Below the pieces are notes generated by a model, which saw nothing but the letters and a program-made list of their open reading frames with translations, was not told where the DNA came from and ran no database searches. From a virus: a stretch of DNA of 64,000 nt. The stretch is from the IMG/VR virus record IMGVR_UViG_3300047160_006886, positions 32,001 to 96,000 of that record. One strand, given 5' to 3'. Positions within the stretch are counted from its first letter, which is position 1. Each line of letters begins with the position of its first letter. Below are positions 1 through 64,000 of the stretch, one piece after another. The translations under genes and the position numbers were made by a program.

Positions 1-365
1 ACTGGATCGGCCGAAGTCAAGACCGAGGCGGCCTGTCCCCCCAGCGATCCCGCTCCGACGATGCGGACCGCCGGCAATACATCCCATGAAGCTGAAGCGT
101 TCGTGATGCCCGGAGCCAGCCGGATCTTCGCACCGGAGAAGCCGCCGCCCTTGACGCCGCCTGCCGAAGCAGCCATCTGAGCAATGAGGTTCTGCAGAGC
201 CGTCGAGCAGTCCGGACCGGGAGCGACTCCGTAGTCCGGTCCCCAGATGCAGCCCTCGTGATCCCAGGCCAGCGGCGTCGGCGTCTGGTAGTACCTCGCC
301 GATACGAAGGCCAGCGGGACGAAGCCGCAGAGGACAATCACTGCCATCGACAAGAGTCTCTTCAT
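1..365 (-). CDS. Partial (runs off window) signal-peptide-bearing pectate-lyase-3-like beta-helix protein, possible depolymerase/tailspike
   Basis: Not in the ORF track; translated by hand from ATG 365 with AAGGAG RBS: MKRLLSMAVIVLCGFVPLAF...DYGVAPGPDCSTALQNLI...GAKIRLAPG...PAVRIVGAG, matching the Pectate_lyase_3 N-terminal pattern. Confidence 0.55.
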   Translation of the reverse strand, partial: MKRLLSMAVIVLCGFVPLAFVSARYYQTPTPLAWDHEGCIWGPDYGVAPGPDCSTALQNLIAQMAASAGGVKGGGFSGAKIRLAPGITNASASWDVLPAVRIVGAGSLGGQAASVLTSADP

Positions 366-401
366 CGTGTCAACTCCTTGCTCGGGTTATAAGGTAAGCG
401 T

Positions 402-578
402 TCACTCCATCAAGTCTTGTTTCTCACCACACTTCGGGCAGGTCAAATAGCCCTGGATATCTATACCCTTATTGTCGCTAGTCACTGTGATGTCCTTCAC
501 AGTCAGCGACCACTCATGATCGCACCACGGGCAATGAACCTCGAACGACATCTCGTTATCCCGCTCGGTCGTAGTCAT
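402..578 (-). CDS. Small Zn-ribbon protein (58 aa)
   Basis: Hand translation: CPWC...CPKC; start overlaps the stop of the upstream gene. Confidence 0.5.
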   Translation of the reverse strand: MTTTERDNEMSFEVHCPWCDHEWSLTVKDITVTSDNKGIDIQGYLTCPKCGEKQDLME

Positions 579-2095
579 GGCAGATCATCCTCCTCGGCCA
601 GGATCGAACCCCACATCTCCAGTTCCTGCTTACGTCTTACCGCCGCAGCCTCTGCTTCATTGATAGTCTGCTGTCGTCGCCGACCTTCCTCGGTCAGTTC
701 ATCCTTCCCACGCTTCCGTCTGGTCGCCAGGACCACCACCTGAAGGCCGGGTTGCTGGGGCGGTTGGGGCTGAGTCGCGACGACGGTCGCCACAGCACCG
801 ATACCTCCGGAAGCCGAAGGCATGAGGTTCGATGGTACAGTCACAGTCGCTGCCGCTCCGGCGGATGCAGTGGAGTGTTCGAGCGAGGAAGCTATTTCCG
901 TCGCCACCGCATGGACAGTCGCCGAAGCCGCCTTGATGGACGAAGCCACGACCGAAGCGGCGGCACCGATAGTCCCTTCCCCACTGGTCGAGAAGCCGGT
1001 GACAGTAGTCTCCATCAGCATATAGGAGCAGGTCATCCGGAGCTGCCCGGACGATGGAGCCGCAGTGCAGAGAACACCGACCTGAGCGCCATCAACCCCG
1101 CCCAGGGTCCACGCCGAGCCGGTGGCCGGGTCAGTCACGAAGAGTTTCTGGATGGTCTGAAAGGCCGGGTTCATACCCAGGGCAGTGGTCGTGTCGGAGT
1201 CAGTAGTCGAACTGCGGAGCCGGGATTTCACCGAGCCGGCGGAAGCGACTACAGAGTTCTCGCAAGCGATGAAGTTCTTGACGGCATTGACAGTACCGGA
1301 AGCGCCGATGGTCCCGGTCGATTGCATGGTGTAGGTCGCTGCATTATTAATAGTCGAATTAGTCACATAGGTCGAAGTGTCGAATGGTATCTCAGTCAGG
1401 TTGGTGTAGCTCCCAGACCAGGCAGTGTAGAAACCAGCCCCGGTCGGTACGGAGACCAGGGTGAACCCGGGGCCGGGGTAGGCCGCTGAGTCGATGTTGC
1501 AGTCATCGTAGTAGAAGTCAACCGTGTTCCCGTTCTTATTCACGTACTTCCCGAAGACCACGTCACCGACCGACTCAGTGGTGGTATCGGTGCCGCTGAT
1601 CTCGCTGACCCCGTTGATCTTGATCTCCCACGCGGTATTGAGCCCGGAGCCGAACTTGCACTCGATCCGGTACCAGGTCCCGGAAGAGAGCACAGTCGTC
1701 CCGGTCGCCATCAGCGTGTTGGCATGGTTGTAAGCCCGGAGGTGACCGTTGAGGTCGAGCCGTATCTGGAAGCCGGGCGGGAGACCCTTCAGAACAGTGA
1801 TAGTTGTGAAGATGATCTCGTCAACAGCTGCCGGCTTGGTCAAGTACTGGAAGTAGAAGCGGACCCAGTAGCCGACGTTGTTCAGCGACGGGGCCTGGAA
1901 CGCAGTCAGGACACCATTGTTGCCGATCAGCCCGAATGAGAAGTAGCCCGTGCCGGTCGTGGTCGGGTTGCAGCGGAAGGCATACTTCCCGGTATGGACG
2001 ACAGAGGTCTGGACAGAGAACGTCCCGGCACTAGTCGACAACTCGCTGGTGTCGCCAGTCTCAGCACCGGTGAAGTTCACAGTCGTCGCGGACAT
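575..2095 (-). CDS. Thr/Ser/Gly-rich virion-like protein with an N-terminal ConA/LamG-like beta-sandwich
   Basis: GTWYRIECK...EIKING...FYYDD pattern typical of lectin-like jelly-rolls; Ala/Ser/Thr repeats near the C-terminus. Confidence 0.55.
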   Translation of the reverse strand: MSATTVNFTGAETGDTSELSTSAGTFSVQTSVVHTGKYAFRCNPTTTGTGYFSFGLIGNNGVLTAFQAPSLNNVGYWVRFYFQYLTKPAAVDEIIFTTITVLKGLPPGFQIRLDLNGHLRAYNHANTLMATGTTVLSSGTWYRIECKFGSGLNTAWEIKINGVSEISGTDTTTESVGDVVFGKYVNKNGNTVDFYYDDCNIDSAAYPGPGFTLVSVPTGAGFYTAWSGSYTNLTEIPFDTSTYVTNSTINNAATYTMQSTGTIGASGTVNAVKNFIACENSVVASAGSVKSRLRSSTTDSDTTTALGMNPAFQTIQKLFVTDPATGSAWTLGGVDGAQVGVLCTAAPSSGQLRMTCSYMLMETTVTGFSTSGEGTIGAAASVVASSIKAASATVHAVATEIASSLEHSTASAGAAATVTVPSNLMPSASGGIGAVATVVATQPQPPQQPGLQVVVLATRRKRGKDELTEEGRRRQQTINEAEAAAVRRKQELEMWGSILAEEDDLP

Positions 2096-2097
2096 CG

Positions 2098-2370
2098 TCA
2101 GACCCTTATCTCCAAGTGAGCGATCGAGAAGGTATCCCAGTCGATGTCGATGACCACCTGCCTATCATCGAGAGCCAGAGCCGAAGCGATGCGATGAATG
2201 AGCTGGCTTCGGGCCATCTCCTGCTGGAGGTCTTCGCCTCCCCCGATGGCCACAGTTTCCAGGGCCAGAAAGGTAGCCTGGACATCTGCAGTCGAGACGA
2301 CCACAATCCGCTCCCGGTCGCGGATATAGATGCCGCCGTTTTCGATCCGCTGCTCGACGATAGCCGGCAT
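2098..2370 (-). CDS. Hypothetical protein
   Basis: GGAG RBS; fills the gap between flanking genes. Confidence 0.6.
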   Translation of the reverse strand: MPAIVEQRIENGGIYIRDRERIVVVSTADVQATFLALETVAIGGGEDLQQEMARSQLIHRIASALALDDRQVVIDIDWDTFSIAHLEIRV

Positions 2371-2382
2371 TACACACTCTCC

Positions 2383-3009
2383 TCAGAACCTTCGCAAGTC
2401 CCTATCGATGAACTCAACCGCCTTGGTCTGGAATGGTCTTCCAGCGAAGGAAGCAATCTCCGCGACGGAGAGCGCTTTGTAGTCGATGACCTGGTCAAAG
2501 GGCACTTCCAGGACCCGGCTCGGCTTCGGCTGAGTGTTATCAATAATGTCTTCGATCATCATCAAGTGCCGGGATAACTGCTCCGCAGCTTCCCACCACG
2601 AAGTCCGGGTTCTCGCGGCCCAGCTCTTGACGCAGCGATGGAAGGGCCGGACCGGACGAATGATCTTCGTGTCCGGGAAGAGCTGCAGGAAGTTCGACCA
2701 GAGGAAGGGCAGGCGCCACTCATTGATCGCCCACGGCTCCTCCTTGGAGAGAAGGTGACTCCTCCACCGCTGCAGCTCCGGCCACGGTGTCCCTCTCTCC
2801 TCGACTAGATGAGTCGGGGCGAACGGCTTGCGGATGAACCCATCGTGCAGAGCGGCAAGTTGAGCGTCGACAAAGAACCCCTTGGGATTCCAGTCCTTAT
2901 CCGCAGGCCACAGCTCCCCCGAACCCAGGGAATAGCCAAGGTGGTGAAGGATACCAGCGATCAGGCTATTACCGCTTCTGGGCACTCCGAGCACTGCGAT
3001 CATCACCAT
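2383..3009 (-). CDS. Sulfotransferase-family protein
   Basis: GVPRSGNS PAPS-binding loop and NPKGFF motif; start moved to ATG 3009 behind GGAG. Confidence 0.7.
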   Translation of the reverse strand: MVMIAVLGVPRSGNSLIAGILHHLGYSLGSGELWPADKDWNPKGFFVDAQLAALHDGFIRKPFAPTHLVEERGTPWPELQRWRSHLLSKEEPWAINEWRLPFLWSNFLQLFPDTKIIRPVRPFHRCVKSWAARTRTSWWEAAEQLSRHLMMIEDIIDNTQPKPSRVLEVPFDQVIDYKALSVAEIASFAGRPFQTKAVEFIDRDLRRF

Positions 3010-3031
3010 CGTGGCTCCAGTTCGGTTAGCT

Positions 3032-3241
3032 TCAAAATCTCTCTCCGTGACCACCGCCATTGAAGTGCTCGAATCTCTGGCAACAATCGAAACACACGTA
3101 CTTTCCGCAGCCCCCGCACCGGGCGCACAGGTCGCAGACAGATACTCCGCAGTGAACACATTCATGATTCAGCGCCATCCAGTTTGGCGTCTCATCGCCG
3201 CCATCGTTTCCGCAGGCCGGGCACGGTTCTACTGATGTCAT
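3032..3241 (-). CDS. Cys-rich small Zn-binding protein
   Basis: 69 aa with five CxxC pairs. Confidence 0.5.
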   Translation of the reverse strand: MTSVEPCPACGNDGGDETPNWMALNHECVHCGVSVCDLCARCGGCGKYVCFDCCQRFEHFNGGGHGERF

Positions 3242-3255
3242 GACGCTGTTCCAAT

Positions 3256-3600
3256 TCAACTGAGACTTAGGTGCCATCGACCGTGCGTCAAGTAACCATG
3301 CCAGTAATACGTTCCGTGCCCGGCGCCGATAGAGTCTCTTATCGTCAGCGTGCCGTCCGCCTCTTCCGTGAACGTGTGAGGCGGGCTTTGAACGTGATGC
3401 ATCGACCTCGCTTCTCCATGCACATCCGGGTCTCGGGCTATCGGTAACAAGAAGAATACACACGGGTTTCCGTTGCTCGCGCAATTGACCGGACCGCAGT
3501 AATCTCCGGCGTCCTTCAAGATCGAATAAGGGTCTTGACCTCCCACGATTGGCAAACGCCGACCCTGCATTTCCGTTGGCATGATTAGAACCCTTCCCAA
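3256..3600 (-). CDS. Conserved small phage protein (DUF6527-like)
   Basis: TLTIRDSI...WHGYLTHGRW C-terminal motif. Confidence 0.5.
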   Translation of the reverse strand: MGRVLIMPTEMQGRRLPIVGGQDPYSILKDAGDYCGPVNCASNGNPCVFFLLPIARDPDVHGEARSMHHVQSPPHTFTEEADGTLTIRDSIGAGHGTYYWHGYLTHGRWHLSLS

Positions 3601-3881
3601 TATCGCTTACGTGCCCGATAGAGCCGTGTGTCTCGCCGAACTTGAGCCGCCCAAAACCTCTTTCTTTTTGCCTGCATCTTGCGGCATGTCCTGCAAGTTA
3701 CTACCAGACTGCCTGGCGGTTTGTGTCGCGTGTTGACGGTCAACCGTGGCTCGATAGCGGGCTCGGCATACCGAAGGAACTCTGGATACTGCCGTCGCAT
3801 CTCTGCTAGCGGCACTTCTGCTCGAAGGTCGTGTTCGGTGCGTGTTTGATGTTGTACTGGTCGGATAAAGACATATCTCAC
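3585..3881 (-). CDS. Hypothetical protein
   Basis: ORF packed in the operon; one CxxC. Confidence 0.45.
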   Translation of the reverse strand: MRYVFIRPVQHQTRTEHDLRAEVPLAEMRRQYPEFLRYAEPAIEPRLTVNTRHKPPGSLVVTCRTCRKMQAKRKRFWAAQVRRDTRLYRARKRYWEGF

Positions 3882-3887
3882 TCGCTT

Positions 3888-4106
3888 TCATTCAAGGACC
3901 GGCAGCCCAGCCTTGCGCCGCTCGGCGTTCCATTCAAGCACATCGCGCTGAAGCGCCGCTACTAGGCCGAGCGCCTCCTCCATCGCCACGATCTTCTGGA
4001 CTACGCTGTGGGAATTGTTCGCGTTCATCAGGTTGACCAGTTGGTCGAGGAGGTCCTGGCCCCTGGCCTCGGCCATCTCGTCAGTGATCTTGAACTTCGC
4101 GATCAT
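3888..4106 (-). CDS. Hypothetical helical protein
   Basis: Tightly coupled ORF. Confidence 0.55.
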   Translation of the reverse strand: MIAKFKITDEMAEARGQDLLDQLVNLMNANNSHSVVQKIVAMEEALGLVAALQRDVLEWNAERRKAGLPVLE

Positions 4107-4108
4107 GA

Positions 4109-4747
4109 CTACGATCCCGTGATGGTGTAAGTGACGGCCAGCGTCCCGCCGCTGGACACGTTCAAGGTTGAGAAAGTGTCGTGGCAGAGCAGGAAGTTCT
4201 TGCCGCCGGCGGTGATCCGCAGGCCGACCTCCTGGTAAGCGCGGTTGGCCCCGGCGGTGACTGTCCCGGTGACGGTGAACGATCCCGACGAGCCAGAGCC
4301 GGAGTAGGCGTTGACGACTCCTGCGATGGTCTCGGTGGAGGTGCCCAGGGCGACGTCGAGGACGGTCGCGGCCGTGCCTGTAGTGCCCGCTTCGATGGTC
4401 ACCGCCGAAGTAGTCGTCGGCGTCGCTCCGCCTATCGAGGCGGTCGACGAATCCTCGGCGGTGATGGTCTCGGCGGTCACCAGAATGTTGGCCTGGATGA
4501 ACTGCATGAACTGCTTGGTCGCCAGGTCGCCCCTGATCTCCCGAGTCTCCCTGACCGGCATGCAGGTACAGGCCTTCCCAAGTGGGGCATGGATCGGGCA
4601 GGGATCACGAACCTCCAGCTTCAGGTCGATCCGGATGTGACCCCGCTGGACATCCGGGGCCGGAGCTGCTGCTGCTACAGGACCCGTCACCAAGGCCGGG
4701 GCTTCCTTCACTTCATCGTCGTCGTCGCTGCTACTGCTCATCATCAT
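4109..4747 (-). CDS. Probable virion structural protein (tail-collar/fibre N-terminal-like)
   Basis: GTTGTAATVLDVAL...EVGL...FSTLNV..GTLAVTYTI pattern. Confidence 0.55.
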   Translation of the reverse strand: MMMSSSSDDDDEVKEAPALVTGPVAAAAPAPDVQRGHIRIDLKLEVRDPCPIHAPLGKACTCMPVRETREIRGDLATKQFMQFIQANILVTAETITAEDSSTASIGGATPTTTSAVTIEAGTTGTAATVLDVALGTSTETIAGVVNAYSGSGSSGSFTVTGTVTAGANRAYQEVGLRITAGGKNFLLCHDTFSTLNVSSGGTLAVTYTITGS

Positions 4748-5579
4748 CGTTCGTCTCCGTAGTTATGGTCGCAGTGGACCGACTCCCGTCCGCATGGCGG
4801 AAGCTGATAGTCTTCTCCCTGGGTCGGACCAGAGTTGCCAGCTCCTCGGCGACATTGGCAATGGCCTCGATAGATGGCTGTAATTCACCGACGATGACTC
4901 CCGCCAGCTCCTCGACCGGCATATTCACTGTCACCGGCGACGACTGGCTATTGACGACCGGTGGTTGCTGGGGCCGAGCCAGGTTAGCGACGAGGGAAGT
5001 AAGCTGCGATAGCTGCTGGTCAAGACTCCGGACCAGACCACCCAGGGTCCCGGCCATCGCCGATAGGACTTCCGCCATCGCTGTCTGCGATTCCTTCAGA
5101 GCATTGGCGACCGGAGTCATATCGACGAGAACCTCCACCGGCACCTCACTCGCCATGATGGTCGGAGCGAACTTATTGGTGATAGGCGTGGGTTCGATGC
5201 GGTTCTCGATAGTCACTGGAGTCGGCTGGAGCGATGGCAGGTTCAACTGCGGCGAAAACTCATTCCGGATCGGTGTTGGCTCAATCCGGTTTTCGATGGT
5301 CACTGGGGTAGGCTGAACCTGCGGGGAAAAAGTCGGCGAGAACTCATTCCGGACTTCCGGACTTTGGAGCCGGTTCTCGATAGTGATGGGTGTCGGAGCT
5401 ACTTCGTTGATGACCGCCGGCGTCTCGACCGAATTGTGCACATGCACGTCCGGTGGCGTCGCAGCCGGAATTTCATTATGGACATAGGGCGGAAGCTGTC
5501 GCTGGGTGAGTCGCTTGTTCAGGACCCGGCCCATCGCCTTGATGGCGACTTGCATGTCATCGCTGAGGACACGACTCAT
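4731..5579 (-). CDS. Pro-rich repeat protein, probably head-associated
   Basis: Imperfect PTP(V/I)TIENR / (V/I)RNEFSP repeats; lies downstream of the portal. Confidence 0.6.
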   Translation of the reverse strand: MSRVLSDDMQVAIKAMGRVLNKRLTQRQLPPYVHNEIPAATPPDVHVHNSVETPAVINEVAPTPITIENRLQSPEVRNEFSPTFSPQVQPTPVTIENRIEPTPIRNEFSPQLNLPSLQPTPVTIENRIEPTPITNKFAPTIMASEVPVEVLVDMTPVANALKESQTAMAEVLSAMAGTLGGLVRSLDQQLSQLTSLVANLARPQQPPVVNSQSSPVTVNMPVEELAGVIVGELQPSIEAIANVAEELATLVRPREKTISFRHADGSRSTATITTETNDDDEQ

Positions 5580-6304
5580 GATGAAGCCGACCTCCTTCCG
5601 CCACGATAGACTTTCTTCGGGTAGGTCAGAGAGGGAAAGTTGTTCTGCAGTCGCTTCGGCTTGGCGTGGCTCAACCGTTCGCCGCGGGGGCGCATCGAAC
5701 CGGGGATCACCTTGCTCCGTTGAATGTTCATCAGTCAGACCCTCTCAACATAGTTGATAAGAGACATCCAGGCGGCACGGTCAAAGTGGAGTCCCGACAG
5801 AATCATCCACCGCTCCACCTCTTTCAGCCAGGCATTGAAGAGCACGCACTTGGCGATGTCGGCCATCAGAGCCGCTTCTCCACTTCTTGAAGAAACAAAA
5901 TCGCCCCACGGACCATCTTCCGCAAGTTGCTGATCTTGTCGCCGTTGGGGTCTTCGGGCAGTTCCAGGAATAGACCGGAGCGGCTGATGCCCTCGGCGGT
6001 CGCCCTGGACATCAGGAGGTGCAGAGCCGCCGATGACCCCTTTTCAGCCATCAGAGCACCCATCTGCCGGCCTAGTTCCTCCATGCTCTCCTCAGTCACG
6101 ATCGCGGATCTCCTCCGTGCTCCAACTCCTTGTCGACCTGCCACTCGCAGTTGGCCCACCTCGCTACGTTGGTCCTCTGCAACTCGAAGCAAGCGATACA
6201 CATCGGGGCCGGGTAGATCTCAAAGCCATTGCGGAAGATGGTCATGTCCGGGAAGGTCTCGGCCATCATGCCGCAGCGAAGGCAGGGTTCAGCAGGGCGG
6301 ATGG

Positions 6305-9300
6305 TCACTGCATCTCCTCCTCCATCATATCGGCGACCTCGGCTATCCGGTCGTCGTCGTCGTCGTCGTTGCTCCTTCTGTTATCGACGCCTCGGTACCG
6401 ATTCTCTGTGTCCTCATCAGCCTCTTCATCCTCCTTTTGTTCCTTCGCCTCGCCCTCATCCTCATCACCCGACTCGGCTTTAGCTTCCTTCCTTGCCATT
6501 CCAGCTTCGGCGTCGGGAGACTGCTGCCCTCCATCCCCCCTGCCGCCTTGGCCATCACCGCCGCCCTCTCCTCCTTGCTGCTGTCCGTCGAGATTGGTGT
6601 CGCCGCCGAATCCATCACCGCCTCCTTTGGAAGGGTCCTTGTAACCTTCGGGAGCCTGCGGCACGTAGCCCTGCTCATCCGCCAGGTCTGCTCGCTCTTG
6701 CTCCTCCTCTTCCTGCCGCTTGGTGGCTTCATCAACGACCGCCTGCGACTCTTCCTCGGTCCAACCGAGGATCTTGGTGAAGAACGATTGCTCGCTCATG
6801 ATGTTCGACATCCCACCGGGACCGGCGTAGAGTTGCAGAGTCTGGGCGTTCTGAAATGCGATGCCGGCTTTGTCCTTCTTGCCCAGGGCGTCGACATCCG
6901 GCCACTCGATGCGGTAGCCGCCAGTGGCGACCTCGATCTGCTTGTCCTTGGTGCCCTTGGTCGCCTTGCCATTATCCTTTCCGTTCCCGTTCCCGCCGTT
7001 GCCGCTGTCATCATCGTCATCATCACCCTGATTTCCGACGAAGCGGTTCCTGGCGGCCTGCTTCTCGTAGACCATGTCGCGGATGGCTGCTGCCGTCGCG
7101 GTCTTCTTCTCACCGGATGGCGCGGTCAGTTCGTAGTGGGTGACCCACTTGCCCTCGTGCGGTATCGACTGTCCCATACCGAGCTTGTAGCCCATCTGCT
7201 TGAGTGCTGCCTGAACCTGCGGCAAGTTGGCCTTCCTCTTGTTCTTCGGCAGTTTAACTGAGTGAGTGCCCCCGCCATCGGCGAAGCGGCCGGCTTCATC
7301 TCGCGGCTGGTCCTCATCATAGTTGAAGGCGGGTACTGGCTGGCCAGGCTTGACCAGCAGGAAGTTCTTGACCAGCCGTCCGGTCGCCTGATCCCGACGG
7401 ATGACCTGTCGCTTGATCTTAAAGCCCTGCCGCAGGAGGTTCTGAACCTGCTCCTTCTGGCTCTCCTTAGGCTCGGGCAACACGCCGATCTGGATGAGCC
7501 GGTCGATGAGAGGGCAGATGATCTTCGGCGTGATGTAATTCTGCTGCCGCTCGGCCTTCCGCTTGTTCCAGGCTTCGTCGTCCTGGCTGCTGGCCAGTTC
7601 GCCTCGCTCCGAGCCCTTAAAGACACGAATCGGACAGCCAATCTTGATGCAGATCGCTTCGATGCAGGCATTTAAGTGCGGGGTCGGATCGACGACTGAT
7701 GGCGGCAGGGTCTTGGCCGACATGCCCATCAGCACGAGATATCGCTGGAGGCGGGCCTTGTAATCGACCATCATCTGGCGAATGCTCGGCTCGTCGATGA
7801 GCACATCGCCGCCCAGAGTTGGAGCGGTCTCCAGGCTGATAGACGGGAAGCAGCTTTGCCAGTAGCCCTCGGCGCCGGCACCGCGGACCTTCCTACGGTC
7901 AAGCACCTCAGGTAGGACCTGCTTCAATCGCGGGAAGCCGAAGATCTCCGAGTTGAGGAGGTTGTCGGCGATGTGGATGACCCTTGACCAATGCACGTAG
8001 ACAGTAGCCAGGGGTAGACCCACACCAGAATGAGGCTGGCGAGGATCATTAAGGGTAACCCGATACATAACAGGCAGACCGAATCGCGGGTTGCGGATGT
8101 TCCACTCATACCTCACCACCTGCACTAGGTCTTCTGAGAAACAGCGGAGGAAGACGAGTCGCCGCTTCTTCTTGGCCGGCTTGTCGGCGAAGCTCTCCGA
8201 GGGGCCGAACTGGACGCCGAAGTATTGCTGGTCAGTTCCACTGAGAGAAGGAGCAATTTCTCCGATAGGAGCCGGCATGCCGAGGCCGAATCCTTGACTG
8301 TACTGTCGGTCAGTTCCCTGGATGAACGGACCATCGCCCGGATATCCCGCACTCCGACCAAGATACGGGTCAATATCCGGCGTAGTTTTGTTTTCGACAC
8401 GCCCGCTGAGTGTTTCAGCCCCACCTCGATCAGAGCCAGCGACTCGTCGTCGGGCCTGAAGGGACTCGATGATCTTGACGTTGTTCTCATGGTTGGTAAC
8501 AAGTTGTCCTCCTCGCTTGTTGACGATGATGCGGCCGCGGTCGGTCAGGACGCAGGCTTGAGTCTGACGGTCCCACTTCCAGAGACCATCCCGCTTCAAG
8601 CTCTCCGCTTCCCGCTCCTCGACCCAGGGATCATAATTGAAAGTCGAGTCCTCGCGGTCGGTGACATCGAGCTGACCGATCTCTCTCGTCTCGCCGTTCT
8701 CCCACGTGGAGATCGGGATCACCTTTCTGTTATCGATGATGGCAATCTGCTCATTATCAGCCAGCTCCGCCGCCGACGGTGGATGATCGGGCAGGACCTC
8801 CTGGCAAGAGACCCACTCCAGCTGCCTCGTCTTGAGGTTGCGGACCTGGACGCGGGTATTGGCGATGACCTCAACACCATCGACCGGGTCCTGCAGATTC
8901 TTGCCATCGTCGAGACCGAGGAGGATGATGCCGAACTGGCCAATGCCTGAAGTGATATCCGCTCGAAGGATGTGCTCCCAGATCGGTGCACCCTGCTCTT
9001 CGGCATGCCACGAGCTGCCCGACATATTGACCTGATTAGCAGTGTCATCCCATGCCTCCTCAAACTCGGTCGCCTCGTCGGAATGCTCAGACTCGTAGAT
9101 GGTCGGAGCACCCTGGAAGCACTCCTTGGGCATCACCTCGACCACCCTGGCGGCGATGGCGTCCTGGTCGTAGAGGGAACGATAGAATTGCGGGGTCATC
9201 TCCTCCGGCGACGGCCAGCCGCACTCCTCGCGGATCATGTGACCCCGCTCGAAGAAGCGGTTGAAGAACTCGCTCCGGGAGGTGACGACCTGGTTGATGA

Positions 9301-9673
9301 CACCGTCCATGTTGGCGATGAACCGCTCCATGTCTTCGCGAGTCGGTGGCGTGCCCTGGAAGGTCCGCCGCAGATCACTCGGATCGAAGCCGTGAGCGTT
9401 GAAGGCAGGTCCGTTTTGACCATTGCCATTGCCGAATGGTGGAGGTGGGGGTGGGGGAGATGATCCGCCGAAGCCCCTCCACTCAGGAGGTGGAGATGCT
9501 CCGCCAGAGCCGGCTCCATCCGGCGGAGGAGAAGGTGGGGGTGAGCCGCCCCCGGTATTGCCAGTGGGGGGACTGCCTCCACCCGGAGTCTGTTCGTGCG
9601 TCTCTCCGGAAGAGTTGCCGACCGGCGGCTCTCCAGAATTGGTCGTCGGTGTTCTTCTTCGCTGCCTCGCCAT
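6305..9673 (-). CDS. Portal protein (DUF1073-like) with long insertions
   Basis: IAARVVE, SGIGQFGIILLG, PRFGLPVMY, VHWSRVIH, GCPIRVFKGSERGELASSQD, PLIDRLIQIGVLP and YRIEWPD motifs; downstream of TerL. Confidence 0.85.
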   Translation of the reverse strand: MARQRRRTPTTNSGEPPVGNSSGETHEQTPGGGSPPTGNTGGGSPPPSPPPDGAGSGGASPPPEWRGFGGSSPPPPPPPFGNGNGQNGPAFNAHGFDPSDLRRTFQGTPPTREDMERFIANMDGVINQVVTSRSEFFNRFFERGHMIREECGWPSPEEMTPQFYRSLYDQDAIAARVVEVMPKECFQGAPTIYESEHSDEATEFEEAWDDTANQVNMSGSSWHAEEQGAPIWEHILRADITSGIGQFGIILLGLDDGKNLQDPVDGVEVIANTRVQVRNLKTRQLEWVSCQEVLPDHPPSAAELADNEQIAIIDNRKVIPISTWENGETREIGQLDVTDREDSTFNYDPWVEEREAESLKRDGLWKWDRQTQACVLTDRGRIIVNKRGGQLVTNHENNVKIIESLQARRRVAGSDRGGAETLSGRVENKTTPDIDPYLGRSAGYPGDGPFIQGTDRQYSQGFGLGMPAPIGEIAPSLSGTDQQYFGVQFGPSESFADKPAKKKRRLVFLRCFSEDLVQVVRYEWNIRNPRFGLPVMYRVTLNDPRQPHSGVGLPLATVYVHWSRVIHIADNLLNSEIFGFPRLKQVLPEVLDRRKVRGAGAEGYWQSCFPSISLETAPTLGGDVLIDEPSIRQMMVDYKARLQRYLVLMGMSAKTLPPSVVDPTPHLNACIEAICIKIGCPIRVFKGSERGELASSQDDEAWNKRKAERQQNYITPKIICPLIDRLIQIGVLPEPKESQKEQVQNLLRQGFKIKRQVIRRDQATGRLVKNFLLVKPGQPVPAFNYDEDQPRDEAGRFADGGGTHSVKLPKNKRKANLPQVQAALKQMGYKLGMGQSIPHEGKWVTHYELTAPSGEKKTATAAAIRDMVYEKQAARNRFVGNQGDDDDDDSGNGGNGNGKDNGKATKGTKDKQIEVATGGYRIEWPDVDALGKKDKAGIAFQNAQTLQLYAGPGGMSNIMSEQSFFTKILGWTEEESQAVVDEATKRQEEEEQERADLADEQGYVPQAPEGYKDPSKGGGDGFGGDTNLDGQQQGGEGGGDGQGGRGDGGQQSPDAEAGMARKEAKAESGDEDEGEAKEQKEDEEADEDTENRYRGVDNRRSNDDDDDDRIAEVADMMEEEMQ

Positions 9674-9926
9674 CAGCGTCTTAAGCCCTTCCTTGCCAAG
9701 GGAGGTTTCTTCTTCTGCTTCGCCTCTCGCTCCTTCTCTGCGATCATATCCTGAACCTTCTCCCGCGGGTTGAACATGAGGATCGCCTGCGGCAGCAGGT
9801 TCGGATTGAACTTCGCCAAGTGGAACAAGTTCACCACCTCCAGCTCGGTCATGTAGAAGCCGTCGAGCAGCTTCTCGGCGACCGCCCGCTCCTTCTCCGT
9901 CAATGAGTCAAGGATCGATGGCTTCT

Positions 9927-10208
9927 TCACTTCACCCGCTCTCCTCGCTCCAGGCCAGCTGCCCTTGCCGCCTGCCACCACTCCGGCCGCAGGTGCAGAC
10001 GGTTGGTCATCACTCTCCGGTCGAGCCACTCGTTGCAGTAGCCGCAGCACTGGCGATGGTCGCGGAGCCTCCGGATGTCATCATCGGTCTCGCTGCCGGG
10101 GGCCATCGCCAGGATGAAGTCGCGGAACTCGTCACAGCTCACCGTCGTCTCCCTCTGCTGCTGCTTGTGCCGGCCAGAGCCGGCTGGATTGTCGGCAATG
10201 GGGTCCAC
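9927..10208 (-). CDS. zf-HC2 (anti-sigma-type) zinc-finger protein
   Basis: SCDEF...HRQCCGYC fits C-x(n)-HxxxCxxC. Confidence 0.55.
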   Translation of the reverse strand: MDPIADNPAGSGRHKQQQRETTVSCDEFRDFILAMAPGSETDDDIRRLRDHRQCCGYCNEWLDRRVMTNRLHLRPEWWQAARAAGLERGERVK

Positions 10209-10385
10209 TTACGACTGAGCACGCTTCACCTCCTCCTCGCGAACTATCCTAGTCCCCTCCGGCAGCACGCCTTCGGCCACCAGCCGGTCCAGGAACGGCT
10301 GCAGCACCTTCTCATCCCATATCCTCTGCCACTGCTGCCGACGCTCCTCATCAAGCTTGTGCATCAGAGTCGATAATAGCTCCAT
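10209..10385 (-). CDS. 58-aa protein resembling the portal C-terminal segment
   Basis: Hand translation: MELLSTLMHKLDEERRQQWQRIWDEKVLQPFLDRLVAEGVLPEGTRIVREEEVKRAQS. Confidence 0.6.
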   Translation of the reverse strand: MELLSTLMHKLDEERRQQWQRIWDEKVLQPFLDRLVAEGVLPEGTRIVREEEVKRAQS

Positions 10386-10441
10386 TTCTCACTTCTCTTT
10401 GTTCAGCGTCAATAAGTCTCTTTCGTTAGACATGCCAAGAC

Positions 10442-10657
10442 TCACCGGCCGAGCCGTCTCATCGCTTCGCGGAACGCCTGCTGGCCGGAGTAGTCGGCCC
10501 CGCCCTTTGACAGGAACTCAAACTCGGCCTGGGCACGCTCCTCCGGCGTCTGGTCCTTGCCGTAGGTGCCGACGATGATCTTCTTCCGCTCGGTCGAGAT
10601 GCCAAGCCGGTGCCGGAGGTCATCGAGCAGCTCATTGTCGCGTTGTGGTTCGTTCAT
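10442..10657 (-). CDS. Hypothetical protein
   Basis: GGAG RBS; overlaps the upstream stop. Confidence 0.55.
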   Translation of the reverse strand: MNEPQRDNELLDDLRHRLGISTERKKIIVGTYGKDQTPEERAQAEFEFLSKGGADYSGQQAFREAMRRLGR

Positions 10658-11013
10658 AAAAACTCCCTGCCACGTCGAGGCGGTGATTGCTGTGGCTGGT
10701 TCATGGCGGAGCTACCCCTCTCGCCGCAAGCTATCACGCCGTCCTTGAAACGCTGGCACAGCGTGCCGCTGCTCGTCATGCCGACCTCGTAAGGCGGGTC
10801 CTTCGGCGCATCCAGCCGCTTCTCCTCTTCCTGCTTGCCCTCGAAGGTATCCTTCGGCACTCCCATCCGCTGCTGGATCTCGTAGAGAGTCAATCTTTCG
10901 ACCTCGCGAAGAGCCAACCTGATGACAGCTTCCGCATGGGTCGGCTTATCCTTCTGCAGAAGCTCCAGGGCGATATTCAGTTTGCCGATCAGATAGTCTT
11001 CCATCATCGTCAT
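10654..11013 (-). CDS. Hypothetical protein; N-terminus paralogous to 60858..61049
   Basis: EDYLIGKLNIAL...AVIRLALREVERL vs EQFLVGRLRAAL...DSIRMALSEVKRI. Confidence 0.6.
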   Translation of the reverse strand: MTMMEDYLIGKLNIALELLQKDKPTHAEAVIRLALREVERLTLYEIQQRMGVPKDTFEGKQEEEKRLDAPKDPPYEVGMTSSGTLCQRFKDGVIACGERGSSAMNQPQQSPPRRGREFL

Positions 11014-11255
11014 CGCCCACCCCTCCTTTCACGCTCCTTGAGAGTCTCGACGATGTCGTCGGCCTCATCCCACGGTGCCTCGGCCACCGACACTTTGACC
11101 TCGGCCACCGACACTTTGAGCCGCTTACCGCTGGTCAGGGTAACGATGAAGTAATCCGGCTCGATCCGACCTATCCGCCGGATCGAGACGGTGCCGCCGT
11201 CCTTGTGGATCGAGGACAGCAGGAAGCCGGTCACGAACGGCACCATCGGGTCCAT
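11010..11255 (-). CDS. Hypothetical protein
   Basis: GAGGTG RBS; coupled to the next gene. Confidence 0.6.
   Translation of the reverse strand: MDPMVPFVTGFLLSSIHKDGGTVSIRRIGRIEPDYFIVTLTSGKRLKVSVAEVKVSVAEAPWDEADDIVETLKERERRGGR
11078..11119. repeat. Perfect in-frame 21-bp tandem duplication
   Basis: cctcggccaccgacactttga x2 (encodes KVSVAEV KVSVAEA). Confidence 0.9.
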
Positions 11256-11419
11256 CGCTCACCTCGCTTTCCGTTGTTGGTTGTGGAGGCCCCGGCCGGA
11301 ACACGGATGTTCCCGCAGAGGCCAAGGAAGGCCTCGGCCGGCGGAGACACGAGAGATCTCGGAACGCCCAGTTGAACCGAGACCGGATATTGAACCCGCC
11401 GACCGGAGGCCATGAGTCG

Positions 11420-11815
11420 TCACCTTATGATCACCTGGAACTGCTGGCCGCAGTGAGGACAAGTCACCATCAGGGGAGCCGCGGTCTCCAGGACCAATAC
11501 CTCCTCCGGCAGCACGAAGTCATCGCCTAGAACCACTCGCGGCGAGACGAAGCCGCGGAGCCAGACCCAGCCGTAGGAAGGATGCCAGTGCCAGCGGCCA
11601 CCGGCCCGCATCGGCGGCATCCGGGAGGAAGGCTCGCGGACGGAGTCCTTGAAACGGACCAAGTCCTTCGAGGACTTCGAGACGATGCGGCCGCTTCCCT
11701 CCCGTTGCTTCTCGACCGTCACCGACTTCATCTGCGACTGCGTTTGCACCCGTGGCTGCTGCAACTGCTGGGGCTGCTGGAAGAGGGCGACTGCCATCAT
11801 GACCGTGAACATCAT
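11420..11815 (-). CDS. Hypothetical exported protein
   Basis: Short hydrophobic N-terminus, GGAGG RBS, C-terminal CPHC. Confidence 0.55.
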   Translation of the reverse strand: MMFTVMMAVALFQQPQQLQQPRVQTQSQMKSVTVEKQREGSGRIVSKSSKDLVRFKDSVREPSSRMPPMRAGGRWHWHPSYGWVWLRGFVSPRVVLGDDFVLPEEVLVLETAAPLMVTCPHCGQQFQVIIR

Positions 11816-11849
11816 AACCTCCCTTGCCGGTTGTCAGGTTGGAAGATCG

Positions 11850-11913
11850 AAAAAAGGGAGCCAGGACCACTGGAACATCACCATGACGAGGGACAGACAG
11901 GTCCTGGCTCCTT
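11850..11913 (-). terminator. Intrinsic terminator-like hairpin
   Basis: ggagccaggacc/ggtcctggctcc 12-bp stem followed by a U-run on the minus strand. Confidence 0.55.
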
Positions 11914-12294
11914 GGTTTTCCAGATCCCGGCCCCACTCCTATTGCACGAAGAATGGGAACCGGAACCTGTCGGATAAAGCGGGGGCCGCACTTTCCAAAG
12001 CCTCCGCCGGAACGCAATAGCGACGAGCCATTGCATGCTTGAGATTTTTCGTCCCCGTTTCGTCCAACAGCGGCACGGGGAGGGCCGGTTCGCAAGATGG
12101 AAGAAGCCCTGAGCTTTCGCCCGAAGATGAAGAGACCATATTCCACCCGTTGGTCTCGAAAGGTGCCTGCTGCTGTTTCATCGGACCTGGAACTCGCACA
12201 AAGGGAAGTCCGTCCAGAGATCTCCTCTGGCACCATAACGCAGGCACGAGTCACTCATAAGCCGGCAAATTCTTGAACTGCCAACCCGACCGAG

Positions 12295-12719
12295 CCATGA
12301 GGTATTCTCACTTGTATCTTGGTTACTGTGCCTCTGTATTTGCGCATTCCCAAATAGGCGGCAAAGCCTGCCGTTTCGTGTTTAAGTCGTTCTTCAAGCA
12401 AGTCGTTCTTGTGCTCCACCCGGCGCAGTTCCGCTTCAAGCTCGCGAACGCGGGAGAGCAAGGCGCGGATATGGTAGGCGCAATCGACGGAGACAAGATC
12501 ATTATTATGGCGATCTTGGGCACCTTGGGCATCTGCGATCATGGCTGCTTCAAGTTGTTCGTCTGGCCAGATAGTCATGTTTGCCTCTGAAAGAGATATT
12601 GCGGGTACAATTGCTCTACCAACAACTTCCATTCATCAGGATTCGGCATTGGCGTTACATTACTATTCCACGGCAGTTCATCGAACATGCTCTTATACCA
12701 TGAGGTATTCTCACTTGTA
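12295..12719. repeat. 22-bp perfect direct repeat (12295-12316 and 12698-12719) flanking a lower-GC insert
   Basis: ccatgaggtattctcacttgta occurs at both positions. Confidence 0.9.
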
Positions 12720-12920
12720 CTCGCCACACCAACCATCAGCCAGAGTGATCGGCCAGCCGCCAGCCGGCGGCGGGTAGCGACGACAAAGACCGCTTCCGGA
12801 AGGTGCTGCCGAGTGGAGGAAGTAGAAGAGGCAGTTGCCGCACTGCTGACCAGCTGGCGGCTTCTTCGGCTCACTCGTCCTCGGTGACGATGATGCTGTT
12901 GGTTTGCCATGACTATCCAT
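12711..12920 (-). CDS. Small Cys-containing phage protein
   Basis: CGNCLFY...GLCRRYPP...WP....WCGEY pattern common in phage proteins. Confidence 0.6.
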   Translation of the reverse strand: MDSHGKPTASSSPRTSEPKKPPAGQQCGNCLFYFLHSAAPSGSGLCRRYPPPAGGWPITLADGWCGEYK

Positions 12921-13320
12921 ATCTTAACCCGCCTGCGGAAAAATCTCGAAGCAGAAAAAGGGGCCTCGTTTCCCAACACCGGCACGAGGCCATTAGAAGA
13001 GCCGGTCGTTTCCAGGAGAAAGAAGAGGGAACCCATTAACCCAAACGAACCCCTTCCATCTCGCTGCTGTTGGTCTCTTAAATCACATCCCGATCCGCTT
13101 TTGCAAGCCGCAGCCGCCGCAGCCGCTCAAAGGTGGTGTCAACGTCCGGATGGCGTATCCTGAACACCAGCTCGTGACCCCGATCAACAAACTCGGCGAT
13201 GCCGGCATCCTCGGCGGCTCTGCGGCAGCCAACACAGGCGAGGGAGGAATAGGCTGTCAGCCACAGTCTAGTCTTTCGAACGTCCTGGCCGTCGCAACTG
13301 CGGCTCCTGACTTCGCACGA

Positions 13321-13740
13321 TCAATGTTGCGTTGGCGTGCCAGGAACGATGATCACTCCCGTCACCGGGCCGGCGACCACATCGACCGGCAGGGTGAAGG
13401 AGAACGGACCCTTCGAGCCGTCATTCCAGGTCGCTGTCACGGTGATGTTGACCGGAGACCCGGGTGTCGAGGTCGGACCGACCGCATGGATCTTGAAGGT
13501 CATGCCGCTAGGAGGATCGACCGCGACGACCGAAGGATCACTAGATGCCGGCGCCGGCGTCAAGGTCGCTACCGCCGAGATGTCCGCTCGATTGCCAGCT
13601 TGATCGACCCCATAGACGGTGCAGGTGTCATCACCATTGTCCTGGAGGATGAAGTCGACCACCGCCGCTCCCGCCGCCAATGGCTTCGGAGCCGCCGCCG
13701 ACCGCATCTTATCACGCCTCACGAGTTTCACGCCCATCAC
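13321..13740 (-). CDS. Ig-like domain protein, probably virion-displayed
   Basis: SSDPSVVAV...VNITVTAT, Big_2-like pattern; AAGGAG RBS. Confidence 0.55.
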   Translation of the reverse strand: MMGVKLVRRDKMRSAAAPKPLAAGAAVVDFILQDNGDDTCTVYGVDQAGNRADISAVATLTPAPASSDPSVVAVDPPSGMTFKIHAVGPTSTPGSPVNITVTATWNDGSKGPFSFTLPVDVVAGPVTGVIIVPGTPTQH

Positions 13741-13753
13741 GAAGACTCCTTTG

Positions 13754-14071
13754 CTATGGTTGGGTGGTGTTATTGGATCTCTCGACTCGCTGCAAAGCCT
13801 CCCGCAGGGAAGACTCGACTATCAGCCGCAGGTCGGACCAAGGAACGTTGCCTCGCTTGTTGCCGCGGACCCGGCTGTAGATCGCATCACCGTCCTTCCG
13901 CGACCGCTTCAACATCACTTCGGCCTGCTCCTTGGTGAGGCCGTCGAGAAGTTCTCCGTCCTCCTTCTCGATCAGCTCGCAGAGATGAGCCAGGATCACG
14001 ACGGTCGCGATGCACCTGTTGATCTCCCGACCGAACCGCCGGGTCACAAATTTGTCGGTTGCTTGGATCAT
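13754..14071 (-). CDS. Hypothetical protein
   Basis: Start overlaps the upstream stop. Confidence 0.55.
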   Translation of the reverse strand: MIQATDKFVTRRFGREINRCIATVVILAHLCELIEKEDGELLDGLTKEQAEVMLKRSRKDGDAIYSRVRGNKRGNVPWSDLRLIVESSLREALQRVERSNNTTQP

Positions 14072-14346
14072 TGCAGTGGGGTCTTCTCTCCTTCCTTCTT
14101 CCCTTCCTCATGGGTCGTCGGCTTGCCGGGCACCACCTCGATACCGGTGACTCCCTTGCTCCGTTCCTTGAGCATGGCGTCAGCGATGAGGTAAGCAGTC
14201 TCAGCCGTCAATCGCGGAGAACCGCCTAACTGCTTCCTGCACACCTCACCCAATCCAGTCAGAGCCGCCGCAGCGAAGTAGTCGCGGAGGGTCAGGTCTC
14301 CGTTTGCCGTCACAAGACCACCGGATTCTCCCCTGTCATCAGGCAT
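14068..14346 (-). CDS. Conserved phage RDYFAA-motif protein
   Basis: LTLRDYFAAAALTG...AYLIADAMLKER; GGAGG RBS. Confidence 0.75.
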   Translation of the reverse strand: MPDDRGESGGLVTANGDLTLRDYFAAAALTGLGEVCRKQLGGSPRLTAETAYLIADAMLKERSKGVTGIEVVPGKPTTHEEGKKEGEKTPLQ

Positions 14347-14348
14347 CG

Positions 14349-15260
14349 TCACTTCACCTCCACCACGGCGAGGTTGCCCAGGTAGTCGGTCCGGAACTGG
14401 GGCACCACGCAAGCTAGGATTCGCATGTTCTCCGGGCTCTCCTTCGTCGGCCAGTGGACGAGCACCGGGTCGAGACCGACGACGGCACGGATCACGTCGG
14501 GAGTCGTCTGGAGGACGAAGCATGATTCTGAGTGCAGGTTCGTGCTCTCCACCTCATCGGACTTCTCGAACTGCACCAAGGCCGCTTCAGGATCGGAATA
14601 AGGCTTGAATGGCTTGTGCTCGAACGTCCTCGCGACGCCGCGAACGATGATGTAAGGACCATAGTACTCCACGGCATACAATCGTTGTACTGCCTCTTCA
14701 ACCGAACGAGCCACCATCGGCTCGGGCCATCGCTTGCCGGAGGGAGCCAGTCCCGGCTTCGGCTTGTCGCTCATCATCTCCGTCAAGGCACCGATGAACG
14801 TCTTCTCGATCTCGATGCCGAGCTTGTCGGCGGCCACGGTCAGCGGCAGGAGGTCGGCGACGGACTTGATCACACAGTCTTGGAAAATGGTCGGCAACTG
14901 AAGTTGTGTCAAGAAGAATGTGGGTCCTCCGTCCGTGTCCTGCCGGGTCTCGGACTCCAGTTCGTGCTTCATCTCCATCCTCGGCAAGTCAGCTGCTCGG
15001 AACACCAGACCGAGACCGACCAGCTTCGAGGCCAGCGGAGCAGTCCTGCTCAGCTCAGCGTTCACCAGTCGGTCCATCGCCATCCAATCGTCCTTCGAGA
15101 AGCGGACGTCGAGAGAGCCAAAGTAAGGAACCGGAGAAGCCTTCGGCAAGAGCGACATGTGCCATCGCCTGCCGTCGGCCAACCAGGGACGCAGCAGCCG
15201 CCAGCCCTTCGGTCGTCTCATCAACGCTTGGAGTTCTTCGGGCTTGATCATCGCGCTCAC
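14349..15260 (-). CDS. HK97-fold major-capsid/encapsulin-like protein, divergent
   Basis: KDDWMAMD, LPTIFQD, IEKTFIG, YYGPY, QTTPDVIRAVVG and VPQFRTDYLGN resemble linocin/encapsulin-related phage capsid proteins. Confidence 0.6.
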   Translation of the reverse strand: MSAMIKPEELQALMRRPKGWRLLRPWLADGRRWHMSLLPKASPVPYFGSLDVRFSKDDWMAMDRLVNAELSRTAPLASKLVGLGLVFRAADLPRMEMKHELESETRQDTDGGPTFFLTQLQLPTIFQDCVIKSVADLLPLTVAADKLGIEIEKTFIGALTEMMSDKPKPGLAPSGKRWPEPMVARSVEEAVQRLYAVEYYGPYIIVRGVARTFEHKPFKPYSDPEAALVQFEKSDEVESTNLHSESCFVLQTTPDVIRAVVGLDPVLVHWPTKESPENMRILACVVPQFRTDYLGNLAVVEVK

Positions 15261-15261
15261 C

Positions 15262-16224
15262 TCACTTCGAAACGTTCGAAGTCTCTCCAGCGAACGCGGA
15301 CTTCAGCCCCGTGAACTTGTCCGTGCCTTGCACGTCGCCGAGGTTCTTGTCCTCAAGACCGAACCAGTGACCCTGGTAGCTCTCGACCGACACCGGAGTC
15401 GGCAGAGGCTTGCCAGTAATCTTGGCGAACTGCTCGGCACCGATCAGGTAGACTGCGAGAGCGGAGATGGGCTTGTCCTTCCAGACTTCGATCCCGTGTG
15501 GATCAGGATAGATCTTCTGATGGATCTTGCCGCCCTTGCCGACTCCCATCTCCTTGACGTCTTCGCGGTCGGCACTCAGACCATCGAAGTCGAGGACTGC
15601 TTCTCCTGGATCGCTCATCGGAGCATTGCAAATTGCCCGAGGCGTAGAGAAACCGAATCCCTTCATGAGGCCGGAAGTCTTGATAGCTCCGGTCTCCTCA
15701 TACCCCCACTTCTCCTGTGGCAGATGATGATGCTGCAAGCTCCTGACGTCCTTTGGCTCGAAGACGGCGATGCCGAGGGCACCGGTCTTCGACTCCTTGC
15801 CAATCAGCTGTTCGCCGACGGTCAGACCTTCTCCCTTCTTGTGCTCGGTCGCCACGAACTGGTAGACCGTGCCGTCCTTGTCCTTCCAGCCGTCGAGCCA
15901 GGGCTGAGGCGGAGTCACGAGGTAATTGTCCTTCTCCAGCACCGTGCCGAGCTTCTCGCCGGTCAAGGCGTTGACGCCTCCGGCTCCGATGAGGAGTGCG
16001 ACGGGGGTACTAGTGGCGAAGGACATCCACATCGCTTCCTTGTCGTGGAGTGCCAAGAAGATGCCATCGTCCTCCCAACCGGCGGGGCAGGTCTTCCGGT
16101 ACTCCTTCACGTGATGGATCTCCATCGTACCAAGGCTCGGCGGCAGGTTCGAGACCTTGTCAGCCGCCACTCGCACCGTGCGATGGAACTTGATCTTGAG
16201 AGAGCCGATCACCAAGTCGTTCAT
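15262..16224 (-). CDS. Conserved uncharacterised protein (family also in bacteria and fungi)
   Basis: FHRTVRV...LPPSLG, EAMWMSF, GVNALTGE, PPQPWLDG, QFVA and MGVGKGGKIHQKIYPD motifs. Confidence 0.65.
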   Translation of the reverse strand: MNDLVIGSLKIKFHRTVRVAADKVSNLPPSLGTMEIHHVKEYRKTCPAGWEDDGIFLALHDKEAMWMSFATSTPVALLIGAGGVNALTGEKLGTVLEKDNYLVTPPQPWLDGWKDKDGTVYQFVATEHKKGEGLTVGEQLIGKESKTGALGIAVFEPKDVRSLQHHHLPQEKWGYEETGAIKTSGLMKGFGFSTPRAICNAPMSDPGEAVLDFDGLSADREDVKEMGVGKGGKIHQKIYPDPHGIEVWKDKPISALAVYLIGAEQFAKITGKPLPTPVSVESYQGHWFGLEDKNLGDVQGTDKFTGLKSAFAGETSNVSK

Positions 16225-16263
16225 GTTCGATGCTCCTGAGAAAATTGCCAAGGGTTCGCGCGA

Positions 16264-17910
16264 TCACCTCTGAATCGATCCTACCATATCGGAAGAAAAT
16301 CTCGGCTGAGCGTGGGGACCGGCGACCACCTTCCTCGGCTCGTGCAGCATGCCCCAACAAGCAAGGACGAAGGCGTCTGCCTCGTCAGGAGAGCAGCCGA
16401 GGATCTCGGTCAGCGTCTTCTCCCTGGAGTCGGGGTCCTTCTTGTTCTTGGCTGGCAGGTACAGCCTGCCTTCGCCGTCTCTCAACCTGGGAATGCCGGC
16501 GAGCTGACGACTCAGCTCCCAATACGGGTCTCCCCGCCGTCCTCGCGGCAGTCCGAATCCTCGCGGGTTGATGGAAGGGTCGAAGAGCATCGAGGCTTCC
16601 CCGTACATCTCTGCCCTGCGATTGACGTAGACGTAGCGATCCTCCCTCATCTCCAGGCGGGTGGCGAAGGGAACCTTGCTGGTGCCCCGCCTGATGTCAG
16701 CCAAGATACCCTCGCCGAAGGCCACCGTCCGCACCTCGTAGCCTTGAGCCCTGAGGCGATCCGCATGCTGCTTCCCTCCACCACCACGGTCTAAGAGCAC
16801 GTTCTGCCAGTCCTCTCGCTTCTGCGGACTCAACCACCGCTTGGCGAAGGCGATGATGTCGCCGGTCACCTCACTCGTGTCCGGAGTCTTGCGAGACTCG
16901 ACCTCGATCACGCCTAGCTCGTCCACCGCGACCATCGCAGTGTTTGCTGAGCCCTCGCCAGGGTCAACTCCAACTGCTCTAGCCTTTCGATGACTCCGCG
17001 AAGCATTCTGCGGAAGCTCCTCAGCTCTCGTGAGCCAATCTTGGGAGAAGAGCTTGTTCTCTGGGCCTTCGTAGAACTCTGCCTTGTGCGCGACCGAGAT
17101 CCACTCCGGGTCGTCGGCCCTGGTCTCTTGTTCTTCACGGTATCTGCTCCAGCTCTTGACTCCAGGCACCAGGATCTCGTCGGTCGGCTCGACGCCAGCA
17201 GCGATCTGAGATCGGGCGTACCTCACGTTCGGGGAGTCCTCGGCGGTCAGGCGGAGGACGTTCCTGAACAGCTTGCCGTCGACGATCCGGTTGCCCTCCT
17301 TGACGGCCCTCCGCCAGAAGTTGTCGCACGGCCAGGTGTTGCCGATGACCAGGATGCGGTCGGCCCACGGAGCGGCGGTGTCCATGTACTCGTCGTTGAC
17401 CGAACTCGCCTCGTCGACGATGAAGAGCGTCCTCGGGATGCCGTCCGAGCTGGCGATGTGGTGGCCTCCCATCGCGGCCATCGAGTCGGCCGAGGCGACC
17501 ATGCCCTTGCAGTAGCTCTTCGGACAGACGCCGTCGCGAGTCACCTTCCTCAGCTCCTGGTGGTTGATGATCAACGGCCCGCCCAGCTTGAAGTCCAACA
17601 CGAACTTGCACGTGCGGATGAAGTTGTTGATCTCCCCCCAGAGCACGCGGAGGTGGTCCTCCTTGGCCGAGGTGGTGATGATGCGGCAGGGATGCCTCGT
17701 CAGGAAGAAACAGAACGCCTCCCAGCCGGCCACGAAGTCCTTGCCCATCTGTTGGCTCGCCGGCACGAAGGTCTGACGGTTGTCGAGGACCGAGAACAGG
17801 ATGTCCTCCTCCTCGGGATAGAACCAGTAGGGAGAGCCGTCTGGCTGCCGGGAGAAGCCGTCCGGGAAGCACAGCTTGGCGAACTCGACTGGGTCGATCT
17901 GCTGGCTCAT
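16264..17910 (-). CDS. terL: Terminase large subunit
   Basis: Walker A-like ASQQMGKDF, Walker B FIVDEAS, nuclease GVDPGEG and SPDEADA; start MSQQID behind GAGG. Confidence 0.9.
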   Translation of the reverse strand: MSQQIDPVEFAKLCFPDGFSRQPDGSPYWFYPEEEDILFSVLDNRQTFVPASQQMGKDFVAGWEAFCFFLTRHPCRIITTSAKEDHLRVLWGEINNFIRTCKFVLDFKLGGPLIINHQELRKVTRDGVCPKSYCKGMVASADSMAAMGGHHIASSDGIPRTLFIVDEASSVNDEYMDTAAPWADRILVIGNTWPCDNFWRRAVKEGNRIVDGKLFRNVLRLTAEDSPNVRYARSQIAAGVEPTDEILVPGVKSWSRYREEQETRADDPEWISVAHKAEFYEGPENKLFSQDWLTRAEELPQNASRSHRKARAVGVDPGEGSANTAMVAVDELGVIEVESRKTPDTSEVTGDIIAFAKRWLSPQKREDWQNVLLDRGGGGKQHADRLRAQGYEVRTVAFGEGILADIRRGTSKVPFATRLEMREDRYVYVNRRAEMYGEASMLFDPSINPRGFGLPRGRRGDPYWELSRQLAGIPRLRDGEGRLYLPAKNKKDPDSREKTLTEILGCSPDEADAFVLACWGMLHEPRKVVAGPHAQPRFSSDMVGSIQR

Positions 17911-18206
17911 TTGACCTCTCCGGTCACCATGTCGACGCCGCTCTCGATCTCCGGTACCAAGCCGACCTCGGGATCGACGAGAGAAGCGGCCTTGAGGCGG
18001 CGACGAGACTCCAAAGTCTTCTCCCGCTCCTCGGCCCTCTGCTCCGGCGTCGCCGCCTCGTGCATCGCCTTGAGCATCGGAATGAACTCGTTCTTGCACC
18101 GCTGGCAGCTCTGAGCGTGCCGGATCAAGGCTGCCAATTCAGACGGAGTCTCCAGAGGGGCATCGGCAGGACGGTTGATAAAAGCTCGCAGTTGATCGCA
18201 GGTCAT
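17907..18206 (-). CDS. zf-HC2 zinc-finger protein
   Basis: MTCDQL...HAQSCQRC; GGAGG RBS. Confidence 0.6.
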   Translation of the reverse strand: MTCDQLRAFINRPADAPLETPSELAALIRHAQSCQRCKNEFIPMLKAMHEAATPEQRAEEREKTLESRRRLKAASLVDPEVGLVPEIESGVDMVTGEVK

Positions 18207-18532
18207 GCGACGCCTCCGTTCATCCTCTCCCAGCTCCGCCAACAGTCGGGGCAGAGCGTGCCGAGATCCCGAGGCTGGATCTGCGGACCATATCGCTCCC
18301 TCGCCTCCTTGATGGCCTCGGCCTCCGGCCGATCCGAGACGAAGACCCCGCGACAGATGATGCAACGGTATCTCATATAACCAAGGTTGCCTTGTGGCCT
18401 TCGCTTTCTCCGCTCCCGCTCATACCGCTCTTGCTGTTGTTCCATGTTATTCTCGCACATCGTAGGACTCCCCTGAATGAAAAGAGTGCCAAGGGAGGTG
18501 AGTCCTGCGACATCGTCGTCGGCGTTACTCAT
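18203..18532 (-). CDS. Zn-finger hypothetical protein
   Basis: CIIC...CPDC. Confidence 0.5.
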   Translation of the reverse strand: MSNADDDVAGLTSLGTLFIQGSPTMCENNMEQQQERYERERRKRRPQGNLGYMRYRCIICRGVFVSDRPEAEAIKEARERYGPQIQPRDLGTLCPDCWRSWERMNGGVA

Positions 18533-19030
18533 CTCTCCTAGGTAAGACCAATATCATCGCTAAACCTCCATATGCTGAACGCTCCTACGAGAGACCCCCC
18601 ACATCGGGGACTCCACCTGGACGAATGAAAAAGAAGAACTCAAGTCCGTCGCTGTCGCCCCTTCTCCAGCCGCCTCTGGTCGCGACCATCCAGAAGTTTG
18701 TTGTCGACCTCGCAGTCCTCGTGAACTGCTCCTCTATCCTCCTCTTTCTCGCTGAAGTGATCCGGCTTCCAGCTCTTCCAGCCATCGAGCATCGCTGACA
18801 TGTCCTTCCGGATCGAGGAAAGGGTCATGATGAACCAGACCAGGAACATGATCGTCAGGACCAGTGACACAAAGCCGATGATGGCCGCGAAGGCCACTGC
18901 GTCATCGGAACCGCTGCTTGCAATTATCAGAGCCATGTCTTCCTCCGTTCCAATCTCTCTGTCGCGATCATCAGCAATGTCAGTGCGACGAGGCAGATGA
19001 TCGCAAATGCCGAGTCCGCTTTTGGTTCTC

Positions 19031-19294
19031 CTAAGACTCCTTGATGATGGTCGCCTTGAAGTTCGGGAAGAACCCATCGTGGTAAGGATGCAGGCAGGTC
19101 GTCAGCCCACCAACCGGCACCACCGCTCGACCGCCGCCCGGAGCGATGGTCCCGCTGTTAAACTCACCACCATCGGCGACCGCAGAACGGTTCTGGTGAG
19201 TCTGGTTGATGAAGGTCACGGTCGCCGAACCGGAGTTGAGCCGGAGCACCGAGAGTGAGAAGCCGTGGGCGGTGATGAAGACGTCGTAGTTCAT
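19031..19294 (-). CDS. Hypothetical beta-rich protein
   Basis: GAGGAG RBS. Confidence 0.5.
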   Translation of the reverse strand: MNYDVFITAHGFSLSVLRLNSGSATVTFINQTHQNRSAVADGGEFNSGTIAPGGGRAVVPVGGLTTCLHPYHDGFFPNFKATIIKES

Positions 19295-19300
19295 TTTGGT

Positions 19301-19861
19301 CTACTCCTCTTGTGGGTTGGTGGCTCCCTGGCCGAGGGAGTCGTCCCCGAACTGTGGATGCTGTTGCCTCAGTCGTTCCACTTGAGCCCGGATGATGGAT
19401 CGCAACTGAGCCGCCTCGATCTCCTGCCGTTCTCTCTTCAGATCTTCCATGTGAGCGACCAGAGCACGGACCGCCTTGAGCACGACGATCTGAAGAGCGA
19501 AGAGGTCGATGGCGGATAGTGGAGCATCACTCCGGATGAGATCCTCTGCAGAGCTGATCGCCTCATCGAGCTGAGCTACCAGGGCCGGCTTCTCCAGCTC
19601 TTCGATGGCTTCCTTCTCGACCTTGTCGGTCATAGCACCCATCGCTTCCTGGTCCTCATAGAGCCGCTGCATCCGCTGCTGAATGGCCCTGTTCTGCTCC
19701 GGGGTCAGTTCTTGCTCCTTCTCCCGCTTCGAGGCGATCCACCTGGCACACTTAACGCAAGAGTGACCGTGGTTGATGATCGCGGCATACTCAGCGTTGG
19801 TGCCGGCTGACTTCGAGAGTCGCTCGGCCAGCTGACGGAACTCTTCGCAGGTAAGCATCAT
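19301..19861 (-). CDS. zf-HC2 zinc-finger plus coiled-coil protein
   Basis: LTCEEF...HGHSCVKC. Confidence 0.6.
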   Translation of the reverse strand: MMLTCEEFRQLAERLSKSAGTNAEYAAIINHGHSCVKCARWIASKREKEQELTPEQNRAIQQRMQRLYEDQEAMGAMTDKVEKEAIEELEKPALVAQLDEAISSAEDLIRSDAPLSAIDLFALQIVVLKAVRALVAHMEDLKRERQEIEAAQLRSIIRAQVERLRQQHPQFGDDSLGQGATNPQEE

Positions 19862-20631
19862 GGTTCTCCGTTGGGCTTGTTTTCACCATCAGCAGCCGGC
19901 GGTGGAATCGCCTTGACTTCTCTCGCCTCCCTTATCCTTCGCTCGACCGGATCTTCCTCTCCGCTCTTCCTGCCCCTGGCAGCCTGGTCGGCGTAGAGCT
20001 TGTCGAGATCCAGGGTCATGAGGTTGACGTCGTGCTGGTGCTTCTCGGTCAGCGAGTACTTGGCGGCCAGGCCGAGGGCAAAGGTCTTCGAGACGAACCG
20101 GACGCGAGCCCTGTCCTTCTCGACCCAATCTTCGACCTCCTCTTCATCTCCGGCGTCGTTCTTGACTTTCCTCTTGGTCAGCACCTCGACGTGCTCGATG
20201 TCGACGGCCTCGATCATCCGTTTGATGTGGATCGGCAGTTCCTTGTATGCCTCGATATCGATGACCCAGCCGCCCTGATCCGGCGTGAACCAATCCAAGA
20301 GCGAGACGTTGACGACCTCGGATATCCGCTGCCGGATGTCCTGTGCTTCGAGGACGGTCTGCTCTTCGATGATCTTGAGTAACCGATTGACCTCGATCAC
20401 CACGAGCGGATACAGCTCTGGATCGAGCCACTGGAATCCCTGAGACGTCGCCGACCGTTCACTGATCCCGGCCGCGAGGGCCGATGCCTTCACGTCCTTT
20501 GACTTGACGTACTCGTCGACGAAGATGCGTTGCTTGGCCGTCAATCGCTTCTTCCGAGAGTTGTACGCCGCCATCTGGGCCTTCTTGGCACGTCTGGAGT
20601 CGCTGTCGGAATTTGTTAGGAACTGCGTCAC
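19858..20631 (-). CDS. terS: Terminase small subunit
   Basis: LTAKQRIFVDEYV...ASALAAGIS.RSA HTH signature; upstream of TerL. Confidence 0.85.
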   Translation of the reverse strand: MTQFLTNSDSDSRRAKKAQMAAYNSRKKRLTAKQRIFVDEYVKSKDVKASALAAGISERSATSQGFQWLDPELYPLVVIEVNRLLKIIEEQTVLEAQDIRQRISEVVNVSLLDWFTPDQGGWVIDIEAYKELPIHIKRMIEAVDIEHVEVLTKRKVKNDAGDEEEVEDWVEKDRARVRFVSKTFALGLAAKYSLTEKHQHDVNLMTLDLDKLYADQAARGRKSGEEDPVERRIREAREVKAIPPPAADGENKPNGEP

Positions 20632-20649
20632 TTCGTCACTTCCTCGATC

Positions 20650-21093
20650 CTACAGTGCCACCCTCAGCGGTGTCATGTCCAGGTGCCTGCCTCCCTGCAT
20701 CGCATGATCCTGCTTCTCTCGCATCTCCTCTCGCAGCTCCCGTTCCATCGTTCGGACGGCCTTTGACACCCCTCCGTCGATGACCGTCTCTGGATCAAGT
20801 GGAGTAGCTATGCCCTTCCCTTTGCCGGTGCTGATCCTGTCTGTCGGCCTGTCCGTCCTGCCGAACACCCCTCGATGGTACAGCATCCTGACCACGTGGC
20901 GGAACAGACCCCAGAGCAGTGTGGGAGGCAGGGATGAAATGGCCTTCAGCAGATCCTCGAACTGAGCATCATCGCTTCCATCCGTCGGTTCCCTGCCCCG
21001 CATTCCCACACCCTGGGTGTGAGGGACCGACGAATGGACGACGGGAATGTGTTCGAATACTTGCTTCTCTCGGGCGTGTTCGAGGAACGCCAT
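20650..21093 (-). CDS. Hypothetical protein
   Basis: AGGAG RBS before MAFLEH. Confidence 0.5.
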   Translation of the reverse strand: MAFLEHAREKQVFEHIPVVHSSVPHTQGVGMRGREPTDGSDDAQFEDLLKAISSLPPTLLWGLFRHVVRMLYHRGVFGRTDRPTDRISTGKGKGIATPLDPETVIDGGVSKAVRTMERELREEMREKQDHAMQGGRHLDMTPLRVAL

Positions 21094-21120
21094 GAAATTC
21101 TTCTCCTGATGTCTACCTCG

Positions 21121-21300
21121 AATTATACGGACCGGGAAAGGAAAGAACCAAAAGAAAAAATTCATCCCAACAAAAAACGAAAGAAACATTTTTCATTTTA
21201 CCTGTGATATAATCACAGTGGGAAAATCCTTTCTTTCTTTTTCTTTTCTTATCTTTTATTCTTAGCAAGGAGGTAGAAACAGATGCAAGGCGACGTTGTA
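21121..21300 (-). promoter_or_regulatory. AT-rich promoter block upstream of the packaging operon
   Basis: TATAAT on minus strand at 21122-21127; palindrome ctgtgat-ata-atcacag; similar block at 61055-61227. Confidence 0.55.
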
Positions 21301-21324
21301 GAAAAACAATGTTCCCGATGTCTG

Positions 21325-21433
21325 ACCGAAGTGAGTATCCGGCTGAACCACAGAACGGCTCGATGATGGTGTCATGAATCGGAGGCGGATACTTCGGAGC
21401 CAGACGCCACTTGCCGCCAAGGTAGGTGAACAT
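21325..21433 (-). pseudogene. Truncated Dam-type DNA methylase N-terminus
   Basis: MFTYLGGKWRLAPKYPPP...IEPFCGSAGYS, then similarity is lost in AT-rich DNA. Confidence 0.65.
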
Positions 21434-21503
21434 CGGCTCCAGACCTAAATTCCTCCGCATCCTCATAGCAGAATAATTCCTCAAGAAATCTCCAGATCGA
21501 TGC

Positions 21504-21531
21504 TTGACTTCGCGTCTCCAGACGTTATACT
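21504..21531 (+). promoter_or_regulatory. Sigma70-like promoter
   Basis: TTGACT-N16-TATACT upstream of 21618. Confidence 0.6.
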
Positions 21532-21617
21532 TGCAAGTAGATTCGAGTTGATGGTTTAGGGACGTATCCCTTGGCGGCTCGAATCAGGAAACACTCGCCC
21601 GACAGGAGATCAGTATC

Positions 21618-22217
21618 ATGGCAGCCATTACCCTCACCGGAACCCAGGTTCGCGTCCTCAAGGCACTGGCCAGTGTCAAGACCGCCGGCGGATCGCTCAC
21701 CCGCAAGCAGATCGCGGCCAAGGCGTTCAACGGCAACTCGGTCAACTTCGTCCCCATCCTGGACCCGCTCCTCAAGGCCAAGTACGTCAAGCAGATCGAG
21801 AGTGACGAGGGCGGTGCGGACGATGCGTCCCATACCAGCTTCGCCATCACCGCTCCCGGTCGTGCGGCAGCGAGCAAAGCCCCTGAGCATCCCGTCCGGG
21901 GCAACGGCTCCACCGAGCACAAGTCCCTGCCCAAGGTCGGCGAGAGCTTCACCAAAACGTACAACGGTAAGGATTACAAGGTCACTCGCACCGAGGCCGG
22001 GTTCCGTTATGCGGGTAAGGAATACGCATCCCTCACCGCGACCGCCAAGGCCGTTCGTGGTACCGATCAGGAGGTCAACGGCTGGCTGTTCTTCGGATTC
22101 GTGAAGCCCAAGGCGGGCGAGGCCAAGCCAGCCAAGACCACGACCGGCAAACCGAAGGCCAAGAAGGCGAAGGCGGCTCCGGCCGAGGCTCCGGTCCCGG
22201 CGACCACAGCCAGCTAA
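21618..22217 (+). CDS. wHTH-like plus DUF2924 protein (moron)
   Basis: KTYNGKDYKV...GFRYAGKEYASLTATAKAV.G...NGWLFFG; AGGAG RBS. Confidence 0.8.
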   Translation: MAAITLTGTQVRVLKALASVKTAGGSLTRKQIAAKAFNGNSVNFVPILDPLLKAKYVKQIESDEGGADDASHTSFAITAPGRAAASKAPEHPVRGNGSTEHKSLPKVGESFTKTYNGKDYKVTRTEAGFRYAGKEYASLTATAKAVRGTDQEVNGWLFFGFVKPKAGEAKPAKTTTGKPKAKKAKAAPAEAPVPATTAS

Positions 22218-22241
22218 GCCTAACCACAACCCAACGCTGCT

Positions 22242-22272
22242 ACCCCCAGGAAACCCCTGGGGGTTTTCTTTT
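22242..22272 (+). terminator. Intrinsic terminator
   Basis: acccccagg/cctgggggt stem followed by a T-rich run. Confidence 0.8.
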
Positions 22273-22335
22273 GCCCTTTGCTTCGATTCTTTGGCCCCGC
22301 CGTACGATCCGGGTGAACGCCCTTGGCTAATCTCC

Positions 22336-23790
22336 CTACCCACGCTTCCCGTCCCTGGTTGCACGCAATTTCGACCACTTCATTCCATCCCGTTCCCGCA
22401 CTGGGTCAATACCTGCATATGAAGAGAACCGATCCAGGCAGACATCCACGTATCTTGGCTCAATCTCCACGGCGTAACATACGCGAGCGGTCTGTTGGGC
22501 AGCGATGATCGTGGTTCCACTCCCAACGTAGATATCCGTCACCACGTCGCCAGGATCGGTGTGCCGCAGGATAGCGTTGACAGGTAACTCAACAGGCTTG
22601 GTAGTTGCGTGGTCCGGCGAACGTAATGGGTTATCTACTTCCCATATCGTTGTGCGGAACTCTCCCGCGTCCCTTTTCTTGTGTGTCCGTTTCCAAGTGA
22701 AGAGGATAGGTTCGTGCTGATAGTCGTAGTCAAGACGGTTCAGCGAGAACGTGGCTCGATTCTTCTTCCAGATAATGACGTGCTTGACGGGTAGTTTCGC
22801 GTCTTGCATAAGTAGCAGCATCGTTAAACCCAAGTCACCTCCCTGAGCCGAACAGACAAATACTGAGCAGTCATCAGCAAGGTGCGGATAACAGGCGTTA
22901 AATCCCTTCACTAACACTTCGCGCAGATCTTTCGGAGCAATAGAATCGTCTTTGATATCTACTAAACAGCGTCCAGCCTTCTGGACGCTGTTTAGCAGCC
23001 TATTCTTAGCTCCAATCGATACTCCATAAGGCGGATCAGTAAAAAGCAACGTCGCCAGCTTCCCGTTCATCACTTTCTTCAGACATCGAGGATCTGTGGA
23101 GTCACCGCACAGCAATCGATGTTCACCAAGAAACCAGAGGTCTCCGACTGATGACAATGGCTCTCGTGGTGGCTCGGGGACCTCATTCGGGTCTCCCTGT
23201 GCCTTTGGCTGCAGCATTAGTCGCAGACCAACAATCTCTTGCGGAGTCCATCCCGGCATGATCGACTGGCCGGCTGCACTGCACATCCGCTCGATCCGGC
23301 CGACGACCTCGAAGTCCCAGCGGGCGTGCTCGGCCGTGCGGTTGTCGGCCACCCCGTACCCGGCGGCGGCCACGTCGTCGAGGTCGGTCCAGATCACCCC
23401 GGCCTTGGTCCAGGACATCTGCTTCATCGCTTCGAGCGTGCCGTTGCCCTTGATCACGATCCGGCTCTTCCTCCTCACCACCAGCGGGGTCTGCTGACCG
23501 TAGATCGACAACGACAGCTTGATGCTGTCGATGTTCCGCTCGGGGTGGAGGCGGGCGTTCATCGGATCGGGCTTCAAGGTCTTGATGTCCACGATCTCGA
23601 CTTTGGACAACGACTTGGCGATGAAGTCCTTCCGCTCGGGGATGGCCGGAGCGGCGAGAGCCTCGTCGGCCTTGCCGTCCCCATCTGCTTGCTGAGGTTT
23701 GGACAGCATCCCGGCAGGACCACGGTTCGTCAACTTGCCACTGGACTTCGAGAGCAGTCCCGAGGGACCGCGATTGGTCAGACTTGGCAT
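22336..23790 (-). CDS. ParB-like N-domain plus N6/N4 DNA methyltransferase (beta class)
   Basis: NARLH...GNGTL..ADNR; HRLLCGDS, FTDPPY, HATTKPV, DIYVGSGTT. Confidence 0.9.
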   Translation of the reverse strand: MPSLTNRGPSGLLSKSSGKLTNRGPAGMLSKPQQADGDGKADEALAAPAIPERKDFIAKSLSKVEIVDIKTLKPDPMNARLHPERNIDSIKLSLSIYGQQTPLVVRRKSRIVIKGNGTLEAMKQMSWTKAGVIWTDLDDVAAAGYGVADNRTAEHARWDFEVVGRIERMCSAAGQSIMPGWTPQEIVGLRLMLQPKAQGDPNEVPEPPREPLSSVGDLWFLGEHRLLCGDSTDPRCLKKVMNGKLATLLFTDPPYGVSIGAKNRLLNSVQKAGRCLVDIKDDSIAPKDLREVLVKGFNACYPHLADDCSVFVCSAQGGDLGLTMLLLMQDAKLPVKHVIIWKKNRATFSLNRLDYDYQHEPILFTWKRTHKKRDAGEFRTTIWEVDNPLRSPDHATTKPVELPVNAILRHTDPGDVVTDIYVGSGTTIIAAQQTARVCYAVEIEPRYVDVCLDRFSSYAGIDPVRERDGMKWSKLRATRDGKRG

Positions 23791-23794
23791 GGGT

Positions 23795-24628
23795 TCAGTT
23801 CCTTGTAATAAGTGCCTCGTGTTTGTCTTTGTTCGCCGCCGTTCTGCTCGTTTGCTTGTGCCAATTCCACCCGTGACGGTACAGCGACCGGGCGAGTTCG
23901 CAGTCTCCTAGCCTCACGACGATCTGGGCGTGCTCGAACTCCGACAAGCATCTCGCCAGTCTTTCGTGATCAGTAAACGAGAGCGTGTGCAGATAAGAGT
24001 CTCCGTCTCCCGGCCACGGAGGATCGCAGTAAATGCCGTGTTCTTTCTTGTCCTGACATCTGCTCAGGAACTCGAAGGCGTCGAGGCAGACGAACGTGCA
24101 TCGAGACAGGATACGTCTCCACTCGCGGAGCGACATCACAGCATTGTGAAACCGTACGGCAGAGTCTCCTCCCCCAGCTTCCCATCTGACGGACAAACCA
24201 GCGTCAAATTCATCTTTCGTACCGGCCTTCCCGTTCCTCGACATCCATGCGGATGTAAAGTACTTCATCGCTGACACAACGTCCGGACAGTCCGGTCGAT
24301 TGTTTCGACACCAACTCTGCGACTCGACCAGCGTCGTCGGATGGAAAGGCAGCCTCCGCAACATCCTCCACATCTTCGGTCCGATGACCGGATCGGCAAC
24401 ACAAACCGCGAGGTTGATCACGTGACCGTGCAGATCGTTGACCACGACGGTGCGGGCGTTGATGTAAGTAATCTCGCACATTCCTCCCGCGAACGGAACG
24501 CCGACCCACGAGCGACGGCCGAGCAAATCTCCCACGTTCTTCGCCAAGATACGGTTGCTGCCGTACCAAGGCACCAACGCCTTGATCTTGGGCAACCTGG
24601 TCGTGGTCCGCTGATCAGCTCTTGGCAT
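23795..24628 (-). CDS. Dam-like adenine DNA methyltransferase
   Basis: PWYGSNR, PFAGG, VVNDL, YCDPPW. Confidence 0.85.
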   Translation of the reverse strand: MPRADQRTTTRLPKIKALVPWYGSNRILAKNVGDLLGRRSWVGVPFAGGMCEITYINARTVVVNDLHGHVINLAVCVADPVIGPKMWRMLRRLPFHPTTLVESQSWCRNNRPDCPDVVSAMKYFTSAWMSRNGKAGTKDEFDAGLSVRWEAGGGDSAVRFHNAVMSLREWRRILSRCTFVCLDAFEFLSRCQDKKEHGIYCDPPWPGDGDSYLHTLSFTDHERLARCLSEFEHAQIVVRLGDCELARSLYRHGWNWHKQTSRTAANKDKHEALITRN

Positions 24629-26936
24629 CGCGCATTACCCTCCCGAACAGTCCTCTCATACTTTCCGTCAGCCGCCACATTTCCTGCCCCTCGACCACCC
24701 CGGCCGTCCCTCCCTTGTGATAATACTCGGTCACGCCGATGGCCCGGAGGAACCGCAGCAGCTTCGTGGTGCGGTCGTGGGTCTGGTTGGTCACCGTGGC
24801 AATCCCCGAGCGGTGATTGCCCTGCGTGCCCTGCTTGAACAACCAACGGACCATGTCGAGCGTGGTCCCTCGGGCCGTGTCGAAGGCGATCTGTCGGACC
24901 TGGGCCATCACCGGCTCGTCCACGCTCTTCCTTTGATACACGCCGGCGAGGCAGATGGCCAGCTTGCCGATCTGGCCGACGAGGCGGGACGACAGCTCCC
25001 GCGATGAGTGCTCCTCCTGATGCCGCGACGGTCTGGCCCGCAAGCAACTCACAAACTTGCCGAGGTCATTGCAACGCTCGGCGATCTCCTCGTCGACCGC
25101 CACACCGTGCAGGATCTGCACGTCTTGCTCGCGGAGGAAGTTGACGTACCCGGCCGTCATCTGCATCGCCAAGACCATCTCCTTCGAGCGAGTCAAGGCG
25201 ATGGAGGACTCGTCGCCGTTCTCGGTGGCGTTGCGGACCACCCGCCAGAACGTCCTGAGACCGATGTTCCGCTCGGAGTCCTCGTCGATCTTCTCCATCA
25301 TCACCACGTCGAGGAAGCGCTCGCCCAGCTCCGAGGAGTCGATCTTCCGCAGCGAGTCCGTGCCGCAGATGATGATGCCGAGCTTGATGTTGTCGTACCG
25401 CCGCGAGATGCCGTGGAGGTAATGGACCCTGGCCGCCCCGTCGTACAGGTCTCGCAGCTCGCCGAAGACCTTCGACGGATCGGCCGAGGTCAAGAGCGTG
25501 TCGCCGTCCTTGATCACGAGCGTCTTGTTCTGAATCAGGGGCACCAGGCCGTGATCCTCCTCCCCCTTCTTGTCGGTCTTCCACCCCGAGTGCATGCCGG
25601 TCATCTTCGAGAGCGGGAACACCCAGTCGGTGGCCACGGCCAGGGCTTCGCACAAAGTGCTCTTGCCGGTCGAGGCGGGCGACATCACTTTGATCCAAAG
25701 GGGGTCATCGGACAACCGGGTCGAGAGCACGGTCGCGAGCATCGCCGCCAGAGCCTTCTCCAACCCCTCGGACCACTCCATCGCCTTCCGCCAACAGTTC
25801 TTCAGCTCGGCCCACGATTCGCACCGGAGAGGCTCGATCTGGACCGACCCCGGCCTCGACGCTGGCGACGACGACGTGGACAGCCATTCGGACGGGATGG
25901 GCTTGATCTTCGGCAGCAGCTCCTCGCCGAGCAGCTTGATCCGTTCTGGCAACGTCTCTCCTTGCGACAAGAGATCCCGCACGTCGAAGCCGGACTTCAG
26001 GCTTGGGTCATAGCCGAACACGCCCCACTCCAGCCACTCGACCCTCGACGGCTTCTTCTCGGCAGCAGACAAGATCCTGACCGCCCGCTTCGAGGCGTCG
26101 AACCCGGCTGGAGGCACGTCCTGACCGTTGTATTGCCTCGGATGGTCCGAATCGAAGCACAGGATCACCCGCTTGCCGGCGAACAGCGGAGCCCATTTTG
26201 CGAACGGCGTGCCGACCGATCCGCAGCCAGGGATTGCCAGCACGGCTGACCCGGCGAGCAACGAAGACGATTCCGACCCCGTCTCGGCCAAGCCGTCCTC
26301 CGTCTCCTTCGCGGACTTCAACACCTCCCACAAGGCCATCCCGTCCCAGGGACCTTCCGTCAAGTGAATGCTCGTCGCTTTCCGGTCCCACGTCATCGGA
26401 GCGAACAGGCCGTGGCCAAGACCGGACGTGGCGTGCAACTCCATCCTGCCTGACTTGCCCTTGACCAACTTGTAAAGTTGACAAAACTTGCCATTGACGT
26501 CGTAAGCAGGCAACAACCAATTGCCATTGATGATCGATCTCGCGACTCCCCACTGGGTCAGCGTGTCGGGCCAGAGCAGCTTCCTCTCCTCGGCCAGGGC
26601 CTTCGTGTGCCCGTTCGTGCGCTCATACGATCTCTGCCACAGGCACTTGAGGAACGACAGCACGTTGCCGCCGACCTTTGGACCCTCCTTCGTCTCGTGC
26701 TGACCCTCGGGACACACCCAGCACCGCCACTGGCCAGTCTCGATCTTGACGTTGAACTTCCCTTCGCGACCGCAGAAGGGACAATCGGAGATCGCTTCCC
26801 GACCGTTGACTCGGGGATCGAGTCCGTGGAACCGAAAAGGCTTGAGGAAGTCCTGTCCCTGCCCGTCACCTGGTGGAAGCGAAGTCTCTCGGACTTGACT
26901 TCCCGTTGCTGCTGACCTTTGCTCTGCCGTTGGCAT
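24615..26936 (-). CDS. Primase-helicase (Zn finger, TOPRIM, AAA+)
   Basis: CPFC...CWVC, EGPWD, FDSD and Walker A SPASTGKS. Confidence 0.8.
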   Translation of the reverse strand: MPTAEQRSAATGSQVRETSLPPGDGQGQDFLKPFRFHGLDPRVNGREAISDCPFCGREGKFNVKIETGQWRCWVCPEGQHETKEGPKVGGNVLSFLKCLWQRSYERTNGHTKALAEERKLLWPDTLTQWGVARSIINGNWLLPAYDVNGKFCQLYKLVKGKSGRMELHATSGLGHGLFAPMTWDRKATSIHLTEGPWDGMALWEVLKSAKETEDGLAETGSESSSLLAGSAVLAIPGCGSVGTPFAKWAPLFAGKRVILCFDSDHPRQYNGQDVPPAGFDASKRAVRILSAAEKKPSRVEWLEWGVFGYDPSLKSGFDVRDLLSQGETLPERIKLLGEELLPKIKPIPSEWLSTSSSPASRPGSVQIEPLRCESWAELKNCWRKAMEWSEGLEKALAAMLATVLSTRLSDDPLWIKVMSPASTGKSTLCEALAVATDWVFPLSKMTGMHSGWKTDKKGEEDHGLVPLIQNKTLVIKDGDTLLTSADPSKVFGELRDLYDGAARVHYLHGISRRYDNIKLGIIICGTDSLRKIDSSELGERFLDVVMMEKIDEDSERNIGLRTFWRVVRNATENGDESSIALTRSKEMVLAMQMTAGYVNFLREQDVQILHGVAVDEEIAERCNDLGKFVSCLRARPSRHQEEHSSRELSSRLVGQIGKLAICLAGVYQRKSVDEPVMAQVRQIAFDTARGTTLDMVRWLFKQGTQGNHRSGIATVTNQTHDRTTKLLRFLRAIGVTEYYHKGGTAGVVEGQEMWRLTESMRGLFGRVMRDAKS

Positions 26937-29061
26937 GTCCCTCTCCTGTCTTCTCCTTGATCTTGACACCTTCCGACCAATTGTCCGTGTGCCACTTCAT
27001 CGACACCGGCGTGACCACACCGATGTCGTCTCCGCCCTGTCGCATCAGCCGTCGCAGCTCGCTCGCGATCCCGAGGTTGCTCCTCTCCGGTTCCTTGATC
27101 GGGTCTCCTCGCTTCGGGAAGGCGAAGAGCAGTTCATCATGCACTTGAAGGATGATCTTGCCTCCCGACCGCCTCCCCCGCTCGGTCCGTGTCAGGAAAT
27201 CGTGGCAGCGGATCTGGGCCTTCAACATCCACCAGCAGGCCGAACCGGACGTGTGGTACGACATCGGCAGCGTGGGCTTGACATTGCCCCGCTCCGTGCG
27301 AAAGCAAAGGATCGGATACCCTCGTTCGGGATCGACGGTCCGGTCGGGGATCGTCTCGACGAACCCGTGCTCGTCGGCGAACCGGATCAGGCTCCTCGCC
27401 AAGGCGTCGATCTTCGGGAACCGGTCCGAGACGAGGTCGAATCCGCCGACGACTCCGAACGTGGCATCGACCTTCTTCCTTTGAGCTCCGTACTGCCTCG
27501 CGAAGTTGCCGCACTTGATCCGGTGATACTGATACGGGAACTCCTCTTTGAAGCCTGCTCCCCTCACGGCACTGCGGAACTCCTTCGGGAAGAGCAGCTC
27601 AGCGACCACCGAGTGATAGCTGCCGAAGTGAGGAGGATCGTCGGGATGCTCGAAGACCCAGATCAAGTCGTTCTCGCCGACCTCGTATGCGGGCACTCGC
27701 AGCTCCAAGTTCTCGCCGTCCATCGAGCACCATTCCCAGCCCGGTTCGGGACCGAACATCCAGCGGATGTTGTGCCCCTTGCGGTCGGCGTCGAGACCGT
27801 CGGCAGCTTCCTCGGCGATCCCTTGTTGCGAGATCTGTTGACCATTCGGGTGTTCCGATGCCATCCGCAAATGGGCCGTCGCCGTCGGGTTGAGGTTCGG
27901 GTGCAAGCGGAAGTGATCGGCGAGGTCGGCTCCGTCGTCGCCGGGGATCGGCAAGCCGTACTTCTCGTATGCCTTGACGAACGACAGGCCGGTCTGGCGG
28001 CGACGGTAAGCGAGCAAGTTGCTGATGAACGTGTGCGGCTTGCCCTTGGTCGAGAGCAGCCAGTCCTCCAGGACCTCCTTGTCCATCGACACGTTGCCCT
28101 TCTTCGTCCGCTTCGGATGAGACAACCCGAACTTGTCGAACACCACCGCGTTCAAGGCGTTCGAGCGGCCGTTCTTCGGCAACGCCTTGATCTCGCCATC
28201 GGCCGCATCGACGCACTTGCGGTGACACTCGGCGGCGGCTCGTTCGTATTGTCCTCCGAGCGTGCGGGCTCGGCTCTTGATGCCGGTCAGCCCGTTGCCC
28301 TCGATGCACACGACGACGGGATGGACTCGCATGGCCGTCTCGAAGATGGCCCACAACTTCCTCCGCCGGATCTCCCGCTCTTGATGTCGCCACAAGTGCC
28401 AGGTCGCGAACGAGTCGGCGTTGGCGTACTCGCTCGTCACGACCCAGAACCTGTGACCCATGCACCGGAAGCAGCCCCAGCCGACCCATTCGTGCCGGCA
28501 ATCCGGCTCGGGCCGAGGCCAGTCCTTCTCCAAAGCCAAGGCTCGCGGCAGCCAGTAATCGTATCGCCAGGTCTTCTCCTTCGCCGACGGCATCTCGGGC
28601 AGCTCATCGCTCGCGATCCGCCAGTCCGGGAAGTCGATCCGGGCCGCGTCCCTCGCCTCCTTCACCGCCTCTTCGAGCGTCTTCTCGAACGGGCCGATGT
28701 CGAGTCCCACGTCCCATGCCATCGATGTCAGATCGTGGGGTTGGTTCGTGGCGAGCAGATGCCCAGCCCGCAAGGTGCAGCGTGTCTTCTCCCACGGCCA
28801 CTCGTCGGCCTTGACACAGCCGGCCCGGTCGAGGACGCGGACATCAAACTTCGCATTTTGCAGACACAGCTCATCGGCGGAGAGGATCAGCTCGCGGATC
28901 TCGGCGAGATCGTCCTCGGGAATCTCCGGCCTGCGGGTGAAAGGATCGACCGGCCATTCCCAGAACCTTTGACTTTCGTCTCCGGTGCAGGTCGTGACCA
29001 GGAACGGCAGAGCACCATGAAACAGATCGACGCCCGTAACTTCTGTGTCAATCGACAGCAT
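26866..29061 (-). CDS. Family A DNA polymerase with 3'-5' exonuclease
   Basis: IDTE, QNAKFD, motif A DGENLELR, motif B KCGNFARQYG, motif C VHDEL. Confidence 0.92.
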   Translation of the reverse strand: MLSIDTEVTGVDLFHGALPFLVTTCTGDESQRFWEWPVDPFTRRPEIPEDDLAEIRELILSADELCLQNAKFDVRVLDRAGCVKADEWPWEKTRCTLRAGHLLATNQPHDLTSMAWDVGLDIGPFEKTLEEAVKEARDAARIDFPDWRIASDELPEMPSAKEKTWRYDYWLPRALALEKDWPRPEPDCRHEWVGWGCFRCMGHRFWVVTSEYANADSFATWHLWRHQEREIRRRKLWAIFETAMRVHPVVVCIEGNGLTGIKSRARTLGGQYERAAAECHRKCVDAADGEIKALPKNGRSNALNAVVFDKFGLSHPKRTKKGNVSMDKEVLEDWLLSTKGKPHTFISNLLAYRRRQTGLSFVKAYEKYGLPIPGDDGADLADHFRLHPNLNPTATAHLRMASEHPNGQQISQQGIAEEAADGLDADRKGHNIRWMFGPEPGWEWCSMDGENLELRVPAYEVGENDLIWVFEHPDDPPHFGSYHSVVAELLFPKEFRSAVRGAGFKEEFPYQYHRIKCGNFARQYGAQRKKVDATFGVVGGFDLVSDRFPKIDALARSLIRFADEHGFVETIPDRTVDPERGYPILCFRTERGNVKPTLPMSYHTSGSACWWMLKAQIRCHDFLTRTERGRRSGGKIILQVHDELLFAFPKRGDPIKEPERSNLGIASELRRLMRQGGDDIGVVTPVSMKWHTDNWSEGVKIKEKTGEGHANGRAKVSSNGKSSPRDFASTR

Positions 29062-29107
29062 GATCCACACCGCACCATCGACATGCCAAGGGAGGGGAAG
29101 GCGAGGG

Positions 29108-29155
29108 AAAAGACCTGCGTGAGCGAGAGGAGAAGCGGCGCTCACTCACGCAGGC
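29108..29155 (-). terminator. Terminator/attenuator-like hairpin upstream of the polymerase gene
   Basis: cctgcgtgag/ctcacgcagg stem with TTTT on the minus strand. Confidence 0.55.
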
Positions 29156-29310
29156 GTCAAGGGGGAACAGGATGAACCGGCGGGCCGGGAAGCCGGAGGA
29201 CTGCAACCTGCGTCATCCTCTCTCGGAGTCGCCATAAGACTCATGTCCGCTAGTCAAGACGTTAGGCCACGCAGCGTTCTGAGGTTTGACGGCTTCCTTC
29301 GGCCCTCAGA

Positions 29311-30447
29311 TCAATCGTGAATCAGGTCGGCCCACGGGATGGCTTGGGGCAGACCGCCGGAGACGATCATCTTCTTCGTGGTGTTGTTCTTGGCCGTGAC
29401 GGTTTCTTTCTTCTCGTTGACGGTGACCACTTCGATCTCGATGGCCTTGAGCGGCTTTTTCGTGGTCTTGTCTCGTAGTGGGTTGCCTTTGGCATCCGTC
29501 GGCTTCCACTTGACCACGGCACCCTTCTCGGGCTTCCACGCTTCCGGCTCGGAGGTTTCTTCCTGCTGCCCCTCTCCCTCGTCCCCGGCGGATTGAGCGG
29601 TCTTGATCGACGCGGCCACATCGTCCCAGCTCGGCATGTCGGCCGCTCCCTCAACCCCGCATTCGGCGGCCAACTCCAAGAGCCGTTCGCGATACGGCTT
29701 GGCTTGATCATCGTCCTCGCCGTTGGCAGCTTCGAGGAGCTGGTCCACGTCGAGGTCGGCGAGGGCGACTTGGCCCTCGTTGTCGGACGGCTCGTCGACG
29801 GCCGGAGCACGATCACTGCTCGCGTCGCCGGCCTCTCCGCTCGTCTCGTCCGAGGTCACGCCGGCTCCCGGGTCGACCTGGCCGTTGTACTCGCATTTGG
29901 CGAGCATGTTCGTGAACACGCCGCCCTCGATGGTCTTCTTCGGGTCTTTCGGGTCGGGTCGGTCCTTGGCTTTCGCCGTGGAGTAGTTGAAGTATGGCTT
30001 GTCCTTCTGCAGGTGCTCCAAGATGCCGTCCATCTGCTCGAACGATACGGCCTCCATGCTCTTGACGCCGAGGAGCCTGCCGACGTGATCGAGCATGAAA
30101 TTGTACCAGTTCTTGAGGCTGCCCGGGATCTTCTGCGGGCCGATGGTCCGCTTTGGCGTATCGCACATCGGGAACATGAACGGTCCGACGAGCTGCCCGG
30201 CCACTTGCACGCCGTCGTGCTCCTCGGGAGTCTTGGCCACGCCCATGAGCAGCACGTAAGGCTTGCCTTGATTGTCTCCCGAATCGTACTTGCCAACCCT
30301 CGCTTGCGTCAGCTGAGCGACGCCCCGGTTGATGCCGGCAGGCAGTCCTCCTCCCGACACCGGGTTCGACTTCGTCTCCTCATGCACCTGCTTGCCCCGT
30401 TGCCCGAGGGCTGCGGCAAGCGTCGTCTTCGCGGTCTGTCCTGGCAT
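29311..30447 (-). CDS. Acidic replication protein, probable ssDNA-binding protein
   Basis: Sits between the AAA ATPase and the polymerase; OB-like N-terminus and acidic linker. Confidence 0.5.
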   Translation of the reverse strand: MPGQTAKTTLAAALGQRGKQVHEETKSNPVSGGGLPAGINRGVAQLTQARVGKYDSGDNQGKPYVLLMGVAKTPEEHDGVQVAGQLVGPFMFPMCDTPKRTIGPQKIPGSLKNWYNFMLDHVGRLLGVKSMEAVSFEQMDGILEHLQKDKPYFNYSTAKAKDRPDPKDPKKTIEGGVFTNMLAKCEYNGQVDPGAGVTSDETSGEAGDASSDRAPAVDEPSDNEGQVALADLDVDQLLEAANGEDDDQAKPYRERLLELAAECGVEGAADMPSWDDVAASIKTAQSAGDEGEGQQEETSEPEAWKPEKGAVVKWKPTDAKGNPLRDKTTKKPLKAIEIEVVTVNEKKETVTAKNNTTKKMIVSGGLPQAIPWADLIHD

Positions 30448-30540
30448 GATCTTTCGTCCTCACTTTCTGCTGATGAAAATGGGGAGCCGTACTGTGCTCC
30501 GTCGAGCGTTTCCGGACTCCCCGGCCACGTGGATTTCCCT

Positions 30541-31449
30541 TCATTTTACGACAGTTTTCGGCAAATTCTTGAGCGGCGAGACGGGATCGCCCCGGCTCAG
30601 CTTGTCGATGATCTCGAACGCCGAGACCGTCGGTCTTTGCCCGGTCCGGCCGAGCACGACGATCTCGGGCAGCAGGTCCGGCCTGGTCGTGCGGAACTTC
30701 GTGTAATACGTGTCGAGCTGATCGCAGCAACGCAGGCAATATTCGGTCCCGGCCCGCACCTTGCTCACGGCGTCTGTGCCTGGAATCTTCTGCTCGACGA
30801 ATCGAGGCCGGAGAAAAGTCTGGACAAAGAAATCGAACTCGCGGTTGAGGAACAGGCACACCGACGGTGTCGTGCCGGCGTTCACGACCGGGGCGATGAT
30901 GTCTGATGTCTTGTCCTCCTCCGTGCCGGAGAAGACCCGCTCGTGGGCGACCACGACCAGGTGACCGGGCAAGTTCAGGAGTGGGCGGAACATGTCCTTG
31001 ATGTCGATGGCGATCTGTCCCCATGTCCGCTTGTTGTCGCCGATGATGGGACGTTGCAACGGCACCTCCTCCAGGCCAAGGACTTCCTTCAGGTCGAGGT
31101 CTTGGAGTCCGCCGACGTGGTCCAGGACCACAGTAGCGAAGCTCGGAGCCTCCTCCTTGACGATCCGGCGGAACTGATCCGTGGACGAGATCACCGTCGC
31201 CTTGACCTTCTTCCGCATCTCGGGCGTGTTGATGCTCCGCAACTCGCCGGGCCTCAGACCGGACGAGCACACGAGGGCCAAGATCGGTCCCGGAAACGAT
31301 GACCAGAGCGTGGTCTTGCCGGTGCGGCTCTGCCCATACACCACGAGCCGGATCTGGTCGATGAAGTCCCAGGCCGACTGATCAACCGTCGATTTCTGAC
31401 TCAGGGACGGCCTGCTGTTGCTTGCGACTTGCTTCGTCACCGTCGGCAT
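30541..31449 (-). CDS. AAA_24/Sak4-like ATPase
   Basis: YGQSRTGKTT, TVVLDH, VVAHE. Confidence 0.8.
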   Translation of the reverse strand: MPTVTKQVASNSRPSLSQKSTVDQSAWDFIDQIRLVVYGQSRTGKTTLWSSFPGPILALVCSSGLRPGELRSINTPEMRKKVKATVISSTDQFRRIVKEEAPSFATVVLDHVGGLQDLDLKEVLGLEEVPLQRPIIGDNKRTWGQIAIDIKDMFRPLLNLPGHLVVVAHERVFSGTEEDKTSDIIAPVVNAGTTPSVCLFLNREFDFFVQTFLRPRFVEQKIPGTDAVSKVRAGTEYCLRCCDQLDTYYTKFRTTRPDLLPEIVVLGRTGQRPTVSAFEIIDKLSRGDPVSPLKNLPKTVVK

Positions 31450-31609
31450 GTGGTTGTCCTTTCTCCAACAATTCCGACCTGAAGATGGGCACCTCTCGCG
31501 GTGCCTCGATCCCCAGCCGGACCTTGCCTCTGTCTATCTCCCTGACCGTGACGACCACGTCATCACCGATCACGATTGACTCTCCCAACTTCCTGACGAT
31601 TACAAGCAT
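31382..31609 (-). CDS. csrA: Carbon storage regulator (RNA-binding translational regulator)
   Basis: MLVIVRKLGESIVIGDDV...KVRLGIEAPREVPIFRSEL. Confidence 0.92.
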   Translation of the reverse strand: MLVIVRKLGESIVIGDDVVVTVREIDRGKVRLGIEAPREVPIFRSELLEKGQPHADGDEASRKQQQAVPESEIDG

Positions 31610-31634
31610 CAGAGACTCCTTTCCTCGTTCGGCG

Positions 31635-32816
31635 TCATTGTAACTCCGGAAAGAGATTCATGACCCTCTGCATTCCTACCATTGAACCGGTGGCAAGATG
31701 ATAGTCCATGTCGGAAGGACGCCCCTCCAGTAAAGGATTCCACACGCCGTATGGTAATCTAAAGTGCAGCGATTTCGCTCCTCCCCATACCTTGCAGTTG
31801 CCATCGTCGTTGACTACTTGCCACCAATCGCAGAGCTGCTCCAGGATCGGATCGAGGCACTGCCGCTTGAACTTGGCGATGTCCTCCTGACTGATCTCGA
31901 CCTTCCAGCGGTAGAACCAGCCGTCAGGAGCATCCGGGGTCGCCATCCATTCGCGGATCTTCTCCTGCAACCGCTCGCACAGGTGAGCGATGGACTCATC
32001 CTTGCCGAGCCGCACATCGCCCTTGCCGCCGGAGAGCGGCCGGCGGATGACGTTGTAATCGACTCCGGCAATGGGGGCATCACTCAAAGCCGTTCCATCC
32101 GCCGCTCGCAAGGCAGGCTTTCCAAGCTCATTCTCCATCGGTTCAGATTCCATTTGAGTCTGCAACGCTACAAGATACATCATGGTTTGCAGATCGAAGC
32201 TCAACTGACTCGTGATCTGCTGCTCGTCGATGTCCCCCTTCGTCTTCGTCTCGAACAGCCTGATCCCGGCCGCTCGACCCTTGCTGACGAGGTTCACCCC
32301 GTCCCACTTGCCCCGGAGCCTGACCGTTCGTCCTGATGGCAGTTTATAAGGCACATCGAACATCTGTTCGGCGAGCAACGGAGTCTTGTCCTTCTGGTCC
32401 TTGTTCTTCGACCAGTGCTTGACGTACAACGGAAACATCGCCTTGCAGAGCTGGTAGTATTTGTCGATCTCCCCCTGCTGAGTCGGGTAACGCTTGCAGA
32501 GTTGCCTTCCATATTCAGCCAAAGCCCGTTCTACTGCTTGAGATTGGAGATTGCCTCCGTACTTTGCCAACTGCTCCTCGCAGACATGCCAGCACGATCC
32601 GAACTCCAAACGATGCGAGAAGGAGTCGGCAGGCTTGATGCCCTCGACAATCAGCAGGCGGAAGCGCTCTCGGCAGACGAGGAAGCGGGACAGGAGCGAC
32701 TGCGTGACTCCTCCTTGTGGCCCTTCGCCGTTCGGTCCCGTCCAAACCGGACCCCTCGGTTGCAGATTCACCTCCGGAATCTTCTTGCCTTTCAACGCTT
32801 GTGCCAAAGTCGTCAC
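31635..32816 (-). CDS. PD-(D/E)xK (Cas4/RecB-like) exonuclease
   Basis: SLLSRFLVC, FGSCWH, LRGKWDG, FETKT, QTMMY. Confidence 0.8.
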   Translation of the reverse strand: MTTLAQALKGKKIPEVNLQPRGPVWTGPNGEGPQGGVTQSLLSRFLVCRERFRLLIVEGIKPADSFSHRLEFGSCWHVCEEQLAKYGGNLQSQAVERALAEYGRQLCKRYPTQQGEIDKYYQLCKAMFPLYVKHWSKNKDQKDKTPLLAEQMFDVPYKLPSGRTVRLRGKWDGVNLVSKGRAAGIRLFETKTKGDIDEQQITSQLSFDLQTMMYLVALQTQMESEPMENELGKPALRAADGTALSDAPIAGVDYNVIRRPLSGGKGDVRLGKDESIAHLCERLQEKIREWMATPDAPDGWFYRWKVEISQEDIAKFKRQCLDPILEQLCDWWQVVNDDGNCKVWGGAKSLHFRLPYGVWNPLLEGRPSDMDYHLATGSMVGMQRVMNLFPELQ

Positions 32817-33250
32817 AGCTCATACCTCCTGCGTTCGGGCGGAGCAGAGACGACGATCTCCCGCTCGCCGAACCATTCGGGATTCAACACGCACTTGCCG
32901 TCTTCTCGCACCCGCGTCAGGACCGCGTGGGACGGCAGCTTGCTCCACGCCTTGCGGAAGACGTATACTCTGGTTGGGAAGTCTCCCGCTCTCCGGTCAT
33001 GGGAGCGGATCACGTCGCAGAGGCAAGCCGCGTCGAGGAGAGAACAGGAGAAGGCGACGCCGCCCTCATCCATTCGGCTCGGGTCGAAGCGGATCGGCGT
33101 GCGGTCGATCTTCTCGGTCAGCCGCATCATCTCCCGCATCACGGAGTCGATCCTGTCGATGTCAAAGATGTTGATGCCGAGACGTACTCCATCATGGTTC
33201 TGCCCTGGCTCGGGATCAACCTTCTTGACTCGCTCGCTCGGCAACGGCAT
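32813..33250 (-). CDS. Hypothetical protein
   Basis: Coupled ORF. Confidence 0.6.
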   Translation of the reverse strand: MPLPSERVKKVDPEPGQNHDGVRLGINIFDIDRIDSVMREMMRLTEKIDRTPIRFDPSRMDEGGVAFSCSLLDAACLCDVIRSHDRRAGDFPTRVYVFRKAWSKLPSHAVLTRVREDGKCVLNPEWFGEREIVVSAPPERRRYEL

Positions 33251-33253
33251 GGA

Positions 33254-33568
33254 TCATAACTCCTTTACGTCTGCTGGAAACCGCTCGGCATCCTTCGGCT
33301 TGAACGACCTGACCCAAGCCCTCAGCAATTCGCTGCCTCTGACCGCGATGCTCTTTTTGCCCCAGCGGAGCAAGATGAAATCAGTCCCGAGTCCCGTCCC
33401 TGTGTCAATGGAGCCGAGACCCTTCCCCATCTCTAGCATATTCGCACGAAACCCGAGCGTAAGGATCTCTTCGTCGCTGACCTCGACGTAAGGAACGCTC
33501 AAAGCGAGCCGCTTCTTCCGGAACGGAGACTCGATACGTTTTCCTCCGATGCTGACTTCGGTTCTCAT
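33254..33568 (-). CDS. Hypothetical protein
   Basis: GGAGG RBS before MRTEVS. Confidence 0.55.
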   Translation of the reverse strand: MRTEVSIGGKRIESPFRKKRLALSVPYVEVSDEEILTLGFRANMLEMGKGLGSIDTGTGLGTDFILLRWGKKSIAVRGSELLRAWVRSFKPKDAERFPADVKEL

Positions 33569-34203
33569 GGAACATTCACCTCCAACATCTCCCTCACGGC
33601 GTTCCTGATCCTGACCACAGACTTCTTGATCCCCATCGACTTCTGCACCGGATTGACTCCCGGCTTGAGGTACGCTCCGGGATGCGTGATGTCGATCATG
33701 GGGATGTCCTTGTCGAACGTGATGCCTCGCAGCATCTTCGAGTTCAGCCAGTCGTTGGCGATGGAACCGACGCAGACGATCAACTGGGGATCGGCGATCC
33801 GCACGAACTCGACCAGCCGCTCGGAGCAGGCCCTGATCTCCTCCGGCAACGGCTGACCTGTCTTGTTGCCGTCCTCGTCGAGCGGCAGGCAGCAGACCAA
33901 GTTGGTCCATGCGAGCCGCAGCGAGTCCGAGATCCATTCTCGCCGCTTGCCTTGACCGTTCTCGACCCATCCGAACCGGCCATGAGCGGAGAGGGCCTCG
34001 CCGACGATGTCGTCGAGCAACAGCCCGGCCGGACCACGGAACGGCACGCCGTCGGAGTCCTCCGAGAATCCCGGTGCTTCTCCGATCAGGAGAAGATCAC
34101 ACGGCAGTTGTCCCTTGGCGAGCACCACATGCTGACGGTTCTCGCAGAGCTTGCACGCTCGACAATCCTTCCACCGCTCGACGTGCTGCTGCCAAGGAGT
34201 CAT
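33565..34203 (-). CDS. Family-4 uracil-DNA glycosylase
   Basis: CRACKL Fe-S ligands, IGEAPG..ED..G.PF.GPAG, TNLVCC, THP. Confidence 0.88.
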   Translation of the reverse strand: MTPWQQHVERWKDCRACKLCENRQHVVLAKGQLPCDLLLIGEAPGFSEDSDGVPFRGPAGLLLDDIVGEALSAHGRFGWVENGQGKRREWISDSLRLAWTNLVCCLPLDEDGNKTGQPLPEEIRACSERLVEFVRIADPQLIVCVGSIANDWLNSKMLRGITFDKDIPMIDITHPGAYLKPGVNPVQKSMGIKKSVVRIRNAVREMLEVNVP

Positions 34204-34558
34204 CGTCTCTCCCTCCTGTTGACCTTCGCGATCTCCGCGTCCACGTCGAACTCGATCCAAGGAACGCAGGAACTCCCTCCCGACGCCGTGAGTGCCATCG
34301 CGTCCGGTGACGCGGGCAACCCACCTCCTCTTCGGATCGGCGTCCCACTTCGACGTCAAGAGCAAACTCACGACTCATCTCCTTGCTCTTCGGCAGCCGA
34401 CTCTTCTTCGGATTTCATCTCTTCAGCTGCTTGGATCTCCTCTTCCACGGCAGCTTTCCACTCTCGGAGATTCGCAAGGTATACCCCGACAGAGCACTTT
34501 ACTTTCCTGCCGTCGCTGATCGCTTTCTGAATGATGGCATCCAGCTTATCATCTGCAC

Positions 34559-35050
34559 TCATGACTTGATCCTTCTGCAATACTCGGCGAGCAGCAAGGC
34601 ATCACACGTTGCCAAGGTCACGTTGACCTGGGGGAAGAGTTGCTGTGCTTTCTGCTTCAATCGATTCTTGAACTGTCCCTTGCTCTCGCCGTTCGAGCGA
34701 GCGATCACTCCGAGAGCCTTTTGCCACGTCCTCGGATGCACTTCGTCGAAAGGAATACCGGCGGCGGTCAGGCATCCACGAAGGAAGCCGTAAGAACTGC
34801 CAAACTTGAACATAGCACTCCCGATGTTGCCTGCCGACCCTGGCATAAACCCTCCCACCTTCTCGATGACAGCGAAGCAAGTCAGCTCCACGTGATCAGA
34901 GCGGTCTTGAACATCTGACGATCCGACGATGTCCCAAATGTCCCTTTCCGTCTTTGGCATGGCATGGAGGACCGGAGGAACATCCAAGTAATCGCAGACG
35001 ACGGCGATCCCACCCGACGCCCCCGGATCAACTCCGATGAAGATGCTCAT
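34559..35050 (-). CDS. RuvC-like Holliday junction resolvase
   Basis: IGVDPG..GG, IEKV, FKFG.SYG, P..WQK, DALLLA. Confidence 0.85.
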   Translation of the reverse strand: MSIFIGVDPGASGGIAVVCDYLDVPPVLHAMPKTERDIWDIVGSSDVQDRSDHVELTCFAVIEKVGGFMPGSAGNIGSAMFKFGSSYGFLRGCLTAAGIPFDEVHPRTWQKALGVIARSNGESKGQFKNRLKQKAQQLFPQVNVTLATCDALLLAEYCRRIKS

Positions 35051-35343
35051 GTGTCAGCCCTCGATTTCTTCTTGCTCCTTCTCCTGCCATTCGTGCGGAA
35101 CGGCATTTGGCTCACTCGCACGACCAGTCCGATGTTGATGTCACTGATCCGCACGAACAGACCCCGATCACTCGCCTCGCCTCTGATCTGCTGAGCCATC
35201 GAAGTCTGAGAGCAAAGGTAGTCTCGGCCGGCCATCACCCGGAACTCCGGCTGGGAGAACCACGTCTTCCAGTCGTACAGCTCTGGACGGCCTCGATGTC
35301 GTCTCTTGTTTTGTGTCGGTCCCGCCTCTTCGCCTTTTTCCAT
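35047..35343 (-). CDS. Small putative DNA-binding protein
   Basis: GRPELYDWKTWF motif; first gene of the leftward operon. Confidence 0.55.
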   Translation of the reverse strand: MEKGEEAGPTQNKRRHRGRPELYDWKTWFSQPEFRVMAGRDYLCSQTSMAQQIRGEASDRGLFVRISDINIGLVVRVSQMPFRTNGRRRSKKKSRADT

Positions 35344-35344
35344 G

Positions 35345-35477
35345 ATCTCATTTTATTCGATTTCCCCGGAAATCCGGGGAAAAACTAATTAGAAAAATTT
35401 TCCCAGAATTCCGTTTTTTCCTCTTTACTTCGGCGAATAAGTTTATTACCTTAATAGGTAGATTGATCATTGACAAC
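35345..35477. promoter_or_regulatory. Divergent promoter region with a rightward sigma70-like promoter and a boxA-like element
   Basis: AT-rich; TTTACT(35424)-N17-TACCTT; tgatcattgacaac resembles rrn boxA; palindrome tttccccgga/tccggggaaa. Confidence 0.6.
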
Positions 35478-35700
35478 CGACCGCAGAACCGGACGACGGC
35501 CAGCCCAGGACGGGCAAGACGAAGGCGTGCACCGGGACGCAGCGGGGGGATCGGAGGGGGATGACCCAAACCGATCCCGGCAGACCTGGCAGAACCAGGA
35601 AGTCATCCGAGTCACGCAGATCGAAAGATCGTCAGTGCTACCCTGGAACGGTTTGAAACAGGCGGAAGCCGAGACCGGGTCCATCCCCAAGCCGCGTGGC
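35478..35700 (+). ncRNA. Candidate structured RNA, family unknown
   Basis: No credible ORF; stems gggatcgg/ccgatccc, ggatgac/gtcatcc, cctgg/ccagg and gatc-GAAA-gatc. Confidence 0.5.
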
Positions 35701-35788
35701 TAGAACCTAAACCAACCTGCTCGATCATCTTGGAGCCATCCGAGAGGCAGCCCGTCCCAAGTCGGGAAGCAATGGTGAGGGGGTTCTA
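35701..35788 (+). ncRNA. Twister self-cleaving ribozyme (type P1)
   Basis: P1 tagaacc/ggttcta; L1 UAA and GAGGG; P2 acca/tggt; P3 ctgc/gcag; P4 cccg/cggg with loop UCCCAAGU; T1 CCC/GGG and T2 AC/GU. Confidence 0.85.
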
Positions 35789-35802
35789 ACCTGGAGAGAA
35801 TC

Positions 35803-36105
35803 ATGGGGTATCTACAGAATGCGATGACTGTTGGTCAACTGCGAAAAGAACTTGAAGGACTGCCGGATGACGCCGTGGTCCTCTACGTCTGCGATTACGG
35901 CGATCACTGCCACACGCAGCAAGCCCTGCCCATCTCTGAAATCGCCGACCTCGGATGCGACGAGCGGATCGAAGAGTCGGCGTACAGCAGCTCTGGCCTC
36001 TGCCTCTTAACCATCAATGATGAAGACGAGGATGACGACGAGGACAGCGAAAAGGAAACCGAAGAGGAAGAGACCGAAGACCGGAACTACATCATCCTGC
36101 GTTAG
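35803..36105 (+). CDS. Acidic early protein
   Basis: MTVGQLRKELEGLPDDA motif; GGAG RBS. Confidence 0.7.
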   Translation: MGYLQNAMTVGQLRKELEGLPDDAVVLYVCDYGDHCHTQQALPISEIADLGCDERIEESAYSSSGLCLLTINDEDEDDDEDSEKETEEEETEDRNYIILR

Positions 36106-36377
36106 CGAACTAACAGCGGGGTCTAGGATCGATCATCCGAACACCGGACTCTCCAGACCGGCCCGACCCCGCTTCTTTCTTTCTGGAGTCTCAACCCTTT
36201 ACTGGAGAAAGCCATGTCCGAGAGAGTTCACCTGGTTCCCAAGTCCATGATCGAGCAGTGGAAGGCTGAGCTGCGACGCGAGAAGCAGGTCCAGCCCGCT
36301 ATTCCCCTCGACCGGGCTATCCGGGCGGCGGCGAGCCTGCGAGCACGATTGACCCTGCGGAGAAAGGTGGTGATGGC

Positions 36378-36812
36378 ATGATCGACATCGACTTCATCAA
36401 GGCCGGCCGGGCGATCTTCACCATCGCCAACGACCAAGGCAAGTGGTACACGTACCGCGTGGACCACAAGGAAGCCCGGACCGAGGAGTTCGCTGGCAAG
36501 GGCGCTCGGACCTACCCCGAAGCGTGGTTCGTCAAGCTCCTCACCGGCCCCTCGAACGACAGTGACTACACTTACGTCGGAATCTTAAACTGCGAGCGGG
36601 TCAGGTTGACTCAACGCAGCCCTTACACCGAGGACTCGATCCCGGTGAGGGTGTTCGACTTCGCCCTGCGGGTGATCCTGGGCAAGCAAGCACTGCCGCC
36701 GGGTTACTCGATCCATCACGAGGGCCGCTGCGGTCGCTGTGGCCGCAGGCTGACGGTCCCCAGCAGCATCGAGTCGGGCATCGGCCCCGAGTGTGCGAGG
36801 AGGATGGCATGA
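36378..36812 (+). CDS. DUF6011-like protein
   Basis: GRCGRCGRRLTVPSSIESGIGPECA. Confidence 0.8.
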   Translation: MIDIDFIKAGRAIFTIANDQGKWYTYRVDHKEARTEEFAGKGARTYPEAWFVKLLTGPSNDSDYTYVGILNCERVRLTQRSPYTEDSIPVRVFDFALRVILGKQALPPGYSIHHEGRCGRCGRRLTVPSSIESGIGPECARRMA

Positions 36813-37108
36813 AGGAGATCATCACTCTTCGGACCGACGAGTACGTGGACAAGAAGGGCCACATCCGACGGCGAGCCGGCAAAGTCCCGGACTGCGACTG
36901 CTGCGGAAAGCCTGCCCTAGTCCTGATGGAGATTGGCCGGTACAAAGACGACTGGCTGATCCAACAGTGCGACACTTGCCTAGAGCTGGTCTGCTCTGAG
37001 TGTTGCGATGTGACCGACAACGGGGAAGTGGTTTGCATCGATTGTTTGCAGGACCCCAATCGTCCGCTGAGGAGAAGTCATGACCCAAGTTACGAAAGAC
37101 CAAATTAA
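36809..37108 (+). CDS. Cys-rich Zn-binding protein
   Basis: Four CxxC pairs; GAGG RBS. Confidence 0.55.
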   Translation: MKEIITLRTDEYVDKKGHIRRRAGKVPDCDCCGKPALVLMEIGRYKDDWLIQQCDTCLELVCSECCDVTDNGEVVCIDCLQDPNRPLRRSHDPSYERPN

Positions 37109-37322
37109 GGCAGCGATCCAGATCACTCTGGCCATCGCCGACGCCATCCGCGAGCTGGGCGAGGTGCCTTCGGGTCACCTCTACGCCCGGATCGGACACC
37201 TGAGCATCGAGGACTACAACAGCATCATCGACATCCTGAAGCGAGGCGGGCTGGTCAAGGAGCAGCACCATCTGCTCACCTGGATCGGTCCCAAACCTGA
37301 CGAAGGGAGACCCAAGCAATGA
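37080..37322 (+). CDS. Small wHTH-like protein
   Basis: ADAIRELGEVPSGHLYA; GAGGAG RBS. Confidence 0.7.
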   Translation: MTQVTKDQIKAAIQITLAIADAIRELGEVPSGHLYARIGHLSIEDYNSIIDILKRGGLVKEQHHLLTWIGPKPDEGRPKQ

Positions 37323-37633
37323 AGGTGATAGATCACAATGGCTCTGGCAAACAGTGGGCAAAGAACTGCTCGATGAGGAAGCGACTCGTCCACTTCCTCG
37401 CCAACGCGACCGGGCGAGGTTGGGACTGGCGAACCCTGGCCGAACTGAGCGACGAGGAGATCCGCGAAAGAGCCGCCGAGAGACACACCGACGCGGAGCA
37501 GGATATCGAAGACCTCACCGCCTTCGGGCTCTGGCCCATGCCTCGCTGGATGTTCAGCCGCGGCCTCGACCTACACGGGGCTGAAGCGATGAGGCCGTAC
37601 CTCTCGCCCAAGAAGGAGGTGGTCGAGTCATGA
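37319..37633 (+). CDS. Hypothetical protein
   Basis: ATGA-coupled start. Confidence 0.6.
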   Translation: MKVIDHNGSGKQWAKNCSMRKRLVHFLANATGRGWDWRTLAELSDEEIRERAAERHTDAEQDIEDLTAFGLWPMPRWMFSRGLDLHGAEAMRPYLSPKKEVVES

Positions 37634-38007
37634 CCAGCGTCGCTCACTCACCCGAGTGCTTGAAGGCCCAAGCGGCCTACAAGAGCTACATCGAGAAGTG
37701 GCCCGACTATTGCACGGGCTGCGGTGGCTGGGGCCAGAAGAGTTACACCACCAATCAGTCTCCCATCGGCAGCGGCGAGTATTGGCCGATGACCGAGAGC
37801 GAGCCGTGCTTGGCATGCGAGGGCACCTGCCCTCGCTGCCGCGATCCGAAGCGAGGGAACTGGACTGGCAAGCTGTGCAAGAAGTGCGGCTGGTCCTGCC
37901 GGGACGGCGGCATCCCGGAAGTCGAGTGCTACTGCGGCATGGAGGACGAGCCGAGCGTCGAGGAGATCGAAGCGTATCTGGAACGAACCAGAAAGGAGCA
38001 ATCATGA
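37630..38007 (+). CDS. Cys-rich protein
   Basis: CTGCGG, CLAC, CPRC, CKKC. Confidence 0.65.
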   Translation: MTSVAHSPECLKAQAAYKSYIEKWPDYCTGCGGWGQKSYTTNQSPIGSGEYWPMTESEPCLACEGTCPRCRDPKRGNWTGKLCKKCGWSCRDGGIPEVECYCGMEDEPSVEEIEAYLERTRKEQS

Positions 38008-38372
38008 GCGGATTCATCAACAACTTGTCGAATTATCCTCCAGGCATCTCCGGCAACGAGCCGGAGATCACGGGAGAGCCGAGACGGCCGAGGCTGAGGA
38101 AATACCGCTCGCACTGGAGCGACAACCACAACCAGCTTGACGAGCCGTCCTGTGTCACAAATGCGAAGGAGCAGTGGCCACTCCCCTGGGTATACTTCTT
38201 CGCCAGCTCGCTCAAGGCGGCGAAGGCACGAGTACAAGAATTCAACCTCCTGCTGATGCCGATGAACGCCCCTCAACCAGCTCATTGCCCGACGCTGTTG
38301 CTAGCAAGGCACGGATTCATGAAGTTCCCGGCCGGTCCGTTGGCAGACGTTGACTCAGAGTATCTCGTCTGA
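38004..38372 (+). CDS. Hypothetical protein
   Basis: SNYPPG..GNE.EITG motif; AAGGAG RBS. Confidence 0.55.
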   Translation: MSGFINNLSNYPPGISGNEPEITGEPRRPRLRKYRSHWSDNHNQLDEPSCVTNAKEQWPLPWVYFFASSLKAAKARVQEFNLLLMPMNAPQPAHCPTLLLARHGFMKFPAGPLADVDSEYLV

Positions 38373-38482
38373 CACCCATCTCACCTTCCGCTCGTGATCC
38401 CGAGAGCGAGACAAATCGGGATCGTTGGAGCAAGACGCACTTGCTCGACGACCAGAAGACCCAAGACGAGAGGAGAATCACG

Positions 38483-38791
38483 ATGGCAGGAAAGACGAAA
38501 GACCAACCGGCCGGGACCACGACCGAGGGCAACGGAGCACCGAGCCTGAAGCGGACCAAGTGCCCGATCACGCGGGAGCAGTTCGCCAAGGCCAACATGA
38601 CCGGCACCATGACCATCGAGTTCGCCGGTCAGAAGTTCGTGTTCAACCTCGCCCCCGAGGAGTTCAAGTCCGGCTCGATGGGCTGGAAGGTCAACGAAAA
38701 GATCAGGAAGTGCCCGGTCGGAGACGGCGTGGCAGACTTCCAGGTCGGCCTGAACCTGACCGTCATCGGCAGCAAGGACTTGCCACGCTGA
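38483..38791 (+). CDS. Conserved small beta protein
   Basis: EFKSGSMGW...QVGLNLTVIGSKDLP; AGGAG RBS. Confidence 0.65.
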   Translation: MAGKTKDQPAGTTTEGNGAPSLKRTKCPITREQFAKANMTGTMTIEFAGQKFVFNLAPEEFKSGSMGWKVNEKIRKCPVGDGVADFQVGLNLTVIGSKDLPR

Positions 38792-39122
38792 TCCATCGAG
38801 CGTGCTGGTCGCGGCACGGACGGAGAAGGGGCTTTCCGCGACCCCGAGAGGAGACAGGATCAATGGGACACTACTTCAAGAAAAAACGTCACGCCGAATG
38901 CCTCTGTGGCACCGGCAACTATTGTCACCATCACATGAGGTACGGGCTAGAGCAACACGAGCAGACGCGGGACTTCATCCGCCAAGGCACCGTGCATCTG
39001 ATCCCGACCGAAGACCTCGGCCGGCACAAGTGTGGCGGAGGCATCCGCGTGGTCAAGGCCAAGATTCAGTCAACTTGATTCGGCGACCATTTCATCAATC
39101 ATCAACAGAAAGGAAAGCGAAC

Positions 39123-40955
39123 ATGCCGACCGTGACTCAGAAAGCCGTTCGATCAAAGACGGCGAGCAACGGACAAGACGAGGCCGGGGAGCTGGTGTTC
39201 CCCGAGTTCGAGGTGGTCATCTGCGAGGGACCGCCGAAGGAGAAGGAAACCGTGCGGATCGGGGACAAGGTGTTCTCGGTCCGGGGCGGACTGACCGAGC
39301 TGGACGTGGACAAGATGCTCGGCTGGGAGCCGCTCGACGCCTTCCGCGAGCGGTTGCGGGCCGAGGGCAACCCGGATTGGGCTGCCGCGAGGTTCGACGC
39401 CGAGCGAGAGTTCGTCATCACGGACGAGGAGGGCCAGACCGTCTGCTGTCGCAACATCCACAAGCAGCGGCCGTTCGACCGTGACCTGGCCCTCAACTAC
39501 GGGCACCGGATGCTCAACCGGCACTGGGCCGGACCGACGTGCTATCCGGGCCGGACCATCAACGGTTCGGCCATCGAGATCACCAAGGCCGGCTTCGACC
39601 ACAACGGCATGCACCGGCTGATCGGAGCCAAGTTCGCGTTCCAGCTCCGACGCAAGCAGGAGGTGCGATGGCAGAGCAAGGACTTCTGGCCTCCCGACTT
39701 GTACCCCGACGGCCTCATCTTCGACACGATGGTGGTGTTCGGCATCTCGGACGCACGCGAGATCATCCGCACCATCGACGATTGCCGGCAACGCACCACG
39801 GCGGACGTGGCCTACACCGGCGACTCCTTCGACTCGTACCAGACCTTCGAGTACGACGCCGACGGCAAGACGAGGAGGAAGATGCCGGCGACCAACGCCC
39901 AGAAGAAGACCCTGTCGCGGATGCTGGCCAAGGCGGCGGAGTTCGTGTGGAAGCGGACCGGTCAGGCCGAAGTCAATCACTGGTGCAGATACTTCGATCA
40001 TGCCGAGTTCGAGGAGTTCGTGAAGCGGCATGCACGACTGGTCAAAGCGGTCGAGCACATCTTCGAGGAGAACCGCGAGCGGAGCCTGTCCAACCTCGGG
40101 CTCTCCCCCGGCGAATGTGCCGGCATGCTGTACCTGATGGCGGCGAGCAAGAGCGACAGAGACCGCTACACCGGGATCGCGAAAGGCTCCGGAGATTCAC
40201 CGCCGTCCGAACGGCGGATCGACTTTGCCAACTGGGAGCCGGCACTCAAGTTCTGGTCCGAGCTGGTCCGCGAGCCGAAACTGTCCGAAGTGTCCAAAGC
40301 GGTGAGACACGCCTTCGCCGTCATCGGCGAGATCGAAGTGCCCGAAGGTCAAGAGGAGGAAGAGCAGGAGATTAAGGACAACCGCTCGGTCGCCAAGCAA
40401 GTCATCCTCGCCAAGGCGTGGAACCTGCTCGCCGAAGACATCAAAGAGGACGAACAGGGCAAGCGGTTCTTGCCGTCCCGTCCGCAGCTCGACGCAGACG
40501 ACATCACGGTCGAGCACGTCGAGAAGGGTGCGGAGACTGAAGAGGGCCACACTGGAGTGTGGGTCCTCGCCTCGTTCGACGGCTTCGGCGGCATCGACGT
40601 CGGGCCGAAACGACCGGCCGAGAAAAAGCCGAAGCCCAAACCGTCCGACAAGGCCGAACTGCGGAGGCTGTCGGCCGAAGAATCTGCCGAGGTGCTCCGC
40701 AAGGCCAAGGAGGATAAGGCGGCGCAGGCCCAACAGAAGCGACTGGCAGAATCGCCGCTGCCGAAGAAGCCCAAGCCGTCTCCGGCCGATGTCAAGGGAC
40801 CGAAACCGAAGCGTGCGACGTCGAACGACGTCAACGCTGCTCAGACCGCACGTGCCCTCAAGGCGGATCAGGAAGCCGCTGCTCAGGGCAATCAGAAGGC
40901 AGCCGCTGCGGTGGCGGCTCACAAGAAGGGCGGCAATCTGAAAGGAGGTCTGTAA
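39123..40955 (+). CDS. Large protein with divergent ParB/Srx-like motif and basic tail
   Basis: QRPFD...ING...HNGMHRL...TIDD..QRT resembles the DGQHRL family. Confidence 0.55.
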   Translation: MPTVTQKAVRSKTASNGQDEAGELVFPEFEVVICEGPPKEKETVRIGDKVFSVRGGLTELDVDKMLGWEPLDAFRERLRAEGNPDWAAARFDAEREFVITDEEGQTVCCRNIHKQRPFDRDLALNYGHRMLNRHWAGPTCYPGRTINGSAIEITKAGFDHNGMHRLIGAKFAFQLRRKQEVRWQSKDFWPPDLYPDGLIFDTMVVFGISDAREIIRTIDDCRQRTTADVAYTGDSFDSYQTFEYDADGKTRRKMPATNAQKKTLSRMLAKAAEFVWKRTGQAEVNHWCRYFDHAEFEEFVKRHARLVKAVEHIFEENRERSLSNLGLSPGECAGMLYLMAASKSDRDRYTGIAKGSGDSPPSERRIDFANWEPALKFWSELVREPKLSEVSKAVRHAFAVIGEIEVPEGQEEEEQEIKDNRSVAKQVILAKAWNLLAEDIKEDEQGKRFLPSRPQLDADDITVEHVEKGAETEEGHTGVWVLASFDGFGGIDVGPKRPAEKKPKPKPSDKAELRRLSAEESAEVLRKAKEDKAAQAQQKRLAESPLPKKPKPSPADVKGPKPKRATSNDVNAAQTARALKADQEAAAQGNQKAAAAVAAHKKGGNLKGGL

Positions 40956-40960
40956 TCATC

Positions 40961-41215
40961 ATGGCGTCTGAACACGGACCACTCATCGACACTATGGCTG
41001 AAGCCCTTGCCAAGTTCGACGAGTCCCATGAGTTCGCCCTGTCCGAGGCCGGCGTCGAGACCGGCCGCTTCGCCACCATCGCCGAGGCCAGGGAGGAGGT
41101 CCGGACGACCTGGGGCGAAGGTCGTCAGCTCGAATGGCGGCGAATGATCGTCGACGGACGGCGAATGCTCGTCCATGAGCAGTTCGCCATCTATTCTGTA
41201 CCGAAGAAGTCGTGA
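40961..41215 (+). CDS. Hypothetical protein
   Basis: GGAGG RBS. Confidence 0.6.
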   Translation: MASEHGPLIDTMAEALAKFDESHEFALSEAGVETGRFATIAEAREEVRTTWGEGRQLEWRRMIVDGRRMLVHEQFAIYSVPKKS

Positions 41216-41341
41216 CGACTTCTCTTCCACCCCTCCTCGGCCTGCCCAGGGTCGGCGAGGGGGACAAGAGCAGCCGACCGATGGCCACCGAGTCTCGCTT
41301 CGAGGCCGGGGCCGCTGCGGTGCTCGCAAGGAGAACGAACG

Positions 41342-41641
41342 ATGGCAGATGTCAATGTCAAGACGGTGTCGTTGGAGTTGAAGACCTGCAAACTGACCAA
41401 AGCGATTCTTAAGCAGATTCCGATGATCAGCTACTCCCAGTACGCCAACGTCCGGTCGGTCTTCACCGAGGAGGGCCACGAAGTCGCCGAGTGCGTCATC
41501 GGCTGGGTCCACGGCTCGGTGCTTGGTGCCGACCATGACCACTGGCTGATCGTCAAGACGCCGGACGGCTACGGCCGGTTGAACATCGGTCTCGGCGGAA
41601 ATGACCTCCGCAAGAAGTACCCGCAGATCTACATCGTGTAG
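41342..41641 (+). CDS. Hypothetical protein
   Basis: AAGGAG RBS; ends PQIYIV. Confidence 0.65.
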   Translation: MADVNVKTVSLELKTCKLTKAILKQIPMISYSQYANVRSVFTEEGHEVAECVIGWVHGSVLGADHDHWLIVKTPDGYGRLNIGLGGNDLRKKYPQIYIV

Positions 41642-41778
41642 ACGACTCCTCTTACCGCCCTCCGTAGCCCACCCACCGTGTCGCGGTCAACGGCCAAGCG
41701 TGAGGTGGAGCGGAGGGTGGACCGAGCAGCCGTTTGCTGTCTCCTGCCGAGGGTCAGTGATCTCTCACATGGAGATAC

Positions 41779-42132
41779 GTGATGCGTATTACCAAGAAGT
41801 GGGCCAGGAGCGTTCGTGACGCTCTCCAAGCCAGGGTCAAGGAGTTGCGATTCATGGACGCCGAGCAGCTGCGGACGGAGCACAACAAGCTCTTCCCGAC
41901 CGCAACCGTCCGCATCGCCGATGACATCTGTGCCAACTGCGGTGGACCGGTCGGCAAGCAGCCGGCGTCCGGGAGCGACCGCATCGTCTGCCTCGGCCGA
42001 GACGGCGGCATCCGGCCCTGCATGACCGCCGAGCGGACGATGGCCGAGGTTGACCGCAGCCAGGAGGAGATGACCCGTAAACTGATGATGCTGAAGATCG
42101 ACGAGCTGATACCGTCGAGCATCGTTGACTAG
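41779..42132 (+). CDS. Hypothetical protein
   Basis: GGAG RBS. Confidence 0.55.
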   Translation: MMRITKKWARSVRDALQARVKELRFMDAEQLRTEHNKLFPTATVRIADDICANCGGPVGKQPASGSDRIVCLGRDGGIRPCMTAERTMAEVDRSQEEMTRKLMMLKIDELIPSSIVD

Positions 42133-42294
42133 ACCAGTCCTTCTTCCACCGCTCCGGGAACTGGCGGGCGGCTATGGTCCGGACGCGAACTCTCTGAGAT
42201 GGCGAAACCCGGCCAGACGCCATGTTCCGAAAATCCCTACCAGCCCGGAGCGGGACAAGAACGATACTAAACCCAACAAGAGAAAGGAAACCAA

Positions 42295-42528
42295 ATGAGC
42301 AAGGAAAGAGACAAACACATTGACGACTTGAACGATCTGGTCAGCTATCTTCAAAAGGAGGGATTGGACGCCGACGACCTGGAGGGAGCCGTCTGCGACG
42401 AGAAGAAAAATGAAGCGGATTTGCTTATCGAAGAAGGGCTTATGAGTGTATGCGAATACCTGATTGAAAACGGTTGGCATTTAGAAGCCATCAGAAACGA
42501 AGCAAGACAAGAAAAGGCCCAGGAGTGA
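42295..42528 (+). CDS. Acidic hypothetical protein (low GC)
   Basis: AAGGA RBS. Confidence 0.6.
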   Translation: MSKERDKHIDDLNDLVSYLQKEGLDADDLEGAVCDEKKNEADLLIEEGLMSVCEYLIENGWHLEAIRNEARQEKAQE

Positions 42529-42583
42529 CACGGCACTGTCATCCGTGAGAGGACCAGCCGCTCTTCAGGCTGGACTGTAAGGA
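42529..42583 (+). ncRNA. Unassigned two-hairpin RNA motif, copy 1
   Basis: Three pairings covary with copy 2. Confidence 0.65.
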
Positions 42584-42590
42584 AAGTGAA

Positions 42591-42821
42591 ATGAAAATCC
42601 TATTAGAGCCGCTGTTAGACTGGATCACCAGCAACGTCTATGACAGCGGGCACGGTTTGTTGGGTCCGCCCAGTTGGGTGATCGATGCCGAGACCATCTT
42701 GGACAAGCTAAGGGAGCTGGCCGGTATATCCAAACACGAAATGACTGTGGCTTATGACCAGGCAAGAATCCGAGTACATGGAAGAAACGTTGATGGGGGA
42801 ACCTACCTCGACGAGAACTGA
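42591..42821 (+). CDS. Hypothetical protein
   Basis: Lies between the two RNA motif copies. Confidence 0.6.
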   Translation: MKILLEPLLDWITSNVYDSGHGLLGPPSWVIDAETILDKLRELAGISKHEMTVAYDQARIRVHGRNVDGGTYLDEN

Positions 42822-42876
42822 CTGGGCAGCGTCATCCCAGACACGAGCGAGCGGTGTTCAGCTCGCACAGTCAGGA
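42822..42876 (+). ncRNA. Unassigned two-hairpin RNA motif, copy 2
   Basis: Same spacing as copy 1, with compensatory changes. Confidence 0.65.
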
Positions 42877-42884
42877 GTTCAATC

Positions 42885-45431
42885 ATGAAAGCCAAAGACA
42901 TCAAGCAAGGCCACCACTACGAAACGAAGATCGGCGGCAAGCTGACAGTCGTAAAAGTAGATCGGATCAACGAGGAGCGAGAGCCAACGCTGGGCACCAA
43001 CCGCTCCCGGAAGACCGGGAAGATGACTTTTGAGGTCACCAACCTCTCAACCGGCCGCAAGACCACGTTCCGGTCGGCGGCGAAGTTCCGTCGGGAGGCC
43101 ACCCCCGGCAGCCTCGTCATGGAGCATGAAAACAAACGCATCAAGAGATTGCAGGAGCAAGTTGCCGAGAAGGTCATCCGCCCGACCATCGACAAGCTAG
43201 TCGAGCAAGGAGTCCTGCCGAAGCCCACCGGCGAGGTAAAGATCGAGTACCCCAATGTCCCTTTCGCCGAGCGGGAGGCGAGACCCCCAGCGAAATCGTC
43301 GAGCGACACTCCAGGCTCCACGGCACGCTCCAGCCGCTCGACCCCACCTTCGTCCGGAACTCAGTCGACAGCAAGGACAACCGCTGCTGGTGTGAACATT
43401 GCTCAGCCGCACGGCAGCCGAGAGAATCCCGGCAGCAGCGACGAGATCGAGAGCACCGAGAACAGCTCCAGCGAGGCTACCGAATCCTCGCCGGCGAGGC
43501 CGCTGACCCACCAGCAGGTCAAGGCGATATTCGACGCGGTGGACAAGACCGAGTTGCTCAAGAAGGTCCGCTCGACAAACGATCCGACTCCCCTCTCGCT
43601 TCAGCAGTGCCAGGAGGTTGTGATGAGCGAACAGGAGGAGGTGCTCAAGATCATGAGAGAGACCAGGGGCAAGCCGGAGTTGCGAGACAAGAAGCTGCGG
43701 GAGCTGGCCAACCGACACAACCGTGGTGGAAGGAGATCGCAGACCAACACGCTGAGTGCTCCCGACGAAGCCTCAAGCCACCACACAGGACTGACTTCCG
43801 AAACATCTCCTTTGACCCTTCCCTCGTCACCGGCAGATGCAGATGTCGAGCCTGCCGGGAAGGAGTCAACAACGGCTACCGACCCAGCATCACAGCAACC
43901 CCAACTGACCCCGACGAGGGAGAAGGATGCCCCGGTAGTTGAGAACCTGAAGGAGACGCTCCAGCGGGCAATCAACCAGGTGACCGAGACGATTCCTGAA
44001 GCCGCCGGTCTCCAGGGCGATCAGCCGCAGGCATTCATCGACCTGACTACTAAGATCAGCGATGGCAAGCGGGTCGTGGTGCTGTGTGGCTTCGCCGGCA
44101 CGGGCAAGACCGTGCTGCTGACTCGGATCGCCCGCTGGGCCAAGCGGCAGAAGTACGATGTGAAAATCGCCGCCCCGACCCACAAAGCAGCATCGGTCAT
44201 TTCTCAGAAACTCGCTTCGTCCGGACCCGGTGGAACCGACATCGAGGTCCGCACGATTCATTCGATGCTCGGCTTGAGGCTGGAGCCGGATTACGAGTCC
44301 GACTCCGGCGGTCACATCCTGACTGCCCAGGACAGCAAGTCCAAGGTGAAGACCGGCCTGGTGATTTGTGACGAAGCGTCGATGGTCGGTGAAGTCCTCA
44401 AAGACCACATCGAGAAGTCGAGCAGCGACATCATCTGGGTATTCGTAGGGGATTTAGCTCAGCTCCCGCCGGTCGGCGAGAGCATCAGCGAACTCCTGGA
44501 CGAGCCGGATGCGGTGCTGGAGAACGTGCTCCGCCAGGCCCAGGGATCGGAGATCCTGAACCTGGCGACCCGCATCCGCAAGGGTGACATGAGCATGAAG
44601 CACAAGAAGGGCAAGGACGTATTCGAGGTCGCCGATGCCGAGCAGCTGTTCCAGGCCGCTCTGACCAAGTTCCGGGACCCGGCCTACCAGAAAGACCCGT
44701 CGTTCGCACGGATGCTGGTCTTCAAGAACGCAAGGCGGCAGGCCATCAACGCCCGGATGCGAGACCTGCTGGTCGGCTCCCAGCAGCCTTATGAGCCGGG
44801 CGAGTGGCTGGTCATGTACCAGCAGTTCGCTCCGGAGAAGTCGCGGCTCAATCTCATGGCCGAGGAGGCGAAGAAGTTTCCGAAGGGCGACCGCAGACGC
44901 GGCCCGGCCTGGAAGCGGTTCTTCGACTACCAGCGGCAGCTCGGCGAGTCGGTGTCAATGCTCCATGTCAGCGAGGAGGTCCGCGTGGTAGCGGTCTCCG
45001 AACGGGATGTCGATATCGACGACTACACATTCGGCGTCTGGAGCCTGACCGTCCGGACCAAGGACGACCAGGAATACGTCCTGCCGGTACTCAAGGACGA
45101 GGAGCGGGAGCGTCACTCGAAGGCCCTGGCGACCATCATGGCCAAGGCCCAGGAATATCGAGCCGAGCGGGATGAGTGCCCGAAGGGGTCGCCTGACTGG
45201 ATTGATTGGGACGAGAAGCGGAAGAAGGAGTGGGGCCGCTATTTCGGCATGGAGTCCACGTTCGCTCAAGTGGACTACTGCTACTGCATGACCACCCACA
45301 AGAGCCAGGGGTCCACGTTCGATCATGTGTTCGTCGATGTCCCCGACTTGATGTCGAGCGGCGGCATGCAACAACGAATCCTTTACACGTCGGTTACACG
45401 ACCGGCGAAAAGCCTGACCTTTTACAAGTGA
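42885..45431 (+). CDS. Dda/RecD-like SF1B helicase with long N-terminal extension
   Basis: GFAGTGKT, AAPTHKAA, TIHS, CDEASM, GDLAQLPPV, THKSQGSTF, YTSVTR. Confidence 0.9.
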   Translation: MKAKDIKQGHHYETKIGGKLTVVKVDRINEEREPTLGTNRSRKTGKMTFEVTNLSTGRKTTFRSAAKFRREATPGSLVMEHENKRIKRLQEQVAEKVIRPTIDKLVEQGVLPKPTGEVKIEYPNVPFAEREARPPAKSSSDTPGSTARSSRSTPPSSGTQSTARTTAAGVNIAQPHGSRENPGSSDEIESTENSSSEATESSPARPLTHQQVKAIFDAVDKTELLKKVRSTNDPTPLSLQQCQEVVMSEQEEVLKIMRETRGKPELRDKKLRELANRHNRGGRRSQTNTLSAPDEASSHHTGLTSETSPLTLPSSPADADVEPAGKESTTATDPASQQPQLTPTREKDAPVVENLKETLQRAINQVTETIPEAAGLQGDQPQAFIDLTTKISDGKRVVVLCGFAGTGKTVLLTRIARWAKRQKYDVKIAAPTHKAASVISQKLASSGPGGTDIEVRTIHSMLGLRLEPDYESDSGGHILTAQDSKSKVKTGLVICDEASMVGEVLKDHIEKSSSDIIWVFVGDLAQLPPVGESISELLDEPDAVLENVLRQAQGSEILNLATRIRKGDMSMKHKKGKDVFEVADAEQLFQAALTKFRDPAYQKDPSFARMLVFKNARRQAINARMRDLLVGSQQPYEPGEWLVMYQQFAPEKSRLNLMAEEAKKFPKGDRRRGPAWKRFFDYQRQLGESVSMLHVSEEVRVVAVSERDVDIDDYTFGVWSLTVRTKDDQEYVLPVLKDEERERHSKALATIMAKAQEYRAERDECPKGSPDWIDWDEKRKKEWGRYFGMESTFAQVDYCYCMTTHKSQGSTFDHVFVDVPDLMSSGGMQQRILYTSVTRPAKSLTFYK

Positions 45432-45693
45432 AAGGAGATTCAAGCAATGTTGCTAGGCAAGCAGACAATATCCATCAGAGCCATCATCCGACCAAGATGG
45501 TTGAACACCGAGATGAGGACTCGCATCAACGAGAGCAAAGTCAGCCAGTACGCCCCTCGAGATGTCTGAAGCTGCTGTCGGAAGCAGCAGCGGCAGGGGA
45601 TGTCGACCCCGATGATGTCACCGATGCAGCCGTTGCCTACTTGAAGGACAACGGCTGGATCAAGAAACCAAGAAAAGAAAGGAGACCCAAGCA

Positions 45694-46314
45694 ATGACCG
45701 ACGACAACAAACCGCCGGACTTCGACAAGTTCCTGGCGAAGATGCAGATCACCGTGGAAGAGATGGAGGCCGAACGGGACACCATCCTCGCCTGGCTCAA
45801 GGGCCTCTACTCCAAGCGGGAGTTCGATGGCAACCTGATGCCGACCCTGTTCGTGCGGGTCATCGACTTCGCCACCTCCGAAGAGGAGATGGCGGTCACG
45901 GTCGTGCCCGGCAGCTTTAACGAAGGCCACGAGAAGCACCCGGTTATGGAGAAAGCCGGTCGCGAGCTGTATGAGCGGGAGAAGATCCCTCGCAGTATCT
46001 TCATAGCTGCCGAGGCCTGGATGGCCAGCTATAAGGGCGAGGTCAAGGACATCAAGGCCCAACCCCGCGATGACCCGAACCGCCGCGAGGTGGTCATCAT
46101 CAACGGCAGTTCGTTCGACCAGAAGCACCAGCTGATGGCGGCGTTGCCCATCGTTCGTCCGGCCAGGGGCAGCCGGAAGCTGCGGCCCTATCTCGACTTC
46201 TCGAAGCTGGAGACCGGGGCCACGCAGATCACCTCCCGGCTGCTCGAATCGTTCGTGCGAGGCTACGTCATGGCCTGCCCGCCGCTGGCCAGGGCGATCC
46301 TCGAACGGAACTAA
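45694..46314 (+). CDS. Hypothetical protein
   Basis: AEAWM...PRDDPNRREVV motif; GGAG RBS. Confidence 0.65.
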   Translation: MTDDNKPPDFDKFLAKMQITVEEMEAERDTILAWLKGLYSKREFDGNLMPTLFVRVIDFATSEEEMAVTVVPGSFNEGHEKHPVMEKAGRELYEREKIPRSIFIAAEAWMASYKGEVKDIKAQPRDDPNRREVVIINGSSFDQKHQLMAALPIVRPARGSRKLRPYLDFSKLETGATQITSRLLESFVRGYVMACPPLARAILERN

Positions 46315-46327
46315 GAAAGGAGGACCC

Positions 46328-46604
46328 ATGAATCTGTACCTGATCTCGCAGACCGTCAACGACGACTACGACACCTACTCCGAGGCGGTCGTCGCCGCCG
46401 AGACCGAAGCGGAAGCCCGCAGCATCCACCCGAAAGGCGATAAGCGGCTTCCCCCCGGTCCGGAGATCGACCCCGATGACGTATGGTACGACTACCGCGA
46501 CTGGGTCCAGGACCCGAAGGATGTCAAGGTCCGGTTGATCGGGTCTCGTCGCCGTCGATGTCAAGCCGGGCGAAGTCCTCTGTGCCAGGTTCCACGCTGG
46601 ATGA
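46328..46604 (+). pseudogene. Conserved small phage gene with a +1 frameshift near 46541
   Basis: MNLYLISQ..N.DYDTY...VKVRLIG; the expected C-terminus (GEVLCARFHAG*) is in another frame. Confidence 0.6.
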
Positions 46605-46876
46605 AACGTGAAGAACCGGTCTCGCCTGGACCGTCAGCTGCCCCTTGTCACTCTTGGCAGCCAGGCCGTGAAGCTCGGCAAGATCCTGATGAGAGTGCGG
46701 GACGAGATCATGGCCCCGCTCTGCGTCAGCTCGCCGAAAGACGGCAGCGTCCATAGCTGCTCGGCACTCGACTGCCCGGTGCACGGCGAGCGGAACCGGA
46801 CCGTGCCCGGCTTTGGCCCGCTGCCGGAGGAGGTCGAAGGAGTCAGACTGCTCAAGAGAAAGGAAGGTGATCCACA

Positions 46877-47929
46877 ATGAAGTGGCTGCGACAGATGCTC
46901 TTCAGCATCCCCCAAGCAACAATGATGCACCGCCGTTACTGGAAGCTCGGCTGCTTCGAAGTGACCAGGGACGGCATCTTCCTGCGGAAGAGTCCGAAGC
47001 TCTCACCCAGGGATCAGGCCATCCTGGTCTACCTGTCGAACTCGACGAAGGTGGGCCGGATGCAGATGTACTTGGAATGTGCCGTCTGCGGCGAGGGACC
47101 GAAGGTGTTCGAAGTTCCCGATGACGCCTGCTCGATGCTGGAGATGTGGGAGAACATGAAGCTGCGGATACCGATGTCCCAGTTCGCCATGCCCTTCCCA
47201 ACCGTCTGCATCGAGTTCCCCGACAATTACGCCAAGCGGCGGCTGGTGCCCAACGCGGCCTGGCGAGACTGCCAGGACCACCCCGGCCGCAACCAAGGTG
47301 AAAAGCACTCACCAGTCCTGGCTATCGTCCGCTTCGAGAAGGACCTCGACGTGATCTTCGTCTCGGTGGGCTTCGACTCGGCGACCAGCTGCTGCATGTC
47401 GCTCGACCGCCGCGATGCCCCGGACGGCACGTTGGAGGATCTGTTGAAGCTGGCCGAGACCCGCGACCGTGACGGCAGGATGGAAGCGAGCGATGAGGAG
47501 TGGGCCGAGGCGGTCACCATCGCCAGGGCCTGCCTCAACGCCTGCCTCTTTTTCTGCGAGCCGTCGACCGTCCTCGACTCGACGCTCGCCAACCCGTCCT
47601 TCCACCGGCGGTTGCTGCGGCAGGGTCATCACGATCAGGCCGCGACCATTCCCTGGCTCTACACCTGGAGCGGCTTCAACCGGCATCGCAAGCTCTACGC
47701 TCCGAAGTCGGTCAGCAATGGTGAGAGCGGAGGAAGGACAGTCCGGCCGCACTGGCGGGAGGGCCACTGGACGATGCAACCTTACGGTCCAATGGTCATA
47801 GGTGAAGATGGGAAGAAGCACTGGGGACCGCTCAGACGGCGGACCCGGATCGACGCCCTGCTAGTACACGGAAGCGACGACCCACCGCCGGTGGAGGAGG
47901 AGCCTCTATCGCCATCAAGACTGAAATGA
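46877..47929 (+). CDS. Conserved phage hypothetical protein
   Basis: C-terminal RPHWREGHW..QPYGP motif. Confidence 0.7.
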   Translation: MKWLRQMLFSIPQATMMHRRYWKLGCFEVTRDGIFLRKSPKLSPRDQAILVYLSNSTKVGRMQMYLECAVCGEGPKVFEVPDDACSMLEMWENMKLRIPMSQFAMPFPTVCIEFPDNYAKRRLVPNAAWRDCQDHPGRNQGEKHSPVLAIVRFEKDLDVIFVSVGFDSATSCCMSLDRRDAPDGTLEDLLKLAETRDRDGRMEASDEEWAEAVTIARACLNACLFFCEPSTVLDSTLANPSFHRRLLRQGHHDQAATIPWLYTWSGFNRHRKLYAPKSVSNGESGGRTVRPHWREGHWTMQPYGPMVIGEDGKKHWGPLRRRTRIDALLVHGSDDPPPVEEEPLSPSRLK

Positions 47930-47992
47930 AGAATCCCCCGACCTTTCCAGCCCTGGGGGGAGGGATCTGGAGGGTCGGGGGATTCTTCATTT
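47924..47992. terminator. Long hairpin at the convergence point, probably a bidirectional terminator
   Basis: aaatgaagaatcccccgacc / ggtcgggggattcttcattt. Confidence 0.75.
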
Positions 47993-47994
47993 CA

Positions 47995-48219
47995 GGGAAT
48001 CATCACCAATTTGATATGGATAGTGATAATTCCCTGAGAATCGGTCCTAGAATCGAGGAAAATCCCTTCCTAATACGAATCCCCTTTGACCCTCGCCGGA
48101 ATCGATTCTGAGCGATTCTGGCCAATTCCTGGAGGGGTTCCCTCGAATCCCCGGACCCCATTTTCAATCATTTCCAACCGAGAATCATCACTATCTTTAT
48201 CAGATTGGTGATGATTCCC
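47995..48219. repeat. 38-bp inverted repeat pair (34/38 identical), each arm itself palindromic
   Basis: 47995-48032 vs reverse complement of 48182-48219. Confidence 0.85.
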
Positions 48220-48236
48220 CATTTCCCCCGAAGGTT

Positions 48237-49070
48237 TCATGAGGAAACTCCCCCCGATCTCGATTCCTCGATAGTTCTCTTTTCCCCTTCCCCTCTTCCA
48301 AGGACTATCCTCTCCGGCTGGAACTGATCCTGCCCCTGCTGCCGCCGCTGATGCCTCTCCGACCATATCTGAGCGACCTGCCTGAGTTTCCCCTCCCTCC
48401 CCTCCGGCACCGATCCGTCAAGTCGCTGAGTAGTTCTCCCCATCCAATTCTCACCTGCAGGGCCGATGTGGAGGCACTCCCACGAAGGACGCAGCTTTAG
48501 GGCCGGCGGCCACTTCCGCTGGAAGAAGGAGTCGGCCCCGCCGGCGTGCGTCCAGTCGATCTCGTGCCAGGGCGGCGGACCGAGCCGGGGATCGGAGGTG
48601 TGGAAGATCTGCGAGTAGCCCGCCCACTCGGCGACGTTGCGGTGGATACCGAACTGCTGCCACAGCTTTGGATCGTCGAGCACATCTGGCCTAGCAAACT
48701 CGACCGGGCACATCCGCCGTAGGGGTGAGAGAAGCATGCCGGGGCAGAAGTGCTCGGGCCAGCTGATCTCCTTCGGCCAGACCACGTCGCAGTCCATGTT
48801 GCAGATCCAACCTGTCCTTCCCATCCGGTCAAGCGCCCACTCCAGGGCGCGCCACTTATTAAAGATGGCTCCGTCCTGGTAGAAGAGGTCGGTGACGAGG
48901 CAATGAAGTCCGTCCTTCCCTCCCCAGTCGTACATCATGGTAACCGGATCATCAGGAGCCGTGACCACCCACGCCTCCTTGAAGTGGTGCCGGTTCCTGG
49001 GCAGGGTTACCCCCAGGATGTCGGCGAAGTCCACACAGACCATGATCGCTCGCAAGTCTTCAGGCACCAT
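48237..49070 (-). CDS. GT-A fold glycosyltransferase
   Basis: VCVDFADIL, FNKWRAL, DxD (DCD), GYSQIF, HAGGADS. Confidence 0.7.
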   Translation of the reverse strand: MVPEDLRAIMVCVDFADILGVTLPRNRHHFKEAWVVTAPDDPVTMMYDWGGKDGLHCLVTDLFYQDGAIFNKWRALEWALDRMGRTGWICNMDCDVVWPKEISWPEHFCPGMLLSPLRRMCPVEFARPDVLDDPKLWQQFGIHRNVAEWAGYSQIFHTSDPRLGPPPWHEIDWTHAGGADSFFQRKWPPALKLRPSWECLHIGPAGENWMGRTTQRLDGSVPEGREGKLRQVAQIWSERHQRRQQGQDQFQPERIVLGRGEGEKRTIEESRSGGVSS

Positions 49071-49414
49071 CTCTCACTCCTCACAATCCAGCATCTCGCA
49101 GAAGTCGTCGATGGACACCGTCGGCGGACCTTCCATGCTGATCAGCATCTCGACGGGGAACACGAACATGCCCTCACCCTCCTTCCGCTTCCTCGTCTCC
49201 GGCTCACGCCGGCTTCCATTCCACTTCCCAAAACCGCCAGCACTCGGCACAGCGCCTGAGCACCTTCACGAAATACACGCGGTCAAAAGTGGTCGATCTT
49301 GGCATCGACTTGGGGAGGATCGCGGAATTTCTCGCCGCAATAGATGCAGCGATCAGGCACGCCGATGGGCAGCGTGACCTTGCGGCCAAGAGGGGTGTAG
49401 ACGGTGAGCATGGG

Positions 49415-49705
49415 TTATGGCCGGTTCGCTTTTCTCCAAACATCCATATCCGCAGCGCAGTTGATAGCCTCTATGCTCTTTTCTGAGTTGAGGCCCAGTA
49501 GTGGCTTTCCACTGGCACGAAGCGCATCAATCGCTTCTTCGATAACAGGCAAAGCATGATCTGCCTTTCCCGCCCGCAGATAGCGCCAGAGCCGAATAAG
49601 ATGAGGCGCGATTGGGTCACGCGCCAGCAGCGTAAACATCGGTTCGTCTGGTTCTGCAAAGCCGATGCAATCATACTTACCTGGATTCAACTTCGTTCCC
49701 ATCAT
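49415..49705 (-). CDS. Conserved small phage protein
   Basis: MGTKLNPGKYDC...AEPDEPMFTLLARD; start approximate. Confidence 0.7.
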   Translation of the reverse strand: MMGTKLNPGKYDCIGFAEPDEPMFTLLARDPIAPHLIRLWRYLRAGKADHALPVIEEAIDALRASGKPLLGLNSEKSIEAINCAADMDVWRKANRP

Positions 49706-49760
49706 CTCTCCTAAAAAATCCCTGGTCCATGCGGCACGGGCCGGCGCATCGCACGCCCGC

Positions 49761-50117
49761 TCAGCCGGGTAGGCCCTTCGGTAACTGCTCATCCTTTACC
49801 TCCTGATATCCACTATCAGCCGCCTCCTTTATGATCCCGATCACTTCCTTGCAGGTCTCGCACGGCCCCGACACCGCCGAGCAGCGGGAGCACGCCTTGC
49901 GGTAGCTCAGGATCAGGGCCCGCAGCTTCCTGTTCTCGACGACCTCCTTGGCAAAGGCCCGCCGCAATTCCCGGCACTCATCGACGAGATGCTGCCACTG
50001 GCTGGTGAAGATCGAGCCGGGCTGGAGGGCGACCACATGCTTCTGCACTTCCCCGTCCTCCTCTCGGAACTCCGCCTTGTCCTTGTACTCTCCCTGGATG
50101 TCAACCTGATTGACCAT
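49761..50117 (-). CDS. Hypothetical protein
   Basis: Coupled ORF. Confidence 0.55.
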   Translation of the reverse strand: MVNQVDIQGEYKDKAEFREEDGEVQKHVVALQPGSIFTSQWQHLVDECRELRRAFAKEVVENRKLRALILSYRKACSRCSAVSGPCETCKEVIGIIKEAADSGYQEVKDEQLPKGLPG

Positions 50118-50409
50118 GTCTCTCTCCCTTCCTCTCGATCAACTCCGCATGGACGGCCAGCTCGGCTATGTCTTCGGCTTCCTTCGGAGAGACTCTCTCC
50201 AGACCAACCAGGAAGCGGACGAAGACCTTCCTGGACATCATCCCGGCGATCTCCCTGCAGCGGATGAACCACTCCTCGCCCTTCGGGTTGAGAGAGTAAC
50301 CACCCTCGATGAACTTTCGCTTGTGGAGCTGGTGCAGGACCCAGTAGAAAGCGGCGACCACATTGCACTCCGGGTTGTTCGACGCCTCTTCCAACGACGG
50401 CTCAGCCAT
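50101..50409 (-). CDS. Hypothetical protein
   Basis: GAGG RBS. Confidence 0.55.
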   Translation of the reverse strand: MAEPSLEEASNNPECNVVAAFYWVLHQLHKRKFIEGGYSLNPKGEEWFIRCREIAGMMSRKVFVRFLVGLERVSPKEAEDIAELAVHAELIERKGERHGQSG

Positions 50410-50425
50410 AATCCACCTCTTCCGA

Positions 50426-50806
50426 TTACTTCAGCCTTCTCAGTACTTCGATCATCTCCGAGTCCTTCTCCGGCAGCTCCCATCCTCGCTTGGCCATCTC
50501 CAGCCGGATCTTGCGGAAAGCGATCCTGCGGTACTCCCTAACCTGATCCGGCGTCATCTCGATGCCCTGGTCGTGGATGTGCCTGGTGATCTGTCGGTTG
50601 TACTCCTCGCTGATGTCGTCCGACTTGCTGTCCGGCGGAGGGCAGCGCTTCAGGAGCTCGATCACTCGCGAGACCGGCCAAGCCATCTCCCGGCACTTCC
50701 GCTTGATCCACTCGATGAACGTCAGTAGGTCCTCGGACTCGAACTCCCTGTGCTTGCCGTAGAGGTCACACAGCTCCTCGAACTCGACTCGCGTCAATCT
50801 CCTCAT
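50426..50806 (-). CDS. Hypothetical protein
   Basis: TGATG-coupled start. Confidence 0.6.
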   Translation of the reverse strand: MRRLTRVEFEELCDLYGKHREFESEDLLTFIEWIKRKCREMAWPVSRVIELLKRCPPPDSKSDDISEEYNRQITRHIHDQGIEMTPDQVREYRRIAFRKIRLEMAKRGWELPEKDSEMIEVLRRLK

Positions 50807-51558
50807 CACTTCACCAGAGAACACTCGGGCATGAAGATGCAACCGACTCCGCATGATCTGCCGTTCCAGTACTTGAGCCATCCCTCGTGGCCATTCCGCG
50901 GCTCTCTCCCTAGCATCTCCAGGGCCTCGGAAGTGTCGATGAGGTTGAAGGTCTTGTAGTGCTCCTGGACCCGCTTATAAGCCTCGCCAGGGGCTGGATC
51001 GGTGATGTCGTGCATGAAGACGATGCCGGCCTTGCTCATCAGGCCCCGGTAGAAGGCGAAGTCATCGATGAAGAAGGACTTGTCGCCGTCGATGAAGAGG
51101 ATGTCGATCTTCTGGTCGATGAGCCACCCCTTGACCACGTGGGGCACTTCGGGATCGAGGCTGCTCCGGGGCAGCCAGAGGAACTTGATCTTCGGGAAAG
51201 CCCTCTCGAACTCCGCCGAGTAGGGAGTGCCCCGGATCTCGCAGGCGATGGCTCGCTCGATGGTGGGGATGAACCGGCACCAGTGGTAGAGTTCGCCGCC
51301 CTTGTCGCAGCCGATTGACATGACGACCTTCGGCTTGATCCTCCAGGCCAGGTTGATCATCGCCGACAGCTCGTTCTTCCGTTGCAGGGGGAAGAGGTCG
51401 GTGCAGAAGATGCCGTGGCTTATGGCCAGCACACGGTCCTCGTCGAGCATCCGTCGGGTCGGACTTGCTGGGTAATTGGCGAAGAAACTCTGCCACCACT
51501 TCACCAGGTCGGCCGGCAAGGGGCCGTCCATCGCAATCGCTTCAGCTGTTGCGTTCAT
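50806..51558 (-). CDS. Class I SAM methyltransferase (Methyltransf_24-like)
   Basis: SIGCDKGG, IDILFIDGD, IVFMHDI. Confidence 0.8.
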   Translation of the reverse strand: MNATAEAIAMDGPLPADLVKWWQSFFANYPASPTRRMLDEDRVLAISHGIFCTDLFPLQRKNELSAMINLAWRIKPKVVMSIGCDKGGELYHWCRFIPTIERAIACEIRGTPYSAEFERAFPKIKFLWLPRSSLDPEVPHVVKGWLIDQKIDILFIDGDKSFFIDDFAFYRGLMSKAGIVFMHDITDPAPGEAYKRVQEHYKTFNLIDTSEALEMLGREPRNGHEGWLKYWNGRSCGVGCIFMPECSLVK

Positions 51559-51769
51559 GTCTATTCCTCCATCCCAATGCCAGCATGAAGCTGACGAATT
51601 GTTGCGTCGTCCTCACGAAGTCCTGGTAGCATCGCTCACATAGGTCAAAGCGGAAACCGAGGGACTCCTGCTTATGAACGTGCCCACGAGGGACGTTCCT
51701 GGTCACGACCTCCACGTCGGCCCCTTCGGCATAGGAGTGCTCCTTGTCGCACATATGACATTTCATCAC
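51542..51769 (-). CDS. Small Zn-binding protein
   Basis: CHMC...DLCERC. Confidence 0.6.
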   Translation of the reverse strand: MMKCHMCDKEHSYAEGADVEVVTRNVPRGHVHKQESLGFRFDLCERCYQDFVRTTQQFVSFMLALGWRNRHERNS

Positions 51770-52068
51770 TTGCTCGCATTCTGTAAGTACTTAGTCATCA
51801 TGTCCAGCCGTTGTATTCATGTCTTACTTCCTCTCGCGCTCGGTCAGTCCCCTTTGATACCCTCTTATATAGCCGCGATAGTATGGCGTATCCGCGTCCC
51901 CGTCTATAGCTCCACCCCTCAGTCCGTCGCTGTAACCATCTCTCTCGCCGATCCTCTCCTGTGCCGCTTCATCTCTCCGTGTCCATGCGTCAAAGTCTCC
52001 TGGTTGCATTTCGTCCTCCTTCACTTTGAAGAATTCTGCAAGTACCTAGTCATCATGTCCAACCGCTG
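51766..52068. repeat. 48-bp imperfect direct repeat of the radical SAM gene 3' end, flanking ORF 51824..52024
   Basis: QRLDMMTKYLQNASK* (51766-51813) vs QRLDMMTRYLQNSSK* (52021-52068). Confidence 0.85.
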
Positions 52069-53100
52069 CTCCTGTACCTGGCTCCGTTCGGTCACGAGCT
52101 GCAAGGGGCGGCGCTTGTCCTTGAGCCGGTAGACATCCTTGTGAGTCGCCGAGACCTGCTCGTGCTCGTTGGGGTCCTTCGACTGAGCCAGCTGCCCGTA
52201 GCCGCGAAGAGGGACGCCGCATGAATGGCAGTGCTGGCGGACCTGATTGGCGAACATCCCCATATCCCACTTCCACCAGTGATCGAGCTGGCTGCCAGGA
52301 CGGCTGATGAACTCCAGATCGACTCCGGTATCCGGGTAGTCCGGCTCGTGCTGATGGAGGAGGGCCTGAGCCATCGCTACTTCGCAGAAATAAGCCCGCA
52401 GCTGGCCCCGGAAGACGCCGATGCCCGCAGACCAGTGCTGATTGATGTCGCAGCGGGAGATGAGGTCCCACGCCTCTTCCTCGGCGTAGACTTTTCCCTT
52501 GCCCTCGCAGCGATAGCATGGATCGCCGTCATCGACCCAAGTCATTCCCCTCCCGCTTCCTCCGCAGACTGGACAATCAGTGAGCAGCACATCCTTCATC
52601 GCGATCCAGGGCGGCGAGTGGCGGCTGTCCCGGTCGAGGCCGCAGGGCATAGACTCCGGCCAGTGAGTGCGGAAGAGGGTGTGGGCGACCAGATCCATGT
52701 GCACGTTGAGGTTCGAGACTCTGGGGTTGAAAGTCCTCCGCATCTCGACGGCCCGGTCAGCGGTGATGGGGTTGTTCGACCAGATGCCCCGCTGCTCATA
52801 TGGCACCCAGGAATCGCGGAGCACCTTACATATCTCCATGAAGTGCTTCGAGACCGCAGGGTTGCCGCCGAAGACGCCTACGACACCGTAGTAGCCCTTG
52901 AGCGACTCGACGGCGAGAGCGAATTGCTCCGGCGTCATGTCCGACCTCGCACCGTTCTCGATCTGGCTCGCTTGCGTACATGAGAAACACTGCTTGTCGC
53001 AACGGCTGGTGATCAAGATCTGTATCACCCCACGTCTGTATTTCCCTTCTCTTGGTGTTCCTGGAGCGACCATGCGACTCAAGCATTCTTGTTCGTTCAT
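52021..53100 (-). CDS. Radical SAM protein with inserted CxxCxGxG Zn finger
   Basis: CDKQCFSC, FGGNP, C-terminal Cys cluster; CPVCGGSG...CYRCEGKG. Confidence 0.8.
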   Translation of the reverse strand: MNEQECLSRMVAPGTPREGKYRRGVIQILITSRCDKQCFSCTQASQIENGARSDMTPEQFALAVESLKGYYGVVGVFGGNPAVSKHFMEICKVLRDSWVPYEQRGIWSNNPITADRAVEMRRTFNPRVSNLNVHMDLVAHTLFRTHWPESMPCGLDRDSRHSPPWIAMKDVLLTDCPVCGGSGRGMTWVDDGDPCYRCEGKGKVYAEEEAWDLISRCDINQHWSAGIGVFRGQLRAYFCEVAMAQALLHQHEPDYPDTGVDLEFISRPGSQLDHWWKWDMGMFANQVRQHCHSCGVPLRGYGQLAQSKDPNEHEQVSATHKDVYRLKDKRRPLQLVTERSQVQEQRLDMMTRYLQNSSK

Positions 53101-53223
53101 GGAACTATCCTCCTGTGACGACCAGCCACACCAGCCACCAGAGCGTGAAAGCCGTGAGTGCCAGCGTCGGAACAACGAAGATGGTATAGAAAGAGTACTC
53201 CAGCACCTTGTCTAGTCTCTCGT

Positions 53224-53523
53224 TCATATCAGGTCAGCCCCCTCCATCTCGGGTTTCGTCAATAGCCGGAATCGCATCGACTCCGGCACCTTCTCGTCGA
53301 CCTTGTCAGCTTCCAACGGCCCCATCGTCTGCGTCTCGCAGTCTCTAGGGATCAAGTTGAGACCATGAGTCCGCATCCAGGCATCAGTCGGTCCTCTGCC
53401 GGGGATGACGACCACTCCGACGAAGCCGGTTTTGACGTGGCAGATGCTGATCCAGTACCACTCCTCCTTGCCGGTCCGCAGCTCCTCCTTGAGCAGTTCC
53501 GCCGCTCTCTCTCTCGGGGTCAT
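53224..53523 (-). CDS. Hypothetical protein
   Basis: GGAGG RBS. Confidence 0.6.
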   Translation of the reverse strand: MTPRERAAELLKEELRTGKEEWYWISICHVKTGFVGVVVIPGRGPTDAWMRTHGLNLIPRDCETQTMGPLEADKVDEKVPESMRFRLLTKPEMEGADLI

Positions 53524-54086
53524 AGTCCTAACCTCCTCATGACTTCTCTCATGGCTGCACGCTGCTCCGGCAGACTCCCTGCCTCAAGCATCTGCTTCCT
53601 CATCTCGTCCTCCACATCGAGCACCCAGGCATAGGCACTCACCAGGGCCAGATTTACTAGAACCTTGCTCTGCGTCTCCGGGTCATCGAAGTTCCCCGCA
53701 CTGGCTTCGTTCAGCCGAGTGACGGATTCGCCCATCTTCGCCAGGATCTGTTCACCAGTCTTCATGCTACTGTCTCCCTCCTCAGCTCTACCTCCTGACA
53801 TCCTCGCATCAGCCACCAAAGCCGCAGGCGGTCGAGGAGCGGCATCTTATCATATATTCTCACTGTTCTTGAAGTCATGTCGAAGTGATCAGTGATGAGG
53901 ACGAACGGGTTTCGCTTTTCCCAGTGGACTCTGATCATGGAATAAAGTTTGTAATCCATGCCCACAAATTCCCTCTCCCACTCGAACTCAGCGACATACC
54001 ACTCCGACTCACCGGCGTGTCGCTGGAGGACACGGTTGAACAGTTTCCAAGGCACCCGCCTCACCCGCTTCGATTGCCACATCTGT

Positions 54087-54434
54087 TCATCCCTTCTGCA
54101 CTGGGACCGTCACTTCCGGCACTCCGTAGTGGAGAGAGCCGTCTCTGAGATCCAACCCGGACTTGACCAGGCCGTTTCGGATCTCGCGCAACGTAGTCGG
54201 TCCGCAATTCCTGAACTGCTGCAGATCGGACACAGACATAGCAGTCAACTGCGCGAGGGACCTGATGTCCTGGTGGATGAGTATTTTCCTGGCCCGCACG
54301 GAGAGTGTCCTCGCAAAGTCGATGAACGACTGATCAGCCGGTTCAGACGGCAGCTTCTCAAGCATCGAGTCGGCGAGTCTCAGTGCTGTTGCAGCCTCTT
54401 CGAGGAGGCTGGCCAAGCGGAGAAACTGATTCAT
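54087..54434 (-). CDS. Stand-alone RNA polymerase alpha-CTD-like protein
   Basis: LSVRARKIL...I.SLAQL...DLQQFRNCGPTTLREI...GL. Confidence 0.85.
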   Translation of the reverse strand: MNQFLRLASLLEEAATALRLADSMLEKLPSEPADQSFIDFARTLSVRARKILIHQDIRSLAQLTAMSVSDLQQFRNCGPTTLREIRNGLVKSGLDLRDGSLHYGVPEVTVPVQKG

Positions 54435-55045
54435 CTCTTCACCATGTAGAAGGACCAGGGTTCAGGAGGATTGACTGACATCTCCGGCACGAGGAAGACC
54501 TCGATCCGCCAAGGGTCGATGAGGGAGTTCGCCAACCGAGCTACGGCGATCTGCACATTGGCGGCGATCCGCGACGAGGAGTTGGTGTAGTCGTGGCCGG
54601 CCAGGATGCCGCCGGGCTTGACCTTCTTCCACCATTCGCAGACGTCGAAGCAGACCTCCTCCAACCTGTGGGAGCCGTCGACATAGACGAACGCCAGCGA
54701 TCCATCCTGGAAGTGCTTGATGGCCTTCCGGCTGGTCATGCACATGAACCCGACCATGTCGTGACCGTCGATCTGCTTGTGCTGATGGAGCACCCGCCTG
54801 GCTTCGCTCATGTCCTCCTGCCGCTGCTCGGCCGTCCTCGTGCAGATGGCATCATCGTGCTCGTCGTAGTCGGTCAGGTACGGATCAATGCAGAAGAGCG
54901 GTTTCGGACTCCAGCGCTCCAGCAGCCACGAGGCGAACTCGCCGCGATGGGTGCCGATCTCGACTCCCGGTTCGCCGGGGTACTTGAGGCGGAGGTACTC
55001 CCCGAACTGCCTGCGGCCGATGAACTCACCTTGACGGATCAACAC
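54431..55045 (-). CDS. Class I SAM methyltransferase (Methyltransf_24-like)
   Basis: VEIGTHRG, CIDPY, FVYVDGSH, KPGGILAGHDY. Confidence 0.88.
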   Translation of the reverse strand: MLIRQGEFIGRRQFGEYLRLKYPGEPGVEIGTHRGEFASWLLERWSPKPLFCIDPYLTDYDEHDDAICTRTAEQRQEDMSEARRVLHQHKQIDGHDMVGFMCMTSRKAIKHFQDGSLAFVYVDGSHRLEEVCFDVCEWWKKVKPGGILAGHDYTNSSSRIAANVQIAVARLANSLIDPWRIEVFLVPEMSVNPPEPWSFYMVKR

Positions 55046-55559
55046 CTTGGAAGTCCTTTCTGGCTTGCTCTTCGCCGATCTTCCTCATCTCATCGACTCG
55101 CTCGATGCTCATCTGCTCCGGCTCGATTCCCTTGACGCCGACCATCCAGCCAGGCGGCAGCGGGATGAGTCCCGGCGACTTGAGGTCGACTTCATATGGC
55201 CACTCGGCTCCCCACTGAGCCTTGACGACAGCGATCTCCACGTCGGTCTGCGGACGCCAGAGGTGGAGGCAGGTCGGATAGTTGTTGATCCAGGTCGCCC
55301 TGGGCGGGTGCAGCTGCATCACTGTCTCATCATCCCGGAAGAACAGCTCCTTGACGAAGCACATTATCTCCCAGCTCGGACAGTGGCCGGTGAACCGGTG
55401 CAGCGAGACGCTGACGTGGTCCCAGCCGCCGCCGTCGCTGACAATAACTCCCAGTTCCTGCTTGTCAGGACCGAACGGGACCATGAAGGAGCCGCTGTTG
55501 GTCCGTGGCGGACCGGCGATCCGGTAGCGTTCAGCTCTGAGGTTCGGAGTGTTTCTCAT
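55026..55559 (-). CDS. Conserved phage protein
   Basis: GGWDHVSVS...CPSWEIMCFVKELFF...QLHPP...CLHLW. Confidence 0.75.
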   Translation of the reverse strand: MRNTPNLRAERYRIAGPPRTNSGSFMVPFGPDKQELGVIVSDGGGWDHVSVSLHRFTGHCPSWEIMCFVKELFFRDDETVMQLHPPRATWINNYPTCLHLWRPQTDVEIAVVKAQWGAEWPYEVDLKSPGLIPLPPGWMVGVKGIEPEQMSIERVDEMRKIGEEQARKDFQGVDPSR

Positions 55560-56164
55560 TGGGGTCTCTCCGGGATGGTTTCGTGAAGGTACCAGTCGTT
55601 GATTAAGTCGCCCAGGTAATCCAGGAGCAGATAGCCGTGACTCCGCATCAGGTGATGGACCGCGTCCTTCTTGTGGCTGACACCATTGTGTTCGATGGCT
55701 GCCAGGCCGAACTTCCAGCGGTCGAAGTCATGGGCCGAGAGGATCTCGAACTCCGAGCCTTCGGTGTCGAGGCAGAGGAAGTGGATCAATGACGGAGCGG
55801 CGTGCTCTTCGAGGAGCCGGGGCAGGGTGATGGATCTCTTGATGCTGTCGGTGTGGAGCAGTCCGCTGCGGTTCCACTTGTCGGCGAAGCAGATCGGGAT
55901 GCCCGACAGTTCGATGCCTTCTCCGTCCATCTCCGACCAAGGCACCGCCTGCTCGCAGTGCCAGAGTGGTCGGTCATCGAGCTGACATCTCCGCGACTGA
56001 GTCAGGCCCAGGTAAGCCCGCGACGGCTCGACACAGATACCGTCCCAGCCGGCCTTCTCCAGCTCCAGGGTCTGCGAGTCGCCGACGCCGTCGTGGGCAC
56101 CGGCCTCGACAAAGAAGCCCTTGGGCCATTGGGTCAACAGCCAGGACAGGGTCTCAGGTTTCAT
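55556..56164 (-). CDS. FkbM-family methyltransferase
   Basis: FFVEAGAHDG, GWDGICVEP, LDTEGSE. Confidence 0.88.
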   Translation of the reverse strand: MKPETLSWLLTQWPKGFFVEAGAHDGVGDSQTLELEKAGWDGICVEPSRAYLGLTQSRRCQLDDRPLWHCEQAVPWSEMDGEGIELSGIPICFADKWNRSGLLHTDSIKRSITLPRLLEEHAAPSLIHFLCLDTEGSEFEILSAHDFDRWKFGLAAIEHNGVSHKKDAVHHLMRSHGYLLLDYLGDLINDWYLHETIPERPQ

Positions 56165-56167
56165 CGC

Positions 56168-56449
56168 TCACCAACCGTTCCAGAAGCGGATGATCTTGAC
56201 GTCCGGGTCGAGCTTGGTCAGATCCACCTCGAACCCTGATGATGCGTTGCCTTGATACTTGTTGACAGCCGCATTTTTCTCAATCTCCACTCGAACGCCG
56301 GACTCGTCCGGACCGCAATACTCGAAGAACTTCTCCACCCCATCCGGCAGCGGCAATCCAGCTGCCACGCAAGAATCCCAGACCGCTTTCATCTTCCGCC
56401 ACTTCTCATCCGGTGGCTTGAATCCGCAGACATGTGTCGACATGCTCAT
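56168..56449 (-). CDS. Conserved small phage protein
   Basis: MSMSTHVCGFKPPDEKWRKMKAVWDSC. Confidence 0.7.
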   Translation of the reverse strand: MSMSTHVCGFKPPDEKWRKMKAVWDSCVAAGLPLPDGVEKFFEYCGPDESGVRVEIEKNAAVNKYQGNASSGFEVDLTKLDPDVKIIRFWNGW

Positions 56450-57246
56450 GGCATTTCTCCGTACACCCTCATCTTGGGTCTCTCGCGCTGATACGCCGCC
56501 AGCTTCTCGGTCCAGAATGCCCCCGTCACTTCGCCGGTCTCCTTGACCAGCTTCGAGACCATCGTGCCGTCCATTGGATTCCAATGTCCGCAGATGCGGC
56601 AGAGCACTTTCGCTTGTGCCATCATCGCATCCCAGGTCACGTCCTTGAGATGCATGATGCCGATGTCATGACCGGCCACCCTTGCCACTGCCGCTCCGGC
56701 TCCGTCCAAAAAATACCCGTTGCGTGTTAATCCCAAACCACAGCAGCGGATGCCGAAGATGCCGCAGGGCTCAAGTTCGCCGACGTTGGGGTCTCTGTCC
56801 ACAGGGGTGATGCGGAAGTTGTTGAACCATGGCGGCTGCTCGCCCTTGGTCTTGGTCTCGGCGTGGAGGGAGATGTTCAGTTCCTTGAGCCAGTCGCGGA
56901 ACTCCGCCGACCTGCCCCGGCCGTTGGTCAACACCTGGAGGAAGACCTTCGGATATCGCTGACGGTACTTGACCAGCAGGCCGATCAGGCCGGCGAAGTT
57001 GGGATGCAGAGTCGGCTCGCCGCCTAAGAAGCGTATCCGCTCCCACTCCCAGTCCAGAGCGAAGGACTCATCGACGAACCGCTCGACCTGCTCATAAGTC
57101 ATGTTCGGCATCCAGGTCTGCGGTAGGTCTGAAAATCTGTCGCAAGCGAAGCAGGAGAGATCGCACCTCGTATTTATCTCAAGCTCTATGTGCTTAAATC
57201 TCTCTGCTGAGTCGCCCCAAGGAGTCAATGTTGTCAGAGGGATCAT
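56446..57246 (-). CDS. Radical SAM protein
   Basis: CDLSCFAC, LGGEPTLHP, LTNG, C-terminal Cys (twitch-like). Confidence 0.88.
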   Translation of the reverse strand: MIPLTTLTPWGDSAERFKHIELEINTRCDLSCFACDRFSDLPQTWMPNMTYEQVERFVDESFALDWEWERIRFLGGEPTLHPNFAGLIGLLVKYRQRYPKVFLQVLTNGRGRSAEFRDWLKELNISLHAETKTKGEQPPWFNNFRITPVDRDPNVGELEPCGIFGIRCCGLGLTRNGYFLDGAGAAVARVAGHDIGIMHLKDVTWDAMMAQAKVLCRICGHWNPMDGTMVSKLVKETGEVTGAFWTEKLAAYQRERPKMRVYGEMP

Positions 57247-57256
57247 GGTGATGTCC

Positions 57257-57715
57257 TCAGTTCTTGGCCACGTGCCAGAAGGCCGGCTTGCCGAGAGCGA
57301 TGGCCCAGTTCGCCGTCCAACAGGCTCCGCTCTTGACATGAACGGGCCTCTTCGGTTCTTTGTTAATGCAGTGGTAGCATTCCTTGAACCTCATTCCCTT
57401 GAAGTCGCTGGGCAGTCGGTCGACGCAAATGACATGGATCTCGTCGCAGTTCTCGGCGATCTGGATGTTCCGCTCACGGAAACCAGGGCTCCAGATCAAG
57501 TTCTTAGGAGGGAAGATCAGCGTCTTGAGTCCCGCCTTCTTCGCCTCCTCTTCGGCCCAGATATCAACGCCGCCGAGGTGGCAGTGACCGCTGACGATGA
57601 TGCGACCGGGAACGAGCAGGTTGCGGATGAGGACCAGGGCACGCTCCTCACCCTCTGGTGTGAACTTCGCCTCCTCGTTGCCGACGATGGCTACTCGCTT
57701 CGTGCAGGGCATCAT
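57257..57715 (-). CDS. SLOG-superfamily (DprA/YspA-like) protein
   Basis: VAIVG, IVSG...GGVD.WAE, RN.QIA...D, SGACWT...A..LGKP. Confidence 0.7.
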   Translation of the reverse strand: MMPCTKRVAIVGNEEAKFTPEGEERALVLIRNLLVPGRIIVSGHCHLGGVDIWAEEEAKKAGLKTLIFPPKNLIWSPGFRERNIQIAENCDEIHVICVDRLPSDFKGMRFKECYHCINKEPKRPVHVKSGACWTANWAIALGKPAFWHVAKN

Positions 57716-57929
57716 CACCTTTCTTCGTCGTCGACGGCCAGAACTCCTCTGAGCCATGACCTCTGACTGCTCAGATGTTCTTGTAATTTCATCGACAATG
57801 AGGTCCTGTCTTTTTCTGTCAAAGGCGTCTCTCTCCACTTCACCATCAGTTCATGAGTGGAAAGTGCTTCTTGACCAAGTTCCATAGCTCTTTCAATGGC
57901 TAGCTTTTGCAGTGCGTTCATTGGTTGTC

Positions 57930-58343
57930 TCAGTACGCCTTCCCGTGCTTGTGCGGTCGGGTCCGGTTGTACTCCATCTTGTCGAGGATGGCCCGGCCGA
58001 GATCGATCTCCATCTTACCGCAGAGGTCCATGATGCGGATCACGGCGTCAGCCAGTTCGATGGCGATGCCTTCGGGCTTCTCGCATGCGCCTTGGGTCCG
58101 AGTAGCGGACACGCGATTGCCGATCTTATCCGTCCACCACATCATTGCTTCTTGGCCGAACGGACCTGGATTCCTGTGAATCTCCAGAGCCTCCGACAAC
58201 TCGGAGTGAATGAGGGCGATCTTCTCGGCGAAGTTCCAGTTGTACTCCCACGGCCAGAAGCCCTTGCCGATGGCCCATGAGTGGATCTCGGAGCAAAGAG
58301 CGTTGATCGCTTCCACCATCCCGGTCTCGGTCACGCTATGCAT
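57930..58343 (-). CDS. MazG-like NTP pyrophosphatase
   Basis: KIALIHSELSEALE...ELADAVIRIMD...KMEYNRTRPHKHGK. Confidence 0.88.
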   Translation of the reverse strand: MHSVTETGMVEAINALCSEIHSWAIGKGFWPWEYNWNFAEKIALIHSELSEALEIHRNPGPFGQEAMMWWTDKIGNRVSATRTQGACEKPEGIAIELADAVIRIMDLCGKMEIDLGRAILDKMEYNRTRPHKHGKAY

Positions 58344-59454
58344 AATTCCTCCTCAGCTTCTCAATGTCGTCCGCCAGTCGCTTGCCGACCGCCCGGTAGT
58401 CGTAGAACTTCTTCGCTCTCTCGGCGAAGTGGTGCTGCCTCTCGTCATCCCAGGTCCGGTAGAGCTGCTTAATCAGTTCGGCGAAGTCGGTCAGGGGGAT
58501 GGTCGGAGCGACGCGGACGATGTTGCCGGTCCTGACGGCAGTTCCTCCGGCGGGAAGGGCGAACTCCTCCAGCAGCGGCTCCTCGATCTCCGGCATGACC
58601 TCGTCGGTCGGCAGGTCGGTGATGACGATGCAGCCGCAGGCAGTGCTCTCAACGATCTTCCGCAGGGCGTAACCGTAGATCGACGAGGTGCAGATGGAGA
58701 CCTTGTAGGCCGGCAGAGTGCCCAGGAACTCCGGGGTGTGCGTTCCTCGCATGTGGTAGCCGGGATGCTTGAGGGCCGTGCAGCCGGGGAACAGGGTATG
58801 ATGAGCGACCAGTCGTTGGCGGAGCGGATAGCAACCGGAGACGGCCCCGGAGAGCATCACCCAGTCCCGGCGGGGAATCTGGTTCCAGGGCCGGAGGAGG
58901 TTGGCGTCGAGCGAGTGCCAGGTGCGGACCAGGTGCTCCGGCCGGACATAAGGGGCGAGATGCTTGACCACCGAAGGGTGGTAGTAAACGATTAGTCCAT
59001 GACACCCGGCTCTTGCGATACTATCTCTATGATACTCAGGCCGCTGATGACTGTCCTTCAAAATTGTCGCTTTGAACACATCAGGACGCTTAGCTAGTTC
59101 GTCTGTACCGAAAAAATGTGCTGACTTATCTCGAAAGTCCCAAGGATTAAGATTCTGATCCCATTCGCGTTCATCTTGGAGTATTACAACGCCTGGAGTA
59201 GTTTGTTTAAGGATAGTAAGCACGACTGTCTCATCTACAGGCAATCGGCGTCCACAGAGTATATAACCCTGCTCTTGTAATCCCTGAAAAATCTGAAAGC
59301 CCTCATCTGACATATGCCTCTTCATGCTCTCCACAGCTAACCCGATTCGCGTTCTTCTGTCATCCATTGGTCCAGAGTAGGAAGGAGCAGGGAGGACTTC
59401 CATTCGCCTGTGCGGCAGGGCTGCTATCACGTCGTTTACGGTTCTGAGGTTCAT
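58336..59454 (-). CDS. GT-B-like glycosyltransferase (CgeB/Glyco_trans_1_2-like C-terminus)
   Basis: YPLRQ, HPGY, YKVSICTSSIYGYALRKIVE..ACGC. Confidence 0.65.
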   Translation of the reverse strand: MNLRTVNDVIAALPHRRMEVLPAPSYSGPMDDRRTRIGLAVESMKRHMSDEGFQIFQGLQEQGYILCGRRLPVDETVVLTILKQTTPGVVILQDEREWDQNLNPWDFRDKSAHFFGTDELAKRPDVFKATILKDSHQRPEYHRDSIARAGCHGLIVYYHPSVVKHLAPYVRPEHLVRTWHSLDANLLRPWNQIPRRDWVMLSGAVSGCYPLRQRLVAHHTLFPGCTALKHPGYHMRGTHTPEFLGTLPAYKVSICTSSIYGYALRKIVESTACGCIVITDLPTDEVMPEIEEPLLEEFALPAGGTAVRTGNIVRVAPTIPLTDFAELIKQLYRTWDDERQHHFAERAKKFYDYRAVGKRLADDIEKLRRNYA

Positions 59455-60131
59455 GAAACGTGTCTCCAGACCATCCGTCTCAGAAGCAAACTCATAACCG
59501 GGCCGGATATTCCAAACCGGCGAGCTAAAGCCCTCACTCCAGAACCAGGACCGCCTCTTGCGTGAATCACTCTAGCATCTTTGACATCCCTCTCAGTCAA
59601 TTTCGAGTTGTGATTTGCCTCGCCTCTTACGGGATTGACCCTACCCTTCTCTGCCGTGTCGTTACAGTTTTCTGCCTGCGTCCCAACAAAGAGGTGGTCG
59701 GGATTCACACACTTGCGATTGTCGCACTTGTGAAGCACGAACAACTCGGAAGGAATTGCTCCTCGATGGTGTTCCCATGAGTACCTGTGGGCTCTTTCAT
59801 TCTTGCCGCCCCCAACACAGAACACTCCGTAGCCATCTTTATAGAGTGACCCGGTCCACTCCCAGCACTCTCCTAGATGTGGCTGATGAGATGGTACACC
59901 GCCTTTCTTGTTCACTCGCCGCCAAAACCTGTTCTGGACTGTCTCCCTCTTAGGAGTAGGAGTCCCATGAGCCTTCCACCGACAATAGTGCATATCGCAC
60001 CAACCACGAGCAACAACGGGCCTTTCACAACCCGGAATAGTACAGGGACTTCCCAGAGGTCGCCTGGTTCCCTGCACAGCTCTAGTTGAGGATGCCTTCA
60101 AGGTACTCACTTGCCTTATCTGTCTTGTCAT
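59451..60131 (-). CDS. HNH homing endonuclease
   Basis: CWEWTG, GYG, AHRYSW, HKCDNRKCVNPDHL, C-terminal HTH. Confidence 0.9.
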   Translation of the reverse strand: MTRQIRQVSTLKASSTRAVQGTRRPLGSPCTIPGCERPVVARGWCDMHYCRWKAHGTPTPKRETVQNRFWRRVNKKGGVPSHQPHLGECWEWTGSLYKDGYGVFCVGGGKNERAHRYSWEHHRGAIPSELFVLHKCDNRKCVNPDHLFVGTQAENCNDTAEKGRVNPVRGEANHNSKLTERDVKDARVIHARGGPGSGVRALARRFGISGPVMSLLLRRMVWRHVS

Positions 60132-60279
60132 GGATGATCCGCCTCGCCCAAGCAGAGAGAGCATTGAGCTTGTCTCGCCTCTCCCTGCAACCGCACTTGA
60201 CCTTCAGCCACCGCTCGATCCTCTCGGTGGTGATGCCGACCTTGGTCAAAGCGGCTTCGATCACGTCTCCCAGTTCCAT
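60082..60279 (-). CDS. Small conserved phage protein
   Basis: LGD.IE...GI...CGCRERRDKLN. Confidence 0.65.
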   Translation of the reverse strand: MELGDVIEAALTKVGITTERIERWLKVKCGCRERRDKLNALSAWARRIIHDKTDKASEYLEGILN

Positions 60280-60282
60280 GAA

Positions 60283-60861
60283 TCATCCCCACTGTTCCGC
60301 CATTGCCTTGGCGATCCCTTCATAGGTGATGGAACGCAACCTCTCGCGCATTCCCTTCAGGTTTGGCATGGGGGGCATCCTGAAGACCCTCTGTTGTCGG
60401 ACTTCAACCACGTTCGTGGGTTCCAGTAACGGCAATCCCTTTAGCCACAAGCAGGTGCCCTTGCTCTCTGCATGCCCGTACTGCCAAGGGTGAATGATCT
60501 GGTCATACCTTCTGCCAATGCCTTTCAAAGCATATTTATGAGGGATCGGGTTCTCGACAACCACTCTCGGAGAGTTTGCATCGAGACATTGCTTGAAGAA
60601 CTCCACGGCCTTGTTCAGGCATTCCCACCTGTCCCTGTTCGAGCTTTTCAACCATCTCACTCCGGAGTTGCACAAGTAAGTGCATGGTGGATGAGCGATG
60701 ACCAAGTCCCAACGTTCGGTCAGCAAGGATCGCACATCTCCGCGAATGTGGTAGGTCTCATCCTCGCTCGCGAAAAAGTCACAGGACCAAGCATCATGCT
60801 TCAATACCCGAAAAGCGTTCCGTACTCGGCCAGAAAACTCGCAAGCCACCAAGACCTTCAT
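60283..60861 (-). CDS. Minimal C5-cytosine methyltransferase-like protein
   Basis: MKVLVACEFSG, IAHPPCTYL, VENP, TCLWLKGLP, RS.TY.GIA.AMAEQWG. Confidence 0.8.
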   Translation of the reverse strand: MKVLVACEFSGRVRNAFRVLKHDAWSCDFFASEDETYHIRGDVRSLLTERWDLVIAHPPCTYLCNSGVRWLKSSNRDRWECLNKAVEFFKQCLDANSPRVVVENPIPHKYALKGIGRRYDQIIHPWQYGHAESKGTCLWLKGLPLLEPTNVVEVRQQRVFRMPPMPNLKGMRERLRSITYEGIAKAMAEQWG

Positions 60862-61049
60862 ACATCGATCCCCATCTGACTGAGTCTGTCCCGCTCCCGA
60901 TTGATCAGCTCTTCTCTCTTGGCGTTGATCCTCTTGACCTCCGAGAGGGCCATCCGGATGGAATCCCCCGCCCGCTCGGGGTCTTCGAGTTCGAGGTGGT
61001 AGAGGGCGGCCCTCAGCCTGCCGACTAGGAATTGCTCCAGAGTAGTCAT
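60858..61049 (-). CDS. Hypothetical protein
   Basis: Paralogue of the 10654..11013 N-terminus. Confidence 0.6.
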   Translation of the reverse strand: MTTLEQFLVGRLRAALYHLELEDPERAGDSIRMALSEVKRINAKREELINRERDRLSQMGIDV

Positions 61050-61054
61050 GATCT

Positions 61055-61227
61055 TTATTCTAACCCCAGATCAGGAAAAACTCCGAAAGAAAAAATCCCG
61101 GTGAAGAACCGAGAAAGCAAATTTCATTTTATTCTATGCTAGAATAGGGTGGGATAGACTCTTTCTCTCTTCTTCTCTCTCTTCTTCTTTTAGTTAAAGT
61201 AAAGAGCAAATGCATCAAGCGAACATT
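61055..61227 (-). promoter_or_regulatory. AT-rich promoter block, second copy
   Basis: TAGAAT on minus strand near 61057-61062; attcta-tgc-tagaat palindrome. Confidence 0.5.
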
Positions 61228-62208
61228 TCAACCGCCGCCGATGCGGATCGCCGTCAGCTTGAGTCGCGGAGCGGTCCCGAAGCCGGCTGAGCCGTGGCCG
61301 TAGAAGAAGGTCGTGCCGTCGTGCTGAGCGACCAGGCGGTCCGAGTTGCCGTCGGGGTAGGTGATCAGCGCTTCGACGTCATTAAGGATCTCGACCTGCC
61401 CCGGTACCTCCGGGACGTGCCGACGGGTCGCTGTCATATCCTCGAAGATGCGGAGGTAGGAAGAGACCATACTGCCCGACATCAGCTGCCACTGGCCGAC
61501 GAACTTCCGCTTGCCGAGACCGCCGGTGATGGTCTGGGGATTGTCGCGAAGGAGCGATAGAGCGTCAAAACCCTCACCACGGAAACCCATCGCCTGCGGT
61601 TGAGGCGAGTGGCCGATGCCGGTGATGGCCGTCTCGACGCCGACGTGCTGCACCAGGGTCGGGTTGTGCACATACTCCTTCCAGCCGATCTTCTGATAGG
61701 CGGTGACGATTCCGCCGTCGAGAGCGGTCCTGGCTCGGTCGTCGGTCCGCTGCGGCTTAGCCCACATCGACTCAGCCGAGAGCAGCTTGCGGGCTGCCTC
61801 GTTCGAAAAGACCAGGGCGACCGCCCCGAAGCCGAGCTGGTTCGACTCGTGCCAGCCGACTCTCCGCCCGCCTTGAGTGTCGCAGAGCTTCTGGTTGTCG
61901 GGGAAGGTATAGAGGTTACAGTACCCGAGATGCGGATAGGGGATTGCTTCGAGGTAGTCCCGCAAGTTGCGATAGGTGACGAAGTCGTCCTGGAACATGG
62001 CAAAGCGGTCGGCGTTCGGATTGCGGAACCACAGTTCGGCGAAGGTGACGAACCAGTTGCCGACCGTGTAGAGCGGTGGGTTGTGGTCCTCGCCGTCGAT
62101 GGAGACGACGGGATCGGGGAAGCCGGCCCCCTTGATCGCCGCCAGCGTCTGCTGGAGCAGGTTATCCTTCCGCTTGACGCAACTCGTGACTCCGCAAGCC
62201 CATTTCAT
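61228..62208 (-). CDS. GT-A fold glycosyltransferase with extra C-terminal domain
   Basis: MFQDD, FGAVALVF, HNPTLVQHVG. Confidence 0.65.
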   Translation of the reverse strand: MKWACGVTSCVKRKDNLLQQTLAAIKGAGFPDPVVSIDGEDHNPPLYTVGNWFVTFAELWFRNPNADRFAMFQDDFVTYRNLRDYLEAIPYPHLGYCNLYTFPDNQKLCDTQGGRRVGWHESNQLGFGAVALVFSNEAARKLLSAESMWAKPQRTDDRARTALDGGIVTAYQKIGWKEYVHNPTLVQHVGVETAITGIGHSPQPQAMGFRGEGFDALSLLRDNPQTITGGLGKRKFVGQWQLMSGSMVSSYLRIFEDMTATRRHVPEVPGQVEILNDVEALITYPDGNSDRLVAQHDGTTFFYGHGSAGFGTAPRLKLTAIRIGGG

Positions 62209-63050
62209 TTTGGCAACGCCTCTCTGGTGACGGCGACGTAGTCCTGCCGCCAGTGCGGACGCAGTTCGTAAGTGCCGGCCTTGACCGGCAGCTTGCCGAC
62301 GTCACGGTAGTAGGCATCGTGAGGTCGGACGCTGGAGAGGTGGTGAGGTTGGACGCCCCAGCGGTAGATGTAAGCCCAGTCGGCGAAGGGCATCATTCTC
62401 TCCGGCTCGGTCCAGGGATACTTACCATCCCTCGGATCGAGGCAGCCGTTGGTCTTGCACTGCTCGATCAGCTTGCGGTCGAAGATGGAGTCCTGCGATC
62501 CAGACGTCGCCGGGTAGCCGCCGACCTTCTCCCACGCCGATCTCTTGAAGATGCCGGCGTGGTGGCGGATGCCGATGTTGTGTCGGTAGAAGATACCCCG
62601 GCCAGCAGGAGGCACCTCCCAGTAGATGACCTGCGGCGGCTTCCAGTAGTCGTCAAAATCGTCGAGCGGAGCATCTCCTCTTATAACGACCCACCGACCA
62701 TCCTTGCACGTCCATCTGTCGGAGGCATCAATCATCTTCACCGCCTGGCTGATCCGCCAGGGCAGCGAGATGTCATCATCCTCCCACGGACAGATCAGGT
62801 CGCCGCGAGAGACAGCAATGCCGTAGTTGTACTTCTCGCCAAGCGACGAGACCCTCGGCCACTTCATCTGGACCGTCACTCCGGAAGGCGGGATCAGTTC
62901 CTGACCGGGAGCATCGCTGAGCACGATTAGCTCTCTCCGGTCAGCCGGGTAGTCCTGGCGGAGAAAAGACTCGACAGCCTCCTCGACCAACCACTGGTAG
63001 TCGGGGCAGCGGTTGTAGGTAGGGCAGATGCAGGAGACGAAGGGCATCAT
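62205..63050 (-). CDS. GT2-family glycosyltransferase
   Basis: VSCICPTYNR, ESFLRQDY, WEDDD, VGGYP. Confidence 0.88.
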   Translation of the reverse strand: MMPFVSCICPTYNRCPDYQWLVEEAVESFLRQDYPADRRELIVLSDAPGQELIPPSGVTVQMKWPRVSSLGEKYNYGIAVSRGDLICPWEDDDISLPWRISQAVKMIDASDRWTCKDGRWVVIRGDAPLDDFDDYWKPPQVIYWEVPPAGRGIFYRHNIGIRHHAGIFKRSAWEKVGGYPATSGSQDSIFDRKLIEQCKTNGCLDPRDGKYPWTEPERMMPFADWAYIYRWGVQPHHLSSVRPHDAYYRDVGKLPVKAGTYELRPHWRQDYVAVTREALPK

Positions 63051-63228
63051 ATTCCACCTCCCAGTGAAGCAATGACTTCCTCTTCCTCTGTCGGCTCCGG
63101 TTTACAACTACGAGAACACTTCGGACACCAGCGAGTATCCTTCATGCTCTGCGGCCAGTCGCAGTCTGGTGGATACTTCCACGTCTCGCCGTCATCGCCC
63201 GTCCAACCGCAAATGACGCAGCGGTGTC

Positions 63229-63678
63229 TCACGGCTTCACTTCCCTCCTCTCGTCCCAGTAAGGCTCGCTGATCTCCTTCGGCACTCCGTGAGTGTCGAG
63301 CATGAAGTGAGTGAAGGCGTCGCGGTTCGAGAACTTCTTGATCGCCTTCTTGAGAAGCCTCGGCGACTTCTCCAACAGAGCCAAGAATTTGATCTCTTCC
63401 TTCCGGATCACGTCGGCCGGGTCGATGTCGTTCCTGATGTACCACTGCCTGATCCGTCCGGCTCCGGAGCAGAAGCAGTTGAGGATGTCGGCTCGCCGCC
63501 CATCGGTCTGCAGAAAACGGAGGGCGTCATGTTCACCGCCACACGGGCAGGGATATCGCAGAAATTTCTCTCCTGGAAGCGGTTCCACGTTGGGCTCCAG
63601 CCCGCTCTCCAAGACATGCGGCAAGGACTTCAAGTGGCCCAGCACCTTCCCTTCGATCTCGGTCAGAGCTTCGCTCAT
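63229..63678 (-). CDS. Protein with an alanyl-tRNA synthetase helical-domain fragment
   Basis: VIRKEEIKFLALLEK...DAFTHFMLDTHGVPKEI resembles AlaRS EE..F..TL...DAF.LYDTYGFP. Confidence 0.55.
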   Translation of the reverse strand: MSEALTEIEGKVLGHLKSLPHVLESGLEPNVEPLPGEKFLRYPCPCGGEHDALRFLQTDGRRADILNCFCSGAGRIRQWYIRNDIDPADVIRKEEIKFLALLEKSPRLLKKAIKKFSNRDAFTHFMLDTHGVPKEISEPYWDERREVKP

Positions 63679-63801
63679 GCCGGACTCCCTTCCCCGTTAG
63701 TACGAGCGACCGGAATGGCCGGTGGAGTCGGTGGGATTGATGGTGTTCGCGGTGCTCTCGCTCTTGCCATGTCTAGTCTCCTTCCAAGGATAAGGGTAAG
63801 A

Positions 63802-64000
63802 TCAGGACTTTCTCCAATAACAGGCCGACCAATCGACCTTGTGGATCTCGTCGTCGATGCCGCGCTGCCTGCGGTAGTCAGCCACGGCGGCGTGCGGTCC
63901 TTTGTGGCTGTAGAAGTCGTCGCAGATGATGAAACCACCCGGCGACAGCTTGGGATAAAGAGCGACCAGAGAGTCCATCGTGCTCTCGTACATGTCCCCG
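63802..64000 (-). CDS. TylF/MycF/NovP-family O-methyltransferase (partial, 5' end outside window)
   Basis: GDMYEST..L..LYPKLSPGGFIICDD...AVADYR...VDW...YWRK. Confidence 0.88.
   Translation of the reverse strand, partial: GDMYESTMDSLVALYPKLSPGGFIICDDFYSHKGPHAAVADYRRQRGIDDEIHKVDWSACYWRKS

Follow-up and report, generated by a model that had tools for sequence, protein, structure and literature searches.

The DNA analysed here, called the window below, is a stretch of 64,000 nucleotides (bases 32001–96000 of a 112-kb IMG/VR virus record) from an uncultured phage, and the record is estimated to be 93% complete. On the minus strand of the window, a run of genes extends from the large terminase to the portal gene (Table 1), and within this run, two small genes (g93 and g85) upstream of the portal gene, lies g58, a mini-gene of 58 aa. 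The preliminary description had read an ORF at this place and had called it tightly packed, and on both counts it was right: the ORF runs from ATG to TAA on the minus strand, its TAA abuts the GTG of g93, and a 56-nt spacer lies 5′ of its ATG. This spacer includes a purine-rich stretch that would be weak as a ribosome-binding stretch. The likely GTG of g85 overlaps the stop of g93 as GTGA, and the stop of g85 overlaps the portal ATG as TGATG, forming a same-strand chain of g58, g93, g85, and portal coupled by their starts and stops. No minus-strand promoter or terminator consensus was found between positions 9500 and 11500. The GC fractions of g58 at the first, second, and third codon positions are 0.69, 0.32, and 0.75, and the same pattern is seen in the portal, the terminase, and the neighbouring small genes. 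Given the gene packing, the codon-position GC, and the lack of a promoter or terminator consensus in the interval searched, we take g58 to be a probable co-transcribed late gene.

Table 1. Coordinates of the features discussed, in positions of the window.
Feature	Position	Strand	Description	Basis
g58, 58-aa mini-gene	10209–10385	-	ATG at 10385, TAA at 10211–10209	ORF and translation
Core shared motif in g58, aa 26–43	10257–10310	-	K-V-L-x-P-F-L-D-R-L-V-x-x-G-V-L-P-E	Alignments and profile matches
g93	9927–10208	-	zf-HC2-like Cys/His motif; GTG start directly after the g58 TAA	
g85	9673–9930	-	Small gene; likely GTG start, longest ORF form 9673–10050	
Portal gene	6305–9673	-	1122 aa, with large insertions; PF06381 / phrog_146	Pfam and PHROG matches; Sf11 portal (9YIN) by sequence and fold
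Portal aa 702–736	7466–7570	-	Most of the long wing helix, ending in GVLPEP; parent-type element of both extra copies	
Portal insertion, aa 737–916	6926–7465	-	About 180 aa, between GVLPEP and the strand G-Y-R-I-E-W-P-D	Split profile match
Second portal insertion	~8170–8870	-	About 230 aa, between aa ~270 and 500	
g71	10442–10657	-	Conserved small gene	tblastn to 6 related loci
g119	10654–11013	-	Small gene	
66-aa ORF	~60861–61070	-	Paralogue of the g119 N-terminus	All-against-all of six-frame ORFs
Large terminase	16264–18099	-	phrog_2	
SF1 (RecD/Dda/PIF1-like) helicase gene	42885–45431	+	848 aa	Pfam AAA_30, AAA_19, UvrD_C_2, PIF1
Helicase aa 1–75	42885–43109	+	Small conserved N-terminal domain	
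Helicase aa 75–125	43107–43259	+	Portal-like helix and strand	BLASTP against g58 and against the own portal

The opposite view, that g58 is not a gene or resembles the portal by chance, is quite improbable, even though the ORF is short, has only the weak purine-rich stretch in front of it, lacks homologues, and lies in a high-GC genome with many spurious ORFs. Its frame-specific GC pattern is that of real genes, its start and stop are packed exactly against its neighbours, and a chance resemblance would have to account for a genome-wide profile E value of 5e-5 or better together with a reciprocal three-way match, both detailed below. The preliminary description would have been refuted by an ORF neither conserved nor translated; the codon-position GC resembles that of the neighbours, and no homologue appeared in the collections searched.

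The genes around g58 differ in how widely they are found. The g93 product carries the pattern C...H-x3-C-x2-C, and its weak match to the anti-sigma factor RsrA (E 0.005) scores 16.9 bits where the cut-off is 62.5. Relatives of g71, which share a conserved C-terminal motif (G-G-A-D-Y-x-G ... A-M-R-R-L), are present in six related phages (L001, L002, L004, L007, L011, and L021), where they lie immediately or almost immediately upstream of the portal. The gap from g71 to the portal in these relatives varies from 13 to 2803 nt and contains unrelated small ORFs, so g58, g93, and g85 occupy a variable insertion spot with g71 as its left edge. Next to g71 lies g119, whose N-terminus (aa 6–47) shares 43% identity with a 66-aa ORF some 50 kb distant (E 1.4e-5); these two form another small-gene paralogue pair in the all-against-all comparison of the six-frame ORFs of the genome.

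The resemblance between g58 and the portal had been noticed at about nt 7466–7570, and the matching stretch is indeed located there, encoding aa 702–736 of the portal. By BLASTP, g58 and the portal of the same genome share 14 of 35 residues, with an E value of 6e-5 for that one comparison. Because a single-comparison E value of this size fails correction for an all-against-all search when taken alone, independent profiles were used. We built a 45-column profile of the segment from 21 related portal loci in IMG/VR, with portal cores 52–66% identical and our own portal left out, and searched it with heuristics off against all 2068 six-frame ORFs of the 112-kb genome. The own portal was retrieved with an E value of 2.3e-27, g58 with 5.2e-5, and a helicase with 1.3e-4, and the next match had an E value of 1.4. 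None of 5000 residue shuffles of g58 reached the real score (20.3 bits, against a maximum of 6.9 bits among the shuffles). The similarity is therefore significant in profile comparison, as the preliminary description had asked of it. A broader profile of 18 foreign portals gives E values of 4.2e-7 for g58 and 9.8e-9 for the helicase, figures that are partly circular because the pattern used to retrieve 10 of the 18 portals had come from the copies.

Several further lines of evidence agree with the profile searches. Searches with the portal, g58, and the helicase are reciprocal, and when all six-frame ORFs of the genome are compared with one another by BLASTP, only 12 pairs fall below an E value of 1e-3, the pair of g58 and the helicase among them. 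The whole of g58 is colinear with a 58-aa window of foreign portals that begins at their conserved E-L-A-S-S-Q-D, and in its core (P-F-L-D-R-L-V-A-E-G-V-L-P-E) 12 of 14 residues are those of the metagenomic portal L077. The suggestion that g58 is a portal-derived peptide is thus upheld by the profile statistics, by a third copy, and by the colinearity with foreign portals. At the same time, g58 has no Pfam or PHROG portal match that would place it in PF06381 or the PHROG portal family, and a full-length portal profile aligns only its positions 524–545 to it. Judged from its sequence, g58 is a fragment copy of a portal and no portal itself, related to the portal wing helix by true descent or by mimicry.

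Two other identities for g58 were considered and rejected. A decayed second portal gene is rejected, as the full-length portal profile matches nothing in the ORFs flanking g58. So is a winged-helix domain: SelB-wing_2 (PF09106) scores 16.3 bits (E 0.011; cut-off 22.3) and ANAPC2 (PF08672) scores 12.3 (cut-off 23), both below threshold, and the AlphaFold2 (AF2) model shows a single long helix instead of three helices plus a wing. This single-sequence model (pLDDT 78.5) consists of a long helix at aa 2–37, a loop (GVLPEG), and a short C-terminal helix at aa 50–56.

The third copy, which the preliminary description had missed and for which every reading has to account, lies inside an SF1 helicase, and when g58 is searched against its own genome, the helicase match is better than the portal match. 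The two are identical at 17 of 47 positions in an ungapped BLASTP alignment that covers aa 5–51 of g58 (E 3e-6), and the helicase segment is identical to the own portal at 17 of 36 positions (E 5e-7). There is also a second match, in which T-G-E-V-K-I-E-Y-P-N-V of the helicase aligns with T-G-G-Y-R-I-E-W-P-D-V at aa 917–927 of the portal. Since the helix and strand pieces are contiguous in many related portals, the helicase holds an uninterrupted helix-plus-strand excerpt, running on into the strand exactly as portals without the insertion do. Over 48 aa it is 48% identical to the portals of loci L062 and L066, and together with the uninterrupted excerpt this settles the homology of the helicase copy to the portal.

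Within the helicase, the copied segment follows a conserved N-terminal domain and precedes a long Ser/Thr/Pro-rich linker. The N-terminal domain (motif V-T-N-L-S-T-G-R-K-T-T-F-R-S-A-A-K-F-R) is covered by no Pfam family, and at least 26 UvrD-type helicases of the protein collection begin with it. In each of these, the domain is followed by a hypervariable linker that is Zn-ribbon-like, acidic, or Ser/Thr/Pro-rich, and the portal excerpt occurs in this one only. In genome-wide profile searches, the remaining virion and cargo proteins of the phage lacked the helix-plus-strand element. The helicase gene and the head genes are about 30 kb apart and on opposite strands.

In portals, the tunnel loop is followed by a wing helix, long or bent, that leads on to the crown. 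This helix is a standard element (PMC7234808, PMC4493910), and it is the part that was copied, together with the next strand in the case of the helicase. The preliminary description had taken the parent stretch for the C-terminal segment of the portal; it is instead an internal element of the 1122-aa protein, as both sequence and fold indicate. An AF2 model of portal aa 100–1050 from a 20-row alignment has a core with pLDDT of 75–88 and inserts of low confidence, and it places a long helix at aa 699–729 (model residues 600–630; pLDDT 81–88), directly after a low-confidence loop that contains the conserved G-E-L-A-S-S-Q-D-D. Searched with Foldseek, the model retrieves the portal fold, with Sf11 first (E 8e-11), then T1 and FCWL1. 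By HMMER, portal aa 503–733 align to the solved Sf11 portal (9YIN), with the wing-helix segment falling at aa ~354–390 of Sf11 and the motif opposite f-v-e-R-L-I-t-f-G-i-v at aa ~380–390.

The insertion of about 180 aa that follows GVLPEP in our portal is absent from many related portals, where the sequence runs on contiguously as GVLPEP-x-G-Y-S-V-E-W-P-D-L. In the AF2 model this insertion contains a small helix-plus-strand domain, and insertion lengths at this site differ widely among related portals. The second insertion of the portal, of about 230 aa, is modelled with low confidence.

Comparison of the three copies shows what was kept and what was changed. Both extra copies retain the near-invariant portal positions P20, D23, R/K24, L25, I/V26, G29, V30, L31, and P32. 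The T-P kink of the portals has become E-K in both, and the residue before the glycine, hydrophobic in portals, is E or Q. Because the copies have polar residues where portals have hydrophobic ones, their product is probably a one-sided amphipathic helix that is not buried, and the pattern as a whole is compatible with a helix that is now exposed on one side and has retained a packing face. The two copies are 40% identical to each other and about 31% identical to portals. The three DNA copies are only moderately alike, with identities mostly at first and second codon positions and differences mostly at third positions, so the duplications are old. An element acting at the DNA level that merely happens to be read in frame is ruled out by the same moderate likeness.

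The preliminary description had proposed a search for recurring free-standing copies, and none were found in relatives, in IMG/VR, or in JGI metagenomes at the sensitivity used. A degenerate DNA pattern matched 8 times in IMG/VR and 11 times in JGI metagenomes; each of these 19 matches was a portal. Searches with tblastn of g58, g93, and g85 into the 21 related portal loci returned the portal motif itself and no extra copy. In five related genomes (66–72 kb, three of them complete), none of which has the helicase, the motif profile matched the portals and, beyond these, had one weak partial match (E 0.007). When proteins of 31–102 aa were searched with the profile, the only match was an 89-aa ORF that reads like a split portal gene. 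This ORF (P0032, on a 17-kb contig) contains a portal stem helix, tunnel loop, and wing helix, and is probably a split or frameshifted portal gene.

Searches with g58 itself were similarly bare. Against a collection of 5.8 billion proteins, g58 found only itself, and neither the IMG/VR and JGI metagenome loci nor the ESM Atlas contained a homologue. A full HMMER pass over 1.8 billion representatives yielded only a WD40 protein and a protein of 57-aa repeats, both with scores inflated by their repeats (~26 bits per repeat). The latter (P0004, 428 aa) is built of 57-aa tandem repeats, each 29% identical to aa 2–43 of g58 (~26 bits); its whole-protein E value of 2.8e-9 is inflated by the repeats, and the repeat length is close to the length of g58. 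Within the collections covered here, g58 is a lineage-specific gene found in one genome only.

On one hand, this distribution is in keeping with an exapted or near-neutral relic. A portal fragment would have been copied both to an insertion hot spot and to the linker of the helicase; the mini-gene would now have little function or a job unrelated to portals, and the shared residues would be a mere remainder of common descent. The presence of g58 in a single genome fits this account, and so do the 0–2.8 kb of unrelated small genes that the same junction holds in relatives, the hypervariability of the linker in 26 related helicases with the insert in one only, and the paralogues that neighbouring small genes also have elsewhere in the genome. 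On the other hand, the copies are old (31–40% amino-acid identity) and have nevertheless kept the near-invariant positions of the portal family, and the g58 ORF is still intact and coupled to its neighbours. We consider such a relic a real but lesser prospect, clearly on the unlikely side.

The explanation that we favour, tentatively and at somewhat less than an even chance, is that g58 is a fragment-type mimic that competes for or modulates wing-helix contacts; most of this confidence belongs to the part that concerns its origin. An excerpt of about 58 codons of the portal gene would have given rise to g58, starting in the last part of the tunnel loop, taking in the long wing helix, and stopping with a vestige of the strand that follows, and a sister copy of the same element would have been built into the hypervariable linker of the SF1 helicase. 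The g58 protein may then reproduce contacts of the wing helix, whether these are made inside one portal subunit, from one subunit to another, or with a shared partner, and may compete with or modulate those contacts while portal is being produced. The copy in the helicase would give that enzyme access to the same contact. Fragments of native proteins are known to inhibit through oligomer interfaces and folding contacts by titrating them (Savinov et al., PMC9245647; FragFold, PMC10769210). This behaviour of fragments, and the probable expression of g58 from the operon of the portal, are our reasons for preferring a fragment-type mimic. A complex prediction of g58 with portal aa 144–1004 gave neither support nor counter-evidence for binding.

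Several observations weigh against the fragment-type mimic. No homologue of g58 exists in any collection searched, and the five related genomes and 21 related loci are without an extra copy. The parent element is internal to the portal fold, and it is not obvious where a folded portal would accommodate another copy. A purely head-assembly role fits poorly with a helicase whose gene has the opposite orientation to the head genes and lies about 30 kb away from them.

Another possibility is that the element is a docking tag that binds a head component (portal, scaffold, or capsid protein) and recruits the helicase and g58 to the procapsid or packaging vertex, whether for encapsidation and co-injection or for coupling DNA processing with packaging. 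Such a tag would suit the position of the element in the helicase, N-terminal to a long flexible linker, and its presence in a gene of the head operon. Related portals, moreover, carry large insertions after GVLPEP, from which it may be inferred that the end of the helix is exposed. The remaining virion and cargo proteins of the phage nonetheless lack the element, the remote, opposite-strand location of the helicase gene counts here too, and capsid-targeting signals are not known to be related to a wing-helix element. A docking tag is an unlikely answer. In its fuller form, the wing-helix element would be a portable docking module by which a helicase of the replication type and a microprotein are both tied to the portal or the procapsid, which we regard as doubtful to the same degree. 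The corollary, in which the helicase would travel inside the head and be injected along with the DNA, or would act at the packaging vertex, and the microprotein would tune or compete for the same site, is equally a long way from probable.

Besides a role as assembly modulator or superinfection inhibitor, the preliminary description had raised an immune role, in which g58 would imitate the portal surface seen by an Avs4-type portal sensor and soak the sensor up. Accessory genes in variable spots are often counter-defence genes, which is in keeping with a decoy. Defence systems that sense portals exist (PMC13017515), and fusions with fragments of essential viral genes have been proposed as decoys in Bodo saltans virus (PMC5871332). 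What was copied, however, is about 35 aa of an internal helix and no folded portal surface; the copy in the helicase would be left unexplained, and nothing in the data points to an immune sensor. We give a decoy only a very slight chance.

Returning to the fragment-type mimic, the closest known element is the wing helix of PF06381 portals (Phage_portal_3 / DUF1073), such as that of Sf11 (9YIN). The copies share its motif (P-x-[IL]-D-[RK]-L-[IV]-x-x-G-V-L-P) and its predicted helical state, and the helicase copy has the following strand too. They differ from these portals in lacking the clip, the stem, the remaining wing, and the crown, and in being polar where portals are hydrophobic. Like dominant-negative fragments and eukaryotic microProteins, g58 is a small protein made of one excerpt from a larger protein of the same genome, its 58 aa being a single element related to the portal and to helicase aa 75–125. 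For dominant-negative fragments inhibition has been measured, whereas the binding of g58, and a role of the excerpt as an interaction surface, are putative. A further parallel is offered by Bodo saltans virus, in which ankyrin-repeat proteins carry fragments of essential viral genes and a decoy role has been proposed for them (PMC5871332). Our phage similarly carries extra copies of fragments of its own essential gene. Bodo saltans virus, however, is a eukaryotic giant virus with ankyrin-repeat fusions, while here one copy is free-standing and the other lies inside a helicase.

Even if the copies do not bind, they would still be a clean example of small genes and enzyme linkers built from pieces of a structural gene. 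If they do bind, the phage would offer a natural instance in which a piece of the portal serves its own virus as a regulatory or targeting peptide, and a helicase would be seen to be physically connected with the machinery of head assembly. Binding would also point to the face of the conserved wing helix that is a functional contact, and this would provide a ready-made peptide for probing portal assembly.

Follow-up and report, generated by a model that had tools for sequence, protein, structure and literature searches.

A boxA-like element and a twister ribozyme candidate bound a putative untranslated leader in an uncultivated phage

The locus

The window analyzed here is a stretch of 64,000 nucleotides, positions 32001-96000 of a 111,990-bp virus record from IMG/VR that is ~93% complete. 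Within it, a 459-nt divergent intergenic stretch (35344-35802) separates two sets of genes. On the minus strand to the left lie a 98-aa ORF, a gene for a RuvC-type resolvase (PHROG 1770), and a uracil-DNA-glycosylase-like gene; this is the replication and repair side. To the right is a plus-strand run of small genes, which begins at the ATG at 35803. The first of these, together with its SD sequence GGAGAG, occupies 35793-36105 (+) and encodes 100 aa, with a DYGDHCHTQQ motif and a weak match to DUF6225.

Directly after this first gene comes a terminator-like branched stem with a U-rich tract (36116-36186, +): two small hairpins sit inside a 9-bp stem, which is followed by UUCUUUCUUUCU. The element is int-alpA-like (RF02996, 32.4 bits against a cut-off of 35.8, E 1.4e-4), and its fold z is -2.2. 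It is a possible target for antitermination. If it does terminate transcription, then a boxA-modified polymerase would be needed for the remaining genes of the run.

A sequence-only reading of the intergenic stretch had placed in it a promoter, a boxA-like motif, an array of helices, and the cut site of a twister ribozyme. It had proposed that these delimit a discrete noncoding RNA of ~250 nt, which might serve as an antiterminator, as an anti-defence decoy, or as a partner for the phage CsrA (whose gene lies in the window at 31382-31609). All of the named motifs are indeed present, within one or two bases of where that reading had put them, although statistically they carry modest weight.

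No close kin of the phage turned up in the searched collections. Homologues of the first gene were found at 2 IMG/VR and 32 metagenome loci, those of RuvC at 3 loci, and those of the DNA polymerase at 25 IMG/VR loci and 1 genome locus; the helicase search returned only relatives at about 25-35% identity. Apart from these helicase relatives, the homologues are 35-60% identical at the protein level. By whole-genome tblastn, the phage has 22 ORFs in common with one relative, G001, and 46 with another, G002, at ~30-55% identity.

The promoter and the boxA-like element

A promoter can be read from the sequence at 35424-35452 (+). It consists of three parts: a -35 hexamer, TTTACT (35424-35429), with a further T behind it; a 17-nt spacer that contains the motif GGCGAATAA; and a -10 hexamer, TACCTT (35447-35452). 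Transcription would then start at about 35459-35461. The match to consensus is poor (7 of 12 positions, with a weak -10), and a consensus scan does not call the promoter. Nevertheless, the TTTACT-N17-TACCTT arrangement is present as first proposed, and its -35 and spacer motif are kept in relatives. The combination TTTACTTnGGCnnATAA is found once each, at the operon head of G002 (locus L002) as in the phage, and a similar form of -35 and spacer occurs also in G016 (L099), G015 (L153), and G025 (L111). Both the promoter motif and the box motif are single-copy in the phage genome and in that of G002, and a scan of IMG/VR for the promoter-plus-box pattern returned G002 only.

The boxA-like element itself, TGATCATTGACAAC, occupies 35464-35477 (+), within the first ~20 nt of the predicted transcript. 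The pattern GNTCNTTGAMAAC, of which the phage genome has a single copy, was scanned against 29 virus records of distant relatives. Eight of them contain it, each a single time; the reversed control gave 1 match, and the chance expectation is ~0.4 (our own estimate, based on the pattern and on how much sequence there is). Four of the eight matches (the phage, G002, G016, and G015) are promoter-proximal, each standing at an operon head behind a promoter of the TTTACTT type.

Seven versions of the box, those of the sister elements described below included, conform to G-n-T-C-(A/T/C)-T-T-G-A-(A/C)-A-A-C. The gamma-proteobacterial BoxA consensus is GYTCTTTAANA (PMC5725501). Each of the invariant positions G1, T3, C4, T6, T7, A9, and A11 is a specified position of that consensus, and variable position 10 is its N. 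The box agrees with the consensus at 7 of the 10 specified positions in the phage and in G002, and at 9 of the 10 in G016, the yardstick being a gamma-proteobacterial one. In the E. coli suhB case, the C4T/T6C double mutant loses Nus-factor recruitment and its function is abolished (PMC5725501). C4 and T6 do not vary across the phage versions. Position 8, by contrast with the consensus, is a G in every version, and there is variation at positions 2 and 5. A G at position 8 is the form of boxA found in the rRNA leaders of Firmicutes, Mollicutes, and cyanobacteria. The mycoplasma PCR primer GTTCTTTGAAAACTGAAT contains the exact G016 box (PMC3019172).

A possible host can be named only through G002, whose contig has also been deposited in a Dehalococcoidia MAG. 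That bin contains 14 box matches, versus 2 for the control. The extra matches were considered as rRNA operons, an explanation that was rejected: they are located outside the rRNA operons. Genomes of this Dehalococcoidia order that have a 16S gene carry a leader boxA, GCACCTTAACAAC, located 37-53 nt before 16S, which is identical to the phage box at 9 of 13 positions and to the G002 box at 10 of 13, the host link consisting of the binning of the G002 contig. Because binning is weak evidence for a host, this comparison neither confirms nor refutes the boxA reading.

In each of four phages and four small elements, the box has the orientation of transcription and stands at the 5' end of a predicted untranslated RNA of some length. 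This is the known setting of boxA (PMC5725501; for T7, a passage in PMC3709561). It bears on another explanation, namely that the box is a DNA- or RNA-level site for some other factor (a regulator of phage or host origin, or some element close to the promoter) and that the rest is a spacer leader trimmed by the ribozyme. Indeed, the box contains a perfect TTGACA hexamer and falls within +5 to +35, where operators also occur; a second conserved motif, CCGATA, in the promoter spacer suggests a bound protein; and the rRNA boxA of the sole candidate host differs from the box at 3-4 of 13 positions. However, dyad symmetry is absent across the seven versions, no -10 stands behind TTGACA in any of them, and the positions that vary and those that do not are distributed as in the published BoxA consensus, with the box on the strand and at the transcript end where boxA is known to act. 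A site for another factor is an unlikely account of the box.

Two narrower proposals were rejected outright: TTGACA as a -35 element, since no -10 follows it, and a lambda-Q-type pause site, since the arrangement of elements does not fit. The claim of a boxA-like element holds up, the motif at 35464-77 being conserved and single-copy in relatives. The accompanying suggestion of an antiterminator is compatible with this conserved box.

A ribozyme candidate at the leader/mRNA junction

At the other end of the leader is a Twister-P1-type ribozyme candidate (35698-35791, +). Its core spans 35704-35785, and its P1 stem can be extended to 10 bp (35698-707/35782-91). The RF03160 score of 42.2 bits is below the gathering cut-off of 67.2 (E 1.1e-7 in a 1.1-kb search, 2.7e-9 per genome). 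Nevertheless, the alignment covers the whole model (positions 1-68), all of P1-P4 appear in the MFE fold, and the core is complete: P1-P4; the U-A cleavage dinucleotide; the GUCCCAAG loop; GAGGG; and both pseudoknots. One pseudoknot, as read from the alignment, has AC/GU in place of the consensus GC/GC, which is a compensatory change. The element is thus a credible twister candidate rather than a proven ribozyme.

Cleavage is predicted between U35708 and A35709, 95 nt upstream of the start codon. Given the predicted start at the promoter and box, this cut would be expected to yield a 5' fragment of ~249 nt, which the 10-bp P1 might hold on the mRNA. The bounds first drawn for the stretch are sound to this extent: a conserved promoter and boxA-like element on one side, and a credible twister candidate on the other.

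The corresponding junction in related phages is instructive. Before its first-gene homologue, G002 has TTTACTTtGGCcgATAA...TATACT, then TGGTCCTTGACAAC, then a leader of ~300 nt that cannot be aligned to that of the phage and in which no ribozyme is recognizable. Because G002 keeps the promoter, the box, and a long leader in this form, not every such leader would be cleaved. Behind the box of G016 comes a stop-rich leader of 125 nt and then a type II hammerhead candidate (34.6 bits against a cut-off of 37, E 8e-7 per genome), ~10 nt before the SD of an HNH gene. G015 has 160 nt between its box and a type III hammerhead candidate, which directly precedes the SD and ATG (33.4 bits, cut-off 48.5, E 6e-7). 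G025 has the same type of promoter, then a 46-aa ORF with a good SD, a type II hammerhead (42.1 bits, above the cut-off), and the next gene. Three further relatives have a type II hammerhead between genes.

Thus, in three of the four phages that have both promoter and box, a noncoding leader of 125-230 nt ends in a ribozyme candidate that lies at most ~10 nt before an SD. The class of ribozyme at the leader end differs: twister in the phage, hammerhead II in G016, and hammerhead III in G015. (Of the candidates compared at these junctions, the twister and the hammerheads of G016 and G015 fall short of the Rfam gathering cut-offs; the third hammerhead, that of G025, exceeds its own.) That three unrelated classes occupy the same leader/mRNA junction argues that the cut itself is selected, not a particular RNA.

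A sister cassette

A common layout is shared by a group of sister elements, comprising three small contigs (L125, L128, and L130) and one IMG/VR contig (L161). Their promoter reads TTGACA..CCGATA..TAC(G/A)(C/G)T. The box is followed by CGAC, and the resulting 17-mer is identical to that of the phage in L125 and L161 and differs at one or two positions in L128 and L130. The leader of 165 nt is U-poor, and it ends just before the SD in a long hairpin that shows compensatory changes. No ribozyme turned up in any of the four.

Among the sister elements, box and leader are 90-92% identical and the divergent upstream gene 81-88%, whereas the first downstream genes are unrelated. Since the leader is kept while the genes behind it are not, the promoter-box-leader unit behaves as a conserved cassette before exchangeable cargo. 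This pattern hints that the leader body is under constraint in the sister lineage, and that the body of a leader may itself be of importance.

The leader body

Between the box and the ribozyme candidate of the phage lies the leader body (35478-35697, +): U-poor, rich in G, C, and A, lineage-specific, and similar to no related locus. Its most unusual intrinsic property is a T content of 10.8% for the leader, in the lowest 0.6% of genome windows.

The helices that had been noted here do exist. A possible H-type pseudoknot spans 35547-35608 (+). The 8-bp S1 pairs GGGATCGG (35547-54) with CCGATCCC (35571-78), and the interleaved 7-bp S2 pairs GGATGAC (35559-65) with GTCATCC (35602-08); loop 3 contains a 5-bp hairpin, CCTGG-CAGAA-CCAGG (35585-99). 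S1 is rivalled by an alternative 14-nt pairing (35567-80/35642-55). Against shuffled sequences, however, helices and pseudoknot are only marginal. The leader has 3 perfect stems of at least 7 bp versus 0.8 expected (P=0.043), and an interleaved stem pair occurs in 4.3% of dinucleotide shuffles (P=0.043). Neither strand folds significantly better than shuffles: the MFE z is -1.52 for the 256 nt of 35455-35710 and -1.62 for the opposite strand. The two GNRA-capped hairpins, GATC-GAAA-GATC (35619-30) and GGC-GGAA-GCC (35661-70), are present as well, but their stems of 3-4 bp are trivial. An 8-nt complementarity between leader and twister (35508-15/35750-57) also exists; it was set aside, as its like appears in 24% of shuffles.

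Comparison with known sequences leaves the body without a family. At gathering scores, no Rfam family matches anywhere in the window, and at E<=10 there is no match to the plus strand of 35455-35700; with permissive E-values, only the twister and the int-alpA-like element surface. Searches of the leader/intergenic region by blastn and nhmmer against all related loci found through the neighboring genes gave no similarity. No homologue of the leader body was found in the 25 polymerase-related loci, in the 32 metagenome loci, or in a scan of IMG/VR for the 17-mer, which produced one real match and seven chance matches in coding DNA. Pairwise local alignment of all leaders, judged against shuffles, revealed no significant similarity except within the near-identical trio L125, L128, and L130. 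There is no second copy of the leader in the 112-kb record and no match in the INPHARED phages.

The link to CsrA fares poorly. The leader contains 9 GGA motifs versus 10.0 +/- 2.1 in shuffles, and 11.7% of genome windows of the same size have at least 9; ANGGA does not occur in it. The "several" GGA motifs are what composition alone predicts, so a role as CsrA partner loses its footing, even though the phage does have a CsrA gene. On the same counts, a CsrA sponge like CsrB or RsmZ was rejected. Also rejected were a DGR template repeat and a retron msr-msd, there being no reverse transcriptase (PF00078) in the 112-kb record.

These results weigh on the proposal that the ~249-nt fragment is a functional noncoding RNA (a decoy, a sponge, or a polymerase-bound cofactor), and that promoter and ribozyme exist to make it as the first product of the phage. 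Such an RNA would have its 5' and 3' ends defined by the promoter and the ribozyme. Its stems and interleaved helix pair do exceed shuffles (P=0.04), its U content is extremely low, a CsrA is at hand, and the sister leader is better conserved than its flanking gene and has a covarying hairpin. Yet phages that share the promoter and box have leaders with no sequence relationship to one another, and no body homologue appeared in any of the three collections searched. Moreover, the fold (MFE z -1.5) is equalled by the opposite strand, GGA is unenriched and ANGGA absent, Rfam gives no match, and the extended P1 may keep the fragment on the mRNA. A discrete RNA with its own function, as first envisaged, is accordingly a doubtful prospect: its body lacks homologues in related loci, a significant fold, and an Rfam match. 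Neither a new structured RNA class nor a CsrA sponge in the stretch is supported.

The stretch had also been called ORF-poor. In fact a 77-codon ORF (35470-35703, +) spans it, with a TTG start and no SD. Its codon score of -0.006 falls between those of spurious ORFs (-0.16 +/- 0.23) and real genes (0.24 +/- 0.16), and it is judged noncoding; the description is thus half right. The frame is open because T is depleted and all stop codons begin with T; at T = 10.8%, the chance that a given frame stays open over this length is ~0.1 (our own calculation). No conserved coding signal appeared, whether in the codon score, in Pfam or PHROG (no match), or in homologue searches, which found no credible homologue among 1.84 billion representative proteins. 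That the ORF codes for an early protein of 77 aa and terminates directly at the ribozyme is very improbable: the open frame, its GC3 of 0.72 (above its GC2 of 0.54), its intermediate codon score, the hammerheads that directly follow a stop codon in several relatives, and the 46-aa ORF with a good SD in the G025 leader all speak for it, but the TTG lies ~10 nt from the predicted 5' end, and the equivalent leaders of G002, G015, and G016 have stops in every frame.

A model for the leader

Taken together, the stretch is probably, though by no means certainly, the untranslated 5' leader of a rightward early operon, which would carry an antitermination signal of the rRNA/T7 boxA type and be removed by a ribozyme. 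On the best reading it does not belong to any conserved RNA family. The model, whose steps from the start of transcription through Nus binding and antitermination to cleavage in vivo are all inferred from the sequence, runs as follows.

Host RNA polymerase would start at the conserved TTTACTT-type promoter, at about 35460. The host Nus complex (NusB/NusE and partners) would most likely be recruited by the boxA-like element, which lies within the transcript's first ~20 nt. The polymerase would then become resistant to termination, with protection of ~340 nt of untranslated RNA and readthrough of the 36116-36186 element. The twister would cut at 35708/35709, 95 nt before the start codon. This would leave a boxA-bearing fragment of ~249 nt, with a 5'-triphosphate at one end and a 2',3'-cyclic phosphate at the other; the downstream mRNA would begin with a 5'-OH and have the folded ribozyme just ahead of its SD. 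Cleavage could be of benefit through protection of the mRNA 5' end, or through the freeing of the ribosome-binding site.

A more speculative version goes a step further. Here the ribozyme would free a boxA-tagged RNA that either remains Nus-bound to the elongating polymerase or acts in trans, so that the leader becomes a detachable cofactor for antitermination. Only a slim chance is given to this idea. If it were true, the swapping of ribozyme classes would reflect selection for uncoupling a polymerase-bound RNA from the translated message.

Known systems and significance

Three known systems bear on the model of a boxA-bearing leader trimmed by a ribozyme, the closest described parallel being the early leader of T7. 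In T7, RNase III cuts the untranslated early leader off just before gene 0.3. A boxA behind the early host promoters of T7 has been shown genetically, as related in a passage of PMC3709561 that cites Savalia 2010. From the same passage comes the likeness in layout: an early promoter for host polymerase, then a boxA element. The differences are three: the phage has a candidate self-cleaving ribozyme where T7 employs host RNase III; it has one promoter where T7 has three or four; and its box deviates from the E. coli consensus.

The boxA of rRNA leaders and the nut sites of lambda share with the phage box an asymmetric element of 11-13 nt, G-y-U-C-U-U-U-r-A-n-A, close to where a lengthy untranslated RNA begins, with a strong promoter upstream (PMC5725501, PMC4807359). 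From these, the phage box differs in its constant G at position 8 and in its variable positions 2 and 5; neither a boxB or boxC partner nor an N-like protein was identified for it.

Small ribozymes of phages and prophages have been described in intergenic spacers directly upstream of genes, where they were read as elements of transcript processing; in one phage, a mapped transcript 5' end fell no more than 3 nt from the cut of a hammerhead (Perreault et al. 2011, PMC3088659). The position of the phage candidate, in a spacer directly upstream of a gene, is alike. However, the ribozymes of that study separate gene from gene, whereas here a boxA-bearing leader would be separated from the first cistron, and three classes interchange at one junction behind one conserved promoter and box. 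RNAs of the CsrB/RsmZ type resemble the leader in being noncoding, rich in G and A, and found in a CsrA-encoding genome; the phage leader differs in that it has no ANGGA, no GGA repeats presented in loops, and no repeated hairpin units. Among the papers searched, none was found to describe a natural boxA-leader-ribozyme unit.

The biological role of most self-cleaving ribozymes of bacteria and phages is still unknown. The junction described here offers a testable one: a ribozyme may do at the phage leader what RNase III does at the early leader of T7. Under the best reading, moreover, antitermination of the rRNA boxA type would extend to uncultivated environmental phages.

Conservation of the leader cassette

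A cassette of promoter, boxA-like box and leader is common to four small elements, three on contigs of the Dehalococcoidia MAG G028 (L125, L128 and L130) and one from IMG/VR (L161). Their promoter reads TTGACA..CCGATA and their box GATC(A/T)TTGACAACCGAC, with the variant GCTCA... in L130; the leader that follows is 165 nt long and U-poor, and ends in a long hairpin that carries compensatory changes. The four leaders are 90-92% identical, and the first genes downstream of them are completely different. The related phage record G009 presents another arrangement: its box, GGTCCTTGAAAAC (L146, 43025-43037), lies immediately 3' of a tRNA-like 3' end and is followed by about 290 nt of non-coding sequence, a placement resembling that of the spacer boxA of rRNA operons.

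Candidate processing elements

Small self-cleaving ribozyme candidates occur, one each, in about 8 of the 29 related phage records: hammerhead II in six, hammerhead III in one, and twister in the window's own phage. Candidate sites lie in G015 (30452-30506), G016 (49171-49226) and G025 (17552-17615 and 21585-21644), and further candidates in G009, G020, G021 and G022; besides its hammerhead II, G025 has a second, weak twister-like match (24 bits). A ribosome-binding site stands immediately 3' of every hammerhead match in these records. In the leader of the relative G002 (L002 2806-2935, plus strand), a motif of the form CCUAUGACCC..CUAGU..GG.AGGC occurs three times as a loose repeat, alongside an 8-bp hairpin. 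No Rfam ribozyme match was found in this stretch, which could be a different processing element.

Within the window, leader positions 35508-35515 are perfectly complementary over 8 nt to the P4/loop core of the twister candidate (35750-35757). Such pairing could mask the ribozyme; because 24% of shuffles yield a complement of this kind, it is probably due to chance.

Phage CsrA, flanking signals and possible host

The sequence-only reading had offered the leader as a possible partner for the phage-encoded CsrA (window 31382-31609, minus strand; PF02599, 77.8 bits), a protein also encoded in G001 and G002. No CsrA-site pattern was seen in the leader.

A perfect 10-bp palindrome with a 2-nt gap, TTTCCCCGGA / TCCGGGGAAA (35361-35382), is located in the interval that separates the start of the leftward gene (35343) from the rightward promoter; it may serve as an operator or form a hairpin in the 5'-UTR of the leftward transcript. 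The coding strand is low in T throughout the rightward early block (35803-38007, plus strand; 16-17% T), and the leader, at 10.8% T, is the extreme of this trend.

The 73,771-bp G002 phage contig was deposited within a Dehalococcoidia MAG (L117, JBAZEO010000006.1), a placement that either hints at the host or arose as an artefact of binning.

Directly 3' of the first gene, a branched stem is followed by a U-rich tract (36116-36186, plus strand). This element has a fold z of -2.2 and matches int-alpA RNA below threshold (32.4 bits; cut-off, 35.8). It is a possible terminator, one that the boxA-modified polymerase would have to get past.

Follow-up and report, generated by a model that had tools for sequence, protein, structure and literature searches.

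A predicted type-P1 twister ribozyme ahead of the first rightward gene in an uncultured soil phage

Known twister ribozymes number in the thousands and their chemistry is well understood, while what they do in bacteria and phages is not yet settled (PMC6765202). The twister cuts a U^A step, in which the adenine (A1) serves as the general acid (PMC6154101, PMC11662667). Approximately 94% of roughly 2600 natural candidates cleaved in vitro, and imperfections are broadly tolerated except at the catalytic residues and in the pseudoknots (PMC11662667). The occurrence of twisters near phage genes is already established (PMC6765202, PMC8782182), and they are numerous in IMG/VR; a role in the processing of phage mRNA has been suggested before and is unproven (PMC6765202). 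The twister, hammerhead, pistol, and hatchet ribozymes found near phage-like genes in bacteria and phages (PMC6765202), including the hammerheads of D. vulgaris (PMC8782182), occupy short co-oriented non-coding spacers, and the element presented in this study has the same habit. In contrast to those ribozymes, it follows a long presumed leader behind a putative divergent promoter region instead of standing between two recognisable genes, and its host is an uncultured soil phage of 59% GC with no close cultured relative. Compared with the type-P1 twisters (RF03160; Oryza sativa Osa-1-4, PDB accession number 4OJI), the element order from P1 to the P1 3' strand is the same, and the conserved nucleotides, the two pseudoknots, and the predicted U^A site are common to both (PMC6154101). 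The copy studied here differs in having an A-U instead of a G-C pair in pseudoknot T2, one flipped pair in P4, a P3 region of 34 nt, and a linker of 6 nt.

To our knowledge, twisters have no ligand dependence. In synthetic ribozyme insulators of the RiboJ type, the upstream RNA is removed and the coding part receives a fixed 5' end. Twisters built into bacterial reporter constructs (cited in PMC6765202) likewise remove upstream RNA and fix the 5' end; these reporter and insulator ribozymes are engineered, whereas the arrangement described here is natural, and it may be functionally equivalent to them by analogy. The glmS ribozyme is also a self-cleaving RNA of a 5' leader that yields a 5'-OH mRNA. 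It differs in requiring GlcN6P, and its product is degraded by cellular RNases, an example of a 5'-OH end that can direct an RNA to decay (PMC6765202).

The window, i.e., the whole stretch of DNA analysed (64,000 nucleotides), comprises bases 32001-96000 of a 111,990-bp IMG/VR virus record that is judged 93% complete. It has a GC content of 59% and belongs to an uncultured phage of approximately 112 kb from soil. Fragments identical or nearly identical to the stretch were found in four soil metagenome runs, as short pieces and with no variants. No close cultured relative was found, the only DNA match to cultured phages being a short one in the DUF6011 gene to Caulobacter phages, and the DNA polymerase has an identity of approximately 26% or less to those of cultured relatives. 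The twister lies in a divergent intergenic region of approximately 460 nt (35344-35802) on the strand of the rightward genes, and no credible open reading frame overlaps it. The sequence-only reading had placed it at the head of the early operon. Its placement at the head of the rightward genes is borne out, since the leftward genes end at 35343, the rightward genes start at 35803, and the element is between them; the label "early" is a guess taken from the gene content. Neither the window nor the other 48 kb of the genome yielded a further known ribozyme. The coordinates of all features are collected in Table 1.

Table 1. Features of the twister locus, its gene neighbourhood, and ribozymes on other contigs (window coordinates unless a contig is named)
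Feature	Position	Strand	Details
Promoter-like block (putative)	35424-35452	+	-35 TTTACT 35424-29, 17-nt spacer, weak -10 TACCTT 35447-52
GATCATTGACAAC element	35465-35477	+	start of presumed leader; conserved with L002 (alignment A1)
Presumed non-coding 5' leader	35453-35700	+	approximately 250 nt, from putative transcript start
Whole type-P1 twister	35701-35788	+	RF03160 match and descriptor match
P1 5' strand UAGAACC	35701-35707	+	pairs with 35782-35788, 7 bp
UAA	35708-35710	+	direct reading
Predicted scissile bond U35708^A35709	35708-35709	+	position in RF03160 alignment
P2 5' strand ACCA	35711-35714	+	pairs with UGGU 35773-35776, 4 bp
L2 dinucleotide AC	35715-35716	+	pseudoknot T2 with G35761 and U35762
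Optional P3 region	35717-35750	+	CUGCU/GGCAG plus inner hairpin UCUUGGA-GCCA-UCCGAGA
P4 CCCG/CGGG with loop L4 UCCCAAGU	35751-35766	+	strands 35751-54 and 35763-66, 4 bp
Linker AAGCAA	35767-35772	+	between P4 and P2 3' strand
GAGGG	35777-35781	+	conserved block
P1 3' strand GGUUCUA	35782-35788	+
Shine-Dalgarno GGAG	35793-35796	+	4 nt past P1, 6 nt ahead of ATG
First rightward gene, 100 aa	35803-36105	+	acidic C-terminal part, DYGDHCHTQQ motif, weak DUF6225 match
Structured terminator-like element	36116-36186	+	9-bp GC stem, then U/C-rich tract
Leftward genes	from 35343 downwards	-	UDG-superfamily protein, PD-(D/E)XK exonuclease, Sak4-like annealing protein
Leftward genes, continued			DNA polymerase, primase/helicase, then terminase and portal
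Rightward genes	from 35803	+	small ORF string, DUF6011/phrog_20259 protein, 717-aa protein, Dda-like helicase
Hammerhead II	L200 1781-1844	+	54 bits, above cut-off; 47 nt past first-gene homologue
Hammerhead II candidate	L006 3732-3797	+	33.6 bits, sub-threshold, E<0.01
HDV-like candidate	L013 6095-6161	+	37.9 bits, sub-threshold, E<0.01; ends approximately 10 nt before AAGGAG RBS
Twister-P5	L021 1160-1222	+	48.9 bits, above cut-off; 20 nt before ATG
Twister-P5 candidate	L011 1770-1835	-	33.2 bits, sub-threshold, E<0.01

The sequence-only reading had listed every element of a twister at this site, and direct reading of the letters verified each of them at its coordinates. Helices P1, P2, and P4 follow in P1-type order, and the chain enters and leaves via P1, which could be extended to 35698/35791 with one mismatch, as found by an inverted-repeat search. 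In the P3 region, CUGCU (35717-21) pairs with GGCAG (35746-50), and the region also has an inner hairpin of 7 bp and an asymmetric internal loop of 6 nt. Pseudoknots T1 and T2 are defined here as in section 2.1 of PMC6154101 and in PMC11662667, where T2 is the PK1 of McKinley et al. T1 consists of C35756-58 paired with G35779-81, and T2 of the pairs A35715-U35762 and C35716-G35761; A35759 faces A35778 and is placed for a trans A.A pair. All of the conserved nucleotides are present, i.e., the UAA, the C of L2, GUCCCAAG, and the GAGGG, and both pseudoknots are intact. The core positions occupied as expected are 35708-10, 35716, the L4 segment GUCCCAAGN (35754-62), the A-ending linker (35771-72), and 35777-81. 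By its position, A35709 is predicted to be the general-acid adenine, and the first G of GAGGG would be the general-base guanine when counted from the 54-nt O. sativa numbering (G45, PMC6154101). The nearest-neighbour minimum free energy (MFE) fold reproduces P1 to P4, and the twister helices are also the MFE structure inside a 400-nt precursor (ViennaRNA). The fold-energy z-score of the twister was -1.35, which is not significant; such z-scores are uninformative here because the folding ignores pseudoknots.

Infernal with the Rfam models aligned the twister-P1 family (RF03160) to 35704-35785 on the (+) strand over the full model (positions 1-68) with 42.2 bits. A search of 301 nt gave an E value of 3.1e-8; with the whole window searched against the 4227 Rfam families, E was 6.7e-6, and when this family alone was run on the 112-kb genome, it was 2.7e-9. 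The covariance-model check that the sequence-only reading had proposed thus gave a significant full-length match (E = 6.7e-6), though one below the gathering score; at that score (67.2), the window copy is not called by RF03160. This cut-off is a database rule and not a biological feature. Eight canonical phage twisters with a perfect core from five viral records (L105, L106, L120, L153, and L165) scored 61-68 bits against the same model, and seven of them, at 61-66 bits, fell below 67.2, so that the cut-off is no dividing line between genuine and false twisters. It overlooks most phage twisters, which matters for annotation. No match to RF03160 at E<=0.01 was found in 14 control genomes. The window copy scores approximately 20 bits lower than the canonical phage twisters because of its T2 substitutions, the flipped P4 pair (one C-G pair relative to the consensus), a 24-nt P3 insertion, and the 6-nt linker; the model is blind to pseudoknots and penalises both T2 substitutions. 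A hand-written descriptor independent of Infernal, which called for UAA, four of four P2 pairs, a paired T2, TCCCAAG in the loop, GAGGG, and four or more base pairs in P1, gave one match in the window and none in 300 first-order Markov resamples. The significant model match, the presence of all conserved nucleotides, and both pseudoknots support the assignment of the element as a type-P1 twister.

The A-U pair in T2 was compared with natural twisters gathered by exact core patterns. The variant core with a loop-final U was searched in viral, metagenome, and genome collections, and the canonical core in viral contigs (at least 108 IMG/VR stretches). Parsing gave 90 distinct candidates. Where the loop ends in C (74 cases), L2 has G in 72; where it ends in U (12 cases), L2 has A in 8. 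The association of loop U with L2 A is significant across the 90 twisters (Fisher p = 3.8e-7). The other four loop-U cases carry G, two of them seeming to be genuine G.U wobbles and two being chance pattern matches. The A-U variant has eight further genuine-looking examples. In an alignment of 28 sequences including the window copy (alignment A3), the T2 pair types are GC in 21, AU in 5, and GU in 1, with one mismatch, and 96.9% of all cells pair, a figure to which P1, P2, and P4 contribute partly as selection criteria. The sequences had been selected on P1 and P2, and the search pattern itself dictated P4 and T1, which leaves only T2 and P3 as independent evidence; all five pairs of P3, a helix that played no part in the selection, covary. 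T1 is invariant in all of the compared sequences, which tests its presence and cannot reveal covariation. The two departures of T2 from the consensus, G to A and C to U, compensate each other, so that the claim of a compensatory AC/GU made from the letters is backed by both the Fisher test and the pair types of alignment A3. Judging from the sequences compared, the A-U pair is a recurrent natural minority variant and not a novelty, and McKinley et al. give the 5' strand of the T2 pseudoknot as "NC" (PMC11662667). Natural linkers measure 3-7 nt and mostly end in AA, and the 6-nt AAGCAA agrees with them in both respects; natural P3 regions span 0-80 nt, and the one here has 34 nt.

Upstream of the twister, TTTACT is conserved together with its flanking sequence in L002 (alignment A1), a locus of a related phage; L002 is a complete viral record of 74 kb that encodes a homologue of the first rightward gene with 50% identity. 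The -10 sequence of L002 is TATACT. A scan of 35000-36500 for the sigma-70 consensus gave no site, and the putative promoter at 35424-35452 is proposed from the block conserved with L002 only. An element of the form G(A/G)TC(A/C)TTGACAAC is common to the 35424-35477 region of the window and to L002 2605-2675. The sequence TGATCATTGACAA was considered as a boxA and rejected: it has three mismatches to the rrn boxA, and ten such sites in the window against 6.4 expected are not above chance. Two short direct repeats of 11 and 13 nt (85-91% identical), a length that allows no firm reading, connect window positions 35601-35647 with 35734-35795, joining the leader to the part of the ribozyme that runs from P3 to P1 and the Shine-Dalgarno sequence; they could be due to chance or the trace of a duplication. 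The leader of L002, which has no twister, contains two tandem motifs of approximately 30 nt (2803-2833 and 2855-2885) that start with CCTATGACCC, contain CTAGT, and have no Rfam match.

Downstream, the GGAG that the sequence-only reading had named as the ribosome-binding site (RBS) a few nucleotides after P1 was located 4 nt after this helix, followed by the ATG at 35803; the distance from the end of P1 to the ATG is 14 nt. The protein of the first rightward gene belongs to a small family (P0001-P0011) in which the motifs DYGDHCHTQQ and YS.SG are invariant and the tail is acidic, and four members have an inserted stretch with CxxC and CPxxG that resembles a zinc ribbon. The element at 36116-36186 matched int-alpA RNA (RF02996) with 32.4 bits, below the cut-off of 35.8 (E = 0.0081), and its possible role is to end a short first transcription unit, as a terminator or attenuator.

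The position of the twister relative to its neighbours was surveyed in 51 different P1-type twisters whose flanks were long enough, most of them on viral contigs (L004-L196 and the window). A Shine-Dalgarno sequence and the start of an open reading frame of at least 50 codons were present within 60 nt downstream on the same strand in 35 of the 51, compared with 3 of 51 in a mirrored opposite-strand control. A frame of at least 50 codons stops within 60 nt upstream in 39 of the 51; the value for the window on the same measure is -3 nt. The window copy obeys the downstream rule (14 nt) and differs upstream, where a leader takes the place of a gene. The survey supports message processing just ahead of the RBS as a common role of twisters. 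In 12 of the 51 (24%), the UAA of the twister is itself the stop codon of the upstream frame, a proportion near the expectation for random frames. Where this is the case, cleavage at U^A would deprive the upstream message of its stop codon.

Since A35709, the GAGGG block, and both pseudoknots, the features in which natural twisters do not tolerate change (PMC11662667), are intact, the window twister is very likely to be catalytically active. The explanation that we favour as probable is a genuine and presumably active type-P1 twister that acts in 5'-end processing within the leader, of approximately 350 nt, of the first rightward gene. The rightward transcript would start near 35455 at the promoter-like block, and the RNA, as it folds, would cleave itself between U35708 and A35709. 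Provided that the RNA is active, two products would follow from twister chemistry, i.e., a released leader fragment of approximately 250 nt with a 2',3'-cyclic phosphate at U35708 and an mRNA that begins with a 5'-OH at A35709, buried in the double-pseudoknot body (35709-35788), followed by the Shine-Dalgarno sequence and the ATG. After cleavage, the 3' fragment retains the pseudoknots, and its 5' end is buried (PMC8782182). The likeliest role would be 5'-end processing, in which the coding RNA is uncoupled from the long leader and acquires a defined, structured, and non-phosphorylated 5' end, as twisters seem to do between cistrons in other phages. Because a 5'-OH end can target an RNA for decay, stabilisation of the mRNA is not a given. 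The locus is a sound further example of a well-known ribozyme class and not a new type of element. It is a clean anatomical case, with one ribozyme, a presumed promoter, a long leader, and an RBS 4 nt downstream, and together with the survey it makes the 5'-end processing of phage messages a testable function. As the phage is uncultured, tests must be heterologous, which limits the immediate value of the case.

Among the other explanations, an unlikely one is that the function lies upstream and that the twister is a maker of 3' ends, freeing a non-coding RNA of approximately 250 nt (approximately 35455-35708) that ends in a 2',3'-cyclic phosphate, with a secondary effect on the mRNA. The leader is long, GC-rich, and poor in open reading frames, conservation with L002 covers its first 25 nt and with them GATCATTGACAAC, and a type-P1 twister places only 8 nt of its own on the 5' product, all of which fits such an RNA. 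However, past the promoter-like block and these 25 nt, the leaders of the window and L002 differ, the fold energy of the leader is no different from that of shuffled sequences (z = -0.70), and the leader matches no Rfam family; moreover, most phage twisters have a coding gene upstream, and what stays constant is the RBS that follows closely. The survey bears also on the quite improbable case that the twister is intercistronic, as it is in most phages; a genuine small gene would then occupy the open frame 35470-35703, with its stop codon TAG (35701-03) inside P1, and the cut would separate two cistrons. The upstream frames of the survey, the twisters whose UAA is a stop codon, and the -3 nt of the window frame agree with this arrangement, but the frame was rejected as a gene: its sole start is a TTG that no Shine-Dalgarno sequence precedes, its translation (77 aa) is of low complexity and rich in R, G, D, and Q, and searches of PHROG and, by tblastn, of the related loci gave no match. 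Its third-position GC content barely varies across the three frames (0.71, 0.68, and 0.55) and does not single it out, and long chance frames are common at 59% GC. This frame is most likely non-coding.

The score below the gathering cut-off, the absence of the element from relatives, a linker (AAGCAA) longer than usual, and the 6-nt asymmetric internal loop of P3 would suit an inactive relic or a chance look-alike that has lost cleavage. We consider this very unlikely, as the E value of 6.7e-6 and the lack of any descriptor match in the 300 resamples speak against chance, no catalytic or pseudoknot position has been lost, the two departures from the consensus offset one another, the lengths of the linker and P3 lie within the natural range, and natural candidates of comparable imperfection are mostly active (PMC11662667). 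A conditional switch at the adjacent RBS, which would be opened or closed by cleavage or by alternative base pairing between the P1 3' strand and AGAACC repeats further upstream, is suggested by the Shine-Dalgarno sequence beginning 4 nt past P1, by GCAGAACC, which occurs twice in the leader (35483 and 35589), and by the short repeats that the leader has in common with the ribozyme's 3' half. In the ViennaRNA predictions, however, the unpaired probability of the Shine-Dalgarno sequence is nearly unchanged by cleavage (0.54 before and 0.49 after), as is that of the AUG; with the same accessibility in precursor and product, folding yields no translational effect, and occlusion of the RBS was rejected as a mechanism. 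The repeats are just 8-13 nt long and are not conserved elsewhere, and a switch of this kind is extremely improbable.

The twister is sporadic and not conserved in the closest relatives. It was found neither upstream of the first-gene homologues in L002 and L003 nor anywhere in the five closest related viral records (identified via the first-gene homologue and including L002), so that there is no syntenic conservation and no covariation within the lineage to draw on. Ribozymes of several classes, two of them above the cut-off and three sub-threshold candidates (Table 1), were present on other contigs, and all five are in co-oriented intergenic spacers. These contigs were found by homology to two nearby genes only (the first gene or the DUF6011 gene); the domain that they have in common is widespread, and close kinship with the phage does not follow from it. 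We suggest tentatively, as a possibility that is itself rather doubtful, that twister-P1, twister-P5, hammerhead II, and HDV-like ribozymes which are chemically unrelated, could be interchangeable cassettes in the early or replication-block spacers of the phages in this group, typically directly before an RBS, where they would act as natural insulators. If so, each downstream message would gain its own structured 5'-OH end, and the window twister would be the variant that strips a leader of approximately 250 nt from the first gene.

In the L011 candidate, the T1 partners are UGU in the loop and GCA in place of GGG, which can still pair (U-A, G-C, and U.G); this is possibly a compensatory variant of a normally invariant pseudoknot. 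In the window, two copies of a structured motif of approximately 60 nt are located at 42527-42590 and 42819-42885 on the (+) strand, each between a stop codon and the next start codon. They have a conserved GUCAUCC, a UUCAG, and an AGGA ending and match no Rfam family at E<=1. A group I intron (RF00028, 89.4 bits) was observed at 3329-3562 on the (-) strand of L024, a viral contig that shares the DUF6011 gene.

Follow-up and report, generated by a model that had tools for sequence, protein, structure and literature searches.

A two-copy 55-nt motif with covarying hairpin and pseudoknot stems upstream of a small gene and a helicase gene in an uncultured phage

The genome of an uncultured phage contains two copies of a 55-nt motif in which a small hairpin is followed by a compact pseudoknot, and the stems of this fold are preserved between the copies by compensatory base changes. 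The motif is a real and selected structured element that, as far as could be searched, is restricted to one lineage. Judged from its sequences (n = 2), it is almost certainly a functional RNA signal. We rate it as a structured cis element in phage mRNA and give little credence to the idea that it is something categorically new. The window that was analysed is the 64 kb stretch corresponding to bases 32001–96000 of a 111,990 bp IMG/VR virus record, which is ∼93% complete.

Architecture and covariation of the two copies

Copy 1 (42529–42583) and copy 2 (42822–42876) are both located on the + strand with a spacing of 293 nt. Each starts with a 5 bp hairpin P1 (42529–42533 with 42543–42547 in copy 1 and 42822–42826 with 42836–42840 in copy 2) that is capped by a conserved 9-nt loop, CAnnGUCAU (42534–42542 and 42827–42835). 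The parts that follow are arranged in the order S1(5′), GA, S2(5′), G, S1(3′), UCA, S2(3′), which is that of an H-type pseudoknot. Its stems are S1 of 4 bp (42548–42551 with 42561–42564 in copy 1 and 42841–42844 with 42854–42857 in copy 2) and S2 of 6 bp (42554–42559 with 42568–42573 and 42847–42852 with 42861–42866). They are connected by the loops L1 (GA; 42552–42553 and 42845–42846), L2 (G; 42560 and 42853) and L3 (UCA; 42565–42567 and 42858–42860). Two nucleotides thus have to cross the 6 bp stem and three the 4 bp stem, a geometry that we take to be sterically feasible by the usual loop-length rules. P1 is placed directly against S1 without a linker, so that the three helices could stack.

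The tail of each copy (42574–42583 and 42867–42876) includes the Shine–Dalgarno (SD) sequence of the next gene. The 3′ end is AGGA in both cases and is about 7 nt away from the next ATG (42591 and 42885, respectively), while at the other end an upstream TGA directly adjoins each copy (42526–42528 and 42819–42821). The whole spacer from stop codon to SD is consequently taken up by the motif at both sites. The link between the knot and AGGA is 6 nt long and conserved in both copies, and the distance from the knot to the ATG is ∼17 nt. A preliminary description of this stretch had already listed the two copies with their equal length of 55 nt and their letters, the TGA directly on the 5′ side and the ending in the SD of the next gene, all of which is borne out by reading the sequence.

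The two copies differ at 20 of their 55 positions, and 16 of these differences belong to eight base pairs that are changed on both sides (two of five in P1, two of four in S1 and four of six in S2). All 15 pairs are Watson–Crick pairs in both copies. Seven are identical, none is broken and none is changed on one side only. The remaining four differences lie outside the pairs, where 21 of the 25 unpaired bases are identical. This is in agreement with the preliminary description, which had considered both stems and the linker/loop pairing (agag/ctct versus acac/gtgt) to be compensatory and the unpaired stretches CAnnGUCAU, GA, UCA and ACnGUnAGGA to be conserved.

Several controls were applied to this pattern. 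The observed values were attained by one out of 500 column shuffles, and 20 random substitutions left all 15 pairs intact in 61 of 2,000,000 trials. When the 3′ partners were slid by 1–3 columns, only 20–43% of the cells remained paired and zero or one compensatory pair was left. When all helices of 3 bp or more that both copies can form were listed blindly and ranked by covariation, precisely P1, S1 and S2 came out on top, and the structure is therefore not cherry-picked. Since the stems drift while the loops stay fixed, selection is likely to act on both the shape and a specific surface; such a combination of conserved loops and variable stems is the hallmark of a surface that is recognized specifically. 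The covariation evidence comes from two sequences only, and for that number the evidence for selection is unusually clean. No G–U pairs are present in the fold, and as a consequence the pairing alone fixes neither the strand nor the choice between RNA and single-stranded DNA. What speaks for mRNA rather than single-stranded DNA is that, on the coding strand, the motif runs precisely from the stop codon to the SD.

Nested folding was performed with 40–45 nt of flanking sequence. S2 is formed in essentially the whole ensemble (probability of being unpaired 0.00–0.01) and P1 is in competition with flanking sequence. The loop strand of S1 remains free (probability of being unpaired 0.92–0.99) and is thus available for the pseudoknot. 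The folding energy is unremarkable, with a z-score of about −1, and on the sequences at hand the case for the motif stands on covariation and not on stability. The SD is found outside every conserved helix and its predicted accessibility is unequal between the copies; with the SD unsequestered and the copies unlike in this respect, no simple on/off switch is visible. Three further pairings were considered and rejected. A helix that would close the motif by joining the stop-codon region to the tail has 7 bp in copy 2 and is broken in copy 1. The UGAC at the stop codon and the loop sequence GUCA are complementary in both copies, yet their helix would have just 4 bp and would compete with P1. The conserved GUCAUCC could form an antisense duplex with a GGAUGAC in the leader of the operon, but this heptamer occurs 27 times in the genome and the match is therefore unspecific.

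Genomic setting and search for relatives

Between ∼35.8 and 48 kb every plausible gene in the list of open reading frames is on the + strand, and neither a σ70-like promoter nor a terminator-like site on the + strand was found inside this segment. With all genes on one strand and no such internal site, one long transcript is plausible, and both copies plausibly sit within a single long early/replication operon. The local order on the + strand is ORF1, copy 1, ORF2, copy 2 and a Dda-like SF1 helicase gene.

ORF1 (42295–42528, +) is an orphan small gene of 77 aa with the SD gaaaggaa upstream and GC contents of 0.59, 0.26 and 0.56 at the three codon positions. It has no Pfam or PHROG family above threshold and no usable Atlas match. 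ORF2 (42591–42821, +; 76 aa), between the copies, is a real gene and belongs to a conserved family of small proteins of 70–90 aa, for which 28 representative clusters were obtained at E ≤ 1e-3; one homolog, P0031, is 55% identical. The helicase gene (42885–45431, +; 848 aa) lies 3′ of copy 2. Its product contains the Pfam domains AAA_30, AAA_19, UvrD_C_2 and PIF1 and matches PHROG 325 (Dda-like helicase) at 1e-89, and 22 relatives with 54–63% identity are present in the protein database. An N-terminal extension of ∼375 aa (42885–44000), made up of a small domain at the N-terminus and a long linker rich in Ser, Thr and Pro, is absent from homologs of 474–486 aa and matches no Pfam family. The third-position GC is 0.56 in ORF1 and 0.64 in ORF2 versus 0.75–0.87 in the surrounding genes, which hints at a different origin or at weak expression of the two small genes.

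A homolog of ORF2 with 51% identity is found at locus L423 (2975–3210), where a 784-aa UvrD-type SF1 helicase (3213–5567) follows after 2 nt and the SD of the helicase lies within the small gene. To judge from this layout, the two genes are arranged so that their translation would be tightly coupled. The pair of a small protein followed by an SF1 helicase thus occurs in two unrelated phages, and ORF2 probably encodes a helicase accessory protein. Given the 2-nt gap at which the L423 pair abuts, copy 2 lies at a gene boundary whose counterpart in another phage is tightly coupled, and the motif presumably occupies a place that determines how much of each partner protein is translated relative to the other.

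The operon contains other candidate RNA structures. At its head, a twister-P1-like RNA (35704–35785, +) scores 42.2 bits with RF03160 versus a gathering threshold of 67.2 (E = 1e-7 in a 1 kb search). The blocks UAA, GCC, GUCCCAAG and GAGGG align and one stem has a longer insert; from this alignment a divergent twister ribozyme is likely. An int-alpA-like RNA with a U-rich 3′ end (36116–36186, +) reaches 32.4 bits versus a gathering threshold of 35.8. A second family of spacer structures is found on the + strand directly after the stops of three preceding genes (∼41216–41272, ∼41642–41733 and ∼42133–42262). In its members a pyrimidine-rich 5′ strand (CUUCUCUUCC-like) is paired to a GGAC..GAG strand and variable inserts are enclosed, with fold z-scores of −2.3 to −3.5. 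In the first of them the SD of the following gene is an alternative pairing partner for the 5′ strand, which makes a translational-coupling switch possible.

The motif itself belongs to no known RNA family. With the gathering thresholds of Rfam 15 (4227 models, among them every curated ribozyme and riboswitch) no match was obtained in the window, and at E ≤ 10 the sole match in 42400–43000 is mir-146 (16.1 bits, − strand), which we regard as noise. The preliminary description had recognized no riboswitch or ribozyme consensus and had tied the novelty of the motif to a comparison with Rfam. This comparison yields no family, and the claim of novelty holds for Rfam 15.

A covariance model (R1) was built from the two copies, which score 81.1 bits (copy 1) and 81.2 bits (copy 2). 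Over the 112 kb phage record, and over the window with filters turned off, R1 retrieves only these two. No copy was found at ∼195 helicase-related loci (80 from IMG/VR, about 80 from metagenomes and 35 from genomes), a set that leaves out the contigs of the 54–63% helicase relatives and of ORF2 homologs such as P0031. This includes a related groundwater phage contig, L121, which is the closest relative searched (59% identical helicase), as well as L122; the upstream spacers in L121 contain unrelated hairpins. The ORF2-homolog locus L423 also lacks a copy. Three fixed-length IUPAC scans of IMG/VR returned matches in which, for every one of those listed, the stems are absent (pairing at best 10/15 in one check and 7/10 in another), and blastn against cultured phages gave short chance matches only. 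A loose descriptor allowing any hairpin and any H-type pseudoknot produced hundreds of matches and was useless. Of the search of phage and metagenome databases that the preliminary description had called for, the recovery of the two copies stands, while no covarying homolog emerged from the loci searched. So far, and as far as could be searched, the motif is confined to one phage lineage.

In L121 the same AAAGGAGCAAUCA(A)UG block, a start-associated sequence, opens two consecutive genes, one of them the helicase gene (5880–5900 and 6100–6120). A similar AGGAGUUCAAUCAUG is present where the helicase gene of the window begins.

Candidate roles of the motif

We tentatively favour a role in the translation of the next cistron, with the motif as a cis-acting mRNA element that is recognized by a trans factor or by the ribosome. 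The element would be a folded segment of the polycistronic early/replication mRNA and would provide a sequence-specific and shape-specific recognition site that controls initiation at ORF2 and at the helicase. The likeliest route would be a single trans-acting factor that binds both copies as a translational operator. Alternatively, the motif may dock the 30S subunit or may pass terminating ribosomes over the untranslated gap of 62–63 nt. We infer that the motif acts as RNA on the + strand, that control is exerted at translation and that a trans factor exists. The translational reading is supported by the motif spanning the full spacer and by its constant 6-nt link to the SD. Translational operators, among them a pseudoknot, are known to act on replication genes of phages, as in the cases of T4 gp32, gp43 and RegA (PMC3014915). 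Among the phage proteins examined there is no candidate for the trans factor: RegA is absent from the record, and no RNA-binding family was found in ORF1, ORF2 or the N-terminus of the helicase. The phage encodes a CsrA homolog (∼31460–31609, −; PF02599, 77.8 bits, E = 7e-23). CsrA fits poorly, since the sole GGA common to both copies is that of the SD.

The upstream stop codon is adjoined as exactly as the downstream SD, and for that reason a role at the 3′ end, in processing or as punctuation fits equally well. As a processing or stability element, which we consider somewhat unlikely, the motif would be the place where a ribonuclease of the host or of the phage cuts the early transcript, or a protective 3′ or 5′ cap for a cistron. 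Structured repeats directly follow five consecutive gene ends (three of the second family and two copies of the motif), both families start at the stop codon, and the twister-like RNA heads the operon, so that cutting of the RNA probably has a part in how the operon is expressed. About two helical turns make up a classical RNase III substrate, whereas none of the helices here exceeds 6 bp and coaxial stacking of all three would reach only ∼15 bp; moreover, RNase III is not encoded by the phage and a plain cap would need no 21 conserved unpaired bases. The mRNA could also be cut between cistrons by the motif itself, as a new class of small self-cleaving ribozyme. A length of 55 nt, a pseudoknot and numerous unpaired bases that do not vary are what one expects of a small ribozyme, the twister-P1-like RNA is only ∼7 kb upstream in the same operon, and known ribozyme classes cluster with one another and with phage genes (PMC4604425). 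This reading is nevertheless very unlikely: no Rfam ribozyme model matches, the pistol topology fails, and ribozyme classes are normally widespread, whereas no further example is present among the listed matches of the IMG/VR pattern scans or at the ∼195 helicase-related loci. Taken more broadly, there is a small chance that the motif is the founding example of a new autonomous fold, either a self-cleaving ribozyme or another catalytic or ligand-binding pseudoknot. If so, the early mRNA would be cut or gated one cistron at a time by the joint action of the motif, the twister-like RNA and the second family of repeats.

Action at the DNA level, as a fold of single-stranded DNA involved in recombination at a cassette boundary, in priming or in the initiation of replication near the helicase gene, is very doubtful. 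The pairs are all Watson–Crick, which would allow the fold in DNA and on either strand, and the low third-position GC of ORF1 and ORF2 could reflect acquired units that are each followed by a copy. The preliminary description had included a cassette-boundary site among its options, beside a cis-regulatory, a processing and a self-cleaving RNA. The cassette-boundary option is disfavoured, as the 112 kb record encodes no tyrosine recombinase (PF00589), the ends are not complementary and form no attC-type end-to-end palindrome or core site, and the ORF2 homolog in L423 lacks such flanks; a motif that does not travel with ORF2 counts against a cassette boundary. The pseudoknot with its conserved loops and the stop-to-SD register on the coding strand are also more natural for mRNA. 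A recoding signal, with read-through of UGA that would add 21 codons to ORF1 and join ORF2 and the helicase into one in-frame fusion, is hardly credible. UGA-C stands at the start of both copies and is said, after Poole et al. 1995, to be a weak stop context in Escherichia coli; 21 open codons follow both UGAs, and ORF2 and the helicase are in one frame with no stop in between. Such open stretches are unremarkable, however, with a probability of ∼0.4 each by chance in a rough estimate, and the differences at codon positions 1, 2 and 3 (2, 8 and 10, respectively) are not coding-like. The pseudoknot begins 23 nt after the U of UGA, which is farther away than in known stimulators. ORF2 and the helicase are each equipped with an SD and an ATG, and this phage uses TGA as an ordinary stop codon, the helicase ending at the same point as its homologs. 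For a small-molecule riboswitch, in which the H-type pseudoknot would control the adjacent ribosome-binding site, one can point to the compact knot with conserved loop bases beside the SD. We judge it extremely improbable, given that no Rfam riboswitch model matches, that the SD is in no conserved helix and that the genes downstream, for a small helicase-associated protein and a helicase, are neither metabolic nor transport genes. It is unlikely that the motif has some other role at the RNA level or, less likely given the signal of selection, no function.

Structured mRNA elements of phages are poorly charted. In a review from 2010, the pseudoknot of T4 gene 32 was perhaps the sole viral pseudoknot then shown to act in translational autoregulation (PMC3014915). 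The present motif stands before a replication helicase gene and the conserved small gene that accompanies it, and its function, once worked out, would reveal how expression is programmed along a single long early transcript of an uncultured phage. Its size of 55 nt also suits use as a part, be it an insulator, an operator or a ribozyme. With two copies in one phage lineage, a general importance is unproven.

Comparison with known systems

A tRNA-like element can be set aside, as ARAGORN finds none. Targets of CsrA/RsmA carry two or more GGA motifs, as a rule with one in the loop of a hairpin and another that overlaps the SD. Copy 2 contains a single GGA, that of the SD, and the hairpin loops of both copies are free of GGA, so that a CsrA site was rejected. 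An integron attC site is an imperfect palindrome in which R″/L″ pair with L′/R′, with a GTTRRRY core and the tyrosine recombinase IntI as its partner. The motif resembles attC in being an element at a gene boundary with structure conserved more than sequence; its ends are unpaired in both copies, GTTRRRY occurs in neither and PF00589 is missing from the record, and attC was rejected as well. The start-associated sequences of Cluster K mycobacteriophages are reportedly short linear motifs that include the ribosome-binding site and occur in many copies, upstream of several genes. In contrast, the motif described here is present in two copies and is conserved mainly in structure.

Minimal H-type pseudoknots beside the SD are found in the preQ1-I, SAM-II and guanidine-III riboswitches. 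The motif differs from these in that its SD is outside the conserved helices and its gene context is non-metabolic. With the twister, pistol and hatchet ribozymes it shares a size of ∼50–60 nt, a pseudoknot, invariant unpaired bases and an association with phages; unlike them, it has no Rfam match and no wide distribution was found. Hammerhead and HDV-like topologies were ruled out by inspection of the sequence together with the lack of an Rfam match. Pistol consists of the stems P1, P2 and P3 and a pseudoknot between the P1 loop and the P2–P3 junction (PMC4604425). In the motif no shared helix connects the P1 loop to the tail or to the stretch between the hairpin and S2, and there is no P2 enclosing the second hairpin, which led us to reject this class.

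The RNase III sites between the early genes of T7 are long irregular hairpins of ∼20 bp located between a stop codon and the next SD, with covarying stems and conserved internal bases. As in T7, repeated structured spacers occur here in a polycistronic early transcript. The stems of the motif are only 4–6 bp long and pseudoknotted, and instead of a single irregular hairpin of about two turns there are separate helices of 5, 4 and 6 bp.

The pseudoknot of T4 gene 32 forms the 5′ terminus of a long A/U-rich leader that is otherwise unstructured, and this tract is bound cooperatively by the single-stranded DNA-binding product of the gene itself. In our motif the knot is instead followed by 6 nt up to the SD, with ∼17 nt between knot and ATG in place of a long A/U-rich tract, and the products encoded downstream are a 76-aa protein and a helicase. 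The motif also has an additional 5′ hairpin, is present in two copies and has no sequence similarity to the gene 32 pseudoknot. What it has in common with gene 32 of T4 and T2 is the setting, that is, the mRNA of a replication module with an H-type pseudoknot or operator upstream of the ribosome-binding site (PMC3014915). The T4 operators, namely those for gp32 and gp43 and the targets of RegA, exert their control at the initiation of translation (PMC3014915), and the same level of control is what we propose for the motif.
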